NCBI GenBank assembly: GCA_963771045.1
Contig: CAVYRW010000004.1
Coordinates: forward strand, 64,001-128,000
Source: Waddliaceae bacterium
Lineage (GTDB): Bacteria; Chlamydiota; Chlamydiia; Chlamydiales; SLFE01
Length of the DNA stretch: 64,000 nt
Reading direction: 5' to 3'
In this document: piece after piece, positions 1-64,000 of the stretch
Numbering within the stretch: the stretch's first letter is position 1
Layout of the letters: every line of letters starts with the position of its first letter
Notes under the pieces: generated by a model
The model's input: the letters and a program-made list of their open reading frames with translations, nothing else
Databases searched by the model: none
What the model was told of the DNA's origin: nothing
Translations under genes and position numbers: made by a program

Positions 1-113
1 TCAGTGACTCCGAGATGCTTGCCAAAGTGTCCATGGGCCTTTCCGAGGCGATGAAAGGAACCATCATCGGCAATCTGAAAAAAGAAGAGCTTCTTGCCAA
101 CCGAGGGTGGTAG
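1..113 (+). CDS. pdxS: Pyridoxal 5'-phosphate synthase lyase subunit, 3' end (partial)
   Basis: Manual translation ...MLAKVSMGLSEAMKG...LLANRGW* matches the typical PdxS C-terminus; directly upstream of pdxT. Confidence 0.85.
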   Translation, partial: SDSEMLAKVSMGLSEAMKGTIIGNLKKEELLANRGW

Positions 114-115
114 CG

Positions 116-658
116 ATGGCAATCGGTGTTCTCGCTCTTCAGGGAGGGTTTTCTAGGCATATGGACATGCTCCGGATTTTGGGAGCTTGTCCAAGAGAAG
201 TCCGCAATCCCTCCGATCTCATCTCATGCGACGGCCTGATTATTCCTGGCGGCGAGTCGACAGCGATCAAAAAACAGATCATGTTTTCCGGGATGGAAGC
301 GCCTCTCAAGGAGTTTTGCTTGCAAAAACCTGTATTTGGCACTTGCGCCGGCCTCATTCTTCTATCTCATTACGGATTTTTGAACCTTCAACTTGAGAGA
401 AATGCCTACGGCAGGCAGTTCGAGTCTTTCAGCCAAACCTTGGAGGTGAAGTTTCCCGCTAAGAGGAAAAAATCTTTCAAAGGGATTTTTATCCGGGCTC
501 CCAGAATCATTTCCCACAGTCCGGAGCTTCAAGTTTACTCTTCATATGACAACAGTCCCGTTCTGGTTCAACAGGGGCATATTCTCGGCGCCTCATTTCA
601 TCCCGAGCTTTCAGAAGATCCCTCAATCCATGAATACTTTGTAAACAATGTGAGTTGA
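116..658 (+). CDS. pdxT: PLP synthase glutaminase subunit
   Basis: IGVLALQG, IPGGEST, FGTCAGLI, RNAYGRQ, FIRAP and FHPE motifs; ATG at 116. Confidence 0.95.
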   Translation: MAIGVLALQGGFSRHMDMLRILGACPREVRNPSDLISCDGLIIPGGESTAIKKQIMFSGMEAPLKEFCLQKPVFGTCAGLILLSHYGFLNLQLERNAYGRQFESFSQTLEVKFPAKRKKSFKGIFIRAPRIISHSPELQVYSSYDNSPVLVQQGHILGASFHPELSEDPSIHEYFVNNVS

Positions 659-705
659 AAACCTTGTGCCCTTCCTGGGGGGCTAAGAGCCGCTCCTATT
701 CGATG

Positions 706-742
706 ACAGACAATTTGGAAATTCAATTCCCAAATTGTCTGT
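706..742. terminator. Hairpin between convergent genes (probable bidirectional terminator)
   Basis: ACAGACAATTTGG...CCAAATTGTCTGT 13-bp inverted repeat. Confidence 0.6.
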
Positions 743-755
743 AATTCAGTTCAGA

Positions 756-2546
756 TTAGCTTGAAGAAGATCCGGAAAACAGCGATGCCAAATTATCCGA
801 AGAAGGTTTGGCATTTTCCCCTCCGCTTGTGTCGCTGGCGGCCCTTGCAGCCAATGATCTTGGAATATTGAATGTGAAAGTCAGTTCCATTCCGTTTGGA
901 GTTTCATGTCTTGCGACTTTAAGAGGAGGATAGGTTGAGTCCGGCTTTGTTAAATCTATTGCCCGCGGACGTTTTTTGCCTTTAGAGGATATAGGTGGCG
1001 GAGCGATTGCAGGTTTCGGTGATTGATTGGAAGTGGGTGAAAAATAACTCAAAATGGTTTCATTGTGTTGGGAGGGTTTTTGCACAGCCGGAGCTTTTTT
1101 CTTGCCGGCTATGACAGCGGGCGGCAGCGAAGGCGCAGCCTCTTTTTCAAGAGCGGGAACAAGCGGCGGTATATCATCTTTGGTCACCACCATGTAATTC
1201 TCGGGTTTGAATGTTCCACCCCGTTCCCGCACCAGCTGGCCTGTACTCAAAATGGGATGTCCGGAAAGGAGAGCTTTGCTTAGCTTCTTCTTATCGACTC
1301 CATCGACAAAACGTTTCCAAACTTCGTAGTTCACCCTTACGTCTCCGAGAGCTCTGTGGGCATGATCTTCAGCGATTCCCATCCTTCCACGGATTTCCTG
1401 AAGTTTGTGGAACCCTTTGTATTGCGGTTTACAACCTGCATAGATATGTCTTGAGAACGCGAGGGTGTCCACGCTTGTCCACCACTTGGGACTCATTCCG
1501 AACCTTTCGCATTCAGCTTTATAAAGGCGCAGGTCATAGCCCCAAATATTATGTCCTGCCAGGACAGCCACTTTTTTCACTGTAGAACCGATTTGATGGT
1601 CCATCCACTTTTCAAAACTAGTCCAGACTGTTTTAAAATTTAATTCTCCCCCGGTTTTTTGTTTAAATTCCTTAGCGGCCTCGCGGATCATCTGTTCTGT
1701 AATTCCCGTTAGTCTGACGACGATTTCCGGTATTTGGATGCCATCATCAAGCCCGGGATCGATCAGGGTGTTAAAGGTCGCCCCGGTTGAAGGAATAAAT
1801 GCGGCCAGTTCGATGGCTCTGGGAAGGGGACCGGGATTCCTTTTAGTCGGGAATAAGCCGGTGGCTTCAAAATCAAAGAAAACAAGCTCTGCCTCTCCAC
1901 TGCCTTTGATAATCGCTGCGGCTGCTCTCACCGGATGTTCACGGGGAGGGAGAACCATGGCATCTGCCAGTTTTTCTCGATCAGCGCCTTCGGTCATTTT
2001 GTTGAATACGCCAATGAGCATCTTAACGTCATTGCAGGCATCGTGTTGGGGAAGGTGCTTTACCTTATACTTTTGGCAAAGGGCGGCAAGGCTTTTCTGC
2101 CCTTTCGGTATTCCAAGAGCCCCCGCAAGATAGAGCGTGCAGAATGGTTTCCAGTATTTTGGAATGGCTTCCTTAATCCTCGCGCATTCATTAGCAAGAA
2201 TGGGCCAGTCATGCTTATATATGTTATGTCCGACAATAACTGCGAACCGGTTGCCGTCAAGGCCCTGATTGACAAACTCTTTTAGCCGAGGCCAGACTTT
2301 TTTCCACTTGCGTTTCTTCACTTCTTTTTGTCCCGGCTGAAAACTGGCTTCATCTTCTTTATGCCTGAGCTGCTTTGGGAGTTTGACATGGGCTTCAAAG
2401 AATCTTTCTCCCTCTTTTCTGGAAGGATCACAGACGCAGATTTGTTTAATAAAACACTGGGGCTCTCCCCGATCTACCGGGACGTGGCTGACTTCCAAGT
2501 CGGTAAAATAGATCTGAGGTGTGAAGCTGGTATTTATTGGCTGCAT
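756..2546 (-). CDS. Protein with two tandem DEDDh (DnaQ-like) 3'-5' exonuclease domains and a low-complexity basic C-tail
   Basis: Domain 1: FTDLE / GHNIYKHD / HDACND. Domain 2: FFDFEATG / GHNIWGYD / HRALGD. P/S/K-rich tail. Confidence 0.85.
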   Translation of the reverse strand: MQPINTSFTPQIYFTDLEVSHVPVDRGEPQCFIKQICVCDPSRKEGERFFEAHVKLPKQLRHKEDEASFQPGQKEVKKRKWKKVWPRLKEFVNQGLDGNRFAVIVGHNIYKHDWPILANECARIKEAIPKYWKPFCTLYLAGALGIPKGQKSLAALCQKYKVKHLPQHDACNDVKMLIGVFNKMTEGADREKLADAMVLPPREHPVRAAAAIIKGSGEAELVFFDFEATGLFPTKRNPGPLPRAIELAAFIPSTGATFNTLIDPGLDDGIQIPEIVVRLTGITEQMIREAAKEFKQKTGGELNFKTVWTSFEKWMDHQIGSTVKKVAVLAGHNIWGYDLRLYKAECERFGMSPKWWTSVDTLAFSRHIYAGCKPQYKGFHKLQEIRGRMGIAEDHAHRALGDVRVNYEVWKRFVDGVDKKKLSKALLSGHPILSTGQLVRERGGTFKPENYMVVTKDDIPPLVPALEKEAAPSLPPAVIAGKKKAPAVQKPSQHNETILSYFSPTSNQSPKPAIAPPPISSKGKKRPRAIDLTKPDSTYPPLKVARHETPNGMELTFTFNIPRSLAARAASDTSGGENAKPSSDNLASLFSGSSSS

Positions 2547-2629
2547 GAGAGTCCTCCTGTGAAGAGATATTGTGAATCTATAAAGACCGGAACATATTTC
2601 AAAAATTAATTTGATGTAAACAAATATTT

Positions 2630-4602
2630 TTAATTCTTTCTCACGCTCATGCCAAACTGCTCCTTATCGCGAAGGTATGTGAGTTCCAGTTTCCCCGTGA
2701 TGCGCTGCTTGCTTTGCAGCATCGCGTCTTTAATCAAATTGATGACGGTTTCATCGATCATATTGCAAAAGTCGCGCATGCCAAGACCGAGGTCGATTTC
2801 AGTCTCGGCAAAGAAATCCACCAGATCAGCAGTCCAGGTGAACTCGATATTCTGCAGCCTGTTTTTAATGCTGCGAAGCTTGACCCTGGCCACCTCGGGC
2901 TTGATGTCTTTATTGAGAGGCTGGAAGGGAACGATTCCTCTTTTAAAACGGCCCACAAGCTCTGGAGAGAACTCTTTTTTAAGAAGAGGAACCATCATTT
3001 CAGCCACAGCCTCCGGGTTCATCCCGCCGAGGCTTGCGGCTTCGGAGAGTATTTGCGACCCCACATTGGACGTCATGATAAAAAGCGCCAGGGAACAGTC
3101 GACACGGTCGCCTTTTCTGTCGATCAGAGGCGCTCCGTCAAAAACCTGCAGGAAAAGCTTTTGAACATTGGGATGGGCTTTTTCAAATTCATCCAACAAA
3201 ACCACCTGGTGCGGATTTTTCTTTAGCGGTTCGGTTAGAAGACCTCCCGATTCGTTCCCTCATAACCTTTGGGCGAGCCGATAAGGTTTGAGACGGTGTG
3301 ATCCTCAATATATTCCGAGCCGTTAATCGTTATCAGTTTGGACTCGTCGTTGAATAAGAATTTCGCAAGACTCTTGGCCAGTTCCGTCTTGCCCACGCCT
3401 GTAGGTCCGACAAAAAGAAAGATTCCCCATGGTTTCTTGGTATCGACCAGGCCCATTTTATACGCCGCGACTCTGTCGCTGACTATATCGATCGCGTGAT
3501 CCTGCCCCACGACGCGGCTTTTGAGCTTTTCTTTAAATCTTGCCTGGCTAAAGACAGAATCCTCCAAGAGATCCAGGGCGGGAACTTTCGTTTTAGAGGA
3601 GACTACTTCCACAATGTTGTCGCAAGTGATGGTAATGTCGTCTATCTCCATTCCCGAGACCATTTTCTGAAGCAGTACGTTATTGGCGCACTCTTGGATT
3701 AGGTTGATCGCTTTTACCGGAAAAGGACGGCAGTGTTCATATTTGGCCGCAAGCCTGACGCCGAGTCTGACCGCTTCTTCGGTAAAGGAAATACTCTGAT
3801 GAAGCCGGTTCTTTCTCAAATAATTGATGGCGATTTTGTGAACATCGTCGATGGGAGGCTCTTTCACAACAAAGGGGACAAAATTATAACGGGCAAGAAT
3901 CTTCTGTGCTTTCACGGCTGTTTCGTTTTTCGGGTCTGAGGAAATGGAGGCAATAAAAGGGTAGGGCTTTTTTACAAAGGATTGGAGGTATTCGGTGACT
4001 TTATCCAGATGCAATATCTTTTCGATGTGCCGGAGATAAAAAATGGGAACCCTGCGCGACTGAATGACGGCCCCTTCGAAAATTTCCCGAAGTTTGTCTC
4101 CCACGATTTCCGTAATTTCATCGGCGACGCTGTCGGCGAGCAGTTCTATGCAGTCAAGGCAATAAATTTCGCTGTTTCCCAAATCATGATTTTTTAGCGT
4201 GGTCTTGAGAATTGTCGCCGCTTTTTGAACTATGGATAAAATTCCAATCCCCGCAGGACCGACAAGAAGCGGACGGATTCCTCCTTGCGGCTGCAGGATC
4301 ATTGAAAGTATGCGTGTGGTTTCTTCTTCGCGTCCTGTGATGTCCTTGCCGGGAGAGAGTTTCCAGAAAATTTTGCTCTGCAAAAAAAGCTCGGATAATC
4401 GGGCTCGTTTTCTTGCAGCAGGAGGTTTTTTTTCGGTTCTTTTCCGTTTAAGCCTTCCGGACCTTCTCGGCACTGCTTCCCATTCCCCATCCGAGCAGCA
4501 AGTATCATCGGGAACAATAAAATCTTTTAGATTGCCATATTCATCCAGATCCCTGTCGGAATCCGAATAAGTTGGCGATTCACTTCCCATGCGCACATCC
4601 AT
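2630..4602 (-). CDS. ClpA/ClpB-like AAA+ ATPase with degenerate NBD1 and intact NBD2 (frameshift near 3255)
   Basis: NBD2 motifs GQDHAI, GPTGVGKTELAK, LIGSPKGY, VLLDEFEKAH, FSPEL; NBD1 Walker A reads GPAGIGIL; ATG at 4602 with GGAG SD; ORFs 3235-4884 and 2630-3205 join by a 1-nt shift. Confidence 0.8.
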
Positions 4603-4695
4603 ATCTGCTCTCCTGTTTTTAAAAATTAACTTTACATGAATTGAGCAAAATTCATACGGTATAAAAAGTAAACTTATTTTTTTACCGGAGGGTTT

Positions 4696-7600
4696 ATGAC
4701 TCAGCAAATCAGAGATTGTTACCAGTCGGATGTGAACGCAGTCAAGGCGCTGACAAAGACAAAAAAGCGAAAGCGTGAAGAAGAAAAACGAGTCGAAAAT
4801 CAGGCGCTGAGCAGGCTGCTTGGAGAACCCCCGCGGAAACGTCCCGCAATACTTCGTCGTCTCAATCCTGTTATCGAAATGCAAAGAGAAGACACATTTT
4901 CTTTAGGGCTGCAAGCGTCCATGAAATTTCAAAAACAGCTTTGTGAAGAGAATGGCTACTGCGTAGTCCATGCGGAGGAAAAAGAGGAAGACGTTTGCGG
5001 CGTGAGGCTAAAACGGCATCAATACCGCGAAATTGAAGACATTTGTCAAAAAAAGGATCCAAAAATCGGGTCTCAGCTTTTCGAAATCTATCAAATATTG
5101 GAAAGCCGGGGAGCGGCAAAAAAAAACGAAGGGCAGGCAATCTTAGAGTTTGCGAGGGAAATTATCAGAGAGGTTCCCGATCTTGAAGCCGAAGACATGG
5201 AAATCGATGAAAGCGAGGAGACTTTAGGCAAATATCGGGAAGCGGTGGAAAAATATTTGGATGTCCTTCCGATTGATCCTACAGAAGAGAATATCGATGA
5301 GTTTGCGATCGCAATGCAAAAAGCCGTCCTGCATGCAGCGAATGAAGACATGGAAATTTCCGACGATGATGAAGTTAATCCAATAGATCTGGCGCAGCAA
5401 AGGCTCGGGTACCTCCTTCTTGCTGCGCAGAATGATTTGTCTCTTTGCGCTCGGTCCCTCTATTCGCTTGACGGCTTATCGAGCCGCGTCGCCGAGATTC
5501 TTGAGGAGGCAGCCGCAAGGGTTGAGGATCACTCAGCCAGGCATAAAAGCGTTGCCATTCAGAGCAGCGATGAGGCGATGTTTCACAAAATGTCGTTGGA
5601 GTTGGCTGGTGTCCTTCTTCTTGATACAGGAAGCCTTAACTTCGGCGTACTCGAAGCGGCGGTCGAGATTCTGATTCCCGATTCGCTTAAAGAGACCGCC
5701 GCGATGGACAACCTTTGGATTGTCATGATTGAATTTGCGCAGAATCCGCTGCTCTGGCAGCAAATCGCAGAGGTCAGGCCACCTAAATCGAAAGATGTCC
5801 CTTCCGATGCAGCAATACGAACCTGCTTTAGTCTTGAAAATGATCAACCGATCACAAGACGGCACGCGCAGCTGTTTGTTCTTTCCGCTTTGCTCGGACA
5901 TCTGCGTCAGGCGAAGGCGGGCACCTGTTTTGCGACCGCCTGCCTGATTAAGACCCGTTTGTATCACCCTCATATGGTGATCGATGATCTGGCGCAGTTG
6001 ACAGAGAAGGGGTATATCAAACGAATGTTGTTTAAGGAAAGCCGCACATTTCCTTTTCAGGCAAGAGTGAGCAAGGAATATCTTGACCTCGAGCTTAAAA
6101 TCGACCGGGCGGGAAGAATTCTTTCCACCAAACGTTATGACCTGATACCCGACCGGGCTTCGGAGTGGCCGAGGCCGCAAAGAGGAATGCATCTCTATGA
6201 TTCTCCCGGCATCATTGCTGCGTGCAGGTCTATGGGATTAACTGATGCGAGGGAGGCGGTAAAATCTATTTTGGACAATCTGCCAGAGAAGTTTTCTGTC
6301 AATGACCTTTTGAAATTGTTAGCCCAGCATGCCTATAACAGGCAGGAGTCCGCTCCTTACCTCCTCCGTTCTCAAAAACAACTCACAGCCACGCAGTTTT
6401 TGCATAAGGCGCAGTTTGCTTTCGGCTGCCAAACAAATCACCCTCTGCACAGAGCCTTTGAGCAGGTCGCCACGACTATGGTCAATTATTTCGGCGCGCA
6501 ATATATGATGCCTGCCTGGGTATTTTGGACAATGAAGGAGGTTTTGGAAAAAGCCGACAGAGGATATTCCCGGGCTTTTCAAATGAAGTATAAAAAACTG
6601 ATGGAAGAAACGTTTTTGCCCATGATCACACGCATGCGTTATCTCTACAATCATAATTTGGATAAAGGTAAGGTATTGTTTGGCAACGGCAATTATGGTA
6701 TCAGAGAAAGCTATTTCTTTGGATATCAGCTGTGCGACTCAGGTCTTCCGAAGGATTTTAAATATTCAACAGATCTTTATAACCAATATAGTCACGAATG
6801 CAGCAGTATTTCACTGGAGCGTTTCAAAAAATTTACTCCTCCGACTCAATGGAAATTGGTAGACAGCGAGGATGAATTCAGAGGTTTTTTGAAAAACGTC
6901 ATTGCCGAAACCGTAGACTATCTTAAGAAAATCTCGCCGACTGCCAGCGAACGGCGCCAATGGGCTGCAGTCGGCTGTAAAATGCAACAAGATATTTCAG
7001 AACCTTCCTTTACAAAGAGAATTATTTTCCTACTACTTGGCAGGGGAAGCGATCAGAAAAAAGAGTATGACAAAAACCGATTTGGGATTCAATTTACTCC
7101 ATGGCAGTTTAGAATTGGCGGCGATTTTAATGAAGTTCTCAAGACGTACTTTGGGTTCGGGAAGAGTCCTGCCAAACTAAAAAAATACAACGGCACTCCT
7201 AAAGAAGTGCTGACAAAATGCATCAATTACATTAAAAGCCAGCCTTTGCAAATCAAGGAGACTTTTGACGATTCCCGCAGTCAAATTATTGTTGCGTCTC
7301 CGTGTCATGTTTTTCTTATGCGTCCTTTTGAGCCCACTTTTAAAGACGCATGGGAAAGCAAAGTTTCAACCAATGACTATATCTTAGAACATGTTGAAAA
7401 GCCGGGCCTTTCCATCGCGGGCTCCCGATTCAACCTTCGGCAAAGAAAAGAGATCCTTTCATTTGTCAAAAACAATATGTGGGCGACCAGGTATGAAGAA
7501 AAAGATGACTGGGTCCGGCAGCAATTGACAAAAACTTCGAAGGAGATGTTAGACCGCAAAATTGCGGCGTGTCCTCAGCTTATTGATTTAAGTGTCGAAG

Positions 7601-8301
7601 AATTTCGAAAAATGCTTGAAGAGATGGTTTTTTTGAGCCGGGCAGAAGATGTAAAAATTGGAGAAAGGAACAGAGTATGGGAGCAGCGTTTCAAAACAGT
7701 GCTGAATAATCGCATCAAACAGTTGATCCCTAATCAAACTGATTGGAGGAGGAAAATTCAAAGAGATATTGCCATGAAGCTGATTGACTTTGCCAGAAAC
7801 CGGCAAGACACGATCGTCCTTGTTCCGGACGCGGCAAGACGGTTTTTGGCTTACATGGAACGGGTCCCCCTCGGCATCAGTATCACTGACTTTCGCAAAA
7901 CGGTTGCAGACGCTGCCTACCGGGCACGTTGCGAGATCCTTTGCGGCCTTGACCCGGAGTGGAAGGGTAAGTTTTGCGAATATCTCGACACAAAATTGTT
8001 TTCAGTTTTATCCGAAGAGTCGAGAAATCGGCTTATTGAGAGCGGAATCGTCACACACGATACGAATTGGAAGGAAGAAATTCACAACATTCACTTCATT
8101 TTTCTGGTGAATCCGGGAACGGCGCAAATCGAGCTTGCCAGATTCAATCCGGATACGAAGGAAGTGACGTTTATGAGTCAGGACGACTGGTTTCCTCGAA
8201 AGTCAGGCGGCCATGGCTACTGGCTTTTTCCCGATAATTACCGTGTATGGCCCGGGCAGCCGCTATTCAATGTCAGAAAACATATCGAAGCGTTTATGTA
8301 G
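4696..8301 (+). CDS. Large hypothetical protein (1201 aa), possible papain-like cysteine protease fold
   Basis: Long ORF with GGAGG SD; LRQAKAGTCFATA, SPCHVF and HDTNW could form a Cys-His-Asp/Asn triad; basic then acidic N-terminus. Confidence 0.6.
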   Translation: MTQQIRDCYQSDVNAVKALTKTKKRKREEEKRVENQALSRLLGEPPRKRPAILRRLNPVIEMQREDTFSLGLQASMKFQKQLCEENGYCVVHAEEKEEDVCGVRLKRHQYREIEDICQKKDPKIGSQLFEIYQILESRGAAKKNEGQAILEFAREIIREVPDLEAEDMEIDESEETLGKYREAVEKYLDVLPIDPTEENIDEFAIAMQKAVLHAANEDMEISDDDEVNPIDLAQQRLGYLLLAAQNDLSLCARSLYSLDGLSSRVAEILEEAAARVEDHSARHKSVAIQSSDEAMFHKMSLELAGVLLLDTGSLNFGVLEAAVEILIPDSLKETAAMDNLWIVMIEFAQNPLLWQQIAEVRPPKSKDVPSDAAIRTCFSLENDQPITRRHAQLFVLSALLGHLRQAKAGTCFATACLIKTRLYHPHMVIDDLAQLTEKGYIKRMLFKESRTFPFQARVSKEYLDLELKIDRAGRILSTKRYDLIPDRASEWPRPQRGMHLYDSPGIIAACRSMGLTDAREAVKSILDNLPEKFSVNDLLKLLAQHAYNRQESAPYLLRSQKQLTATQFLHKAQFAFGCQTNHPLHRAFEQVATTMVNYFGAQYMMPAWVFWTMKEVLEKADRGYSRAFQMKYKKLMEETFLPMITRMRYLYNHNLDKGKVLFGNGNYGIRESYFFGYQLCDSGLPKDFKYSTDLYNQYSHECSSISLERFKKFTPPTQWKLVDSEDEFRGFLKNVIAETVDYLKKISPTASERRQWAAVGCKMQQDISEPSFTKRIIFLLLGRGSDQKKEYDKNRFGIQFTPWQFRIGGDFNEVLKTYFGFGKSPAKLKKYNGTPKEVLTKCINYIKSQPLQIKETFDDSRSQIIVASPCHVFLMRPFEPTFKDAWESKVSTNDYILEHVEKPGLSIAGSRFNLRQRKEILSFVKNNMWATRYEEKDDWVRQQLTKTSKEMLDRKIAACPQLIDLSVEEFRKMLEEMVFLSRAEDVKIGERNRVWEQRFKTVLNNRIKQLIPNQTDWRRKIQRDIAMKLIDFARNRQDTIVLVPDAARRFLAYMERVPLGISITDFRKTVADAAYRARCEILCGLDPEWKGKFCEYLDTKLFSVLSEESRNRLIESGIVTHDTNWKEEIHNIHFIFLVNPGTAQIELARFNPDTKEVTFMSQDDWFPRKSGGHGYWLFPDNYRVWPGQPLFNVRKHIEAFM

Positions 8302-8328
8302 GATACAATCCTGGGTTAAAACATTGAT

Positions 8329-9120
8329 CTAGAAAATCAGCATCCGTATGCCGACCACGAAAAGGAAGGTCGCAAAGATTTTTTTAAGGGCTTGAATCGG
8401 CAAAAGGTGGGCCATTTGTGCCGCTCCCCAGGAAAAAAATGGGCTTGAGAGGTTGATGCCCAGCACTGCCGGCCAGTAAATATAGCCGCTTGACCATTCG
8501 GGATCGCCGTCAAGGTAAGTCCCTGTAAAATAATAGGTTAAGGTTCCAGCTAACGAGACAATGAACGAAAGGGCAGCGCAAATTCCCACTGCCTGGTAGA
8601 TCGACAGCTTTCGATAGGAGATCAGAAACGGCACGCCCATAGAGCCGGCCCCGATGCCCAAAAGAGATGAAAGCGTACCGATTATGAGAGAAAATGCCCG
8701 TGTTATCTGATCGCTTGGTCTTTCCGCTCGGGATTTCCACTCGACGTTAAAAAATATTTGTAAAGAGATCAAGAGGGCGAAAATGCCCACGGAAATGCTC
8801 AGAACCTTCGATTGAAAAAATCCCGCGACAATGCCCCCTAAAATTGAGCCGACGACAATCCCCCCTGCCATCAGCTTGAGGACGGAGGTAACGACAACCC
8901 CGTTGCGGTAGTGGGCCCAAGTGGAAAAAAAGGTTGTCGTCACCATCGAGGCTAGCGAGGAGCCGATGGCAAAATGCATGAGGCTGCCGGAGGGAAATCC
9001 TATATAATAGAAGGTTGTGGAGAGAAGAGGGACGACGACGAGCCCCCCGCCAACTCCTAAAAGGCCAGCAAAAATGCCCGCCAGAGCCCCGATGCCGAGA
9101 TAAACCAGTAGTAAAATCAT
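8329..9120 (-). CDS. TauE/SafE (TSUP) family membrane transporter
   Basis: AGLLGVGGGLVVVP and SSLLGIGAGSMGVPFL repeats, about 8 TM segments. Confidence 0.9.
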   Translation of the reverse strand: MILLLVYLGIGALAGIFAGLLGVGGGLVVVPLLSTTFYYIGFPSGSLMHFAIGSSLASMVTTTFFSTWAHYRNGVVVTSVLKLMAGGIVVGSILGGIVAGFFQSKVLSISVGIFALLISLQIFFNVEWKSRAERPSDQITRAFSLIIGTLSSLLGIGAGSMGVPFLISYRKLSIYQAVGICAALSFIVSLAGTLTYYFTGTYLDGDPEWSSGYIYWPAVLGINLSSPFFSWGAAQMAHLLPIQALKKIFATFLFVVGIRMLIF

Positions 9121-9128
9121 CTTTTACA

Positions 9129-9157
9129 TTGAAAAATAGTGTTATAACTGTTAATAT
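9129..9157 (+). promoter_or_regulatory. Sigma70/sigma66-type promoter upstream of the brnQ leader
   Basis: TTGAAA-N17-TAATAT. Confidence 0.55.
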
Positions 9158-9202
9158 GAGGTTTATACGAATTAGTTGAACAATTCAAGGTGTGATTTAA
9201 CT

Positions 9203-9244
9203 ATGCCAACCCTTTTTACCAATCGATGTTGTTGTTGCCTCTAG
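9203..9244 (+). CDS. Putative attenuator leader peptide MPTLFTNRCCCCL
   Basis: ATG at 9203 preceded by AAGGTG; codons TGT TGT TGT TGC; TAG at 9242-9244; overlaps a hairpin that covers the brnQ SD. Confidence 0.55.
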   Translation: MPTLFTNRCCCCL

Positions 9245-9286
9245 TGGCAGGCTCATTTAAAACAACGACAAAAGAGGTTAAATCAC

Positions 9287-10399
9287 ATGTCAAAACCAAA
9301 AACATTTTCTCCCTTTATAATTGGACTTGCGTTCTTCTCGATGTTTTTCGGATCGGGAAATCTGGTCTTCCCTTTGTTTCTCGGTCAATATGCCGGGGAT
9401 AAATGGCCGCTTGTATCACTCGGATTTATTCTATCGGGTGTGATCGGCCCTCTTTTCGGCGTTGTGGCCATGGTCGCATATCAGGGGAATACGAATAAAT
9501 TCTTTTCTACAATCGGCAAACGGAATGCTTTGATTTTTGTTTCGATTTTGATGATGGTCTGGATCCCATTCGGCGCCGCTCCAAGGTGCATACGGGTGGC
9601 TTATGAGTCTTTTGCCGCGGCTTTTCCCATCCTGCCCCTTTGGCTTTTTGGTATTTTCTATTCGGCTTTAGTCTATTTTTCCATTGTCCGCAAAAACAGA
9701 ATGATCGAAGTTCTCGGCTATTTCCTCACTCCCGCCCTTTTGATTTGCCTGGCAGTTTTATGGATCTTTGGAATGATGACAGCAGAAGCGCCGGCTCCAA
9801 CAGACCGGACTGCTCTGAATGTCTTTCACATCGGCCTCGCTCACGGTTATGAGACTATGGATCTGATCGCCTCGTTTTTCTTTTCGATCTCGATTATCAG
9901 TGTGATACAGGCAGAAAAGAAATCTGTTGTCAAGACAATGAAAAAGGCTCTTCTTTCCGGTTTTATTGGGATGTCGGTTTTGGGCCTCGTTTATGCTGCT
10001 TTGATTTTTATGGCCTCTCGAAATGCCGCCCTTCTCGCGCCCCTTGCTAAAGACCAGCTTCTTCCCTTTATCTCCATGCAGTTTTTGGGCCCCAAACTCA
10101 GCCTGATTCCTGTCGGATTGGTGTTTCTTGCCTGCATCACGACATCTGTGGCCATGCTTTCGGTATTTGCCGACTTTATCAGGGAAAACTACTTTAAGCG
10201 AGATAAGACGAACCTTTCGGTTTTATCGGGAGTCGGGCTCACCTATTTTCTTTCTTTGATTACCTTTGACGGCCTGATGGTTGTCACAACGCCTATTCTG
10301 GAAATCAGCTGCCCTCTTCTCATTCTTTTGGGGATCTACAATCTGGCCAAAAAGTTCTTTTTCAGCCCCTCTCTTGAAGAGTCAGCATTCAGTGAATGA
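9287..10399 (+). CDS. brnQ: BrnQ/LIVCS family amino-acid transporter
   Basis: GLAFFSMFFGSGNLVFP, PFGAAPR, GYETMDLIAS and LACITTS motifs. Confidence 0.9.
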   Translation: MSKPKTFSPFIIGLAFFSMFFGSGNLVFPLFLGQYAGDKWPLVSLGFILSGVIGPLFGVVAMVAYQGNTNKFFSTIGKRNALIFVSILMMVWIPFGAAPRCIRVAYESFAAAFPILPLWLFGIFYSALVYFSIVRKNRMIEVLGYFLTPALLICLAVLWIFGMMTAEAPAPTDRTALNVFHIGLAHGYETMDLIASFFFSISIISVIQAEKKSVVKTMKKALLSGFIGMSVLGLVYAALIFMASRNAALLAPLAKDQLLPFISMQFLGPKLSLIPVGLVFLACITTSVAMLSVFADFIRENYFKRDKTNLSVLSGVGLTYFLSLITFDGLMVVTTPILEISCPLLILLGIYNLAKKFFFSPSLEESAFSE

Positions 10400-10401
10400 C
10401 T

Positions 10402-12005
10402 CTAATTAAAGTACAGGCGGCCCTCTTGATCAACATGAAGAAGGTTGGTGCGTTCCCCACCCGATAATGATCCCATACATTCTGTTTTCTCTGAGGATAT
10501 TTTCCAAATTTCATTGCTGATTTGATCCCAAGTCCATACTTCGCCTGCGGCAGTATTGATCACTGTCTTTGCATACAAAGGAGCTTTATGATTAACTGCC
10601 CGTTGTCGCATAAACCAGCAATTGAAGCGTAAGCAGGGCACTCTAGCAACACACTTTTTTCCGGTGCGGACACGACATGATCGTCAATTGTCATGGTTCT
10701 GATTGTGAGCAAATATGTATTTTCGTCGCTTGGATTGGGTTCAACACAATAAAGTTTTTCTTCTGAAGCATAAGCATTGTAACAACTAAACGTCGCAGAT
10801 TTACCCAAAGGGTTAATCACGAAAAGCTTAGGCGTTTGCCTAATAATCTCCAGAAATCCTATGTGTGTTGATAATGGCTCAAAAAAACCGCAGGGAGCAT
10901 CAATCTCAAAGGCAGGATTGAGTGTCGAGTCAGAGATTTTTCCTCCAATTATTTTTCTACCCTTGCAGGTCACTTGATAACCAAAGCCGTTTGAAGTGAA
11001 GTGAAGCCGATCCTGTTCTTTCTGGATTGCGTAAGGCAGTAGAATCGTATTTTTGACTTTGCCTAAAGCCAGGTCAATGATCGGAACGTTTTTCTCGCCT
11101 TCAAATAGAAAGGCCGCATTTTTCCTCATGCGGGTTAAATGGTATTCTGCAGGCCTCGTTTGCCAGATGCCGGAAGGGTTTGGATTGAGGCGTAAGTCTT
11201 CTGAAGGCTTAGATGTTACAGTAAGACCCCATTCCATTTTTTTCTGTTTGCATATCATAAGCTAAAAGAAGCGGCGGCATCTTTCGATAGCTGCAAACTC
11301 CAATCATAAGGTTGTTTTGCACAAAGGCGTTACAATACTGAGTAAATTTTAATCGCCTCGTAAATTCAGGGTCGGTATTTCTAGTATCTTCACGTCGAAA
11401 CGGCTCAAAAGGCCGGCCAAAAATTGTTTCAACAGCCTTTTGCTTAAAGTCAGGAAGCAGCTCTGTTAACGCATAGAAATGGCGGAGTGCCGCTCTTAAC
11501 GTAGCGGATTTTAACGCATGAGAGATATGATGCCCTATCTTTGCAGTTTGCGGATCGGAGCTGGATGCTAACGCATTAGCCAAAGCTGTTTTGCCGCTAG
11601 CGTTAAAACCTTCCAAGAGCCCTCTAATAAGAATATCCTTACGGGGCCAAGCTGCCCTTGTTGTCGATTGAAGTTGAGTCAATATAAATTTGATAAACTT
11701 TTCATGGCAATCATCTTCAAGAAAATCAACATAAATATTGATCAAAAGTTCAATGAATTTGTCAGGATATTTTAACGTAAAATCATCAGAGGAGATAAAC
11801 CCGGAAAGAACAGTTTTGACTGTTGTCTCATTAAATGTCTCTTTAGAGGGGATTTTGAAGCTGCATCCTGATGTTTGTTTGATCAGCCAGAGCATGTAAT
11901 ATCCTGCTTTGAGGTCGTCTCCATTCATGTAATGACGCTTGAGATTAAAGCAGGCTTCAAGCAATTCTGAGATATTTAAATGTTTAAAGGCTTTTGCAAA
12001 TTTCT
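10402..12005 (-). pseudogene. 3' part of a large hypothetical gene interrupted by IS66 and split into overlapping ORFs
   Basis: Same-strand overlapping ORFs 11209-11964, 10560-11258 and 10402-10641; the reading frame continues across the IS66 target site. Confidence 0.55.
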
Positions 12006-13637
12006 GTATCTGTTCACGGGGGTACCCCCCCAGGGGGAGTCGTAAACTTCTAACACGTTTTGTTAACCGAGAACTACCTCGTGAATTTGTGTCGTAGGAA
12101 ACCGTTTTCTATTTTGAAAATATCGGCGGCGCTTGTCCGCCATGAATGTATGCTTTAAAACATTCGGTAAAATAATCGAACGAATTTTGAGCACGTAACT
12201 TCAATGTCATACCAACTGTTAACACCCGTTCGACAAATCGCTCACCTTCTTCTGATTGTGAGCCAAAGCATAGCTTCCTCCAAATGACTCCGCCTCTAAG
12301 ACGTTGCTCGGCTGTATTGTTAGTCGGTTCGATATTCTCATGATAGGCAAATACCCATAACATCTCGAACCGTCCAAAAAAATCAGCGCAAGTCGACCTC
12401 GTTTTATTGCAACATTCTTTGTGAATTGCACCAGCTTTGAGGAGGACTTTCAAATCTTCTTTTGGGCCTATTTCGATCTTCTCGATCAGTTCGTCCCTTG
12501 CAATCTCACCGTTTTTGTAGCTATGCCAAAGATTGAATATCGACTTTTTACACTCTAACAACCGTTCCCCGATCCATTTATCAAATCCATCCCTGCCTGC
12601 AATCTTTTCAAAATCTCTATCTGCATGCGACCAGCAAAGTTGTCGCAGACCTTCATGCGAATTATAGGCATTATAGCGATCGGTTGTTAAACCCCCTTTG
12701 AAAGAACCAAAGATCTCGCGGAATGCCTTGTTGCTGCGTGAAGCCTTGATTGCGAAAAACACAGTTTCCTTGCCGCTTCCGACCCAAATCCATCTCTTTT
12801 CCGACATCGTTTTCCAACTCGTTTCATCGGCATAAATATGTTCTTCATTTAGAGTGTGTGTCCTAATTTCTTCGTATGGTGCTTTTAAAATCTGACTAGC
12901 TCGGACATGGATTTTACACACGCTGCCGGAACATATCCGAATATTGAGTCTGCCCATTAGAGCACAGACTTGACGTTTGGATAATCTAAACTCTCCTGAA
13001 AGAGAGGTGACGAAACCCATTAATCGGGGACCAAAACCAAATCGCGCTTCTTCGGGAATATCAGCCTTTACATGCTTACCACATCCGCTACACTGACAGG
13101 TGTGAATGTTGTATTGAGTAACTTCCGGAGGAGCGTCCGGTAATTCCACTACTTGTCGTACATCCGTTCTGACCACCTCCGAATTAAACGAGTGGGAGTG
13201 GCAGTTCGGACAAGTGTCCGGCTTTATGTTATGCAGCGACTGCACCTGATTAATTGGAACTAGTTGACGGGGGTGGCCCTTATGACCTTTTTGTGCTCCC
13301 TGTTTACGCCCCGTAGGTTCCTTTTTTCTTTGAGCTCTGAAGGGATCTTGCGAGGGGGGCTTAGAGCTATTCGAAGAGTTGGTGTTGAGTTTATCTTCGA
13401 GCTCCTTAACTTTTGCCTTGAGTGCCTGGTTTTCCTTTTTGAGGATTTCAATTTCCTCCAAGGCTTTATTCAGCTTTTCAAAGAGTTCTTCGTAGGTTGG
13501 CTTCATGTTATAAAGTGGTTTTGAACAACCAGAATAATAATAAAAATCTTATTTTATGCCGTATAAAATTTTTATTATTTTTGTGGGGTAGCGCGCGAGG
13601 CGGTAGCCGTTCCTAGAGTTACCCCGTGAACGGATAC
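12006..13637 (-). mobile_element. IS66 family element (single-ORF type), complete copy
   Basis: TIRs GTATCTGTTCACGGGG / GTATCCGTTCACGGGG; 8-bp target duplication AAATTTCT at 11998-12005 and 13638-13645. Confidence 0.95.
12109..13506 (-). CDS. IS66 family transposase
   Basis: Leucine zipper, NSSKPPSQD, CPNC zinc finger, ADET, TDRY, QLCWSH, TNNTAEQRLR. Confidence 0.95.
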   Translation of the reverse strand: MKPTYEELFEKLNKALEEIEILKKENQALKAKVKELEDKLNTNSSNSSKPPSQDPFRAQRKKEPTGRKQGAQKGHKGHPRQLVPINQVQSLHNIKPDTCPNCHSHSFNSEVVRTDVRQVVELPDAPPEVTQYNIHTCQCSGCGKHVKADIPEEARFGFGPRLMGFVTSLSGEFRLSKRQVCALMGRLNIRICSGSVCKIHVRASQILKAPYEEIRTHTLNEEHIYADETSWKTMSEKRWIWVGSGKETVFFAIKASRSNKAFREIFGSFKGGLTTDRYNAYNSHEGLRQLCWSHADRDFEKIAGRDGFDKWIGERLLECKKSIFNLWHSYKNGEIARDELIEKIEIGPKEDLKVLLKAGAIHKECCNKTRSTCADFFGRFEMLWVFAYHENIEPTNNTAEQRLRGGVIWRKLCFGSQSEEGERFVERVLTVGMTLKLRAQNSFDYFTECFKAYIHGGQAPPIFSK

Positions 13638-14089
13638 AAATTTCTTCCGTAGTTCATCTTCTGAAAACCAAGTTGAATGCTCTTCAGTTATCAGTTGTAC
13701 GATGATGGAATTGTTTTTTTAAAAGTATTTTCAAGAGCTTTTTTACAAGCAGCCTGATCAAGCTTCGAAAAGGCGATTCCGCTTTGGTAAAATTTCCAAA
13801 AATCATATGAATGTTTTTTGACAAACTCTTTTACTTTCATTTGGATCTCATCTACGGATTCATTTTTTTGTGCGATTGATTTTTCGGATAGTTTTGATCT
13901 GTTTGCCGGAGCAGATAAAATCGATGAACCAGTTATTTGTGTCAGTAACTCTAGTTTAACCTCTAACTCTTTTTCTGCTGATGATGGAAATTTTTGGCCG
14001 AAATCTTGAGCTAATACTTCTTTAATCAGAACTAAATAACTGTTTATAATATGGCCTTCCAGAAAAATAGTTAAGAGACGGTATATCAT
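13638..14089 (-). pseudogene. 5' part of the IS66-interrupted hypothetical gene
   Basis: ORF 13691-14089 shifts at an A7 run into ...IIVQLITEEHSTWFSEDELRKKF, which joins AKAFKHLNISELLEAC after removing the IS. Confidence 0.55.
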
Positions 14090-14155
14090 GATTTGTTATT
14101 AAAGGATAGGACAAGTCAACTGACGCTGTCAGCCGTGATTGGCAAAGGGAATCTT

Positions 14156-15274
14156 TCAGCGTCTTTTGTGTTCTTCGTCGATCTGCTCGGAAAGGGCGAG
14201 ATAAGAGTCATAGCGAAGGGCGGAGAGCTTACCATTTTCAACCGCTTCGATAACAGCGCAGCCTGGTTCGTGTATATGGGTGCAGTTGGGAAAGCTGCAC
14301 TCGGGTAGGTAGGGCTGAAACTCTTTGAAGTAAAAGGGAAGCTCTTCTTTTTCGAGATCCCAGACCCCAAAACTTTTGATGCCGGGCGTGTCGATGACAA
14401 AACCGCCGAATTCAAGGGGAATGAGGGTGGCGTAGGTTGTCGTGTGGGTTCCTTTGCGGGTACGCTGCACAACATCGCCAATTTCAAGATCAAGCCCTGT
14501 CAAATAGTTGATAAGCGATGATTTGCCAACTCCCGACTGCCCGGAAAAAACAGACGCTTTATTTTTCATAGCCAGCTTGAGGTAATCCATGCCCTCCCCT
14601 GTTTCTGCGCTGACGGCAATGACCGGAATTTCCGCTTTTTTGTGGGCTTTCAAAAAATCTTCAAACAGCTCTTTTTCTTGATCGTCTGTAAGCAAATCGA
14701 TTTTGTTGACAACGACGATAGGTGCCATATTCCCTTTTTCCGCGGCGATAATATAACGGTCGACAAGAGGCGGTTTCAAGGGGGGATTGACAACGGAGGC
14801 TGTAATGAGAACCTGGTCGATATTGGCGGCGATGAGCTGCTGTTTTTTGTGCGAGATCGTTTCGGCTCTCGAGAGTGTGGATTTTCGAGGTTCGACATAG
14901 TGGATAAAACCCTCTTTTTCATGGGTGGTTTCAAACAGGACAAAGTCGCCGACAGTCACGAGATTTTTATATTGGGTTTTTGTCTTTTTCAAAAGTCCGC
15001 GGAGCTCGCAAAGATACTGCCGCCCCTTTTCGTCAACGATAATTCCTTCCGATTTGATGGAGATCACACGGCCTCGTTTGAGTTTCTCCCTGTCAAGTTT
15101 GGAGAGGATTTCTTTGGAAAGGTCTTCCTGAAATTTGTCAAAATCAGTTTTTTTATACTTGGAGCGGTCTTTGGCCTCGGCCCGTTTTCTTAGCTGCTTG
15201 GAAGTTTTTTTATCCTTGCGGTAAAATTCTTCCTCAAGATGGCCGGCGTCGATTTTTTTTTTCTTTTTCTTCAT
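14156..15274 (-). CDS. rsgA: Ribosome small subunit-dependent GTPase A
   Basis: NKID, GQSGVGKSS, KGTHTTT, DTPG, CxFxxCxHxxEPGC. Confidence 0.96.
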   Translation of the reverse strand: MKKKKKKIDAGHLEEEFYRKDKKTSKQLRKRAEAKDRSKYKKTDFDKFQEDLSKEILSKLDREKLKRGRVISIKSEGIIVDEKGRQYLCELRGLLKKTKTQYKNLVTVGDFVLFETTHEKEGFIHYVEPRKSTLSRAETISHKKQQLIAANIDQVLITASVVNPPLKPPLVDRYIIAAEKGNMAPIVVVNKIDLLTDDQEKELFEDFLKAHKKAEIPVIAVSAETGEGMDYLKLAMKNKASVFSGQSGVGKSSLINYLTGLDLEIGDVVQRTRKGTHTTTYATLIPLEFGGFVIDTPGIKSFGVWDLEKEELPFYFKEFQPYLPECSFPNCTHIHEPGCAVIEAVENGKLSALRYDSYLALSEQIDEEHKRR

Positions 15275-15981
15275 AGTACGTACATCAGGATACCACCTGC
15301 CACAGCGACATTCAAGGATTCCATGGTTTTCGACATGGGCAAAGAGACCGGCTGTCCAAGCGTTGTTAATTCCTTGGAAATCCCTTTTGCCTCGCTTCCA
15401 AGTATCAGCAGTCGTTTTTCCGAGGGTTTCACCTTCTCAGGAGGGGTGCCGGCAAGGTCTGCGATCAGGACCTGGAAATCGCTTTTTCCGCAAAAAACGG
15501 TGAAGTCATCAAGCTTTCCCAGGGTATAAGGGAGTCTGAATGTCGCTCCTTTGGCGGCGCGGAGGGCCTTTTCGTTGAATGGGTCGCAGCAGCTCGCCAG
15601 CAGGTAAATGCCTTCCCAGCCAAAGGCAAGAGCCGTACGGAGCAAGGTTCCCAGATTTCCGGGGTCGTTGATCCCGTCGAGAACCAGAATTTTCTTTTTC
15701 TTTTCTAATGAAGATTCCTGCGGCATTTTGGCAATGGCTAAAATTCCTTCGGGATTTTTTGTGCGGGAAATTTTCTTCATGACAGTTTCAGTAACAAGAA
15801 AAATCTCATCTGCCTGAAGGGATTTCGGAATGAGGGCCTTATCGACAGTAAGAAGTGTTTTGACATTTTCCATCTCGCTGATGATTTTGATTCCCTCAAC
15901 GACCACTTCCCGGTGCTCGTAGCGGTATGGCCTTTTGTCCTGAAGTTTGACGATATGTTTGACCAGGCGGTTTTTAATCAT
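15271..15981 (-). CDS. TrmH/SpoU family RNA methyltransferase
   Basis: DPGNLGTLLRTA, GSEAKG, ESLNVAVA. Confidence 0.93.
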   Translation of the reverse strand: MIKNRLVKHIVKLQDKRPYRYEHREVVVEGIKIISEMENVKTLLTVDKALIPKSLQADEIFLVTETVMKKISRTKNPEGILAIAKMPQESSLEKKKKILVLDGINDPGNLGTLLRTALAFGWEGIYLLASCCDPFNEKALRAAKGATFRLPYTLGKLDDFTVFCGKSDFQVLIADLAGTPPEKVKPSEKRLLILGSEAKGISKELTTLGQPVSLPMSKTMESLNVAVAGGILMYVL

Positions 15982-17194
15982 GCATCAGATTCCAGAGATT
16001 TGTCTTTTTTAGGCTGTCGATGACCTCCTTGGTGGTGTGGAGCTCTTCGCCTATAGCGATTCTTTCGGCAAGCTTTAGGAGCTCTCCCATGTGTTTGCCC
16101 GGTTTTATTCCTTCCTGCATCAGGTCTTTTGAGGCGACGATGGGAGTTTTTTCGATGATCCTGTTTACATGGGGAAGAAGCCCTTGCTTTCGCTTCCAAT
16201 GCTCTTTGAGGAAGGAGTCGGGGCTTTCTTGTTTCGCTGCAAGGATTTTCAAACAAAGGCCCGAATCGGAATGGGCATAGATATGGCTCCAGTCATGGGC
16301 GTCCGGTTTTTCCAAATGCTCAATATCGTAGAGGGATTGGGCGAACTGAAGATCCCGTTTGCTTGTTTTCAACTTGCGGCATAAATCTTCGGCCCCTTCA
16401 CGACTTATATCCGGAAATAGCTGGAGGAGATAAGCGATTGTTGGAGTTTCTTTGGGCATTTTATGAAAGGGTGCGGTTCGTTCCTTGATATCGTTTAAGT
16501 GGACATGCTGAAGCTGAGGAAAGATTGTACTCAAAAGGCCAAGCCGTTGCATTTCGACAAGTGCCCAGTCAAATGAAGGATAGGCGGCCATTTTATTGAA
16601 CTCCTGCCATATCCTTTCAATCGAGACGGCAGGAAAAAGCGATTCGGCATTCGCGGCTACGGCGTTTTCGGTTTCCTGGTCGATGTGGAACCCAAAGCGG
16701 CATGCAAAACGGATAGCTCGGATCATCCTTAAACGGTCTTCAAAGAAACGCTCGTAGGGATCGCCGATTGTACGGATCATTCCCCGCCTTAAATCCTCCC
16801 TTCCGCCGACAAAATCTAAAATCCGCTCGTTTAGCGGGTCGTAAAACATGCCGTTGATGGTAAAATCGCGTCTTTTGGCATCTTCTTCGGGGGTGGAGGG
16901 TTCGATGGCCGTCGGCGCGCGCCCATTTTCATAGCCGAGATCTTTTCTGAATGTGGCGACTTCGAAAGCGTGCCCTTTCTCGTGGACGATAACGACCCCG
17001 AAGGCTATGCCGACAGTAACAGTTTTGGGAAACAGCCGGACAATTGTTTCGGGCTCTGCGTCGGTGGCGATATCGATGTCATCGGAGGGGTGGCCGAGTA
17101 AAAAATCGCGGACCCAGCCTCCCGCAAAATAGGCTGTATGCCCTTCAGCGACCAATTTTTGCACAATTTTAGTTGCTATTTCTTTGGCGACCAT
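15974..17194 (-). CDS. CCA tRNA nucleotidyltransferase / poly(A) polymerase family
   Basis: GGWVRD, DIDIAT, RRDFTING, EDRLRMIRA; likely start ATG at 17194. Confidence 0.92.
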   Translation of the reverse strand: MVAKEIATKIVQKLVAEGHTAYFAGGWVRDFLLGHPSDDIDIATDAEPETIVRLFPKTVTVGIAFGVVIVHEKGHAFEVATFRKDLGYENGRAPTAIEPSTPEEDAKRRDFTINGMFYDPLNERILDFVGGREDLRRGMIRTIGDPYERFFEDRLRMIRAIRFACRFGFHIDQETENAVAANAESLFPAVSIERIWQEFNKMAAYPSFDWALVEMQRLGLLSTIFPQLQHVHLNDIKERTAPFHKMPKETPTIAYLLQLFPDISREGAEDLCRKLKTSKRDLQFAQSLYDIEHLEKPDAHDWSHIYAHSDSGLCLKILAAKQESPDSFLKEHWKRKQGLLPHVNRIIEKTPIVASKDLMQEGIKPGKHMGELLKLAERIAIGEELHTTKEVIDSLKKTNLWNLMHD

Positions 17195-17473
17195 ACCCTT
17201 ATGATACACTGACAGGAATTTTCCATGTGCAATTTTCCTCCTTAAATGTTGTCTATAAAATATTTGCAAACGCAACCCTTGATCTGATAGCCATCTTCGC
17301 GAAATAATAAGCTGGGGAGACCATCTAAATCTCATAGGACCGTTTTAGAGGGGATACTCCAGATATTTAAAGCAAGGTGCCCCATGGAGAAGTTTCCCTC
17401 CTGAATATGGACCGTGGAGTTCTTGTTATAACCGTTTTAACAGGCTGAAGTGGAAATAGTCAAAGTGGAAAAA

Positions 17474-17495
17474 GCCGGCACATAGTTGTGCCGGC
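17474..17495 (-). terminator. Intrinsic terminator after the PQQ-repeat gene
   Basis: GCCGGCACA-TAGT-TGTGCCGGC hairpin followed by a T-run on the minus strand. Confidence 0.7.
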
Positions 17496-17516
17496 GGGAT
17501 GTTGCTTTGAAAACAT

Positions 17517-19142
17517 TTATGGAATTGCATACGAGGCGATACCCGAAACGGTGGGTATAAACACCTGTTTTCCCACGACGGTAATACCGCCGTAGATTGT
17601 CACAGGAATCCCCAGAGGTTTTGTCTCGGCGATCAGGGATCCGTCCGAGGCTTTCAGGATGCGGGCGTTCCCCATTCCATTAGTAGTAAAGATCACGTCA
17701 TTGCAAAGGGTTAGCGGACCGAAGGTCTGCCCTCGGTTGTTCGGATTGGTTGTCGAATCGTGTACCCAGAGCAAAGCATCGTTTGCCGATGCGCCGTTCA
17801 CCAGCAAATTGAGATCATATGCGGCATATTTTGGAATCACTTCGCTTTGACTGCTCGGATTTTGCGGCTCCTGGATATTGTGGTTCAACTGCAATGCATT
17901 TAAAGATGTCCTTACACCCTGCGGGCCGACCATAGCGTCAGAGGTCACATAGAGAATTTTGTTTACGTTATCGACCGTGGGCGTTCCTTGAATTGTTCCT
18001 ACTTTAGAACCTTCGTCAAGAAACAAGGTCACATCAATTTTCGGCCTTCCTCTTGAACTTCGTTTTTGGTCTCTTCGCATGATGAAGTACCGGCCTCCTT
18101 TGTCACCGACGCCGACGAAGTCGACTAAGCCTTCGTAATCAACTTCGGCGGAGAACAAGTTCGGATGCGTACTGACGTCCCAGTCGGAGCCGTTTGGCGT
18201 TTCCATTGGAGTCCAAACATCGTTGATCGTTTTTTGAGAAAACCACTTCAGACGGCCGCGTTTATAATCAATGGCCAGCAATGAGTCCTCGTAGGGGCTG
18301 CAAGGCGCTTCAAAGTTTTGCCCTGAGCCGATAAAGAGAAGTCTTCTGTCTAAGTCAATTGCCGGGCTGGACCAGACACCGACACCTGCTCCAAACTTCG
18401 GGTCTTGATCTTGCTGATCGCTTGTCGTGTAAAATCTCCATTCCTCCTCGCCGGTAAACCGGTTAAAAGCGACAATCGAGCCGCGGGACTTAAAGTTAGT
18501 TGAAGAAAGGGAATTTTCCGTGCTGGCAACACCAAAGATGACCAGGTCGTCAACAATCGTCGTGTCTCCGGTAAAATCCGAAACTCCCGGCAGGGAGCCG
18601 CTTAGAGGGTCCACTTTGCGCGACCACGCAATGCTTCCGTCGGCACGGTTAATCGCGAAAATTTTGACCGGATCTCCCGGGAAAGTTCCGGCTAAAACGC
18701 CGCCGGAAATGTAGATCATGTCTTTCGATACCGAGGGCGTTGTGAAGACCTCGTTCCCCAAGAATGCGTTCCAAATTTCAAGGCCTGTATTAATATCTAT
18801 TGCGTAGAGCGTCCCTGCTGTGTCGCCGAAATAGGCCGTTCCGTCTGCAATCGCCGGCTGCCCTGTAACGATTCCCGCAGTCGGAAAAAAGAACTTCTGA
18901 TTATCAAACAAGTTTGCCGCATTGGTTGAATCAATTGTAGAGGGAGCATTCGCTAGGTTTCCATACCCTTGGCCAACCACAGGCCATTCCCCATCTAAAA
19001 CATTATCATTATTATGCCAATGCGCCGATAAAGGAGCAGAAGCGATCAACAGAGAAAAGATCAGAAATCCCAATTTTTTAGATCTTGCAATAAGTTTTGT
19101 CATTGATACCTCGCGTCTTAAGGTTTTTGAGCATGGTTTCAT
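17517..19142 (-). CDS. Secreted PQQ-binding-like beta-propeller protein (PVA dehydrogenase-like)
   Basis: Signal peptide, repeated LYAIDxxTGxxxW motifs, GVWSSPAID. Confidence 0.8.
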   Translation of the reverse strand: MKPCSKTLRREVSMTKLIARSKKLGFLIFSLLIASAPLSAHWHNNDNVLDGEWPVVGQGYGNLANAPSTIDSTNAANLFDNQKFFFPTAGIVTGQPAIADGTAYFGDTAGTLYAIDINTGLEIWNAFLGNEVFTTPSVSKDMIYISGGVLAGTFPGDPVKIFAINRADGSIAWSRKVDPLSGSLPGVSDFTGDTTIVDDLVIFGVASTENSLSSTNFKSRGSIVAFNRFTGEEEWRFYTTSDQQDQDPKFGAGVGVWSSPAIDLDRRLLFIGSGQNFEAPCSPYEDSLLAIDYKRGRLKWFSQKTINDVWTPMETPNGSDWDVSTHPNLFSAEVDYEGLVDFVGVGDKGGRYFIMRRDQKRSSRGRPKIDVTLFLDEGSKVGTIQGTPTVDNVNKILYVTSDAMVGPQGVRTSLNALQLNHNIQEPQNPSSQSEVIPKYAAYDLNLLVNGASANDALLWVHDSTTNPNNRGQTFGPLTLCNDVIFTTNGMGNARILKASDGSLIAETKPLGIPVTIYGGITVVGKQVFIPTVSGIASYAIP

Positions 19143-19199
19143 TTTCTCAAAGTATCTGACCGGTAGGTAAAATTCAAGAATCTATGTGAAAAATTCGGG

Positions 19200-20444
19200 T
19201 CAATACCACTGGAGAACGAGTACAAAGAGGTAGAATGCCGCAGCTGCTATGAGAGCCGGCTTCCCTCCGGGTACTCTAAATTCGCCGCCAAGCTTCTTTC
19301 TATACCTTCCCATCCACACCATTGTAACGGGAATCAGCCCTGAAAGGATGGTATCGCCATACCCGCCGCTGATGTCGAGGCAGTTGATAAGCGCATTGGG
19401 CCATTTGATGGCAAGAAGCATTGTGGGAATGATCGATGCCAGAATAATGGCGCTTTTTCCCATCTTGAACTTCAGTTCGGCAAAACAGTCTTTCAGGAAG
19501 TAAAAAAGCGCAAGAGACAGGCCAAGGTAGGATGTCACCACGGCAAAAAATGCAAAGAAGTCGGCAAAGGCAGAGAGCGCCCAATGGTTGAATTGAGCGC
19601 GCAGAGGTTCGGTTGCCGATGCCCCTCTTTCCAGAGCGCTCATCAATCCATCTGGCCCGGAGAGGGGTACGACACCGTGAATGATGAAAAGCCAAATCGT
19701 GTAAACAATGAAAGGAATTGTTGTTCCAATGATGATGGCCTTTTTTAGTTTTTTGGCATCATATTCGAGTTGCAGGCAGAGCGACGGCACGACCATTTGA
19801 TAACTGAACGTTGCCAGGATCATAGAGAAAATGCCTAAGCCCTCGCTCCAGGCTGGACGGAATGCGAGATTGGCCATGTTTATGTGCCCCGAACCCAGGC
19901 CGACGAGGGCAAAATATGTCGCGACAAGGCCGATCATGAACATAAAGTTTAAATTTCCGACAATCTTTGCGCCAAGCCAGATCATCGACCCGAAAATCAC
20001 GGTGAAAATCACGCAGCACGCCTCATAGCTGAGTGCCGTCCCCAAATGGGCTTCAACCTGGTTCCCGATGAGCTGAGCTCCTCCTGCCGTATAGGCGATA
20101 AGCGAGGTGTAATTCATAAAAAGGTAGACAAGAAGGGCTAAAATCCGGGTTCCGTTGCCTACTAGGGTTTTCGAAAGAGAAGAAAAGTGGGTTTCATTTT
20201 TGATCCAAAGAGTCGCTTCGACAAGGAGAAGCCCCGTGTAAGTCATAAATACCCAGCAAAGAAGGACGCCGAAAAATGACAAGACAAAACCCGCTCCCGC
20301 CGTTTGAACCGGCAGAGCGAGCATTCCGCCTCCGATGCAGGTTCCTGAAACGAGCAGCGTGACGGCCCAAAATGAACTTTTGCCGGATGCGGTTTTTTCT
20401 TGAATTCCTTCGATATCGGGCTGCGTTAGTGTTGTAGAACTCAT
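19200..20444 (-). CDS. TyrP/Mtr-like aromatic amino acid permease
   Basis: SGTCIGGGMLALP, FAVVTSYLG, about 11 TM segments. Confidence 0.88.
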   Translation of the reverse strand: MSSTTLTQPDIEGIQEKTASGKSSFWAVTLLVSGTCIGGGMLALPVQTAGAGFVLSFFGVLLCWVFMTYTGLLLVEATLWIKNETHFSSLSKTLVGNGTRILALLVYLFMNYTSLIAYTAGGAQLIGNQVEAHLGTALSYEACCVIFTVIFGSMIWLGAKIVGNLNFMFMIGLVATYFALVGLGSGHINMANLAFRPAWSEGLGIFSMILATFSYQMVVPSLCLQLEYDAKKLKKAIIIGTTIPFIVYTIWLFIIHGVVPLSGPDGLMSALERGASATEPLRAQFNHWALSAFADFFAFFAVVTSYLGLSLALFYFLKDCFAELKFKMGKSAIILASIIPTMLLAIKWPNALINCLDISGGYGDTILSGLIPVTMVWMGRYRKKLGGEFRVPGGKPALIAAAAFYLFVLVLQWY

Positions 20445-20466
20445 GGTTGTTGACTGCTCTTTTATT

Positions 20467-21369
20467 TTAATTGGTTAATTTGCAAAATTCTTTGCTGCCT
20501 GCAAAAACATCCTTACTGTGAATTTCAATACCGGTCAAAGGTTCAAGCAGATTTTGAATGAACCGAAATGTTTCTTGATCTTCGTCAAGCAGGGGGTTGT
20601 ACTCCACCAGCTCGAAAGCTGCAGGAGGGTGCTTTACGAAAAGCCCCATTGCGGCGATCGCCTCGTCGGCGTGAACTCCATTTGAAACCGGTGTTCCCGT
20701 CCCTTTGACAAAAGCGGGGTCAACCATATCGAGGTCAAAACTCACCCCGTACCCGGCCGTTTTTCTGGATAGATTATTGATGACCTCGTCAAGTATGGAC
20801 TCAAGGCCTTTTTCGATAACATCTTCAATGAAATAGATCGTCACTCCCAGCTGTTTTGCCAGCTGTAATTCAGGGTCCTCAAAGCTTCTAATGCCGATTA
20901 GGGCTGTATTTTCGGGTTTCACTTTGGGAGCGGTGCTTAAAATTCCGGTCAACCGCTTGTCGCCATATCCCATCAGCGCCGCCAGGGGCATGCCGTGGAT
21001 GTTGCCTGATTCGCTGGTTTTTTCCGTATGCATGTCCATATGGGCGTCCATCCAGATCAGACCCAGGTCTCCCAGGTCGCGGTAACCTTCGGCGGCGCCC
21101 GACCAGGTGCCAAGAGCTGTGGAATGGTCTCCGCCAAAAGAGAAAAAGAAGGAGATTTCCTTTGCGAGGTTCATCGCTTCTTTGGCAAATTGCCGGTTGA
21201 TATTTGCGATGTGATCGAATTTGTTTTTGGGAATTTCGTCGGGGACTAGAATTTTCCTCCAATGCAATTTTTGACAATCCAGGTGTTTTTTTAAAAATTC
21301 GGGAGCTGCTCCGGAACCAAATGTCCCTGCGCCGATTCCCGATCCCAAACCAATACATGGATAGATCAT
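20467..21369 (-). CDS. Arginase
   Basis: GGDHS, DAHMD, SGNIHGMP, SFDLD, GTGTP, ELVEYNP. Confidence 0.92.
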   Translation of the reverse strand: MIYPCIGLGSGIGAGTFGSGAAPEFLKKHLDCQKLHWRKILVPDEIPKNKFDHIANINRQFAKEAMNLAKEISFFFSFGGDHSTALGTWSGAAEGYRDLGDLGLIWMDAHMDMHTEKTSESGNIHGMPLAALMGYGDKRLTGILSTAPKVKPENTALIGIRSFEDPELQLAKQLGVTIYFIEDVIEKGLESILDEVINNLSRKTAGYGVSFDLDMVDPAFVKGTGTPVSNGVHADEAIAAMGLFVKHPPAAFELVEYNPLLDEDQETFRFIQNLLEPLTGIEIHSKDVFAGSKEFCKLTN

Positions 21370-21514
21370 GGGTCATACTCCTGATGATTTCGGCATTGTA
21401 CAATACCGAGATGATGAAAACTCTATAAGAGAGTACTACAACTGAAAGTTTAAAGGGAATAAAATAATTTTTTTTAATAGAAAATAAGGCACTTTTTTGT
21501 TATAAATAACAATT

Positions 21515-22393
21515 ATGATTCTTTCCGGAGATAAGTTAGCAGGTATTTATTTATTAATCGTCGCTGCCCTTTGGGGGTTGACATTTCCCTTGATTGAACT
21601 GACTGTTGGGGAGATCGATCCCTATTTGTTTGTTTCTCTCAGGTTTTCGATTGCAGCGCTTTTTGTGCTTCCCTATTTTTTGAAAAACCTCAGCAAAAAG
21701 GCTATTATGGTTGGAGCTGCTTTGGGTGTGATACATTCCGGAGCCTTTATATTCCAAACGATAGGCCTTCAGACCCTAAATGCTTCCCGGGCTGCGTTTC
21801 TTGCTGGAATCTATGTACTGATGATTCCGTTTATTTCCCCTTTTTTAAAGATGGGTCGTCCCGGGCTCAATGATTTTATCAGCGCGGTGATTTGTGTCAC
21901 GGGAGTGTATATCCTGACCGGCTGCAATATTGGCGGTTTGTCCATTGGAGACAGCTGGATCTTTATTTCTGATTTTTTCATTGCTCTGTCCATCATTTAT
22001 ATTGGCAAGCATTCCCAGGATGACATGGATCCGTATATGCTGGCCTATGGTCAAATCGTGATGACCGCGCTCTTTTCATGGGTGCCGACGCTTTTTCTTT
22101 CCGAGTTTCATTTTGCGGCATTGACGATCCCTTCGGTCCTGATATCCCTTTTCATCTGCAGTTTTCTAGCGACGATATTGGCGATAAGGCTTCAGTCGAA
22201 ATATCAAAAGTATGTGTCGATCCAGAGCACGGCTCTTATTTTCAGTTTAGAGCCGGTGTTCGCCGCGATTTTCGATACTCTCATCACAAGAACCCCTCCG
22301 AAGATCACAACTTTAATTGGAGGGTTGATAATTGTTGCAGGCGTTGTCTACCTAGAGCTGTCAAAGCAGAAGACCCGCTCCGTCCAGGCATGA
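21515..22393 (+). CDS. DMT/EamA family transporter
   Basis: 10 TM segments in two repeats, LWGLTF, SLEPVFA. Confidence 0.9.
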   Translation: MILSGDKLAGIYLLIVAALWGLTFPLIELTVGEIDPYLFVSLRFSIAALFVLPYFLKNLSKKAIMVGAALGVIHSGAFIFQTIGLQTLNASRAAFLAGIYVLMIPFISPFLKMGRPGLNDFISAVICVTGVYILTGCNIGGLSIGDSWIFISDFFIALSIIYIGKHSQDDMDPYMLAYGQIVMTALFSWVPTLFLSEFHFAALTIPSVLISLFICSFLATILAIRLQSKYQKYVSIQSTALIFSLEPVFAAIFDTLITRTPPKITTLIGGLIIVAGVVYLELSKQKTRSVQA

Positions 22394-22436
22394 ACAAAGC
22401 TTTATTTTCTTTTAAAGTTCAGATATTCTTTAATGT

Positions 22437-24128
22437 ATGGGATCTGTGATTCGCGTTTTAAAAGACGATGTTATCAATAAAATAGCCGCCGGTGAAGTGG
22501 TCGAGAATCCCGCGTCGGTCGTGAAGGAGCTTGTCGAAAACTCCCTAGACGCCGGGGCAACCGACATTGCCATCGAGATCAAGGGGGGCGGCCGCCAGCT
22601 GATTCGCGTTACCGACAACGGCTGCGGAATGAGTCCCGATGACGCGCTCCTCTCGGTAAAGAGGCACGCGACATCAAAAATTTCCGATATCGACGATCTC
22701 AATCAATTAAATACAATGGGATTTCGTGGAGAGGCAATGGCTTCAATCGCCTCCATTTCCCAATTCACACTCATTACGGGGCAGGGGGGCGGCTCGGGAC
22801 CCCTTATCTTTGTCAACGGGGGAAAAGTTGTCAAACACGCTTCTGTCGCTGCCTGCAGGGGAACAGTCATTGAAGTCAAATCGTTGTTTTTTAATGTCCC
22901 CGTTCGGAAAAAATTTCAAAAGTCCCCCGCCCGAGACAGTGCGGAGATATTTAAAATCGTCAGCACAATGGCGCTCGGCAATCCTGGGGTAAAATTTCAG
23001 CTCATCCGCGATGGGGAGACAGCCCTTGCGGCCCCTGTTTTGGATGGATCGTGCGAAAAACAGCTTCAGGAGCGAATCTCCTCAGTGCTGAGCCGTGATT
23101 TTTTAACATCTTGTCTGCCTCTGAAAAACGAAAGCATCGAGGGATTTATCGGCAATCCTTCGACAACCAGGCAAAACCGCCTGGGACAATACCTTTTCAT
23201 CAACAGGCGGCCTGTCATTTCTCCGCAGATTTCCCGGGCTGTCAGCGACGGCTACGGCACGACCATCGCTCCAAAGAGATATCCGATTTTTGTCCTGCAT
23301 ATGACTATGCCCGGCTTTGACGTCGACGTCAATGTCCATCCCCAAAAAAGGGAAGTGAGGCTTCGGGATGAAGAAGGGGCGACCGGTCTGGTCAGGGAAG
23401 CTGTCAGCAAAGCTCTTAGAAAAAAAGAGTCTAAAACGATGTGCGTTTCTCCCAAATTCGCTTCTTATACTCCGCGCTTTGAGCCGTCTCCCAAGGTTGA
23501 GGAAACCGTTTGCGCTTATTCCGCGCCTCACGAGGTGAACCATCCCGAATTCGATTTTGCCCTGCCTGCCGCGGAAACTGAATGCATCCGTGTGATTTAC
23601 ACCCTCCCCGGGTATATTCTTGCGGAAAAAGGGGGAGAACTTTTCATCATCGACCAGAGGCGTGCTCATCATCGCATCTTGTTTGACAAGCTGACCAAGA
23701 GGGAAGGATGCCCCTCGGAAAGATTATTGATTCCCCTGCGGATCGAGCTTGCAAAGATTGAAGCGGAAACATTGAGGGAGAGTCTTGTCCTGCTTAAGGC
23801 ACTGGGTTTTGAAATCAGGGAATTCGGGCCTCATGTTTTTGTTGTCGATTCTTGTCCTCCGAGCTTTTCAAATAAGGATATTCCGAGTATGATCAGAGAA
23901 TCCCTTGAGGATCTTCGAGAGTTTCCGTCGCTCTCTGCTGCGCAAAAGAATATGCTGGCTGTTAAAATTTCTCTAAAAGGGGCTGTTTCGAGCCGCACGC
24001 GTTTGGGACAGGCCGAGGCGGAAATGCTCGTGAGGGATTTATGGAAAACAACATCGCCGGATCAAAGCCCGAAGGGGTTAAAAATTTGGGTGGAAGCCAC
24101 CCCCGAAGCAATCGGCGGATTATTGTGA
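22437..24128 (+). CDS. mutL: DNA mismatch repair endonuclease MutL
   Basis: IAAGEVVENPASVVKELVENSLDAGA, GFRGEA, DVNVHPQKREV, IDQRRAHHRI. Confidence 0.96.
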   Translation: MGSVIRVLKDDVINKIAAGEVVENPASVVKELVENSLDAGATDIAIEIKGGGRQLIRVTDNGCGMSPDDALLSVKRHATSKISDIDDLNQLNTMGFRGEAMASIASISQFTLITGQGGGSGPLIFVNGGKVVKHASVAACRGTVIEVKSLFFNVPVRKKFQKSPARDSAEIFKIVSTMALGNPGVKFQLIRDGETALAAPVLDGSCEKQLQERISSVLSRDFLTSCLPLKNESIEGFIGNPSTTRQNRLGQYLFINRRPVISPQISRAVSDGYGTTIAPKRYPIFVLHMTMPGFDVDVNVHPQKREVRLRDEEGATGLVREAVSKALRKKESKTMCVSPKFASYTPRFEPSPKVEETVCAYSAPHEVNHPEFDFALPAAETECIRVIYTLPGYILAEKGGELFIIDQRRAHHRILFDKLTKREGCPSERLLIPLRIELAKIEAETLRESLVLLKALGFEIREFGPHVFVVDSCPPSFSNKDIPSMIRESLEDLREFPSLSAAQKNMLAVKISLKGAVSSRTRLGQAEAEMLVRDLWKTTSPDQSPKGLKIWVEATPEAIGGLL

Positions 24129-24135
24129 GGAAATA

Positions 24136-25247
24136 ATGGATTATCAGAAACGGCTTTACGCTTTAGGAGAAATCCTCGAGGAAGACTCTGTCGACGGCAT
24201 TCTGATTGAAGAGCCTATCGACATTTATTATTTGACCGGCATCGAGCTGTCGACCGGCCAGTTGATTGTGCACAGTCGAGGAACTCATCTCATTGTCGAC
24301 GGCCGCTATTACGAGGTCTGTTCCGAGGTTAACTTTCTTAATGTCGTCCTTTGGGATCCCGATGTTCTCTACGACCTACTTCTTGACGATTTGTCCCACA
24401 TCAAAAGCTTTGCTTTTGTCAGCGAAAAAACTTCCTATCAGCGTTATACCGACCTTCAGAAAATTGTCGACAGAGTCTTGCAGGAATCCCCTAAACGAGA
24501 GCTTGAGCTGATGCCTTGCGATGATTTTGTCCTTCAGCTTCGCAGCGTGAAGAATCCCGAAGAGGTGAAGTCGTCTGGCTGAAGTTGCCGAGCTCGGATC
24601 GAAAGGTTTTGATTTTATTTGCGACTACCTTAAGGAAGGCGTTACCGAGCTGGAAGTTGTCAGGGAGCTGGACATTTTTTGGAAAAATCACAATGCCAAG
24701 GCATTTGCCTTTGATCCCATTATCGCCTTCGGTTCCGGAAGTTCCATGCCCCATTACCACCCGACAAACCGAAAGCTTCAAAAGGGGATGCCAGTTTTAA
24801 TTGATATCGGAGTGACGCTCAATCATTACCATTCGGATATGACCCGCGTTGTTTTCTTCGGGGAGCCCGATCCTAAAATGAAAGAGATCTATGAGATTGT
24901 CAAAGGGGCTCAGGAAGCGGCCCTTAAGATATGCAAGCCGGGAACCCGCGCAGGCGATCTCGATATGGAAGCGCGCATTTGGATTACCGACCGTGGCTAC
25001 GGAGAAAATTTTAACCACGGTTTGGGGCACGGCATCGGCCTCGAAGTGCATGAGCTTCCGGTGATTCGCAGCGCTTCTCAATACGGTGCGCTTGTTTTGC
25101 AGCCGGGAATGGCGATTACGGTCGAACCGGGCATTTATCTTCCCAAGTTAGGAGGCGTTCGCATCGAAGACACCGTTATTATCACCGAAGAAGGGCCACC
25201 GCAACCTCACCAACCGCCCCAAAGAACTCAAAGTGCTCACACCTTAA
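24136..25247 (+). CDS. pepP: Xaa-Pro aminopeptidase (M24), split by several frameshifts
   Basis: DGRY N-domain; SDMTR, HGLGHGIGLEVHE, TVEPGIY, GVRIEDT; manual rejoin ends NLTNRPKELKVLTP* at 25247. Confidence 0.85.
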
Positions 25248-26306
25248 CCTTGAATTTACGCCGCCCAATGTCATTAAACTTGAGGGTTTTTAAAGCGTCC
25301 CACAATTCTTTGTTTTTCCATTCCACCTTGTAAATACCATTGGTGTAAGTCAAGATCAAAAGATCTTTTATTCCATAAGTTTTCTCCAGGGGGTTGGGAA
25401 AGTGACTCTTTCGAGCGTCACCTTCCTGGGTTTGTCCTGCTCCACTACGAAAAAAAGAGAGTCGGGATTTTTGCAGCGGAAGCCAAAGAATGGACTTTTT
25501 GCGCCAGGAAATTTGCAAAATGGGAATGGGTGATCAGATCGGGAGTTTCTTCATCGATTAATTTACAGGACTGCTGTAAATAATTCTTTTGAATTCTGTT
25601 CCAGAGGGATTCAACGACGACAGAGGAGGACATCTGTCTGACGATGCCGTCTGCCCAAAAGTAAATCGGCTTTGCCTGTTGTAATAAGAGTTGTCAGCTT
25701 TCTCCATTTAAGTGGATAGTTTGTTCTCGTTGTCGATAAACGTGTCTCGCGAAATTTGGATACATTTTTAAGAGCAATAACGCTCTGGTTCCAAGTAATT
25801 TTTTCCTCATACAAGAATATACCCGTTTATCTCATGTAATTTTTCCTCATACGCCAAAAAGTAGAACGCAGGATTGTCCTTAAAGGTTTCGAATAAAAAG
25901 GTCTTGTCTGAAAAATCCATATACTTAGGAGGAGGAAAAGGGCATTGGAAAGGGTTTTCGTTCACGTAAAAGTTGTCAGGATGACAGAGTTTGATCAGTT
26001 TTTGCAAAATTTTGATCGTAGCGCCGTTTACAATATTCTTCGAGCTATCGGCTTTAGTCAATTGGAGAATATGATCCGCTGTTTTTTTTATAGCGGTAAA
26101 TTTTCTCCAGTCTCCGCTGAAAGAGTTGGAAATATCAAAGGCTGATTGGGCAAGGCCCTTATCTCTTAAGAGCGGGAGTCAATTCCTGCTCACCAAGTCG
26201 AGCGGCACAAGTTCTAAAGGGTCGAAATAGGAGAAAATATGGAAGAGGATTTCGGTTGGCAGGGGGAAGGGAAATATTTTTTCAGGATAAAAAACGGAGT
26301 TAACAT
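25237..26306 (-). pseudogene. Degraded F-box-domain protein gene
   Basis: LPTEILFHIFSYFDPLELVPLDLVSRN* (26262-26179) is in frame with ORF 25807-26061; further same-strand fragments run to 25237. Confidence 0.65.
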
Positions 26307-26360
26307 TCACTATAAATACTCAAATAATTTTTGTAGAATTATATCAAAAAAGACTCTTAA

Positions 26361-27032
26361 TTATCCACTTAAACTAAAGGGAAGATCGGCAGGTTTAAGT
26401 TTTCCTTTGCAGAGCATTTCCAGCGTAGCCGGAAAAAGGGTGTGTTCAACTTTTATTTTGAGTTTTTCATGGATTTCCTCATGAGATAGTCCGGGAAATT
26501 GAGAAAGATGCAGGGGCGCTGAAACTGCGATGGGGGTGCCGCAGTCGACGCGGCCATCGACGATATGAACGGTGCTGGCTACCGTTTTTTCTCCATTTTC
26601 GATAGCCTGCTGCACCGCGTCGACTCCTCGGTAGCGAGGTATTCCCTGACTGTCTTTGATGGTCAGGTCGGCGGGATGAATATTGAGGCCGGAAAATTTT
26701 TCGACGAAAAACGAGGGGGATATTTTCATAAAGCCGCTGTAGATGAGGGCGTTGATCTCAAGTTTTTCCAAATAGGCGGCGATTTCCTCAAAACGCTTTT
26801 GCCGATTTTCCTTTCCCTTGTAGGGTCCCGGGAAACATTTCCACGGCAGTCCGAATTCCGTTGCCAAAGTCTCAGCGCCGCTGTTTGGGTTGTCCGTGAC
26901 GATCGCGGAAAACTGCAGGTTGGGATATCGCCTTTGGTTTTCAAGAAGAACTCGGGCATTGCTTCCCGCTCCCGACATCAAAATGGCGAGCTTGGGCTTT
27001 CCTTTGAATAAGTTTAACAGTTTTTCGGACAT
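26361..27032 (-). CDS. purN: Phosphoribosylglycinamide formyltransferase-like protein
   Basis: AILMSGAGSN, LNIHP, TVHIVDGRVDCG. Confidence 0.75.
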   Translation of the reverse strand: MSEKLLNLFKGKPKLAILMSGAGSNARVLLENQRRYPNLQFSAIVTDNPNSGAETLATEFGLPWKCFPGPYKGKENRQKRFEEIAAYLEKLEINALIYSGFMKISPSFFVEKFSGLNIHPADLTIKDSQGIPRYRGVDAVQQAIENGEKTVASTVHIVDGRVDCGTPIAVSAPLHLSQFPGLSHEEIHEKLKIKVEHTLFPATLEMLCKGKLKPADLPFSLSG

Positions 27033-27453
27033 GTCGAGGCAGACTATGCCACTTTACAGGAAAAAAAGCTATAGAGGGAATTGCAAGACCAGCCATTCCT
27101 GTGAAAATATCCTTCACGGGTTAAAAGAAATAAATTAGCTGATTATATCTTTTAGGCGCACTGCCTAGTACAAAAAAATAAGCATCTTCTTTCTGCCAAA
27201 ACTCTCAGAGAGCGGCCTTCAAATGAGGCTGGAAAGTCAAAACCCGATACTCAATGCCTATTGAATCTTATCCTCAGTGGCTTCGAAACATCTTGCCATA
27301 TCGGAAAGCTCCGGCACTGAGATATCAACTTCAATACAGCACCCGATTATCGACAATATAAGTAGGAAAAGTAATAGTTTTTTAGTTTCAATAAATAACC
27401 AAAACTAATATAATAAAATAAATTAAAAATTAGTCTATTAAAATGTTAATTAT

Positions 27454-27726
27454 ATGAATATTGATTTGGAAAGTCAGGTCAATTCAAATAGATCGAGTTT
27501 CTTTGAGGATTGCGACCAAATACTTCGATACGGAAGTGTAGCAGTTGCTTTTATGGTGGCAGCATGTGTTATCAGTATGGAGATCTTTCGCCTTAGTGGG
27601 GACGAAATTCAGGGTGCCCGTCGGGATTTATTTTTGGGAGCTTTTGTTTTATGTTTTGCATCAGTTTGCGGTGGAATTATAAGTGCAGTGTCGCTGAGCT
27701 GGGAAAGAACATTCATTGCTGAATGA
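27454..27726 (+). CDS. Small two-TM hypothetical protein
   Basis: Two hydrophobic stretches; AT-rich upstream region. Confidence 0.45.
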   Translation: MNIDLESQVNSNRSSFFEDCDQILRYGSVAVAFMVAACVISMEIFRLSGDEIQGARRDLFLGAFVLCFASVCGGIISAVSLSWERTFIAE

Positions 27727-27941
27727 AATAGTCGACAGTCAAACAATCAGGATCAAAATTACCCCAAAGTTCGTTATAGAATTGTCGAAGATATGTTCGG
27801 GGGAATGGCTATGATAAAAAATTGTGGGTAAGGACAAGGTAATATTAGTTAGAAGTTGATAAGATATTATGAATATGTTCTTTTAAAAAAAAACTTTAAT
27901 TATGTATAATATTTACTGTATTATGTTACATAATAGGTAGT

Positions 27942-29696
27942 ATGTTCAAATTGACCCTAAGAAAAAAGATTTTTTTAAGTTATTTCGTTCTTTTTTCGGT
28001 ATTTATGCTGCTCATGATCCCGTTTGCCGATGGTCTCGTGAAGCGGATTATCGTGCAGTCAATGGATGACCAGGCCTCTGAGCTTGTCCAAAAGATCCAT
28101 AAGGCACCGAACGAGGAAGCTCTTGTCCGCTATTTGAAGGGGCAGAAACCGTTGATTTTTTTCAGGGTAGGAATCATCACCAATGAGCACAGAGTTTTAT
28201 ACGATTCGCACACGAAACGAGTCTTAGGTCCGGAATTCAACCAGCAGTTTGTCATCCACCACCCCGAGGTGCACGAGGCTTTTGAACATGGAACCGGATA
28301 CCATGAGGAATATTCGGATATTTTGGGCCAGAAGTTCGCCTACTACGCAAAAGCCTTTGATTTCCACGGGAAAACCTTTGTGCTAAGGACCGCTTTTCCT
28401 TTTCAGTATGTTGAAAATCTGCTTAATGACTTTCAGGCCGGATTTTTAATGCTGGCCTTTTTGGGGCTGCTCCTCTTTTCCTTTTTGACATGGTACGCCA
28501 TTCATCGGCTGACAAGGCCGATTGAACAGATTATTAGCGCCATTAAACCCTACGAGCAGGGACTTACCGCGACAATTCCTGAAATTTCGATCAACAAGGC
28601 AAATCCCAAAGATGAATTCGGCCGGCTGGCCCATACTTTGAATTCACTCTCAACGAGGATCCAGCGGCATATTGCCCGCCTGGTTGAGGAAAAGAATGAA
28701 AAAGGGGCCATTCTTGAGTCTCTTGTCGAAGGGGTTTTAGCGGTCGATAAAGAGATGAACGTCACTTATGTGAACCATATGGCTTTAGAACTTCTGGGAT
28801 TGGAACGGGAAAAGCTTATGGGGGCAAATCTGCAGATTGCAGATCAGCCTGTGTGCGATGAGCTTCTTCTGGAGTGTCAGAAAGAAGAGGAGCCTAAGAT
28901 CCACTCAGTACAGCTCGGAGAAGGGGCCAATGCCCGCTTCCTCGATCTCATCGCTGTACCGATCAAAGACAAGCATGGCATGGTTTTAGTCCTGCAGGAC
29001 AAGACAACCTACCATAAAATGATGCAGATGAGAAAAGACTTTATCGCCAATGCTTCTCATGAACTTAAAACGCCTATTACAATCATTATGGGATTTGCAG
29101 AAACCCTGCATGATATGCCCGGTATGCCGGAGGAAAAACTCAAGGAAATTACCGGTAAAATTGTGAAAAATGCCGATAGAATGAACAACGTGATTCAGGA
29201 TCTTTTGATTCTTTCAGATATCGAGAATCTGCCGTCGTCAAGGCTCGGAGAGGTCAATATGTACGAACTGGCGATGAATTGCCGTGAAACTCTTCTTGCA
29301 GTCTTTAAAGACGCAACTGTCAATGTCGTCAATAAGTTTGAGGAAGGGCCGTTTATCGTCTGCGATCAGTATCTGATGGAGCTTGCGGTCAACAACCTTT
29401 TCAACAATGCGGCGAAATACTCCGATGGTCCTGCAGAAATTACTGTGCGCCTTGGCCAGGAAGGGGGCTATTTTACGTTGTCAGTCTCTGATAAGGGAAT
29501 TGGAATTCCTGAATCCGATATCGAATTTTTGTTCCAGAGGTTCTACACCGTGGATAAAGCCCATTCCCGCAAAATGGGGGGCTCGGGTCTCGGCCTTTCC
29601 ATCGTCAAGACCATTATTGAAAAACATTTCGGCACGATCTTTGTGAAATCAAAAGTGGGCGAAGGCACGACATTTACGTTTAAGTTGCCAGAATGA
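27942..29696 (+). CDS. PhoR-like HAMP-PAS sensor histidine kinase
   Basis: 2 TM segments, FIANASHELKTP H-box, NAAKYS, DKGIGI, GGSGLGL. Confidence 0.93.
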   Translation: MFKLTLRKKIFLSYFVLFSVFMLLMIPFADGLVKRIIVQSMDDQASELVQKIHKAPNEEALVRYLKGQKPLIFFRVGIITNEHRVLYDSHTKRVLGPEFNQQFVIHHPEVHEAFEHGTGYHEEYSDILGQKFAYYAKAFDFHGKTFVLRTAFPFQYVENLLNDFQAGFLMLAFLGLLLFSFLTWYAIHRLTRPIEQIISAIKPYEQGLTATIPEISINKANPKDEFGRLAHTLNSLSTRIQRHIARLVEEKNEKGAILESLVEGVLAVDKEMNVTYVNHMALELLGLEREKLMGANLQIADQPVCDELLLECQKEEEPKIHSVQLGEGANARFLDLIAVPIKDKHGMVLVLQDKTTYHKMMQMRKDFIANASHELKTPITIIMGFAETLHDMPGMPEEKLKEITGKIVKNADRMNNVIQDLLILSDIENLPSSRLGEVNMYELAMNCRETLLAVFKDATVNVVNKFEEGPFIVCDQYLMELAVNNLFNNAAKYSDGPAEITVRLGQEGGYFTLSVSDKGIGIPESDIEFLFQRFYTVDKAHSRKMGGSGLGLSIVKTIIEKHFGTIFVKSKVGEGTTFTFKLPE

Positions 29697-29722
29697 TCCC
29701 GACTCTGCTATGAAGTTTAAGT

Positions 29723-30712
29723 ATGAGTGTCGATACAAAGGCGATTACCGAATCGGTATCTAAAGCCGTTCCTAAATTTCAGGAAGCTGTGAAGGAGGTC
29801 CACAAGGTCATTGTGGGCCAGTCCCATCTTGTCAGGAGCATGTTTATCAGTCTCCTTGCCGACGGACATTTACTTGTCGAGGGCGTTCCGGGCCTTGCGA
29901 AAACCATGGCAGTGAATACCCTCTCTAAAGTCGTCTCGTGCGATTTTAAACGGATTCAGTTCACCCCCGATCTGCTCCCCGCCGATCTGACGGGAACGAC
30001 GATCTTCAATCAGCCTGAAAATAAATTTACCGTTAAAAAAGGCCCCGTCTTCACTAACATTTTACTGGCTGATGAAATCAACCGCGCCCCGCCGAAAGTT
30101 CAGTCGGCCCTTCTCGAGGTGATGCAGGAGCGGCAAGTGACCATAGGGGGCAAAAGGTATGAGACGGGAAATCCTTTTTTGGTTATGGCCACGCAAAACC
30201 CCATCGAACAAGAAGGGACATATATTCTTCCCGAAGCCCAGACCGACCGGTTTATGCTCAAGGTGCTCATCGACTACCCCTCGAAGGAAGAAGAAAAAGA
30301 GATCATGGCCAGAATGGGCAAAATATCCGGCCTTCCTGCCGCCGAGCCAAGAATCAATGGCGACGATATTCTTGAAGCGAGAAAGCTGGTCGACAAAATT
30401 TATATCGACGACAAAGTTGTAAGCTATATCTTGGATGTGGTCTTTGCAACGCGGAACCCTGAAGAGTACGGGGTGGACATCGAAGGGCTTTTGCAATTCG
30501 GAGCATCTCCGAGGGCCAGCTTGTCTTTGCAAATCGCCGGCAAGGCCAGCGCCTTTTTGGAGGGGAGGGGCTACGTTACGCCTCAGGATATCAAAAATAT
30601 CGGACCTGATATTCTCCGCCACCGCCTCAGGCGCTCCTATGAGGCGGAAGCCGAAGGGATCACCCCGGAGGATATTTTGGAGAGAATTTTTTCCACACTG
30701 CAAGTTCCTTGA
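29723..30712 (+). CDS. MoxR family AAA ATPase
   Basis: EGVPGLAKT, RIQFTPDLLPAD, DEINRAP, ATQNPIEQEGTY. Confidence 0.95.
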   Translation: MSVDTKAITESVSKAVPKFQEAVKEVHKVIVGQSHLVRSMFISLLADGHLLVEGVPGLAKTMAVNTLSKVVSCDFKRIQFTPDLLPADLTGTTIFNQPENKFTVKKGPVFTNILLADEINRAPPKVQSALLEVMQERQVTIGGKRYETGNPFLVMATQNPIEQEGTYILPEAQTDRFMLKVLIDYPSKEEEKEIMARMGKISGLPAAEPRINGDDILEARKLVDKIYIDDKVVSYILDVVFATRNPEEYGVDIEGLLQFGASPRASLSLQIAGKASAFLEGRGYVTPQDIKNIGPDILRHRLRRSYEAEAEGITPEDILERIFSTLQVP

Positions 30713-30713
30713 G

Positions 30714-31601
30714 ATGGAAAGAGCAACAAAAGAAATCTTTGCCAGGATTGAGCAAATCGAAATTACCACAACGCGCCTTGTTGAAGAGCTTTTGGGCGGC
30801 GCCTATCGTTCCGCGTTCAAAGGCCGAGGCATTGAATTCGAGGAGGTGCGCGAGTATGTTTCCGGAGACGATATTCGAGCAATCGATTGGAATGTGACTG
30901 CCCGCATGAACCACCCTTATGTCAAAACCTTTCGGGAAGAGAGGGAGCTCACAGTCATGCTTCTTGTCGATATATCGGCTTCTTCGAGGTTCGGGTCAAA
31001 AGACCGCTTAAAGAGCGAGCTGATCGCAGAGATTTCTGCAACTCTTGCATTTTCCGCCATCAAAAATCAAGATAAGGTGGGCCTCATCCTGTTTTCGGAT
31101 GAAGTTGAACATTACCTCCCCCCGAGAAAAGGAAAAAGGCATGTTTTAAGGGTGATCCGAGATATTATGGTTTACGAGCCCAGGCATCGAAAAACCGATA
31201 TCGCCTCGGCCCTTCGTTTTCTTGGAAAAGTGCAAAAGCGGATGGCCGTTTGTTTCTTGGTTTCCGATTTTTTCTGCGAGTCTAATTACACTCAGGAATT
31301 GAAAGTGAACGCCAGGCATCACGATCTGATTTTGCTTGGCGTCAAAGATCCCTTGGAGAAGACCTTCCCTAAGCTTCCTCTTGTGACTTTGCGCGATTTG
31401 GAGACAGGGGAAGTTAGGGTACTAGACACCGGCGATGATGACGTGCAAAAGGGATTTAGAGAAGAAATTGAAAAAAAACAGGAGGCTCTCAAACAACAGG
31501 TCAATCGACTAGGTATTCAATTCGTCGAATTTGAGACTGGCAAGCCTTATGCGTCTGCCATCCGCCGCTTTTTCAAGAAAAGGGAGAGAATGAGGCGATG
31601 A
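30714..31601 (+). CDS. DUF58 family (vWA-like) protein
   Basis: FKGRGIEFEEVREY, DIRAIDWNVTAR; ATG at 30714. Confidence 0.92.
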   Translation: MERATKEIFARIEQIEITTTRLVEELLGGAYRSAFKGRGIEFEEVREYVSGDDIRAIDWNVTARMNHPYVKTFREERELTVMLLVDISASSRFGSKDRLKSELIAEISATLAFSAIKNQDKVGLILFSDEVEHYLPPRKGKRHVLRVIRDIMVYEPRHRKTDIASALRFLGKVQKRMAVCFLVSDFFCESNYTQELKVNARHHDLILLGVKDPLEKTFPKLPLVTLRDLETGEVRVLDTGDDDVQKGFREEIEKKQEALKQQVNRLGIQFVEFETGKPYASAIRRFFKKRERMRR

Positions 31602-32230
31602 GGCTTTTTTTACTACTGTTTTTTTTGCCCTTGTTTGTTTTTGGCGAGAATCTCGTCGACAGGACAGATCCCCCTTTAATGTTTTACAAAGAACCGGTTA
31701 TGAAGGTTGATCCGGAGATTCAAAGCCGCTGGATGGACGGCCTGCCGGCTCTTAAAAAAGAAATTATTCGAAACCGCCGCCTTCTTGACGAGCATCAGTT
31801 TCCCCTTATACAAGCCGTGTTGGTTTTTTTTGCAGGACTCGCTCTTGTTCTCATTTTTGTTTTTCAAAAATCCCTTTTAAATCTGTTAAAAGGGCTGTTT
31901 TCCAAATCTCGGAAACCAGAAGAAATATCGAAGCAGGAGCTGGGCCGACTGGAGGGAATGGAAAGCTGGAGCGACCGTTACATCCACCTGGGCCATGTTG
32001 TGCGGGAGTATATGCAAAACAAATATCAGATCCCTGCGGTTTATCAGACAAAAGAGGAGTTGTTATTTAAGCTTTCCGAGCTTAAAACTGTGAATCGGGA
32101 GAGGCACGAGAATTTGCGGCATCTCTTCGATGAAATCGAGCGGGTTGTTTATGCGGGAGGTCCTCCAGACGAAGAAGAATACCAAAAATCGCAGAAGATT
32201 GTAGAAGATGTTATCAATTCCAAATTATGA
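31598..32230 (+). CDS. Membrane-anchored hypothetical protein of the MoxR/DUF58 operon
   Basis: ATGA overlap with the DUF58 stop; signal peptide plus one TM segment. Confidence 0.7.
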   Translation: MRLFLLLFFLPLFVFGENLVDRTDPPLMFYKEPVMKVDPEIQSRWMDGLPALKKEIIRNRRLLDEHQFPLIQAVLVFFAGLALVLIFVFQKSLLNLLKGLFSKSRKPEEISKQELGRLEGMESWSDRYIHLGHVVREYMQNKYQIPAVYQTKEELLFKLSELKTVNRERHENLRHLFDEIERVVYAGGPPDEEEYQKSQKIVEDVINSKL

Positions 32231-32903
32231 ATATTATGTTCCCATATTTAAGGAAACGATTAAAAATAAGCTTGAAGAGCTTAGCAAACAAAGTTTTTTG
32301 CAAAAAATTACCCGCATTGTTCAGCGGGTATTCAAGTACATTGCCGATTGTTGTCTTTTATCAGGAGGCATGTTCATTTGTTTTGGTTTTTTAAACGTCT
32401 CTGTTGTCTTGCTGGGAGGGGCGGCGTTTCTTATTAGAGCTATTTGTGCCAATGCTCAAACTCGGGCTATGAAACTGGAAAAAGCCGTAAGCTATTTAAC
32501 TAAGGCATCATCTTTTGCCGATGGGGGAGAATATTACAAAGCAGTCGACGAGATCGAAAACGCGCAAAATATCTTGCCCAAAAGCGACATTTCCAATACT
32601 CAGATTTACCTCAATCAGTGTCTCAAACATCTTCGTCTTCGAGAAAAATGGAAAGCAATATCTGCGGCGAATCAGTTGATTCAACTGACACAGGAAGAAA
32701 TTGATTATTTTTCCCGCCAAAGAAATATTTGGCCCAAGCTTATCGAGTATTTGCAAAGGCAAGTTCGATTCGGAAAAGCTGTCAGAGACCGACACGACAT
32801 GGTTTCCCAATCATTGAATACACTTCTTATTTTTGAAAAAAGGGAGTTTCGATGTCTTTATCAAGAGCTTGAGGAGAAAGGGATTTTCCAGGATTTGACA
32901 TGA
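32208..32903 (+). CDS. Hypothetical protein with a long hydrophobic hairpin (Inc-like)
   Basis: About 37-aa bilobed hydrophobic stretch followed by a helical region. Confidence 0.55.
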   Translation: MLSIPNYEYYVPIFKETIKNKLEELSKQSFLQKITRIVQRVFKYIADCCLLSGGMFICFGFLNVSVVLLGGAAFLIRAICANAQTRAMKLEKAVSYLTKASSFADGGEYYKAVDEIENAQNILPKSDISNTQIYLNQCLKHLRLREKWKAISAANQLIQLTQEEIDYFSRQRNIWPKLIEYLQRQVRFGKAVRDRHDMVSQSLNTLLIFEKREFRCLYQELEEKGIFQDLT

Positions 32904-33289
32904 ATCGGGAATTTTCTTTAGAGGCGCTATTATTTTTCCGGTTTTGTAATTTCACTTATTGACAGTAAATTGATTACTCTCTACATATTTCGAAAACCTT
33001 TGAAAAAGTAGGGATTATGATTCATGATGCGAGTGATATTTACGCAGATGTTTATGCAAAAAAGCAAGGCTGCAAGGGAGACTTGGACGGAAAGAGATAG
33101 GGGCAACCTATCCTTATCCGGGAAGTTTTGTATCCCTTGCCAATGAATCCGTCACGACATTAAATGTTAAGGCTATTTATCGGAAAATGTTTGAGGAACT
33201 CAAGCTTTTCATTGACAATGCTCTAAATTAAAAGTTCAAAATATATATACCGAATTTTGACTTTTCTTATTATTCATAACGATGGACTT

Positions 33290-34069
33290 TTACTCTTCTC
33301 CGGAGGCTCTCTCGTAGGCGGCAAGAATTGTGTTGATGATGCCGGCGCGGACGGAAGAGTCTTCCATTTCGCGGATGCCTGCGATGGTGGTGCCTCCGGG
33401 AGAGGTAACCTGCCACTTGAGATCGCTTGGACTTTTTCCCGATTCCTTCATGAGTGTCAGGGCCCCTTCCCACATTTCCAGGGCAAGCTGCCGGGAAAGG
33501 CCTGAGGAAAGTCCCATCGCGATACCGGCGTCGATCATCGACTCGATAATCGCAAAGGCAAACGCGGGGCCGCACCCGGCAAGGGCTGTGAGGCCGGAGA
33601 TCTGGTCTTCGTCAATCCAGTGGATGAACCCGAGAGGCGAGAGGGATTTTTGAACCTTATCCCGGATTGCGTCCGTGAGGGTTTCGGTTTTTACGAGCCC
33701 GATAACTCCCTTTCCGAAGGCGCAGGCTATATTGGGCATGGCTCTGACAGTAAGAACCTGTCCAAAGAGCCTCTCAAGCTGAGCGAGCGGGACGCTGCCG
33801 ACAACGCTGATGACAATTTGATCTTGCGTCAGGTGGTCGCTCATTTGACTTGCGGCTTTTTCAATGTCTTTGGGCTTTACAGAAACAATGACAAACTCGC
33901 AGCCGGAAATGGCTTGCTGCAGATTTTTAAATCCTTCGGCTTTGATCTCGTCGGCAAGTTTTTCCACCTTTTCAGCGTCGCGATCGAAGAGATTTACCTG
34001 ATGATGCTGAGCTAGTTTTTTGGCCATGCTGCCACCCATGGCGCCGCATCCGATAACGCAAAATTTCAT
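33290..34069 (-). CDS. proC: Pyrroline-5-carboxylate reductase
   Basis: IGCGAMG, RAMPN, GCGPAF, VTSPGGTT. Confidence 0.95.
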   Translation of the reverse strand: MKFCVIGCGAMGGSMAKKLAQHHQVNLFDRDAEKVEKLADEIKAEGFKNLQQAISGCEFVIVSVKPKDIEKAASQMSDHLTQDQIVISVVGSVPLAQLERLFGQVLTVRAMPNIACAFGKGVIGLVKTETLTDAIRDKVQKSLSPLGFIHWIDEDQISGLTALAGCGPAFAFAIIESMIDAGIAMGLSSGLSRQLALEMWEGALTLMKESGKSPSDLKWQVTSPGGTTIAGIREMEDSSVRAGIINTILAAYERASGEE

Positions 34070-34071
34070 AT

Positions 34072-35358
34072 TTATTTCCTCACGTGATAGTTGCCTTCAA
34101 CCACCCATTTATAACTTGTCAGCTCTTTTAATCCCATAGGTCCGCGTGCATGCAGTTTTTGCGTGCTGATTGCAACTTCCGCCCCCATGCCGAACTGGCT
34201 GCCATCGGTAAACCTTGTCGATGCGTTGACATAAACGGCCGCCGAGTCGACTTCATGCACAAAATGCTTGGCCCTTTCCTTATTTTGAGTCAATATCCCA
34301 TCGCTGTGGCCGGTGCTGAAAGCGGTAATGTGGTCGATGGCAGCGCCAGCGCTTTCGACAACCTTGATTCCTAAGATAAGATCGAGCCATTCCGTACTCC
34401 AATCCTGCTTTTTGGCCTTTTGTCCCCATGATCTTTGCTTCTCATCGATGAGATCCCATGAAGCCTCATCGAACCGGAAGGAGACATTGCCTTCTTTCAA
34501 CCGTTCCAAAGCCATCGGAACAAATGCCAAAGCGATTTCTTTGTGCACAAGCAGGGTATCTAAAGAGTTGCATACGGTGGGGCGTTGAGTTTTGGCGTTG
34601 TAAATGACTTCAAGAGATCGCTTAAGATCGGCCGACTGGTCGATATAGAGGTGGCAGATGCCGATGCCGCCTGTAATGACGGGAATCCGGCTGTTTTCCC
34701 TGCAAAATTGATGGAGCTTGGCTCCGCCGCGCGGAATGATCATGTCGACAAATTCATGCAGGTGTAAAAGCTCTTTAACCAGGGATCTATCGGGACTGGC
34801 TATAAATTGAATCGCTTCGGGAGGCAGGCCCGCTTCCTTCAAGGCTTTTTGGACGACGCTAACCAAAGCCTTATTTGTCCTGATGGTTTCCGAGCCGCCG
34901 CGTAAAATAGCTGAGTTGCCTGTCTTAATGGCGAGCGAGGAGACGTCGATTGTCACATTGGGGCGCGACTCATAAATGATTCCAAGAGTGCCGATGGAAA
35001 CTCTTTGTTTGGCAATAACGAGGCCGTTTTCTAGTGTTTGCCGGTCGAAGCGTTCTCCGATCGGATCGCCAAGCGATGCGACTCGCTCGACATCGCTGCA
35101 AATTCCCGAGAGCCTCCCCTGAAGAGAGAGTCTGTCGATCATCGCAGCATTCAAACCGTTTTTTTTTCCTTCGTCGATATCTTTTTGATTTTCGGATAAA
35201 ATCAGACCTTCTTCGGCATCGATATATGAGCTCAAAGCGATAAGTGCCTCATTCTTTTGAGAAGTTGAGGCCCTCGATAGGATTTTGGAGGCTTTTTTTG
35301 CCCTCTGTCCGATTTCTTTCATAAACCACTTAAATTCAGGTTCTCTATAAAGTGGCAT
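34072..35358 (-). CDS. proA: Gamma-glutamyl phosphate reductase
   Basis: IYESRPNVT, CNSLDTLL, VNASTRFTDG, STQKLHARGPMGL. Confidence 0.96.
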   Translation of the reverse strand: MPLYREPEFKWFMKEIGQRAKKASKILSRASTSQKNEALIALSSYIDAEEGLILSENQKDIDEGKKNGLNAAMIDRLSLQGRLSGICSDVERVASLGDPIGERFDRQTLENGLVIAKQRVSIGTLGIIYESRPNVTIDVSSLAIKTGNSAILRGGSETIRTNKALVSVVQKALKEAGLPPEAIQFIASPDRSLVKELLHLHEFVDMIIPRGGAKLHQFCRENSRIPVITGGIGICHLYIDQSADLKRSLEVIYNAKTQRPTVCNSLDTLLVHKEIALAFVPMALERLKEGNVSFRFDEASWDLIDEKQRSWGQKAKKQDWSTEWLDLILGIKVVESAGAAIDHITAFSTGHSDGILTQNKERAKHFVHEVDSAAVYVNASTRFTDGSQFGMGAEVAISTQKLHARGPMGLKELTSYKWVVEGNYHVRK

Positions 35359-35376
35359 CCTTATTGCTTACTAATA

Positions 35377-35661
35377 GTCAACTGCACCTTCCTAAAGGAA
35401 GGAGCTTGTAACTTTCGGTCGAAACCGACGCTACCACCTCAGTGTTGACATACCCGTATTAGCGACAGCAGACGCTAATAGCTGCAAGCTTCCGCAATTG
35501 TAAGGCTTTACCTTTCGCCATGGTTTAGTGCCTGAGACCGAAGCCGTTGCAAACCGATGCTTTAAAGCAAAAAAAAATTGTAACATGTTTAATATTTAAC
35601 AACAAGAGGAGCGAGGTTTCCTCCCAGACTTGAAGGGCTGGGTTTCCATCTCGTCAGTTGG
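35377..35661 (-). mobile_element. Non-autonomous IS200/IS605-family mini-element with a putative omegaRNA
   Basis: Minus-strand left end GAAACCCCAGCCCTTCAAGTCTGGGAGGAAAC; right end CAAGCTCCTTCCTTTAGGAAGGTGCAGTTGAC; no transposase or nuclease ORF. Confidence 0.7.
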
Positions 35662-35784
35662 ATGAATAAACCGGGGAAAGGTAACTACAGGCAGCAAATT
35701 TTCTTTTTTTCAAGGCCGACTAATTATAGAAGGACACTTTGCGATACGTATGATTGGAGTAACATTCGCCGCACAACGCCTTGA

Positions 35785-37140
35785 TTAACAGAGAAGCTTC
35801 CGCCATGCCCTTAGTTGATCGGGGGTTACTCCCAATCCCGCCAGCCGGCTCTCGTCAATGTGCTCCAAATCCTCGAGGACGTCCTCTGCAAAACCATCAC
35901 GCACCGCCTCTGGCACGCGCTTGTTGGCTTCCTCTCCCACAAACCTTCTCATATTCTCACCCACGAGCCCTTGCAGGATGACCTCTCTAACCACTTCTCT
36001 TCGCTCTTGTCGATACCGTACTCGGACTTCGTCAAAACCCATTGCTTTAATGGTGGAGTCATAAGCCGCGCATGTGCGTAGGTAGGAATAAACATACAAG
36101 TCTACCAGTGGTCGCACATCCTGCATTTCATAGATGGCGATCATCGCCGACATGTAGTCTTCGACACAAACATCACTGAATGCGAGCGGCACGAGGTTAC
36201 CTCGGATAAGAGATATATTTGCAGCCAGACGAGCGGTTCGTTTGTTGACATCGGCAAAGGCCTGCAAGTAACTGATATGAACCAGCAGAAAGATACTCTG
36301 CTCATAGGGATCCTGAATATCCGCTGCCTTTGCGGCAATCTTCTCCAATTGCTGCTCGAGTCTTTTCGGGTCTTCAAAGGGAATGTAGGTTGACCCGCCG
36401 ATACGCACACCATGTTTCCGAACCTTGCCTGCCTCCGCTGGCTCAAGAAGGCCATCGGAAAGGAGATAGTGCAGCGTGCATATCACGTTGCGGCTGACTT
36501 CTAGTTTCGGCGCGTTGTCGACAAGATAACGAATGGCCTCTTTGTGATTCAGAATCATCGCCTTCTCCTCATCAAGCTTTCCCTCAGCGGTATCACCGTG
36601 AAGAAGTAAACGTTCTGTATCAAGAAGCGAGTAAGTGTTGCCCTCAAGACGTGAGGAGTTATAGGACAGGTCAATGATAAGCCTGTTGAAGATCTGATGT
36701 GCGTAGGTCCCCGCAGGATCCTGTCCATTGGCACGCTCACCCGATGCCAGCAGCTGCTGTCGCAAAGCTTCGGGTAAATAGTAGCTAGAGTTAGGCTGAT
36801 AACAGTTGAACCAGCCGTCTGCATATGCGACCGGCTGCCGCTCGAATAAGGGCTTCTTAAGCTCCTGAATAGCTTTCAAGCTGCCGGAACTAAAACAACT
36901 ACTCACCTTATCGGCGACTTCTTCCGATCGACCAGCCGCAAGGTACTTGGTCCCTCGCTTCTGGCCGATTTTTTTTACTGCCCCCTCCTTGATTAAGAGA
37001 CCTAACCATCTCCTGACCGAGCGTTCCTTAAATCCCTTGCCCAGTCGAAGCATAAGCTTAGGCAAACTGATGGGTTCAGATTCCAACCCTAGCTGCCTCA
37101 ATACGGCCATTTTATTGTCACGCAAGCTCATTACGGCCAC
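35785..37140 (-). CDS. Fic family protein with N-terminal HTH
   Basis: SSRLEGN inhibitory-type motif; variant Fic motif YLQAFADVNKRTAR. Confidence 0.9.
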   Translation of the reverse strand: MAVMSLRDNKMAVLRQLGLESEPISLPKLMLRLGKGFKERSVRRWLGLLIKEGAVKKIGQKRGTKYLAAGRSEEVADKVSSCFSSGSLKAIQELKKPLFERQPVAYADGWFNCYQPNSSYYLPEALRQQLLASGERANGQDPAGTYAHQIFNRLIIDLSYNSSRLEGNTYSLLDTERLLLHGDTAEGKLDEEKAMILNHKEAIRYLVDNAPKLEVSRNVICTLHYLLSDGLLEPAEAGKVRKHGVRIGGSTYIPFEDPKRLEQQLEKIAAKAADIQDPYEQSIFLLVHISYLQAFADVNKRTARLAANISLIRGNLVPLAFSDVCVEDYMSAMIAIYEMQDVRPLVDLYVYSYLRTCAAYDSTIKAMGFDEVRVRYRQERREVVREVILQGLVGENMRRFVGEEANKRVPEAVRDGFAEDVLEDLEHIDESRLAGLGVTPDQLRAWRKLLC

Positions 37141-37224
37141 CTCAATCCTCTAATACGGCCATTTTAGCAAAGATACGGCCACTCTTCAAGTATTTTTGGC
37201 CGTATTAACCTCAAAATGGCCGTA
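37102..37224. repeat. Six copies of TACGGCCA around the fic start
   Basis: Forward at 37102, 37132, 37154, 37174; inverted at 37197, 37217. Confidence 0.8.
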
Positions 37225-37239
37225 TCTTGATGAATAAAG

Positions 37240-37365
37240 ATCGGGTAAGAGAACCACGTTGCCGTGGCTCTCTCCCCTAAGAACCGTATGTGAAAGTTTC
37301 CCTTCATACGGCTCAAGCATTTGTAAGGCTCTGTTTTAGAACCCGTACCCTATATTTTCTTTGTG
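37240..37365 (-). ncRNA. Group II intron 3' remnant (domains V and VI)
   Basis: Minus strand GAGCCGTATGAAGG-GAAA-CTTTCACATACGGTTC (DV, 37314-37281), then DVI hairpin ending ACCCGAT. Confidence 0.88.
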
Positions 37366-38148
37366 ACATTCACTGTGCGGATTCGCCGCCAATGATCCTT
37401 TGGGAAGTTGAAAAATGTCAAACCTTCCCGAATATTTTTCGACTATCTTCTTCAATCGCTGCTCTGCCTCCGAGAGATCCTCTGCTTGGTATATTTTTTT
37501 TCACTGCATCACAAAGCTCCTTTTTCAAAGCTTTTGTCGGAGAATGAAATGCCGCATTTTGCGCTAGATGAAATATGCAGCGCTGCCATGGAACAGAAGG
37601 CATTACACTCCTAAGAGCTGCTCGAAGGCCAGCATGATCGTCGCTGGTAATAAGCTTCACGCCCGTCAAACCTCTTGCGCATAAATCCTCAAGCATCTTC
37701 CTCCAGTGCACTTCTGCTTCTGATAGACTGCAAGTAATACCCAGAACTTCCCGATAACCTTTCTTGTTCACCCCAACCGCTTTGAGGATTGCCAGCGAAC
37801 GGACGCTTCCTTCATATCTAACCTTTTCATACTGGGCATCCAAGTAAAGGTATTCGATTTGTCCAAGGAAACGAGTTTTAAACTTTTCAATTTCCTCATC
37901 CAAAATTTTCGAGCAGCGAGATACCTGCGTTGCTGAAATTTCTTTCCCGTAGAGCTCCTCAGCCATTTTCTTCATTTTCCGGGTCCCAACTCCTTGAATG
38001 TAGGCCTCTGCAAATACAAGCTTGAGGGCTTGTTCTGTGCGCTCTCCTTTCTCTAAACAGCTTGGATAAAACGGCTCGTCTCGAACCTGTGGCACCCGCA
38101 AATGCAACTCGCCATTTCTCGTGAGGAGCTTCTTATCCTTAAAGCCGT
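37366..38148 (-). mobile_element. IS256 family transposase fragment, truncated at both ends
   Basis: YLDAQYEKVR, SDDHAGL, WQRCIFH, FPKDHWRRIRTVN; 5' end cut by IS66. Confidence 0.88.
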
Positions 38149-39769
38149 GTATCCGTTCACGGGGTAACTCTAGGAACGGCTACCGCCTCGCGCGCTACCC
38201 CACAAAAATAATAAAAATTTTATACGGCATAAAATAAGATTTTTATTATTATTCTGGTTGTTCAAAACCACTTTATAACATGAAGCCAACCTACGAAGAA
38301 CTCTTTGAAAAGCTGAATAAAGCCTTGGAGGAAATTGAAATCCTCAAAAAGGAAAACCAGGCACTCAAGGCAAAAGTTAAGGAGCTCGAAGATAAACTCA
38401 ACACCAACTCTTCGAATAGCTCTAAGCCCCCCTCGCAAGATCCCTTCAGAGCTCAAAGAAAGAAGGAACCTACGGGGCGTAAACAGGGAGCACAAAAAGG
38501 TCATAAGGGCCACCCCCGTCAACTAGTTCCAATTAATCAGGTGCAGTCGCTGCATAACATAAAGCCGGACACTTGTCCGAACTGCCACTCCCACTCGTTT
38601 AATTCGGAGGTGGTCAGAACGGATGTACGACAAGTAGTGGAATTACCGGACGCTCCTCCGGAAGTTACTCAATACAACATTCACACCTGTCAGTGTAGCG
38701 GATGTGGTAAGCATGTAAAGGCTGATATTCCCGAAGAAGCGCGATTTGGTTTTGGTCCCCGATTAATGGGTTTCGTCACTTCTCTTTCAGGAGAGTTTAG
38801 ATTATCCAAACGTCAAGTCTGTGCTCTAATGGGCAGACTCAATATTCGGATATGTTCCGGCAGCGTGTGTAAAATCCATGTCCGAGCTAGTCAGATTTTA
38901 AAAGCACCATACGAAGAAATTAGGACACACACTCTAAATGAAGAACATATTTATGCCGATGAAACGAGTTGGAAAACGATGTCGGAAAAGAGATGGATTT
39001 GGGTCGGAAGCGGCAAGGAAACTGTGTTTTTCGCAATCAAGGCTTCACGCAGCAACAAGGCATTCCGCGAGATCTTTGGTTCTTTCAAAGGGGGTTTAAC
39101 AACCGATCGCTATAATGCCTATAATTCGCATGAAGGTCTGCGACAACTTTGCTGGTCGCATGCAGATAGAGATTTTGAAAAGATTGCAGGCAGGGATGGA
39201 TTTGATAAATGGATCGGGGAACGGTTGTTAGAGTGTAAAAAGTCGATATTCAATCTTTGGCATAGCTACAAAAACGGTGAGATTGCAAGGGACGAACTGA
39301 TCGAGAAGATCGAAATAGGCCCAAAAGAAGATTTGAAAGTCCTCCTCAAAGCTGGTGCAATTCACAAAGAATGTTGCAATAAAACGAGGTCGACTTGCGC
39401 TGATTTTTTTGGACGGTTCGAGATGTTATGGGTATTTGCCTATCATGAGAATATCGAACCGACTAACAATACAGCCGAGCAACGTCTTAGAGGCGGAGTC
39501 ATTTGGAGGAAGCTATGCTTTGGCTCACAATCAGAAGAAGGTGAGCGATTTGTCGAACGGGTGTTAACAGTTGGTATGACATTGAAGTTACGTGCTCAAA
39601 ATTCGTTCGATTATTTTACCGAATGTTTTAAAGCATACATTCATGGCGGACAAGCGCCGCCGATATTTTCAAAATAGAAAACGGTTTCCTACGACACAAA
39701 TTCACGAGGTAGTTCTCGGTTAACAAAACGTGTTAGAAGTTTACGATTCCCCCTGGGGGGGGGGTACCC
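38149..39769 (+). mobile_element. IS66 family element, second copy (transposase 38280-39677); right tip replaced by ISAs1
   Basis: Starts GTATCCGTTCAC; same 465-aa protein as the copy at 12109-13506; terminal GTGAACAGATAC is missing. Confidence 0.93.
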
Positions 39770-41008
39770 CAGGGAAATTGCATGAAGAAATGATTTAACA
39801 CTTTCCCGTCAAAATATTTATCATATACTGCTTATTCCAACCTGCTTTTGATCGCTTATTTTTGATACCTGCTTTTGTTTTCTTGTCTGCTTTAAGTAAA
39901 TTCAAAGTTGATCGTCGAATTATCGAAAAATTTTCCGCACCATTATCTTTTCGAACTTTGCTTCCATCTTCTCCATAAGAAACATCAAGCTGCCAATGAA
40001 GTTTGTTTTCAATCGACCAATGACTTCTTATGGCTTTTCCTATTCTTTCCGCATCGCCCTTTATACTTGATATATAATACCTTAGCTCTACTGTCTCTTT
40101 CTCTTTTACAATCCTTGTGCTCCTTACACAAGCCAGAGATGATAAACCTTTCCATTCTTCCACTTGCGGCAACCAATCAAGATTCGATGTTACCCACACC
40201 TCTCTTTTCTCAAAACGATTTCTTGATTTTTCCTCCGTTATATAGTATTCACATTCAGCTTCTTCCGGCTTAAGGTTAAGCGCTTGATTAAAAAAATGTT
40301 CCGCTTCAGCGTATAAATTTTCCTGATTCCTCTTAAGTCCGAATACGTAATCGCCTCCTTTTTCGCGGATTAGAGATGCGATTGTTTTTTGGCAGCCAGC
40401 TGCATCTATTGTCACAGTAGCTTTTTTTAAATCCAACATCTCAATCAATAATGGAAATGCTGTTATCTCATTTGATTTGGCCTCAGTGGCCAATTGCCCT
40501 AATACAAGATCATTCTCGGCTGAGAATGCGCTTACCAAATGAATAGCTTGTGTACCGCAACTTTTAGAGTTGCAAATAGTCTTTCCATCCAAAGCTATGA
40601 CACCTTCAACGGCTTTAGAAATTTTCTGGGTCCAAGAGAGGAAACATTTTTCGAATGCAACAGGGTCTACATAGCGGAAAAAACGACTAAAAGTATCATG
40701 TGAAGGAGTACCATTTTCTCCAATGCCGTACTGTTTAAGCCAGTCTTGGTTAGATTCGCCCCATAAGGCGACATCAACCCAGTCATCGGCACTACAAAGA
40801 ACCCCGAGTATGGCTATAGTTAAAATATCGAATAACGGATATTTTTGATTTCTCGATTCCCTAGGATCAGGCAGGACGGAAAAGCTAATCATGATTGATG
40901 TCTCACTTATAAGATTTTGAGATGACATTATATACCTCCATTTTAAGAAGGTAAAGTCTTCAAAATCTGGCTTGACATGTCAAATCATTTCTTCATGCAA
41001 TTTCCCTG
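39770..41008 (-). mobile_element. ISAs1 family element (transposase 39795-40928)
   Basis: Perfect 27-bp TIR CAGGGAAATTGCATGAAGAAATGATTT; PSHDTF, IALDGKT, KSNEI, HWSIENKLHW. Confidence 0.95.
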
Positions 41009-41736
41009 TTTTTCTCACTAGCCTTGAGCATCGCTGCCTGAGCGTGTTATTAAATCTCTCAATGTAGCTTGTCTTACCTGACTCCTTTCCGACTGGGCGA
41101 TGTTGTTCCCAAGGAAGGACTTCGTAGTAGATTGAGAACTTATCCGTATAAAAGACGGCTTTTTTTTTAAGTCCTCGGGGAGCTTCGCTAATAAGGATTC
41201 CGCTGCTTGCTTATTTCTTTTTCCTACATGCATAGCTAATACCTGTCGTGTACCTGAATGAAATGCGAGCCAAAGCCATATTGGATTTTTTTTCTTTCCT
41301 ACATAGCTCCACTGTTCATCAAGCTCAAGTATAGCTACCTCAAACTCTTCTTCTCCAGTGACATCCGCATTCAAATCTTCTGGAAGATCTTCGATTATTC
41401 TGTTCATAAAATTCAAAAGCCAGGGCATGCTGACGTCAAAGATTCTACAAATACCTTCGAGAGAAACGCGTTCAAGCAATGCCTGTCTTACTCTTGATTT
41501 TGTCTCATCTGATATTATTTTTTGCTGAGGATCGATGACGAATTGCCTTCCACAAGACAAACACCTATGATTTTGCTTTCCACTGTGAATATGGCCGTTC
41601 TTTTTGATACTGGTGGATTTACAGTTAGGACAAGTGGGTGTCATTTGGGTCCTCCATTCGTTTTAGAAACAAAGGAAAACGCACAAGGAAATCAATGTCA
41701 ATTCAAAAATTGAGCATTACATGTTATGGACCACCC
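41009..41736 (-). mobile_element. IS1 family element, 3'-truncated by ISAs1
   Basis: CPNC..KNG...QNHRCLSC zinc ribbon, ELDEQWSYVG; left end GGGTGGTCCATAACATGTAATGC; A9 run. Confidence 0.9.
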
Positions 41737-41877
41737 TTTCGTGATACAGTAGAAAAAGAAAATGGGTTATCAGGAATCTTATTTCGTTAAAATTTTATTT
41801 CATCAACTTGTAGGTTGTTCAAATTAAGCTGGTTTTGTCATGAAACATTTAGAAAAAAAGTGAAAAACTTAACAGAA

Positions 41878-42867
41878 TCATGCCGCTCTTGATTTTTCGT
41901 ATTTGACTGATTCAAGAAATTCTTGATTAAGTCCCTGTCCCCAATTGAGATAAATATTTGGATTTTGATCAACTAATTGGGATAAGATGTCTATTGATTT
42001 GTCATTCAATGGGTTATACCATATCGACAAATAATTAAGATGTTCTAATTCTAACAATTCTTCTGGAAGATTCTCTATTTTATTAAAATCTAATGTCAAC
42101 CCTCTCAGGTTCTTAAGATTTTTTATCTCTTGGGGAATCTGAGTAATCGAATTATTCATGACGCTCATATATTTTAGATTTGATAATTGAAAAATTGCTG
42201 TGTTTATTTCCTTTAACTTGTTGTCTGAAACTGAAAAATCTTCCAGGTTTTGGAGGTGGCGTATTTCATTTGGAATCTCTGAAATTTGGTTATTATCGAG
42301 TCTTAATGATATTAGTTTTGCTAATTTTCCTAATTCTGGAGAAATTTTCTTAATTCTATTATCCCGAAAATCTAGAAATTCTAGATTTATCAACCTAGAA
42401 ATATCTTGTGGTATTTCTTTGATATTTAATTCATTAAGTTCTAGATTGTTTATCATCTGGATTGGTTTCATCGTAATTATCTGATAATTAGCGAATTTCT
42501 TTGTCAGAAAGTCCTTTTCTTTGATATTTACATTTTTATTTTCAAAGCAAATAACTAAACATAGGTTGTTATCTACATTTTCTGAGTGGTCTATTGGGAA
42601 GAGAATGAAATCTATGCCTATGGAGAACAAGTCGTATAAAATTTCATCAGCTTCTTGTAATATTGGCAGGTGTTCGGTCAATTGGTTATTAGGAATTTTT
42701 TCTTTATGTTTGCTTTCTGATATTTGGATTTCTTTTCTATTGGACCAAAATTCGGTTAGTTCTTCTTTGAATTCATCTACCAGATTTTCATTATTTAATA
42801 AGTTATCAATTTTATCAAATCGTCCTTCAACCATCTCATCAATAAGTTTCTTGAATATGTCATCCAT
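41878..42867 (-). CDS. Leucine-rich repeat protein
   Basis: About six 23-aa LxxLxLxxNxIxxIP repeats. Confidence 0.9.
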   Translation of the reverse strand: MDDIFKKLIDEMVEGRFDKIDNLLNNENLVDEFKEELTEFWSNRKEIQISESKHKEKIPNNQLTEHLPILQEADEILYDLFSIGIDFILFPIDHSENVDNNLCLVICFENKNVNIKEKDFLTKKFANYQIITMKPIQMINNLELNELNIKEIPQDISRLINLEFLDFRDNRIKKISPELGKLAKLISLRLDNNQISEIPNEIRHLQNLEDFSVSDNKLKEINTAIFQLSNLKYMSVMNNSITQIPQEIKNLKNLRGLTLDFNKIENLPEELLELEHLNYLSIWYNPLNDKSIDILSQLVDQNPNIYLNWGQGLNQEFLESVKYEKSRAA

Positions 42868-43211
42868 AAAAACACCCTATAATTATTAACAGTAATTAAA
42901 AATATTATATATAGCCTCATTATAGCATAACTCTTAAAAACTAAAAAAATAAATTTGATTATAAATAATTTAAATTTATAGGGGTTTTTTAGCTCAGAAT
43001 ATATAAATAACTAATAATCAATTAGATAAATAAATCTATATTAAAAGAGCTGACAACTCCTTTTCAATCACTTTTCCCTGATATTGCTGTTTCTATTATT
43101 GTTAATTTTGATTTGATATTAACAAAATTAACAAAATTGATTAAATAAAAAATTTTAATTATAATTGTATTATAGTCTAAATCCTTACTATCATTAGTTT
43201 GGAGGTGGTTA

Positions 43212-44354
43212 ATGCAAAATCCTAATAATATACAACCTACCTCAGCTGGCAAGCTTAGCAGGCAATTCAATAAAGCAACCAAAAATAAGTCAGTTCTTTC
43301 CAGATCCGGCCGAGCTGTCAAAACACTTTCCGGACCTGATTCTATCAATCTATTGGCCGGAGAGTCTCTTTCGTTAGGGGAAGAGTCTGTTTCTCCGACA
43401 GCCAGGCTGTTATCTTCTGATATTAAAATAGGGGTATCCACCCCCAAATCCAATGCCATAACCAGACAGGGGAAGGTTGCTTTGAGAAGAGGAGATCTCA
43501 CTTTCATTGATGAAGATTTGGATGATTCTGATCGTTTTACTTTTTTAAATCAATTGGTTGAAGTAGAAAAAGAGATAAGTAATAATGATTTACAAATAAC
43601 CAAAAATTTTCTGAATAAGGAAGCATCAAAGCTTGGGTTTGATATTAAGACGGATTTTATGGAAAAAGATATTATCGGAATTAGAATAGAAGACGATTGT
43701 ATTTATTTTACTAAAAATTACAAAAAAGCAGACCTTATAATTAGTCCAGATGGATTAATTTTAGCGAAAAATGAAACACTTAAACAACACCTTATTACTG
43801 TTCTAAATAAAAATAATTTCCATTTTTCTAATGATATAGACCCCGAGATTAGGGAACAAATACTATCAAATATTTACTATCTCAATATTATTGTTGTGGG
43901 TGAGGAGAAATGGAATCGGGTCATCAGACTTATAGAAATGTATCGAGTTGTTAAAAAGGTTTCAGAAGTTAAGGAAAAACAAAGGAAGGTTGATTTTGGA
44001 AAACAACTAAAACTTCCTCCATTAATCGATCGAGATCTCAGAGATTTATATCCTGATAGAAAAGAATTCGATTTTTCATTAATTATAAATATAATGAAAA
44101 GCAATTATTATTTTACCAATATGGCTGAAATTATATCTATAATTTTAAACCATATTCTTGAATTAAAGAAAGAGTTGAAAGAGGAAGAATTACAAGAGAG
44201 ATTAAGAGAAATTAAAAAAGAATTTCGCAATCTGCTAGATTTACGTTTTGAAATGAGTCAAAAAGATCAAAAAATTAACGATATCGTCTATGATAACACA
44301 ACGTCCTTCCTTAGATTTCTTCTTAAGAAGGACAGAAAGTTCACAATATTATAA
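43212..44354 (+). CDS. Hypothetical protein (S-rich N-terminus, C-terminal coiled coil)
   Basis: GGAGG SD; 380-aa ORF in AT-rich DNA. Confidence 0.65.
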   Translation: MQNPNNIQPTSAGKLSRQFNKATKNKSVLSRSGRAVKTLSGPDSINLLAGESLSLGEESVSPTARLLSSDIKIGVSTPKSNAITRQGKVALRRGDLTFIDEDLDDSDRFTFLNQLVEVEKEISNNDLQITKNFLNKEASKLGFDIKTDFMEKDIIGIRIEDDCIYFTKNYKKADLIISPDGLILAKNETLKQHLITVLNKNNFHFSNDIDPEIREQILSNIYYLNIIVVGEEKWNRVIRLIEMYRVVKKVSEVKEKQRKVDFGKQLKLPPLIDRDLRDLYPDRKEFDFSLIINIMKSNYYFTNMAEIISIILNHILELKKELKEEELQERLREIKKEFRNLLDLRFEMSQKDQKINDIVYDNTTSFLRFLLKKDRKFTIL

Positions 44355-44365
44355 TAATATTAAAT

Positions 44366-44911
44366 TTATTTTGCCACTATCATAATACCTTTTTCATAAG
44401 TTATTATGATATACAAATGTAGTTTTCTTCCTTTATTCGGATGGTAAAATAAATTTCCATCTCCCTTAATTCCTATAGAATTATATTGATCCTTCATCTT
44501 GTCGAATAAGGCGCTGTCCGTTACAAACATTATCGAGTTTTTATTTTTATCTGTATAAGAACAATGTGTTATTTGTCCTTTCATAAGTGATATAAGGTCT
44601 CGAACCATTTCAGGCCGTGTTTCCTTAATTTCTTTCAGATCAAATTTTTCAAATTTTTCAAATTTTTCTTTGAAATTCTTCTTTAATCTCTCGGTGTTCG
44701 TTTGATCCTTATGATGAACTGGATTTGGAACTCTGGATTGATGATAAGGAGTTGTATGTGTGAAAGTTTTACCATTGAGATTGTCCTGTCCTGGCTGGTG
44801 ATGGACGGGGATGCGAGCACCAACGCCTCGTTGAGGGCCTGGCTTGGATTGGGTGCGCTGAGGCCCCGATTTACTGTGCCCTATTTGAAAGCCTAGAATT
44901 TTCATAACCAT
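44366..44911 (-). CDS. Hypothetical protein
   Basis: AAGGAG SD; 181-aa ORF with a disordered N-terminus. Confidence 0.6.
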   Translation of the reverse strand: MVMKILGFQIGHSKSGPQRTQSKPGPQRGVGARIPVHHQPGQDNLNGKTFTHTTPYHQSRVPNPVHHKDQTNTERLKKNFKEKFEKFEKFDLKEIKETRPEMVRDLISLMKGQITHCSYTDKNKNSIMFVTDSALFDKMKDQYNSIGIKGDGNLFYHPNKGRKLHLYIIITYEKGIMIVAK

Positions 44912-45179
44912 CTCCTTGTAAGAGCTTTATAATTTTCTGTTATCTTAGTGTATTGTTAGCATTAAGATTATGCAAAAATTATATCAAAGAAGAATTATTA
45001 TTATCAAGCATTAATTTTATACTAATCAATCTTTTGTTTTCATTATAACAAATTATTTAAATTTATGTAGTAAATAGTTTTTGTTTTAACTCTATTAAAA
45101 TGGATTGTTTATTTGTTCTCTCCCTATGGTTTAAATTCTTCTTATCAGTAATCCAATAGTTTGGATATGAAAGACTTGT

Positions 45180-46006
45180 GGGTGGTCCATAACATGTAAT
45201 GCTCAATTTTTGAATTGACATTGATTTCCTTGTGCGTTTTCCTTTGTTTCTAAAACGAATGGAGGACCCAAATGACACCCACTTGTCCTAACTGTAAATC
45301 CACCAGTATCAAAAAGAACGGCCATATTCACAGTGGAAAGCAAAATCATAGGTGTTTGTCTTGTGGAAGGCAATTCGTCATCGATCCTCAGCAAAAAATA
45401 ATATCAGATGAGACAAAATCAAGAGTAAGACAGGCATTGCTTGAACGCGTTTCTCTCGAAGGTATTTGTAGAATCTTTAACGTCAGCATGCCCTGGCTTT
45501 TGAATTTTATGAACAGAATAATCGAAGATCTTCCATAAGATTTGAATGCGGATGTCACTGGAGAAGAAGAGTTTGAGGTAGCTATACTTGAGCTTGATGA
45601 ACAGTGGATCTATGTAGGAAAGAAAAAAAATCCAATATGGCTTTGGCTCGCATTTCATTCAGGTACACGACAGGTATTAGCTATGCATGTAGGAAAAAGA
45701 AATAAGCAAGCAGCAGAATCCTTATTAGCGAAGCTCCCCGAGGACTTAAAAAAAAGCCGTCTTTTATACGGATAAGTTCTCAATCTACTACGAAGTCCTT
45801 CCTTGGGAACAACATCGCCCAGTCGGAAAGGAGTCAGGTAAGACAAGCTACATTGAGAGATTTAATAACACGCTCAGGCAGCGATGCTCAAGGCTAGTGA
45901 GAAAAACCCTTTCATTTTCAAAGAAAATTGAGAACCATATTGGCATGATAAAATATTTTATATGTGACTATAACCAGAGAAAAGCATTACAAGTTTAGGA
46001 CTACCC
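45180..46006 (+). mobile_element. IS1 family element, full length but with an internal stop
   Basis: TIRs GGGTGGTCCATAACATGTAATGC / GCATTACAAGTTTAGGACTACCC; GAA>TAA at 45536 relative to the other copy; A8 run. Confidence 0.9.
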
Positions 46007-46055
46007 TAAATCGCACCAAATTTGGTACAATTATATTAGAAAGGAAAACTTATTT

Positions 46056-46122
46056 ATGAATGGCTCCAGGCCACCGAAAAAGATTGTTTCAGTTGTTTTC
46101 TACCGAGAAGAGACTGGTTCTG
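46056..46122 (+). pseudogene. N-terminal stub of a possible RelE/ParE (Gp49-like) toxin cut by IS3
   Basis: MNGSRPPKKIVSVVFYREETGS with AGGA SD; ends at the IS3 boundary. Confidence 0.35.
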
Positions 46123-47489
46123 TGTAATGGTCCCCAAAATTAGGACCACATGCTAAGCTAATATCCTCCTGAAAATCGGAGGATAAAAATGACCCGTAAA
46201 CGTAGGAAATTCTCAGCTGAGTTCAAGCTCAAAGCTGTAACTGAAATCTTGAAAGGAGAAAAGACCGCTTCCCAATTAGCAGGCGAGCTTGGTGTTCACC
46301 CCGTGGTTCTATCCGAGTGGAAAAAGCACTTTCTGGAGGTAGGACCTCAAATCTTCGAAAAACCTAAAAAGGCATCAAAGGTAAATCAGGAAGAGAAAGA
46401 AAAGGCCGAATTGTTCGAGCAGATCGGTCGACTCAAGATGGAAAACGAATGGCTTAAAAAAAATTGAGGACCTGGATTTAAATGACCGACGAGCCCTCAT
46501 TGAACCATCTCATCCACACTTTTCTCAGAGAAAACAGTGTGAAATTCTCTCTTTGCACCGCTCTGGATTATATTATCAACCGGCAGAACCGGGTGAGGAC
46601 ACTCTCCGCCTCATGCGTGCAATCGATGAAGAATATCTTGAAAATCCTCACTATGGGAGGAGGCAAATGGGTGAAATAATGAGGGCTCGGGGGTTTGATG
46701 TGGGCAATAAGAAGATCAGATCACTGATGCGTCTGGTGGGATTAGAAGCTATTTACCCCAAACAAAACCTGAGCAAACCCAACAAAGAGCATAAAAAATA
46801 TCCCTATTTGCTCCGTGGATTGAAAATTGACCGACCCGATCAAACCTGGGCAGGAGATATCACCTATATCCCACTTCTGCACGGCTTTGGTTACCTTTTC
46901 GCGATCATTGACTGGTTTAGTCGTTATGTGATCGAGTGGGAGTTGTCCAATCTACTAGATAGCAGTTTTTGTGTTGAAGCACTTGATAGAGGTCTTGTCG
47001 ATACAAGACCCGAGATTTTCAACACAGATCAAGGGGTGCAATTCACAAGTTGCTGCTTTGTCGGCAGACTTGAAGAGAATGAGGTAAAAGTGAGCATGGA
47101 CGGAAAAGGGCGGGCTCTTGACAATGTATTCATTGAAAGGCTCTGGAGAAGCGTAAAGTATGAGAACGTTTATCCAAGAGGATATGAGACTCTGAAAGAA
47201 GTCCGTCAGGGACTGAAAGGCTATTTCAAGTACTACAATGAGAGAAGGCCTCATCAAGGGCTTGATTATCGAACTCCAGCTGAGGTATATTTTGCGAAGT
47301 AGTATCCAAAGCGCCGGCGCGCGCTCCCCCCATGGGGGGAGCAAGGCTTGTGCCTTCGGATATGGAAGCGAACTAGTACTCTGAGGTTAGAGAAGAAAAC
47401 TGTGAAATACAGAAAAAGGAACTTTTAACAACCAGAGGATGTTAGCTTAAGTTTTGGTGATTTTGGTCCTAAGGAAGGGACCCACCTCA
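46123..47489 (+). mobile_element. IS3 family element (orfA 46189-46467, orfB to 47302)
   Basis: TG..CA ends with imperfect 26-bp IR sharing TTAGGACCA; A8 slippery site at the orfA end; WAGDITY, NTDQGVQF, DNVFIERLW. Confidence 0.93.
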
Positions 47490-47644
47490 TATATTCTTTC
47501 TCGAATGCCCCTTTAATTTAATAAAATTAAATAGAGAATAGGCTGCTCACGTGGGCACGCGCATTCTATTCCCTTAAGTTTACAGCATTGGATCCTCCCC
47601 GAATGCTTACATATTCTTTATTTAGAACTTGATGTGGATTTCAT

Positions 47645-48745
47645 TCATAAGATAACCATATTATCGCGATGGACCACTTCCGGTCCAAACGTATAGCCTA
47701 AAACTTCTTCGATTTTTTCAGAATGGGTTCGCTTGATTTTAGCGATTTCGTCGTGGGAATAGTTTGAAATCCCGACTCCCATAAGTCCTTCTTTCGTTCT
47801 AATTTGTATGAGCGCTCCGCGATCGAATCTGCCTTGAGCCTCTGTGATGCCGATAGGAAGAAGGCTGGCTCCGCCGGTCCTGAGTTTGTTTGCGGCCCCT
47901 TGATCCACAAAAACTTTTCCCTTGGGTTTTTCTGACAAAAGCCACCGTTTGCGGCTTTCGCGGGGAGACTCTGTCGCGGCGAACCTTGTGCCGGCCGTTT
48001 CCCCTTTGGCGAGTTTGAGGAGGACGTCGGGAAGATCCATGGAGGTGATCTCTGTCGGGGTGCCGCTGTGTGAGGCAAGCTGGGCAGCCTCGATTTTGGT
48101 CGCCATTCCTCCGGTGCCTAGCTTTGTCGACGTGTTTTTTGCCGCTTCGACAACTTGATCGTTGATCGTTTTGACAAGGGGGATCATTTTCGCGTCGGGA
48201 TTGAGCCTCGGGTCTTTGTCGTAGAGCCCTTTTTGATCGGTTAGTATCACGAAGAGGTCGGCAGCGATCATGTTGGCGATATGCGCGCCGAGATTGTCAT
48301 TGTCTCCCACAAGGCTTTTCTTGTTGGCGACGGTGTCATTTTCATTGACAATGGGGAGTAGGGCGTGGTCAAGCATGGCATGCAGCGTGTCGCGGATGTT
48401 GAGGTAGGCCTCTCTGCTTGTAAAATCGCTTCTGGTGAGGAGAATCTGCCCTACATGGATATCGTGGAGTCCGAACAGCTCGGTCCAGATTTCCATCAAG
48501 CGCACCTGCCCTACCGAGCAGAGCATTTGTTTGGAGGGTACCGATTTGTCCTGTTTGTATTCGGGAATGACCTCCCTTCCGGCTGCCAGAGCGCCCGATG
48601 TGACGAGGACGACTTTGACCCCCTTGCTGTGCAGCCTCGCCACCTGTCTGGCGGCCTCGAGCATTGCGGGACGCGACAAATTCAGCGTTCCTTTCGTTAA
48701 GGTGCTGGTGCCCAGTTTGATGACGATTATTTTAAGACCTGACAT
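47645..48745 (-). CDS. proB: Glutamate 5-kinase
   Basis: VIKLGTS, NEND, GDNDNL, GTGGMATK, C-terminal PUA domain. Confidence 0.96.
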   Translation of the reverse strand: MSGLKIIVIKLGTSTLTKGTLNLSRPAMLEAARQVARLHSKGVKVVLVTSGALAAGREVIPEYKQDKSVPSKQMLCSVGQVRLMEIWTELFGLHDIHVGQILLTRSDFTSREAYLNIRDTLHAMLDHALLPIVNENDTVANKKSLVGDNDNLGAHIANMIAADLFVILTDQKGLYDKDPRLNPDAKMIPLVKTINDQVVEAAKNTSTKLGTGGMATKIEAAQLASHSGTPTEITSMDLPDVLLKLAKGETAGTRFAATESPRESRKRWLLSEKPKGKVFVDQGAANKLRTGGASLLPIGITEAQGRFDRGALIQIRTKEGLMGVGISNYSHDEIAKIKRTHSEKIEEVLGYTFGPEVVHRDNMVIL

Positions 48746-48796
48746 TTTTTCACAGTTTATTTATCATTATCTTACCAAAACGGAGGAGATTGCACC

Positions 48797-49129
48797 ATGA
48801 TTACCTACGATGATTTTACCAAAGTCGATATTCGGGTCGGAACAATTGTTGACGTTAAGGAGTTTCCGGAGGCCAGACGGCCCGCTTATAAATTGAAAGT
48901 GGATTTTGGGGAGGGGCTTGGAGTCAAAAAATCTTCGGCCCAGATTACCAGGCATTATCAAGTTGATGATCTTGTCGGGAGGCAAGTCATTGCTGTTGTA
49001 AATTTTCCGCCCAAGCAAATTGGTCCTGCGCTTTCTGAAATTCTTGTTTTAGGCTTAAGCGATGAGGAGGGAAATATTGTCCTTTTAGGCCCTGACAAGA
49101 AGGTTCCGAACGGCAGCAAGATGCATTAA
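48797..49129 (+). CDS. csaA: tRNA-binding protein / chaperone CsaA
   Basis: DIRVGTI, KKSSAQIT, VVNFPPKQIG. Confidence 0.9.
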   Translation: MITYDDFTKVDIRVGTIVDVKEFPEARRPAYKLKVDFGEGLGVKKSSAQITRHYQVDDLVGRQVIAVVNFPPKQIGPALSEILVLGLSDEEGNIVLLGPDKKVPNGSKMH

Positions 49130-49156
49130 TTGGAGAGTTGTGGTAAGCCTAAAAGA

Positions 49157-49645
49157 ATGGAAGATCAAGAATGGCTGCTTAAATTATCCAGAAGAGTCGG
49201 GATTGCCATCTATATTCTGGCAAGCTTCATTTTAACTCTCTACGCTCTCGGTATGATCTTCACCTCAGGCTTTCAGATCTACCAGTCTTTAAAAACAGGT
49301 CATTCGCTTCTCGATTCCATGCTGGACGGAGTGAGCCTGCTTGTCATATCCATCGCTGTTTTAGATGTCGGAAAATATTTTTTTGAAGAAGAGGTTTACC
49401 GTTCCAGGGAACTGAGGACCGCCAAGGAAGCCAGAAGGACGCTGACCAAGTTTTTGGTGATCATCCTCATCGCTATCTTGCTTGAGATTCTCGTGTATAT
49501 CTTCGAATCGGGAACAGAACATATGGCAATGCTCCTCTATCCCGCAATTCTTTTATTTGCGGCAAGCTTTCTTGTTATTGCTTTGGGAATTTATCAGCGG
49601 CTTAGCATCTTTACGGAAAAAGAAGACCTAGACGATTCAAGGTAA
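49157..49645 (+). CDS. Four-TM membrane protein (PsiE-like)
   Basis: Four hydrophobic helices, EARRTLTKF; ATG at 49157. Confidence 0.6.
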   Translation: MEDQEWLLKLSRRVGIAIYILASFILTLYALGMIFTSGFQIYQSLKTGHSLLDSMLDGVSLLVISIAVLDVGKYFFEEEVYRSRELRTAKEARRTLTKFLVIILIAILLEILVYIFESGTEHMAMLLYPAILLFAASFLVIALGIYQRLSIFTEKEDLDDSR

Positions 49646-50152
49646 TACATCCAGGATGCTTTTGCAAAACAGCGGCAGGTCTTTGGGCATCCGGCTTGAG
49701 ACCAGGTTTCTATCCACCACGACAGGTTCGTCCGACCAGTCGGCCCCCGAGTTGATGATATCGTCTTTAATCGTGTGGTAAGAGGTGCACTTCCGCCCTT
49801 TTAAGATTCCTGCTGATGCCGGAACCCAGCCGGCGTGGCAGATAAAGGCAACGAGCTTTTCCTGCTCATCGAATTTGCGGGTCAGGTCGAGGGCTTTCGG
49901 CATGGCCCTCAGTTTGTCCGGAGCGTATCCTCCCGGTATGACCAGCCCTTGGAAGTCATCGGCGGACATATTTTGTATCGCCACTTCCGACTTGCAGGGG
50001 TATCCGTGCTTGCCTGCATATTCCGTACTGGATTCGGGACCAGCAACATGGACCTCGTACCCTTCTTCGATTAAACGAAGGCGGGGGTAATGAAGTTCCA
50101 GCTCCTCATAAAGGTGATGGACGAAGATCAGAATTTTTTTATTATGTGGCAT
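49637..50152 (-). CDS. PfpI/DJ-1 family protein
   Basis: YEELE, IPGGYAPD, ICHAG, SSRMPKDL. Confidence 0.92.
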   Translation of the reverse strand: MPHNKKILIFVHHLYEELELHYPRLRLIEEGYEVHVAGPESSTEYAGKHGYPCKSEVAIQNMSADDFQGLVIPGGYAPDKLRAMPKALDLTRKFDEQEKLVAFICHAGWVPASAGILKGRKCTSYHTIKDDIINSGADWSDEPVVVDRNLVSSRMPKDLPLFCKSILDVLP

Positions 50153-50182
50153 AACCGCGATAGTGTCAGATTGCCCATTTAT

Positions 50183-52315
50183 TTACCAGAATCTTTGGTT
50201 GTAGATGGTTTTGTAGAGGCGGCGGCCGGTGGGTCCGCGATAGCCGACATCGCGGAGCCAGGCCGACATCGAATAATTCCATCGCTTGCGGCAGCTGTAG
50301 GTGTAGAAGAAATCAAGAGGCATGCTGATGCCTATTCCCTTGTCGAAGTAGGTCTCGCCATTGACCATGTCGTGGCCGTTTGTCCTGGTATACCAGCCGA
50401 AGAGTTCCAAACCGTTGGAGAAATAGCGGGTGCACTCGTAGCGGATGCCTACGTCGCGGGCAAGGAAGCGGCCGATGCTCATCTTAAAGTTCGTCTGCCA
50501 GTCGCGAAGATCGTAGTAGAGGTCGACGAAGTATTGCAGGCCGGTGAAAGGAACATAGGTGGGCACAAAACCGTCGAACTTGCGAATGGTATTTGTAAAG
50601 CCGAGTCCTGTAGTCGTCCGTTTTTTCAGGAGCGCGGCTTCAAAGCCGACGGCAAAGCAGCTGTTTACAGGATAGTAGAGCACTTCGGCAGCGGCGCCAA
50701 CGTAGTTTTGGGCAAAGTAACCAAGCGACAGCTGTCCAAACCAGCCGTGGGATAAGTTGACGCTTTTTTGCAGATACAGCTGGTCGAAAGTGATTCCTTT
50801 TTGTTGAAAATAACAGACGATGTCTGTGTGGACATTGATGAGCTGCGAGGGGTTTAACCTGTCGATTCCGATCATGTTTTCCAGTTTGGTGATGCCGATC
50901 CATCCCACTTGGAACTGATAAAAAATATCATAAGGGAGATAGCCGCAAGCTCCGGCGCTAAGGCCGAGGGCGTACTTGAATTTTCCCGTTGTGCTGCCGA
51001 AAAAGGTGTGAACTTTTGGCAGCAGTGTGAAACAAAAGAGGGACCTTTCCTGTTTAAACAGCTGCTGCGTTGCGCATGCGGCCGGTGTTTGCACTTCCCG
51101 CTCAGGGCTGATCAGGTCAAGTTCCGAGTCTCCGATGCAGCGGTTTGCATACATTTTGAGAAAACAGCTGTGATAATGATATTCCTGAATGGGAAATCCC
51201 TCGGCCTCGAGAACGACGACGAATTTGTCGATGTTTGAGGGAGCGAGGTTTCCGAGGATATGGTTGATGCGGCATCTTACCTGACTTTCAAAAAGATAAC
51301 GGCAGTTATAGATGTTTAATCGGAGGACTCTTCGGCAGCACTCATCCATCGTCAGATAGGCTCCCAATAGCTCAAATCCTTGCTCTCTTAAGGCGTAAAC
51401 GAAGTCTTGCACCACAACTTCTTCCGGCCTCAGCCAGCCGATGCTTTGCGTATTTTTCGGGGCGATATATGGCAGGGGATTGTCGATTTTAGGAAGCAAC
51501 CCTTGAGTCTTTCCAAAATTATAGTAGGTCGAGAGTGCAAATGAATACTCTTCTCCGCGGACATAACTGGCCATAAGGTCGAACGTATTCCATAAACGGT
51601 ATTTGAATCCGTAGTTGACTTTGGATTTTTGGCTTCTGCCGTCAGGGTGGGGCTCTCTTTCGGGATTTTTATAGTCGATCGCGTCATATTCGATTGTCAG
51701 CGACAGGTTTCGGAAAGGCGAGCACCACGACCTGCCGAAAGGATACCAGAGCAGTCCCCCGAACCACTGTTTGATGCGGCCGCTGCCGTAGCCGACGCTG
51801 ATTTCCGCGTTGAATTCGGGAAGGACCTGGGTAGCGACGATATATTGCGATTCAAATCCCTTGGTTCCCAGAAAATCGTCCCATCCAATAGAAATTCCGG
51901 GAAGAATATAATCGGAGTCTTCGGGGCGTATCAGGGCCAGTTTTAGATTGGCTCCTTTGTCGGAAAATTCTCCAAAGCCCATATGGCCGAAAACAGGGTC
52001 TAAAATGCCGCAAAATACGCGGTAGTTAGCAGTGACCTCGAGATTTTCATAGATCTGCGATCTAACATTCCAGTTTCTGTACGGAGGGACTTTGGAAAAA
52101 CCCAGTCCGATTTCCCCATCTTCGCCCATCAACGCGGAGGGCATGTTGATATACCCTCCCTGAAGAGTGTTATTGTAAGTTGTGGGATAGCGGTATTCTA
52201 GCTGCCGGTTGACCCAGTCGACGATCATCAGGTCCCGCATGAGTTCTTCATTGGCCGGAAGATAGGCGCAGCCAACAAACAGGAAAATAAGTAGTAATGA
52301 TTGGACCAGCTTCAT
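50183..52315 (-). CDS. YjbH domain outer-membrane lipoprotein
   Basis: Lipobox FVGC, GYINMPSA, DFLGT, EYD, FDKG. Confidence 0.8.
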   Translation of the reverse strand: MKLVQSLLLIFLFVGCAYLPANEELMRDLMIVDWVNRQLEYRYPTTYNNTLQGGYINMPSALMGEDGEIGLGFSKVPPYRNWNVRSQIYENLEVTANYRVFCGILDPVFGHMGFGEFSDKGANLKLALIRPEDSDYILPGISIGWDDFLGTKGFESQYIVATQVLPEFNAEISVGYGSGRIKQWFGGLLWYPFGRSWCSPFRNLSLTIEYDAIDYKNPEREPHPDGRSQKSKVNYGFKYRLWNTFDLMASYVRGEEYSFALSTYYNFGKTQGLLPKIDNPLPYIAPKNTQSIGWLRPEEVVVQDFVYALREQGFELLGAYLTMDECCRRVLRLNIYNCRYLFESQVRCRINHILGNLAPSNIDKFVVVLEAEGFPIQEYHYHSCFLKMYANRCIGDSELDLISPEREVQTPAACATQQLFKQERSLFCFTLLPKVHTFFGSTTGKFKYALGLSAGACGYLPYDIFYQFQVGWIGITKLENMIGIDRLNPSQLINVHTDIVCYFQQKGITFDQLYLQKSVNLSHGWFGQLSLGYFAQNYVGAAAEVLYYPVNSCFAVGFEAALLKKRTTTGLGFTNTIRKFDGFVPTYVPFTGLQYFVDLYYDLRDWQTNFKMSIGRFLARDVGIRYECTRYFSNGLELFGWYTRTNGHDMVNGETYFDKGIGISMPLDFFYTYSCRKRWNYSMSAWLRDVGYRGPTGRRLYKTIYNQRFW

Positions 52316-52436
52316 GAGAACTCTAAAAATAACTCATCAAGCATAACAAACTAATTTCAGAATGCCTACTGAAAAAGGTAAGCATTCAGCCATTGCCGTG
52401 AATTTATTATTTGAAAAATTTCAACGCGGAGGCGCT

Positions 52437-52548
52437 CAAAACAAATTAACGATGAAAACGATTTAACGATAGGAACGATAAAAGAAAAAGATTGAGATCT
52501 TGATTGATTATCCTTTATATCGTTACATCGTTCTTATCGTTTGTTTTG
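52437..52548. repeat. Inverted array of AACGAT units with 8-9 nt period
   Basis: AACGAT at 52448, 52457, 52465, 52474; ATCGTT at 52519, 52527, 52536; closed by CAAAACAAA / TTTGTTTTG. Confidence 0.75.
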
Positions 52549-52658
52549 TCTGGCCCGCTTTTCTCATAGATACTCCTGACATTTTGACATCCTTTAGGCG
52601 TTGTTGCATAAATCACCACTGAGACCACCGAGCTCACTGAGAGATTATGAGAGAGGAA

Positions 52659-53066
52659 TTAAATGATTAGACGCCTAATCCCATTTTTTAGAAGTTTTAC
52701 ATTGAAATTGATGAGCAAACCTCTGCCACCACCATTATGCTTAAGATAGGATAGAAGTTGGGCCTCATGAACAGGCAAGAGATTGGCCACAGATTTTATC
52801 TCCAAAATAACCTTATCTTCCACTATCATATCGATCCGGTAGCCTGAGTCTAGCTTTTTATCACGATAAATAATAGGTACTGGTATCTGCCGGTTAACTT
52901 TCAAACCCGCAAGGTTCAACTCGTAGCAAAGACAAGTTTCGTATGTCGATTCAAGCAAGCCTGGACCTAATCTTCGATGAACTTCAATCGCAGCACCTAT
53001 GATTTCCCCTGTTAAAAGGTCATTTCTTTTTTGGTTGGCTTCTTCAGTTGTGTGGGTACTAGTCAT
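52659..53066 (-). CDS. GxxExxY protein (PD-(D/E)XK-like)
   Basis: LGPGLLESTYETCL, YRIDMIVE, LEIKS, AQLLSYL, GLLINF. Confidence 0.93.
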   Translation of the reverse strand: MTSTHTTEEANQKRNDLLTGEIIGAAIEVHRRLGPGLLESTYETCLCYELNLAGLKVNRQIPVPIIYRDKKLDSGYRIDMIVEDKVILEIKSVANLLPVHEAQLLSYLKHNGGGRGLLINFNVKLLKNGIRRLII

Positions 53067-53150
53067 CTTTTCTCCAAAAAGGGCGAATGCGAGCTTGCCG
53101 ACAAATACCTAATACTCTAATTTTTAGTTGCAACAAATTGGAGGATCAAG

Positions 53151-54094
53151 ATGAAGGCAAAATATCGCATTCGCAACTGGAACGACTATAACAAATCTCT
53201 TATTCAAAGGGGAAGCATAACTGTTTGGTTTTCTGAAGATGCTATCAATAAGTGGATGGCTCCAAAAGAAATAGGAAAAAAGGGGCGTCCAAAACTCTAT
53301 TCTGATGACGCTATTCTCACCGCGCTCATTATTCGATCGGTTTTTCATCTTCCATTGAGAGCACTCGAAGGATTTTTGACATCTCTTGTTATGATTTTAT
53401 CTGTTGGTTTATCGATTCCTTCTTATACTCAAATTTGTCGGAGAGCTAAGTTGTTGGGGCAAGAGTTGAAGAAACTTTCGAAAAAAAAGTCACCAATATT
53501 GTAATCGATTCAACCGGTTTGAAAGTGTACGGAGAGGGTGAATGGAAAGTTAGGCAGCATGGAATCAGTAAAAGGCGAACATGGAGAAAGCTCCATCTGG
53601 CAGTCTGCCCTGACTCTCACGAAATTATTTTCGAAATTCTTACTGAAAATAACGTTGCAGATTGTGAAGTGTATCCAAAACTTCTCGAGGTAATGCCGAA
53701 ATCAGTTAAGCGCACATATGGAGATGGGGCTTATGATACTAAGCGATGCTATGCTGCAAATGTAGTTCACGGCTCAATTCCTATTATTCCACCCAATAGG
53801 AATGCTGTTTTTCGAGAAAACATATCTCCTTCTTGGAAGATGCGGAATATCAGTTTGCTGGAAATTTCAGGTTTAGGAGGTGATGATGATGCAAGAAAAT
53901 TATGGAAAAAGTTGAAAGGTTATCATCGTCGATCACTTGCAGAAACAGCCATGTTTAGATTTAAACGATTCTTTGGAAATGATTTAAGAAGTAGAACTCT
54001 GGAAACCCAAAGGGCTGAATCAAGGGCAAAATGTGAAGCACTAAATATAATGACAAAGCTGGGAATGCCTGAAAGTGAATTAATAGCAGCTTAA
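53151..54094 (+). CDS. IS903-group transposase (frameshift at the A8 run near 53481)
   Basis: YRIRNWNDYNKSL, IDSTGLKVYGEGEW, RRTWRKLHL, DGAYD, YHRRSLAET. Confidence 0.92.
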
Positions 54095-54297
54095 ATCAAA
54101 TCTCTCATATTCTCTCTGTGCGCTCTTGTGAGCTCTGTGGTTAATTACGCAACAAAGCCGGGACGACTACTTAGTTCGAGCAATATACTCCCAAATAATA
54201 ATATTCTATTTTAATTAATTATTTTATAATACTTAAACTATTGACAAAATAACTATTTTTGTAATATGCTAATATAATTGTAAAATTAGGAGTAATT

Positions 54298-55383
54298 ATG
54301 ATAAGAGATATAAACCAATCATATGCTATTACGAAGGACTTAGAGGCGCTTTCCAGAAAAGATACTGATTTGATTATCAAAGACTCAAAATCTTTTTGGG
54401 CTATATTTTGCAAAGCCTACAGCGATTTGCCTAATACAGATAAGGGGGATTCGGCACGTTTTACAGCAACTATTTTAGATAACAAACTCACTATAAAAGG
54501 GAATAAAAGTTCAATCGAAGCTATCAAGAAAGTTATAGAGTTCATAAGGAAAAGTTTTGAAAGAGATTATAAGGATAAGCAAGAGTCAACATTTATTCTA
54601 ATTCCTGATTATGGTAACTACTTCTATCGTCGACCATCTCGTGACCCGATTCATTTAGATGATCAATATAAACATTATTATCCTGATTCTATTACAAAGC
54701 AGTTGTTTGACCAGTCTATTAGTCCTTGTATGAAAGATTTTTCTCGATCCCTCGGGGCTATTTGTACTCGGAAAGTGACAATACAATTGATTGATCGTAT
54801 GAACAATTGGGATTCTTTTGGAGCAAAAGAGAGAGTTCATGCTTTTAAATTTGATTGGTCTCAAGGCTTAAATCTTGTTTTTCCTATTACCCCTTTACTC
54901 ATAAATAAAGAAAATCCCCTCTATTCACTCTATCAAAAACAAAAGAAATGCGACTTGACATTGTCTGCTAAAGGCGGAGAAACCGTAAAAGTTCACAGTC
55001 TTGTTCTTTATGCTAGTGCCGGAAAAGTTATGAGGGCTTTGCTTGACGCCCAAATGAAAGAATCAATCGAGAAGGTATTCGAATTGAAGGAATTTACACT
55101 AAGCACGGTAAAAGCTTTTGCCGAGTTTTGCTACCTGGGAACCGAGGGTATTTCACAAAAATCAATATGGAATAATGAAATTGACTTAATCGAACTGTTC
55201 AAAATGGCACATTTGTTTCAATATAAAGACCTTATTGACCACTGCACCAACATGATTGCCTTATTTTCTTCCAGACTAGAACTTGAAGATATCAAATATC
55301 TGTCGGAGAAATATGATAACGAACATTTAAAGCAGCTTCATGACCACCTAGCCAAAAAAAACGAAGAAAAAAAGGATGAGTAA
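54298..55383 (+). CDS. BTB/POZ domain protein (eukaryote-like)
   Basis: C-terminal CDLTL..VHSLVL..MKES..F.EFCYLG pattern. Confidence 0.8.
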   Translation: MIRDINQSYAITKDLEALSRKDTDLIIKDSKSFWAIFCKAYSDLPNTDKGDSARFTATILDNKLTIKGNKSSIEAIKKVIEFIRKSFERDYKDKQESTFILIPDYGNYFYRRPSRDPIHLDDQYKHYYPDSITKQLFDQSISPCMKDFSRSLGAICTRKVTIQLIDRMNNWDSFGAKERVHAFKFDWSQGLNLVFPITPLLINKENPLYSLYQKQKKCDLTLSAKGGETVKVHSLVLYASAGKVMRALLDAQMKESIEKVFELKEFTLSTVKAFAEFCYLGTEGISQKSIWNNEIDLIELFKMAHLFQYKDLIDHCTNMIALFSSRLELEDIKYLSEKYDNEHLKQLHDHLAKKNEEKKDE

Positions 55384-55456
55384 GAGAACTAACCCGGATA
55401 CCTCACCGCAACCGGTGAGCAATCAGGGTCTTAGAGTTATCTCACCGAATACTTAC

Positions 55457-55622
55457 GAGCCACTTGCTTTAGCTCCGACAAAACCGATTTTTTGAGCTAT
55501 TTTGCCGAGATTTGCCAGTTGGCGCAAATTCACATACTCTTTAGAGTAGGGAATTTGCGCCAACTGGCAAAGGTCGGTGAAAGAGCCAAAAAGCGGTCTG
55601 TCGGAGCTAAAGCAAGTGGCTC
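55457..55622. repeat. 166-bp palindromic MITE-like element
   Basis: GAGCCACTTGCTTTAGCTCCGACA terminal IR; inner TTTGCCAGTTGGCGCAAATTC IR; TTAC direct repeat on both flanks. Confidence 0.85.
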
Positions 55623-55632
55623 TTACCTGAAA

Positions 55633-57015
55633 TTATTCTAAGACTTCGGCGGCGTAGCTTCGAAGGCCGTCTCGGATGATTTCGACCATTTCCATTTTGG
55701 AGGGGCAGACAAATGCGGCGGGGCCGAAATCTTCGGGAGCCACCTCGAGAAGGCCGTACTGTTCGGCAAGATCGTAGTCCTCGGCCATCACCGATTTGAC
55801 AAGGTGCATCGTGGGAATATTCATCGGCATGACATTGTCATAGGGCTTTGCGATGATAAACGCGCGGTGTTCGCCGTGAAGGCTGGTTGTGAAGTCGTAC
55901 TCGCGGTTTGTATTGTCGAGATGTCCCGAAAGGTAGGTTTTGCTTGCGGTATATTTGTCGATTCCCAGTCGGAAAAAGTGGAGAAATTCGCGGGAAACGC
56001 TGACAGGAATGGCGCAAAACTCAAAATCATAAAAGCCCAGGAAATCGTTAGTTTCGACTTTTGTTCCCGTATAAATATTTCCTGAAACAAACCGCATGCG
56101 CCCTTTATGCACTCTTCCTGCGATAAGATTTTCCACAGGAGAGCCTGTTCTCACTTTAAAATAGCCTGTTTTCTCCGGCAAAATTCCCGGTCCGGCGATG
56201 CTGACGACCCGCTCGTTTAGATACTTCCCTGTACGCAAGAGGTGCCCGATGCAAACGGCGTCGTAGGCGGTGAGTGTCCAGACGACATCTTCGAAATGGG
56301 TGATCGGAGAAATAAAATGAATGTGTACGGAAGAATTGCCGATGGGATGAGGGCCTTCGGTTGTGTGTTTTTCGACATCTTGGGCATCAGTGAAAGCCTT
56401 GCAGTTCGATTCAGAGGGGTATACCAGATGAACCGGTCCTTCCGTGAGTTTTGAGAGAGCGGAAAGTCCGGTTTGGAAATCCTCTTCATGCCCCGCAACG
56501 TGCATTTCAGCAGGGGGAGCAAAAGGGGTTGAGGCCGATGCGTTCACAAAGATGCACCGCGGAGTTTTGGCGGTGTCGGCAGTGATATCGAAAGGGCGCT
56601 GGCGGATATGGGGAAAAAGCCCTCCCTCCTTCAATCTCAAAAGAATTTGATCGCGGTTTGCAGAATCGACGTCAAGGGGATTGAATTCGTGGATTTCCTC
56701 GTGTTCGGAAACTTCTATGACAATATCGAGAAGGCGTCTTTTTAAGCCCCGGCGGACTTCCTTGATAACTCCTGCGGCAGGTGAAACGAAAAGGCGTCCT
56801 TCGCATCCCTTGTCTTCAATAATCGGCTCTCCGATTTTGACAACTTCGCCCGCTTTTCTCAGCAGGCGGGGTTTGGATTCATAAAAAGGATTGAAATTTA
56901 GAGAAACGAGCCTTGGTTTGACGCCGTGCCCGTTCGCTTCAAGCCGCTCTGCAGGCCCTTCAGGTTTTCCGATAATGGGAATGTCGAGCCCTTTTTTAGT
57001 CTTAATCTCTGCCAT
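55633..57015 (-). CDS. nqrA: Na(+)-translocating NADH-quinone reductase subunit A
   Basis: KKGLDIP, VSPAAG, RQRPF, GPHPIG, FVCPSKME; ATG at 57015. Confidence 0.95.
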   Translation of the reverse strand: MAEIKTKKGLDIPIIGKPEGPAERLEANGHGVKPRLVSLNFNPFYESKPRLLRKAGEVVKIGEPIIEDKGCEGRLFVSPAAGVIKEVRRGLKRRLLDIVIEVSEHEEIHEFNPLDVDSANRDQILLRLKEGGLFPHIRQRPFDITADTAKTPRCIFVNASASTPFAPPAEMHVAGHEEDFQTGLSALSKLTEGPVHLVYPSESNCKAFTDAQDVEKHTTEGPHPIGNSSVHIHFISPITHFEDVVWTLTAYDAVCIGHLLRTGKYLNERVVSIAGPGILPEKTGYFKVRTGSPVENLIAGRVHKGRMRFVSGNIYTGTKVETNDFLGFYDFEFCAIPVSVSREFLHFFRLGIDKYTASKTYLSGHLDNTNREYDFTTSLHGEHRAFIIAKPYDNVMPMNIPTMHLVKSVMAEDYDLAEQYGLLEVAPEDFGPAAFVCPSKMEMVEIIRDGLRSYAAEVLE

Positions 57016-57061
57016 AGAATCATAAATTACTTGATTCAGGGCATTATAGGCAAGCGGGGTC

Positions 57062-57518
57062 TTAAGGCTTTGCTTCGCCGAAAAGGATGAATTTGATTCC
57101 TGCCGCTGCGACAGCACCTAAGCAATACGCTGGAGCTCCTATAAAAAATCCGATGGCCACACCTGTTAGTATGATCACCTTCACCACGCCTTCTGTTTCG
57201 AGATAGTCATTAAAATTGCGAAGCCAGTGGATGATTGTGTCGGCGAAATAAAAACCGGCAACAGCTCCGATGATCAGTCCGCCCCAAAAGGCTTGAAAAA
57301 ATAGAAGGATGATTCCGATGAACAGGGCGACATAGGCTAGAGTGTCTTTGGTATTGGTTTTGGCAAATGTATAAGCTTTTTGAACATGTTCGTGTTTTTT
57401 TAGCTCTTCAAAGCGTCCGGAAATTTGTTCGTGTAAAGGCTTTTTCTTTTGCTCTTCTTCTTTCCCTGCTTCGATTTGCTTCGTCCGGTTTTTCTTCGGG
57501 TTCTTTTGGTCCGGTCAT
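57062..57518 (-). CDS. Hypothetical membrane protein missed by the ORF track (frameshift near the 5' end)
   Basis: AGGAG SD plus ATG at 57518; open frame ...KDTLAYVALFIGIILLFFQAFWGGLIIG...KFILFGEAKP*. Confidence 0.7.
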
Positions 57519-57751
57519 GAGTTGTCTCCTTTCTTGTTTAATCTAAAAGTATAATAGCATATATTTGAATTTTTCATAGAACCTAAACATAATTTATTGA
57601 ATCTTAATGTTTTTATTTTACACTGGCCGCAGCAGGAGAGGCATTTGCCTTTAATTTTGTTTAACGACTATAATTGCAGTAAATATATATAATAAGGGAC
57701 TTGCAGTCTCAAATAAATACTAATCAACTAATTATTAGGAGTTTGTGAAGT

Positions 57752-59060
57752 ATGCCTAAAAGGTGGCTTATGCTTCTTAGTCTCTGGCATCTCGGGATTG
57801 GCGCTTTTTCTCTTGTTAATCGCGGGAGGAATGACGATGACGCGGCCGGCGTCCATTTCCGTTTCCGAGGCAAAGCCAAAACCCCGTCCTTTGCCAAAGA
57901 GCGCTTTCCGTTCCAAGAAATCGGGCTACGACGCCATCGGGACCACTTTGTTCACACTTAAGTTCGCCCCTCCCAAAATGCAGCTTCCCGATTTGAGAAA
58001 ACTGCTGACTTATTACGGCCCCAACGGGCGGCCGGACGCGAATCTCGACTCAAACGCTGTTCATTTCGGACTGGCTAACAATCAAGAGCAGGGCAGTGTC
58101 TCTCAGAACGAAAAACTCTATCTGCTTTTTGACAGAACCCAGCATCCACCCCGCTATGTGTTCAGTCCTGCCAACAGCCCGACAACTCTTTGGATTGAAT
58201 CGGAGCCCGAAGACAAATCCGCAAATATCTCCGTCTACATGGTCAACGAAGAGGGCGAAATCGTTCAGGAGCCGGCAGGCAGATCCAGATTCACTTTGGC
58301 TCAAAAAGAATTTACAAGATTCAATCGCGGCAAGCCGTGGAATATCGGCTTGAATCGCGTCGACGGCACTCTTTTAGCGCGCCAAAAGGCCAAGTGGTAT
58401 GGTTCGGACAAATTCTTTGAAAGGCACGGCGGCGAGGAATACAGCGACGAGGGTAAAAAACAGCGCATCGATTTTAGTGAAAAAGAGGATACCTATTCTG
58501 TTTTTCTGGAAGAAGGAGATGTTCTTGTCTGGGACGAAACCAGGTGGGTGGAGGCCAATCCCGGCTCTGATACCTTTGGGAAGCCTCTGATGCAATTGAA
58601 AAAAGTCGCCGAACGTCTTTTGACTTTTGAACTCTGGAATCCGGACGGCTCGAATAAGGTGGCATTGAACCTGCTGAAAAACAGCGAACGGTGGCTTCCC
58701 GAAAAGCTCAAACAAAATTTTAAATTTATATCCGCAAGAACCCGTTCCCAATATGTTTTTGAAGTGGACAAAGAAAGGATGACGCTTGTCCCCAAGGATT
58801 GGCTTGTCAAAACGGAAAATGGATGGGACAAACTTGAGACTGTCGATGAAATCGATGCTTATGTTCAAAGAAAGCTTCAAGGCCCTTTGTTTGTCTTTGA
58901 AGGAGTGGAGAAGCAGGGAGACGGCAGGTGCTGATCGGAACTCTTTTCAACGCTTCAAGAACCGATATGAAGCAAGTCGAGCTTGATGTCCCTCAATCCA
59001 CAATTACCGTAATCACTGTGCCCAAAGTTACAGACAGAATGGTGGGCAATGGAAACGAAA
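57752..59060 (+). CDS. Hypothetical protein preceding gspD (frameshifted, end approximate)
   Basis: Main ORF 57798-58934 with an N-terminal TM segment; first gene of the T2SS block. Confidence 0.6.
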
Positions 59061-61608
59061 CTGAAATTAAGGCCCATTACAATGAAAATTAACCCGCATT
59101 TCACACGCCTTCTCACTTTATTCCTGATGGCTTTTTGCACTGTGGCTCAGGCGCAAACCATTGCCGAAAAGAAAAAAGGGCTGGCCAAAGGGGTGACCGA
59201 TCTGGGTCCAAAGCTTGAAGCGGATTTGATTGAGGTGAATCAGCAGCTGGAGCTGAAAAGGGAAAATTTAAATGAGCTTTACGCCGATGTTGACGAGCTT
59301 TACAAAATCGGAGCTCCCGCCGAATGCTTCGAAGAGCTTGTTCAATTGATTAACAAAACGCGAAGCGAAATCAGGGAAATCAACCAAAAATGGCAGGAGA
59401 TTGCCAGCCAGTCGGCCAGAACCGATATTTACGCCCTCTGGCATCAGCCGGAACGACTATCGATCAGCTTGTCATCGACTACGGTTCCCAGGATTTTGTA
59501 TATGTCATGCCACCGAACATCGGTGAAATGAAAATCAGCGTCAATTCGAACATACCCATTCCCCAAGCCTCGTGGGAGAGTATGCTCGATTTGATTCTGA
59601 CTCAAAATGGCATCGGCACTCGTCAGCTGAATCCCTTTTTGCGGGAGCTTTATCTTTTCAGTGAAGAAAGCAGTCCTGTCAACTACATAACAGACAATCC
59701 CTCTGACCTCGAGTTTCTTCCTCAAAATCAGCGGGTCGCTTTTTTGATCACTCCCGACCCCTCCGATGTCCGCAGGTCCTGGACATTTCTGAACAAATTT
59801 ATCAATCCCATGACGACAAAGATCGAACAGGTCGGCAGGGAAATTCTTGTGGTTTCCCAGGTCGGGGAGATTCAGGATTTGCTCAAGCTTTATAATTTTG
59901 TCGCGACGACAAAAAACACCAAAAGCTATAAGCTTGTCCCACTGTCTAAAATTAAAGCGGAAGAAATGGCGAAAGTCATTTCGGCTATGTTCGACCAGAT
60001 GTCGGAAGAGGCGGTCGTTTTTGAAAAGGGAAAAACTCCTCCGAAACAATCCGGATTCCAGACCTTGTCAACGGGCTAAAGATTATCATTTTAGACACAC
60101 TGTCTCAGGCTGTCTTTCTTGTCGGAACCGAGGAGGAAATCAGAAAAGCCGAGCAAATGATTTGCAATATTGAAAGCAAAATCGGCGGCGGACGGGAAAA
60201 AATGATCCATTGGTATCGCGCTAAACACTCCTCTGCAGAAGAGCTTGCTGATACCTTGCAGCAAGTTTATACTGCAATGGTGACTCAAAAGATCGGAGTG
60301 GCCAAAAGGCCCGGACAAAACGGACAGCCTCCCTATCCAGGCTCCGACGTCAATCAAAATGTCAATTTCAATGAACTTGAAAGGCCCCAAGAGCCCTTTC
60401 CGATTTTCAACGACAACTATTATGTCTACGGAGAACCGGTTGTCTACGCTCCTCCGATTGATCCGGGAGCGGCTGTCAACGAACCGCCTCCTGTCCAAAA
60501 ACAAAACCCTAACTTCATCGTCGATGAGAAAACAGGGTCTATCATCATGGTCGTGGAGAAGGAGCTGCTTCCCCGCCTGATGGAGATCATTTTCAAACTT
60601 GACGTTCCCAAGAAAATGGTGCAGATCGATGTTCTTGTATTCGAAAGGCGGACGAGGGAGCAGACCGATTACGGCCTCAACCTCCTCAAAATCGGCGGCT
60701 GCGCCAGCCAGTCGCGCCTCACTTGCATTGACTGGGACCAGCCTGCGGCGCTCGGCATCTTTGAATTTTTGCTAAGTCGCCCTAAAACTTGCGGAGGATT
60801 TCCCGCATTTGATTTAGTTTACAAATTTCTGCTGACCCAGGAAAATTTGACAGTCAATGCCAACCCGTCGGTAGTCACGATCAATCAGACCCCTGCCGAA
60901 ATCAGTATCCGAGAAGAAATTTCGATACAGACAGGAATCAATTTCATCGCCACTACCAACGCCAATACCCCGCAAGATACTTTTAAGAGGGAACAGTTTG
61001 GAATTACGATTAAAGTGACCCCGACAGTCCATCTGTGGAATGAGGATGAAGAGTTTATCGATGGCGACGATGTCGACTATATCACTTTGCAAACCTATAT
61101 CAACTTCGACACGATCGAACCCACGCCCCAGTCTCCCAGCCGTCCCAATGTTTTGCGAAGGGAGCTTGAGAACGAAGTGCTCATCGCCGATGGACAGACA
61201 GTGGTTATGGGCGGCCTTAGGAGAAAAATCAGCAATGACGCCAAGCAGTCGATTCCCTTTTTCGGAGAAATTCCCGGATTTGGAAAATTGTTCAGCATGA
61301 ATGAAATGGAAGACAGAACCACCGAATTGATCATCTTTATGACTCCGCAGATTATCCACGACCCCTGCGAGGATATCGAAAAAATCAAGTTTCAAAAAGT
61401 CAGCGAGAGGCCCGGTGAGCTGCCCTCCTTTTTATGCCGCCTGAACGAGTCTCTTGAGTGCTATCAGCGCCGCGCGTTTGCTCAAACGATTAAGATTTTG
61501 TGCGGCAATCCCCACACCCACTATTACCCGACGCAAATAGGATGTGTTCCCGCGCCCGTTAAACGAGGGGAGTGGTCTTGTTTTTGCGGAGACTACGATG
61601 GACGTTAG
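59049..61608 (+). CDS. gspD: Type II secretion secretin, split over three ORFs
   Basis: LDVPKKMVQIDV, NPSVVTINQTPA, GITIKVTP, IPFFGEIPGFGKLF. Confidence 0.88.
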
Positions 61609-63326
61609 AGAGTGGTACGAGGAAGGCAGAAAATGGCTGGAAAAACTCGCCAAAAAGCCTTCGGGGAAGGGGACGCCCAAAAAAGAGCCTGAGGAAAACG
61701 CCCATGGGGGGCTTAGCATCGGCGATGAGCTTGTACGGCAGGGAGTTCTCGGCGGCGATGATGTCAGCGAGAATTTAGCTAAGCAATTCGGCATGCCGAT
61801 CATTAAAGATGCGGCCATGATCAACCTCCCCCGCGAGCTTTACAAAAAAGTTCCTTACAGCTTCGTGAAAAAACACAACGTCATTCCTATCGACAAAGAC
61901 AATGGGGAGGTCGTTGTTGCCGTTTCCGATCCTCTCAATTTAGAGCCTCTTGAAGAACTGCAGATGATTCTCGAAACACCCGTAAGGGCTGTCTACAGCC
62001 CCAAAGATCTCATTTTATCTGCAATCAACGACTGCTACAATACCGAGCATGGCGCCGCCTCGCAGCTTCTTGCCGACCTTGGAGAACAGGAAGGGGAAGC
62101 CGAAGGCGAGACGGATATTGAATCCTATGACCTTCTTGACGATACATATGAACACTCGCCCATTGTCAAGCTTCTCAATTTGATTCTGACAGAAGCAATC
62201 CAGCAAAACGCCTCGGATATTCACTTCGAGCCTTTGGAAGATACTCTCCGCGTCCGCTATAGGATCGACGGCGTTTTGCACACGAGGCACACCCCCGCCT
62301 CTGAATATCAATCGCAGCTTTTGACTCGGATCAAGGTTATGGCAAAATTAGACATAGCCGAAAGGAGGCTTCCCCAGGATGGCCGGATCAAGCTCAGAAT
62401 GGGAAGGCGCGACATTGATTTTCGGGTGAGCACCGTTCCGATTGTCAACGGCGAGAGGATCGTCCTCCGAATTTTGGACAAAGGGAACATAACGCTCGGA
62501 CTCAATCAGCTTGGCATGCTCGATTCCACTTTGAAAGAATTTAGAAGGCTCATCCACCTTCCCGAAGGAATCATTCTGGTTACCGGCCCCACCGGAAGCG
62601 GAAAAACAACGTCTCTTTACAGCGCCGTTAGCGACCTTTATTCCGAAGAGACAAATATTATGACCATTGAAGATCCGGTGGAGTATAATTTAAAAGGAAT
62701 CGCCCAAATCGGCGTCCGCCCTAAAATCAACCTCACTTTTGCGGCCGGTCTGCGTCATATTCTTCGGCAGGATCCCGATGTCGTGATGGTTGGAGAGATT
62801 CGGGATTTGGAAACAGCCGAGATCGCAATTCAGGCCTCTCTTACCGGCCACCTCGTGCTGAGTACCCTGCATACCAATGATGCGCCGTCGGCAATGACCA
62901 GGCTTGTCGACATGGGAATCGAACCTTATCTGCTATCTTCTAGCGTTGTCGGCGTGATGGCCCAGCGTCTTGTCCGAAAGATTTGTCCCCGTTGCAAAGA
63001 ATCCTACCATGCCGACCGATGCGGAGCTTAAAGGGATCGGAATTGTCCGCGGCATGATCCCCGGAGGAAAACTTTACAGGGGAAAAGGCTGTCCAGATTG
63101 CTACCAGTCGGGTTATCAGGGGCGCCACGGCGTTTACGAGCTGCTGACGATAAACAGCTTTTTGCAGCAGCAAATCGTCAAGAGTCCCGACGCTGTGCAA
63201 ATGCGGCAGGAGGCAGTCAAGCATGGGATGGAGACGCTTCGCTGCCATGGGGCCGAGCTTGTTCTTCAGGGCATTACGACAGAAGCGGAAGTGCTGAGAG
63301 TGATAAGAGGGGTGGATGAGGAATAA
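61598..63326 (+). CDS. gspE: Type II secretion ATPase (frameshift near 63020)
   Basis: ASDIHFEP, RLPQDGR, GPTGSGKTT, LRQDPD, CPRC...CPDC zinc motif. Confidence 0.93.
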
Positions 63327-64000
63327 TGCCGCTTTACTACTACCACGCGCTTGACGCCAAAGCTAAAAAAGAAAAAGGAGTGATCGAGGCTCAAAATGAA
63401 AAGGAGGCCAAACGAAAACTCCGCGACCGGGGTCTTATGGTCAGCAGTCTTTCGACAAAAGTCAAAGTCTCCTCTAAAGAGAACCTCAAAGCCGAAGCCC
63501 TTTTGACATTCACTATGCAGCTCTCGCAGCTGATCAATGCCGGCGTTCCCCTTTACCAGAGCCTTTTGGCTATCGAAGAGCAAAACAACAAAGAGCCTTA
63601 TCACCGTATTTTGATCAGCCTCTGCGATCAGATCAAGGGGGGAAGTTCCCTTTCCGAAGCCATGCGCGCCTACCCACGCAGTTTCAACCGTCTTTACACA
63701 TCCCTCATTGCCGCCGGGGAAGCTTCGGGAGCTCTCGGTATGGTTCTCGAAAGATTAAGGGAGCTCTTTGCCAAGCAGATGAAACTGAAAAAAGACATCT
63801 CGACTGCCATGATTTATCCCTCGATTTTGGCAGGGTTTTCTCTTTTGGTTATCGGTCTGCTTCTCGGTTTTGTGGTCCCCTCGATTGAAGGGATTTTCGC
63901 CGACCGCAAACTTAACGGATTTACTCAATTTGTTTTGAACCTGAGCCATTTTTTCCGCGATTGGTGGATCGTGTATCTCCCGCTTCTTGCCGGAGCGGTC
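63326..64000 (+). CDS. gspF: Type II secretion inner membrane protein F (partial)
   Basis: MPLYYYHALD..., QLSQLINAGVPL, AGEASGAL, AMIYP. Confidence 0.9.
   Translation, partial: MPLYYYHALDAKAKKEKGVIEAQNEKEAKRKLRDRGLMVSSLSTKVKVSSKENLKAEALLTFTMQLSQLINAGVPLYQSLLAIEEQNNKEPYHRILISLCDQIKGGSSLSEAMRAYPRSFNRLYTSLIAAGEASGALGMVLERLRELFAKQMKLKKDISTAMIYPSILAGFSLLVIGLLLGFVVPSIEGIFADRKLNGFTQFVLNLSHFFRDWWIVYLPLLAGAV

Follow-up and report, generated by a model that had tools for sequence, protein, structure and literature searches.

A candidate cysteine-sensing translational attenuator upstream of brnQ in a chlamydial genome

The tauE–brnQ intergenic region

The window analyzed here, a 64,000-nt stretch from the genome of a Waddliaceae bacterium, an environmental chlamydia (G000; 2.57 Mb, 90.6% complete), contains a leader element between two divergent genes: tauE on the minus strand (8329–9120), encoding a TauE/SafE-family membrane protein (PF01925, E 9.9e-45), and brnQ on the plus strand (9287–10399), encoding a 370-aa BrnQ/LIVCS-family transporter (PF05525, E 1.6e-53). 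The preliminary description of this DNA had taken the divergent TauE/SafE gene as a fit to cysteine sensing; tauE is indeed a conserved divergent neighbor of brnQ in all six family loci, but it cannot be controlled by the brnQ leader because it is encoded on the other strand. Farther out, a 1201-aa ORF without a Pfam match (4696–8301) ends just short of the tauE 3′ end, and the interval between brnQ and rsgA (10402–14100) holds two ORFs without a Pfam match and an IS66 transposase (12109–13506). In the relatives G001 and G004, rsgA directly follows brnQ, and the block was therefore likely inserted later.

The leader starts with a sigma70-type promoter (9129–9157; −35 TTGAAA at 9129–9134, a 17-nt spacer and −10 TAATAT at 9152–9157), from which transcription is predicted to begin near 9164; taken alone, this match is at chance level (1 found versus 1.3 expected). 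About 39 nt after the predicted transcript start lies a 13-codon upstream ORF (uORF) encoding MPTLFTNRCCCCL* (9203–9244), preceded by its own Shine-Dalgarno (SD)-like site, AAGGTG (9187–9192), identified by its duplex with the anti-SD heptamer, so the uORF would not be leaderless. Four Cys codons, the putative control codons, occupy 9227–9238, and the brnQ SD, GAGG, lies at 9274–9277. All of these parts had been noted in the preliminary description and hold up, as does the absence of a U-tract terminator: the three terminator-like sites detected all lie inside tauE or brnQ, with none between the uORF and the brnQ start, and the leader lacks the intrinsic terminator hairpin plus U-tract of classical trp/his/thr-type transcription attenuators. 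Rfam covariance models returned only two matches (E 6.6 and 9.9), far under gathering scores, and did not place the leader among T-boxes or other cis-regulatory RNAs of Rfam. Two observations concern the tauE side of the region. Conserved TCAAGG and AGGTTTA words within 9129–9192 could form a minus-strand tauE promoter overlapping that of brnQ as well as the uORF SD; a score of at least 8/12 is reached only in G005 and the metagenome contig L044, not in G000. At locus L006 of G004, a G/C-rich minus-strand hairpin about 235–260 nt upstream of brnQ, directly before the tauE start, would cover the tauE SD.

The UG-rich run that encodes Cys can also be read as Val or Leu, and all three frames were therefore tested. 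It had been suspected that the T5 run within the uORF (9213–9217) was a homopolymer error and that removal of one T would give a Leu/Ile/Val-rich leader. A 151-nt contig from run X2, possibly of the same source as the assembly, corresponds to 9181–9331, and so spans the doubtful positions 9210–9217, with zero differences or gaps; the contig from run X3, which shares G001 substitutions and is counted together with G001, has no indel at T5; and G001 itself carries an identical T5 and an identical uORF frame. The T5 run is thus genuine, the homopolymer-error reading is ruled out, and the frameshifted branched-chain reading fails with it. None of the six family leaders offers a start codon for the Val frame. 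The Leu frame is opened by an internal AUG in five of six, yet its starts have no SD in any (duplex +0.4 to +3.5 kcal/mol), and in G000 it continues unstopped into brnQ. Val- and Leu-frame leaders were rejected on these grounds, leaving Cys (start in 6/6, with an SD in 5/6) as the sole frame with an SD-backed start.

The family consists of six genomes, of which five contributed leaders; with L044, this gives six distinct leaders, all kin and two nearly identical, from loci whose BrnQ proteins are 62%–100% identical. The sixth genome, G002 (82% complete), was left out, its brnQ lying at a contig edge without upstream DNA and its tauE not being found. The comparison of brnQ upstream regions showed a Cys-run uORF in all six leaders, starting 82–92 nt upstream of brnQ, with the first Cys at codon 7–10 and the run within codons 7–13, and a TTGnnn-17-TAnnnT promoter at the equivalent place in each. 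The peptides (MPTLFTNRCCCCL in G000, MPNLFTNRCCCCL in G001, MNKSCLNNRCCC in G005, VKSLPIKRCCCPVCRQP with a GTG start in G003, MKSCLIKRCCWVCCQR in L044 and MFIKIYCCCCTCTH in G004) are 12–17 aa long and vary freely outside Cys, except for an Arg preceding the run in five of six. The uORF SD duplex with the anti-SD heptamer is −3.8 to −3.9 kcal/mol in five leaders and 0.0 in G004. In short, the six leaders share a brief uORF that has a usable start and carries consecutive putative control codons.

Across chlamydial brnQ upstream regions, 8 of 104 carry a uORF with CC and at least three Cys, seven belonging to this clade and one (L094) being unrelated. These leader counts leave out about 12 further homologues (48%–87% identity, P0002–P0019), four loci duplicating sequences already included, two partial loci lacking upstream DNA, a match in G039 and a broken G022 copy; order- and phylum-level searches for further orthologues added only G060 above E 1e-92 (G096 unscored). 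Within G000, 2602 candidate uORFs were found in 1351 upstream regions; a CCC run occurs in three, and the brnQ uORF is the only one of these with an SD match. We found no genome-wide Cys ribulon in G000, with no Cys uORF upstream of its CBS-like or lyase-like genes. On sequence grounds, rarity together with conservation raises the candidate element above chance.

Predicted pairing and ribosome occupancy of the leader

The leader is predicted to fold as one long hairpin, with the uORF inside its 5′ arm. Folding of 9163–9300 is modest (z −1.92; 7/200 shuffles), and z-scores of the six leaders run from −2.7 to −3.9. In G000, a 12-bp outer helix, P1, joins 9190–9201, the spacer between the uORF SD and start, with 9277–9288 in both the minimum free energy (MFE) and centroid structures, with pair probabilities of 0.92–1.00 over brnQ offsets +1 to −9. 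Inside it, an anti-SD core in uORF codons 3–5 (9211–9217) pairs with 9271–9277 in the MFE structure, and the Cys codons (9227–9236) provide the 5′ strand of an inner helix, P2, whose 3′ strand is 9261–9270. The brnQ ribosome-binding region, from the SD to the AUG (9271–9288), would thereby serve as 3′ strand of both P1 and the anti-SD pairing. The complementarity of the Cys-codon strand had been noted before and is present in G000; the SD-core pairing, also proposed earlier, appears in the MFE structure, but its probability is just 0.33–0.49 in G000 (0.76–0.81 in G001).

In all six leaders, the uORF start zone is predicted to form a helix of changing sequence with the brnQ SD-to-AUG region. 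Its duplex energy is −13.4 to −19.3 kcal/mol, matched by 0–4 of 2000 shuffles for each leader in windows chosen after the helix had been seen; against an unselected background of 787 G000 genes, the six duplexes rank at 0.3, 1.8, 4.8, 5.1, 12.6 and 15%, that of G000 being rank 40. Elsewhere among brnQ regions, 1 of 59 has a duplex stronger than that of G000. G000 and G005 keep the same register with two double-sided pair changes (offsets −6 and −7), and in G003 the helix is rebuilt across the AUG. Compensatory change is visible in P1 between G000 and G005, but RNAalifold on the MAFFT alignment yields a weak consensus (−0.58 kcal/mol) with a two-sided change in only 1 of 12 pairs, because the helix shifts register. 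The Cys-codon stem P2 is strong in G000, G001 and G004, where alone it beats shuffles (31–105/2000), weak in G005 and L044 and absent from G003, and it fails against shuffles in these last three (286–1339/2000). Conservation thus extends to the uORF in all six leaders but not to the Cys-codon stem, and by these models the lock that is conserved is the pairing of the uORF start zone with the brnQ RBS. The idea of a translational attenuator read in the cysteine frame is supported, with a duplex predicted to sequester the downstream SD and start in 6/6; what the preliminary description misplaced was the lock, having overlooked P1.

The part assigned to the stalled ribosome also needs revision. 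In an equilibrium folding model, opening the brnQ RBS without a ribosome costs 7.7–16.3 kcal/mol across the six leaders. A ribosome on the control codons was expected to free the brnQ SD, but in G000 the modeled RBS stays closed, at 9.2–10.5 kcal/mol with one ribosome on the Cys codons versus 10.1 kcal/mol without. With the ribosome on the first Cys, the cost remains 9–12 kcal/mol in G000 and G001 whatever the footprint, drops to 8–9 kcal/mol in G005 and falls below 6 kcal/mol in G003, L044 and G004 with wide footprints only; these single-ribosome values are rough, as the model lets a small helix close round the footprint in G000 and G001, which is sterically unlikely. When the uORF start is also occupied, the cost is 0.9–4.6 kcal/mol in all six. 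Opening of the uORF RBS itself costs 4–6 kcal/mol on nascent RNA versus 9–17 kcal/mol on the full leader. Since a single ribosome fails to open the RBS in G000 and G001, a queue step would be needed. Queued ribosomes are spaced about 25–30 nt apart; from a P-site at the first three Cys codons, the start codon is 21–30 nt away in five leaders and 15–21 nt away in G004, where the spacing is short for a queue and the uORF has no scorable SD.

Taken together, these models suggest how the leader might work. Ribosomes would load on the uORF before transcription of the leader is complete. With ample cysteine, they would run off, and the leader would zip into its long hairpin, shutting both RBSs and leaving the mRNA silent. 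With scarce cysteine, a first ribosome would wait on the Cys run and block the inner stem, and a second, queued on the uORF start, would occupy the 5′ strand of the lock and free the brnQ RBS. In a kinetic variant, the paused ribosome would merely delay closure long enough for brnQ loading, with the direction of control unchanged. That the Cys codons act as the sensor seems to us very probable from the comparative data, and we regard as probable the reading as a whole, a conserved cysteine-sensing translational attenuator that would turn brnQ on under cysteine shortage; we give the queue step, which comes from the folding models, slightly less than an even chance of operating.

The transporter and its possible cargo

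BrnQ scores 183 bits against TIGR00796, under the 243-bit equivalog cut-off, and its structural model (pLDDT 93.8) gives Foldseek matches to LeuT, ApcT, AdiC and Nramp; the PF05525 domain and the predicted LeuT-type fold place it in the LIVCS/BrnQ family, for which no solved BrnQ structure was found by sequence or profile search. In both of our midpoint-rooted trees, an IQ-TREE quick tree and a FastTree tree that left out two proteins shorter than 300 aa, the Cys-leader proteins form a tight group within a larger, fully supported group. Upstream regions of this larger group carry a uORF with at least three Thr per eight residues in 9 of 33 cases and an Ile/Val run in 1 of 33, versus 3 of 59 and 10 of 59 in the remaining clades, counts for which the thresholds were set after inspection, kin are not independent and most regions show no leader. 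G045, whose BrnQ belongs to the well-supported Cys group, lacks a Cys leader. Residues W92, I93 and S287 are common to the Cys and Thr groups and are mostly Ile/Leu/Met, Gly and Ala elsewhere, setting BrnQ apart from the clades with Ile/Val leaders. Two further residues occur in the Cys group alone, A97 (7/7 versus Ser in 32/34) and C342 (7/7 versus Tyr in 34/34). The group-specific residues fall in helices that we count as TM3, TM8 and TM10 of the predicted model; in LeuT-fold carriers, TM3, TM8 and TM10 line the substrate site.

Other brnQ copies have leaders of their own. Those on the family's other copies in G003, G005 and G004 are Ile/Val-rich. The second brnQ of G000 (L032, G000:C4:874857–876032, minus strand; compare L033) has a 27-codon uORF that resembles G001 in its last ten codons but not in its first half; leaders of the orthologues in G003 and G005 are Ile/Val/Leu-rich. 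G060, from another family, encodes a BrnQ orthologue (52%–55% identical) with a Cys-rich uORF laid out like those of its Val-, Thr- and Ile-leader paralogs, so that four brnQ copies have leaders rich in Val, Thr, Ile and Cys, in each of which the control codons continue into a short hairpin; the G060 Cys leader also contains an overlapping, competing Thr-containing frame and has no RBS lock (−8.4 kcal/mol). Single-amino-acid leaders of family f17 (L065, L068, L072 and L045 in G060; L069, L071 and L008 in G021; L066 and L064 in G087), each rich in Val, Thr, Ile or Cys, finish with a short hairpin that usually covers the stop, plus a C/U-rich tract, without a terminator, possibly reflecting Rho-type attenuation. 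Ile- or Thr/Ala-rich leaders with a shared RCGP ending precede distant brnQ copies (L028, L090, L114, L115, L118 and L119), that of L028 being followed by a hairpin and U-tract in the style of a classical transcription attenuator. A uORF 141–39 nt upstream of G000:C4:1688082 has an SD and four His among five codons and is a candidate histidine leader; the gene that follows encodes a 450-aa membrane protein, presumably akin to sodium:solute symporters.

The gene content of G000 bears on the cargo. Neither G000 nor five relatives gave a match for cysE, and G000 gave none for PAPS reductase, suggesting that sulfur amino acids likely come from outside the cell. CBS-like and cystathionine-lyase-like genes are present in G000, both under NCBIfam cut-offs, and a cysteine precursor could therefore be what is imported. 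Two SDF-family carriers in G000 score best as GltP/DctA types, under cut-offs. Several PLP-enzyme genes at G000:C4:1878850–1884242 are broken up over different frames or contain internal stop codons and may be pseudogenes or assembly errors.

Nested among chlamydial BrnQs whose leaders, in the cases that show one, are mostly Thr-rich, this BrnQ is likely a cysteine-regulated, possibly cysteine-carrying paralog. Rather than Leu/Ile/Val, it would likely carry cysteine or some related small amino acid, sulfur-containing or polar, and we lean slightly toward cysteine as the main cargo. More tentatively, and in our estimate with rather less than an even chance of being right, a dedicated cysteine importer may have arisen from a threonine-type BrnQ, its double-RBS lock held open by a queued ribosome, with leaders labeling chlamydial BrnQs as Ile, Val, Thr or Cys carriers. 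E. coli BrnQ is described as importing cysteine weakly, as a minor route, in an organism without a high-affinity assimilatory cysteine importer (PMC7373191), and LIVCS carriers are argued to be multi-specific despite single-amino-acid control (PMC2494555). The leader offers a direct substrate prediction for a BrnQ, and a cysteine-tuned BrnQ, if true, would be a useful reference; chlamydial brnQ leaders may more generally provide a route to assigning substrates in a family annotated throughout as branched-chain carriers.

Alternative explanations and known leader systems

Cysteine might be sensed with a transcript-level output, through Rho-dependent termination or decay of untranslated mRNA, the hairpin being secondary. 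This explanation, which we consider unlikely, fits the lack of an intrinsic terminator at the brnQ leader, the modeled single stalled ribosome that leaves P1 closed, and the f17 brnQ leaders, including that of the G060 Cys orthologue, with their hairpin and C/U-rich tract but no RBS lock; Rho has also been proposed for actinobacterial Cys leaders (PMC1262725). It sits poorly with the spacer after the uORF stop, here just 31–49 nt and A-rich, and with complementarity to the brnQ SD-AUG region that is kept despite sequence change. Polarity could also arise as a consequence of the lock.

Decidedly improbable, in our judgment, is an arrangement with no tRNA-Cys sensing, in which the hairpin acts as a constant brake on synthesis of a membrane protein, or the uORF yields a small Cys-rich peptide with a metal or redox role. 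P1 by itself would reduce brnQ translation, pairing could account for the invariance of the TGTTGTTG columns, and the G003 and L044 peptides have spaced Cys. Yet G003 keeps its Cys run though the Cys-codon stem is absent, peptide length and the other residues vary, and brnQ paralog leaders are rich in other single amino acids, as control codons predict. A leader tuned to branched-chain amino acids, read either as a frameshifted Leu/Ile/Val peptide or from the internal Leu-frame AUG, would suit BrnQ as a branched-chain carrier by family and a UG-rich run that reads as Leu or Val in other frames; with T5 confirmed, starts or SDs missing from those frames in all six leaders, the Leu frame unstopped into brnQ in G000 and Ile/Val-rich leaders sitting on other brnQ copies in G003, G005 and G004, we find it highly improbable.

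A cysteine-sensing translational attenuator on brnQ can be compared with several known systems. A chlamydial sample has been called too small to judge (PMC4833913). Neither a Cys leader on brnQ nor one in chlamydiae turned up in a literature covered mostly at the level of titles and abstract openings, with few subscription journals. Firmicutes LIVCS/BrnQ paralogs are likewise under different signals (Ile, Val and Thr), but there the control is a tRNA-binding T-box riboswitch rather than codons read by a ribosome, and Cys-specific control is absent from the passages covered (PMC2494555). In Actinobacteria, predicted Cys leaders and the LEU element also combine a control-codon uORF with the lack of a terminator, and LEU sequesters an SD; these leaders lie ahead of biosynthesis genes, the Cys ones yielded no conserved hairpin, and LEU, unlike the brnQ leader, forms its duplex between Leu codons and SD and includes a pseudoknot (PMC1262725). 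In the ermC and cat attenuators, as summarized in 10.1101/834739, a stalled leader ribosome frees a sequestered SD, as proposed here, but the stall depends on a drug and the nascent peptide, whereas the brnQ uORF peptide is unconserved beyond Cys.

The mycobacterial polycysteine attenuators, exemplified by Ms5788A of the “Cys ribulon,” resemble the brnQ leader in having a run of Cys codons in a short upstream ORF and no intrinsic terminator, and in a downstream SD held, here by prediction, in a duplex; ribosome pausing on the Cys codons relieves that duplex in mycobacteria and is proposed to do so here (10.1101/834739). Ms5788A is leaderless, whereas the brnQ uORF is leadered with its own SD, given the predicted transcript start; and its Cys codons pair with the SD region, whereas the conserved duplex here is predicted to join two ribosome-binding zones. 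Mycobacterial Cys sORFs lie at several loci (10.1101/834739), compared with the one SD-backed CCC uORF among 1351 upstream regions in G000, and the brnQ leader differs from the mycobacterial ribulon in its target, a transporter, and in its host, a member of the Chlamydiota. If the reading proposed here holds, Cys-codon attenuation, which that work indicates has so far been tested in mycobacteria, would extend to the Chlamydiota, there acting on a transporter gene through an RNA of different layout.

Follow-up and report, generated by a model that had tools for sequence, protein, structure and literature searches.

A 1.56-kb IS903-group element from a Waddliaceae bacterium carries a GxxExxY-family gene and paired inverted arrays

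Results

We analysed a window of 64,000 nucleotides from a Waddliaceae bacterium (contig CAVYRW010000004.1, positions 64,001 to 128,000). At 52597..54159 on the plus strand it contains an element of 1563 bp, one base shorter than the other 15 copies in the same genome (1564 bp). The element starts with an 18-bp terminal inverted repeat (IR; 52597..52614, plus strand; 16/18 identical to the IR of IS903B), followed by a left array (52615..52654, plus strand) of three 9-nt units (52615-52641) and a purine-rich tail. A GxxExxY / PDDEXK_3 gene encoding 135 aa is located on the minus strand at 52659..53066, and a gap of 84 bp (53067..53150) separates its start from that of a divergent IS5-family, IS903-group DDE transposase gene (53151..54094, plus strand), which is frameshifted at this copy. 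The right end is formed by an array inverted with respect to the left one (54101..54141, minus strand; three 9-10-nt units at 54114-54141 plus a tail) and a second 18-bp IR (54142..54159, minus strand; 14/18 identical to IS903B). The ends, arrays and both genes reported in a first-pass annotation of this DNA could all be re-located at the same coordinates, and the inverted match between the ends, estimated there at about 60 bp, measured 59 columns at 79.7% identity (E 4.5e-6). Read on the sense strand of the GxxExxY gene, the left array corresponds to the downstream array typical of free GxxExxY cassettes. The intergenic gap retains a TTGCC...T-rich motif which also precedes the transposase gene of plain sister elements and represents a putative promoter. 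A sigma-70 promoter scan returned 8 sites compared with 5.6 expected, none of them within the divergent gap.

The intact transposase of 314 aa, encoded by 15 of the 16 copies, scored 289 bits against NF033579 (cut-off 140) and is 44% identical to the IS903B transposase over 99% of its length. D120, D192 and E265, which we take to be the catalytic triad, align with the D, D and E of IS903B. Judged by its transposase, D-D-E residues, IRs and 9-bp target duplications, the element is a member of the IS903 group of the IS5 family. Simple members would measure about 1.05 kb with the transposase as sole long gene; with 1564 bp and two genes, the element was therefore filed as a passenger-carrying derivative. 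The IS903-type assignment of the first-pass annotation held, but the frameshift had been overlooked. At the studied copy alone, the transposase is split into ORFs of 117 and 191 aa, with the A-run at 53481-53488 being one base shorter. The longer A-run was present in all four public runs, and among the listed contigs none spans both the A-run and the flank of the studied copy. A real mutation is mildly favoured over an assembly error because nine IS256-type copies show no gaps. Programmed frameshifting was ruled out, as 15/16 copies are in frame.

The source genome (G000) holds 16 full copies that share both boundaries to the base, differ from one another at only 0-4 sites and all carry the GxxExxY passenger in intact form. 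Perfect 9-bp target duplications, each of different sequence, were directly seen at 12 of these copies and a 13th was found behind a nested IS256-type insertion. A table in PMC3281130 lists 9-bp duplications for IS903-group members. Contig depth steps at 52597 and 54159 in four of four public runs, and in three of them loose ends of other flanks occur at these positions. Since 16 full copies share their boundaries and depth steps are seen in public runs, the pattern is not due to chance. Boundaries, copy number, duplications and transposase class could be read directly from the copies, and near-identical copies at different sites point to transposition of the unit. The genome search suggested in the first-pass annotation thus returned what its proposal of a passenger-carrying IS had called for, namely the same boundaries and passenger in 16/16 copies and 9-bp duplications at 13 sites. 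Copies that begin between 53067 and 53150 and lack a GxxExxY gene had been named there as counter-evidence; the sole copy starting within the gap (C4:997659-998663) is devoid of both IRs and is a remnant. A composite transposon was ruled out, given one transposase per unit and common ends in 16 copies. These shared ends also rule out a GxxExxY gene merely adjoining an ordinary IS.

The earlier remark that no target duplication is visible applies to the studied copy and two others but not to the remaining 13. At the studied copy, the sequence beyond the right end is not the continuation of the left flank as seen at an unoccupied paralogous site on contig C3, and the missing duplication consequently fits an adjacent deletion. 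Adjacent deletions are reported as common for IS903 (PMC11708052). Reciprocal recombination between copies was rejected as the cause of the absent duplications, as no 9-mer matching any of the three copies was found at the other listed ends. The 16 insertion sites are AT-rich (GC 0.23-0.43 compared with about 0.45) and 14 of them lie outside long open frames. Two of the nine IS256-type copies are themselves inserted in elements of the GxxExxY-IS family (C4:1701314-1704285 and C4:790462-793433). The host element at the former site is a hybrid whose left part belongs to the main family and whose remainder belongs to a sibling at 74-83%, with its 9-bp duplication kept.

Further repeats and genes surround the studied copy. 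Directly left of it, at 52434-52571, a gene-less foldback of AACGAT-type units is found, which occurs twice in the genome and matches the arrays around another GxxExxY cassette class (L282, E 8e-9). A second palindrome, uninterrupted at the corresponding position in genome G249, is split within its left arm by this foldback, resulting in nested foldbacks. The product of a gene at 54298-55383 measures 361 aa, contains a BTB/POZ domain of eukaryote-like type and is possibly host-directed; both this gene and the IS are absent from the matching G249 site. Positions 55454-55625 are occupied by a palindromic repeat family with 15 BLAST matches in the source genome and many in G249, and an IS3-family element (HTH_Tnp_1 and rve ORFs) is located at 46189-47302.

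The passenger protein is a clear member of the GxxExxY family, scoring 148 bits against TIGR04256 (cut-off 35) and 143 bits against PF13366 (cut-off 22). E39, E89, K91, Q103 and Y107 are invariant across 110 homologues and D79 is at least 90% conserved. The resulting layout of E39, D79, E89-x-K91 and Q103xxxY107 follows the PD-(D/E)XK pattern, in which E39, D79, E89 and K91 would be catalytic, while the QxxxY motif is presumably that of RecB/Cas4-type nucleases. The structure model is of middling quality (pLDDT 66), and neither a Foldseek search with this model (E<=0.001) nor a sequence search for a relative of solved structure returned a match. Fold comparison gave weak similarities (best Z about 5) to restriction enzymes, Hjc and splicing endonucleases, including R.SwaI (Z 4.8, rmsd 3.6, 104 aligned) and Hjc (Z 4.3, rmsd 4.0, 85 aligned), with unrelated chains scoring equally high. 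In the phylum, 154 of 400 genomes contained a member of the family, which was likewise found in 8000 of 8000 scored candidates of the homologue search. It is listed as of unknown function and with multiple transfers in a table row of PMC3424549, and the mention in PMC8934634 is a passing one.

In the three closest pairs (G000 compared with L053, L162 and L163), the passenger showed a pN of about 0.08 and a pS of 0.59-0.74, i.e. a pN/pS of about 0.1, and reading frames were intact in six of the seven lineages compared. The L182 transposase was omitted from both the dN/dS analysis and the transposase tree because its best segment fell below the length filter. As judged from these substitution ratios, the passenger gene is under strong purifying selection. 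The gene could alternatively be neutral cargo, with the second array as a passive by-product of conversion between the two ends, but the low pN/pS and the intact frames largely refute that the gene has been neutral during the history of the clade, and we regard this explanation as very improbable.

Purifying selection of this strength is also in line with the passenger being a toxic or defensive nuclease, either as addiction module or against phages, that protects the element or its host and for which the arrays would act as control sites or RNA structure. The spread of the element over host families, including a 100% identical element between flanks that are only 91-92% alike, fits such a role as well. 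However, the element has no partner gene and deleted as well as truncated derivatives are common. Further, an RNA stem formed by one strand was rejected because mismatches in the stems of free cassettes show no G-T strand bias (83 vs 74, p=0.52); the G-T mismatches at the IS ends (7 vs 1) are too few to weigh and a whole-strand RNA fold omitted the right array. Protection by a toxic or defensive nuclease thus appears rather improbable.

To place the arrays, we compared 90 loci of the phylum chosen by GxxExxY score alone, consisting of 30 returned loci and 60 of the listed matches, the latter with flanks of about 0.5 kb. Using an inverted-repeat score of 18 or more as threshold for bracketing, an inverted repeat brackets the gene at 59 of 89 scorable loci, although a few of the high scores may reflect other long repeats. 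The corresponding values were 5% for cross-locus pairs and 10/89 for the direct orientation. An IS903-type transposase was present in the stretch fetched at only 2 of the 90 loci, and free cassettes bear the same arrays without any IS. As GxxExxY loci mostly lack an IS903-type transposase in the stretch fetched and plain sister elements are array-less, this comparison assigns the inner 9-nt arrays to GxxExxY cassettes and not to IS903. The earlier statement that inverted arrays often flank GxxExxY genes was therefore well founded. The idea that the IS reveals how GxxExxY cassettes usually move is not supported, since 88/90 loci had no IS903-type transposase in the stretch fetched and the proposed survey for adjoining IS903-group transposases yielded just the two. 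About four stand-alone arrays were counted by eye in the source genome despite 16 gene copies, so the GxxExxY protein is not visibly spreading arrays there. A genome-wide scan, whose pattern was too loose, gave 41 matches outside the elements compared with about 33 expected.

We then asked how similar the two arrays of one element are, using seven elements with both ends (5040 pairings; the ends of the G349 element were drawn from two copies). Identity between the left and right arrays of the same element was 0.79 while cross pairings gave 0.70, left-left pairings 0.72 and right-right pairings 0.68 (p=0.0006). The terminal IRs themselves showed no own-end excess in this test. The comparison shows that left and right arrays evolve in concert. 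L163 provides the clearest example, in which a 40-nt tract is identical at both ends and differs from the left array of G000 by 3 mismatches; its GxxExxY gene is 87% identical to that of G000, yet its transposase is distant (71%). This metagenome contig has a partial self-duplication beyond the right end and could be chimeric. Passive conversion in which the nuclease has no role could also explain the concerted arrays, because in only 3/7 elements does the left end match its own right end best, and in plain sisters (n=23) the ends of one element are likewise slightly more alike than those of different elements (0.547 vs 0.522, p=0.01). Some plain sisters (L063, L064) also copy sub-terminal features to both ends, and for an IS5-family element, recombination between the two ends accompanied by conversion has been published (PMC3004938). 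These points favour the by-product part of the neutral-cargo explanation.

The composite layout was traced across 190 transposase loci, some of which were fetched twice. Among the 168 sister transposases below 64% identity, two had a GxxExxY gene and 142 had a left IR within 200 bp, but in none were at least two array units counted downstream of the transposase. At 64% identity or above, GxxExxY was present at 16 of 22 loci and the right array at 18 of 22; removal of repeats left 14 lineages, of which 12 are composite while the right end of the other 2 is plain. In the transposase tree (FastTree), a group at 87% contains 13 rows that are composite or derived, and in a quick GxxExxY tree the IS-borne genes group at 97% SH-aLRT, with the free cassette L029 inside this clade and the IS-borne L173 outside. 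On the basis of these trees, the composite is a clade of at least 12 lineages and one main capture of the cassette is likely. Composites or their derivatives occur under four family codes (G000 and G249, f1; G242, f3; G349, f43; G285 and G272, f12) and on metagenome contigs without family assignment. The element is 99-100% identical in G249 compared with 91-92% for the neighbouring chromosome and was also found in runs on salt-marsh and soil samples from several studies (X1, X4, X5, X20), for which reasons recent horizontal spread is likely. RNA runs were not among the listed carriers. Internally deleted and miniature derivatives of about 0.2, 0.6 and 0.4 kb (L320 on G349:C9, L243 and L244, respectively) keep IR and array at both ends.

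IS5-family elements took up GxxExxY genes at least two more times, as judged from distinct layouts and positions in the tree, and L173 may represent another capture. L170:5-1861 is an IS903-group element in which GxxExxY lies on the transposase strand and is followed by a foldback array pair, the IS ends being plain. The G335 element (L247-L254) is another IS5-family element (NF033580) of 1.4 kb, flanked by TTAG-like sites, with a whole GxxExxY cassette including both arrays downstream of the transposase; it has at least 7 near-full copies, in some of which the GxxExxY gene looks decayed.

These comparisons bear on the possibility that the element has domesticated GxxExxY as an accessory factor for transposition. 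The protein would raise or regulate transposition either by pairing the ends through binding to the sub-terminal arrays or by processing intermediates of the donor or cointegrate type. Both IRs are adjoined by arrays, a position expected for sites that bridge the ends, and gene and arrays are maintained while synonymous sites saturate. In the source genome, the composite has reached 16 full copies compared with about 5 for the plain IS903-group family. Across genomes, IS5-family elements have acquired the gene at least three times. Nevertheless, plain sisters are common and also have target duplications, the arrays of G335 and L170 are not located at the IS ends, and the spacing between IR and array ranges from 0 to about 10 nt among lineages, a poor fit to a joint protein complex. 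We consider an accessory role unlikely, albeit less so than the two explanations discussed above.

Discussion

Our preferred explanation, to which we assign a probability of roughly 60%, is that an ancestral IS903-group IS likely captured a selfish GxxExxY cassette, that the DDE transposase likely moves the resulting unit and that the predicted nuclease likely acts on the paired arrays belonging to it by binding or nicking them. In the outer layer of this arrangement, the DDE transposase would move the whole unit through the outer IRs. The 9-bp footprint can be ascribed to the DDE enzyme, with GxxExxY being dispensable for it, because plain sisters as well as the internally deleted derivatives L243 and L244, which are without an intact GxxExxY gene, show 9-bp duplications. 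The cassette would have entered a plain element of about 1.05 kb between its left IR and the transposase promoter and would then have lost its own upstream array. The right end may subsequently have gained a copy of the remaining array through end-to-end recombination or conversion. This would have restored the cassette layout of array, gene and inverted array, with the transposase now within the loop. A predicted nuclease with such an activity on paired arrays would account for the retention of the gene and of both arrays; selection on the gene together with the upkeep of paired arrays suggests that the GxxExxY protein acts on the arrays. An active nuclease with the arrays as its substrate is what we infer from these patterns.

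A bolder reading, which is speculative and which we hold to be unlikely, assumes that very small elements bounded by arrays form a widespread class not yet described, and that GxxExxY is the enzyme which mobilises them. In the present case, one of these elements would be fused with an IS903 into a two-enzyme transposon whose ends are double sites, with the IR outside and the array inside. The putative nuclease would itself convert the distant array to the sequence fitting the resident gene and would assist in pairing or processing the ends.

GxxExxY genes are very common and belong to a family of unknown function, for which the element could serve as a handy test system. Within 1.56 kb it combines the gene and its two arrays with a transposase of a standard type that can be assayed, and it shows natural signs of recent movement. 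Owing to this compactness, the substrate of the protein and its effect on transposition are directly testable by placing a mini-IS in a laboratory strain. More broadly, the element appears to be a case of one selfish unit absorbing another down to its end sequences, with capture having occurred more than once.

A full-text search on GxxExxY, IS903 passengers, chlamydial IS903 and repeat-flanked cassettes, with ISfinder and most subscription papers outside its scope, found no description of the element. The same literature yielded no IS903-group transporter IS with a GxxExxY passenger, although an ISfinder entry is possible. The IS903 group, the transporter IS concept and the GxxExxY family are each already known.

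With IS903 and IS903B, the element shares a 44% identical transposase with aligned D-D-E residues, 18-bp IRs matching at 14-16 of 18 positions and 9-bp duplications. It differs from IS903B in length (1564 bp compared with 1057 bp), in its second, divergent gene and in the array of about 40 bp inside each IR. Described transporter IS mostly belong to the IS1595, IS481 and IS66 families. Like them, the element combines a single transposase and a single pair of IRs with a passenger that is moved along, but here the passenger brings its own inverted arrays, which are fused to both IS ends. The term transporter IS (tIS) is used as in PMC9330008, for IS derivatives with passenger genes. Compared with the GxxExxY/PDDEXK_3 family (TIGR04256, PF13366), of which its protein is a clear member, the element differs in placing a transposase inside the array pair, whereas most members lie between arrays without one. 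Finally, the system is reminiscent of REP/REPIN sequences, which go with RAYT, an HUH enzyme: in both cases a small enzyme gene is tied to short inverted repeats and gene-less foldback derivatives are found nearby. In contrast to RAYT, however, GxxExxY has a PD-(D/E)XK motif, and movement here leaves a 9-bp DDE footprint.
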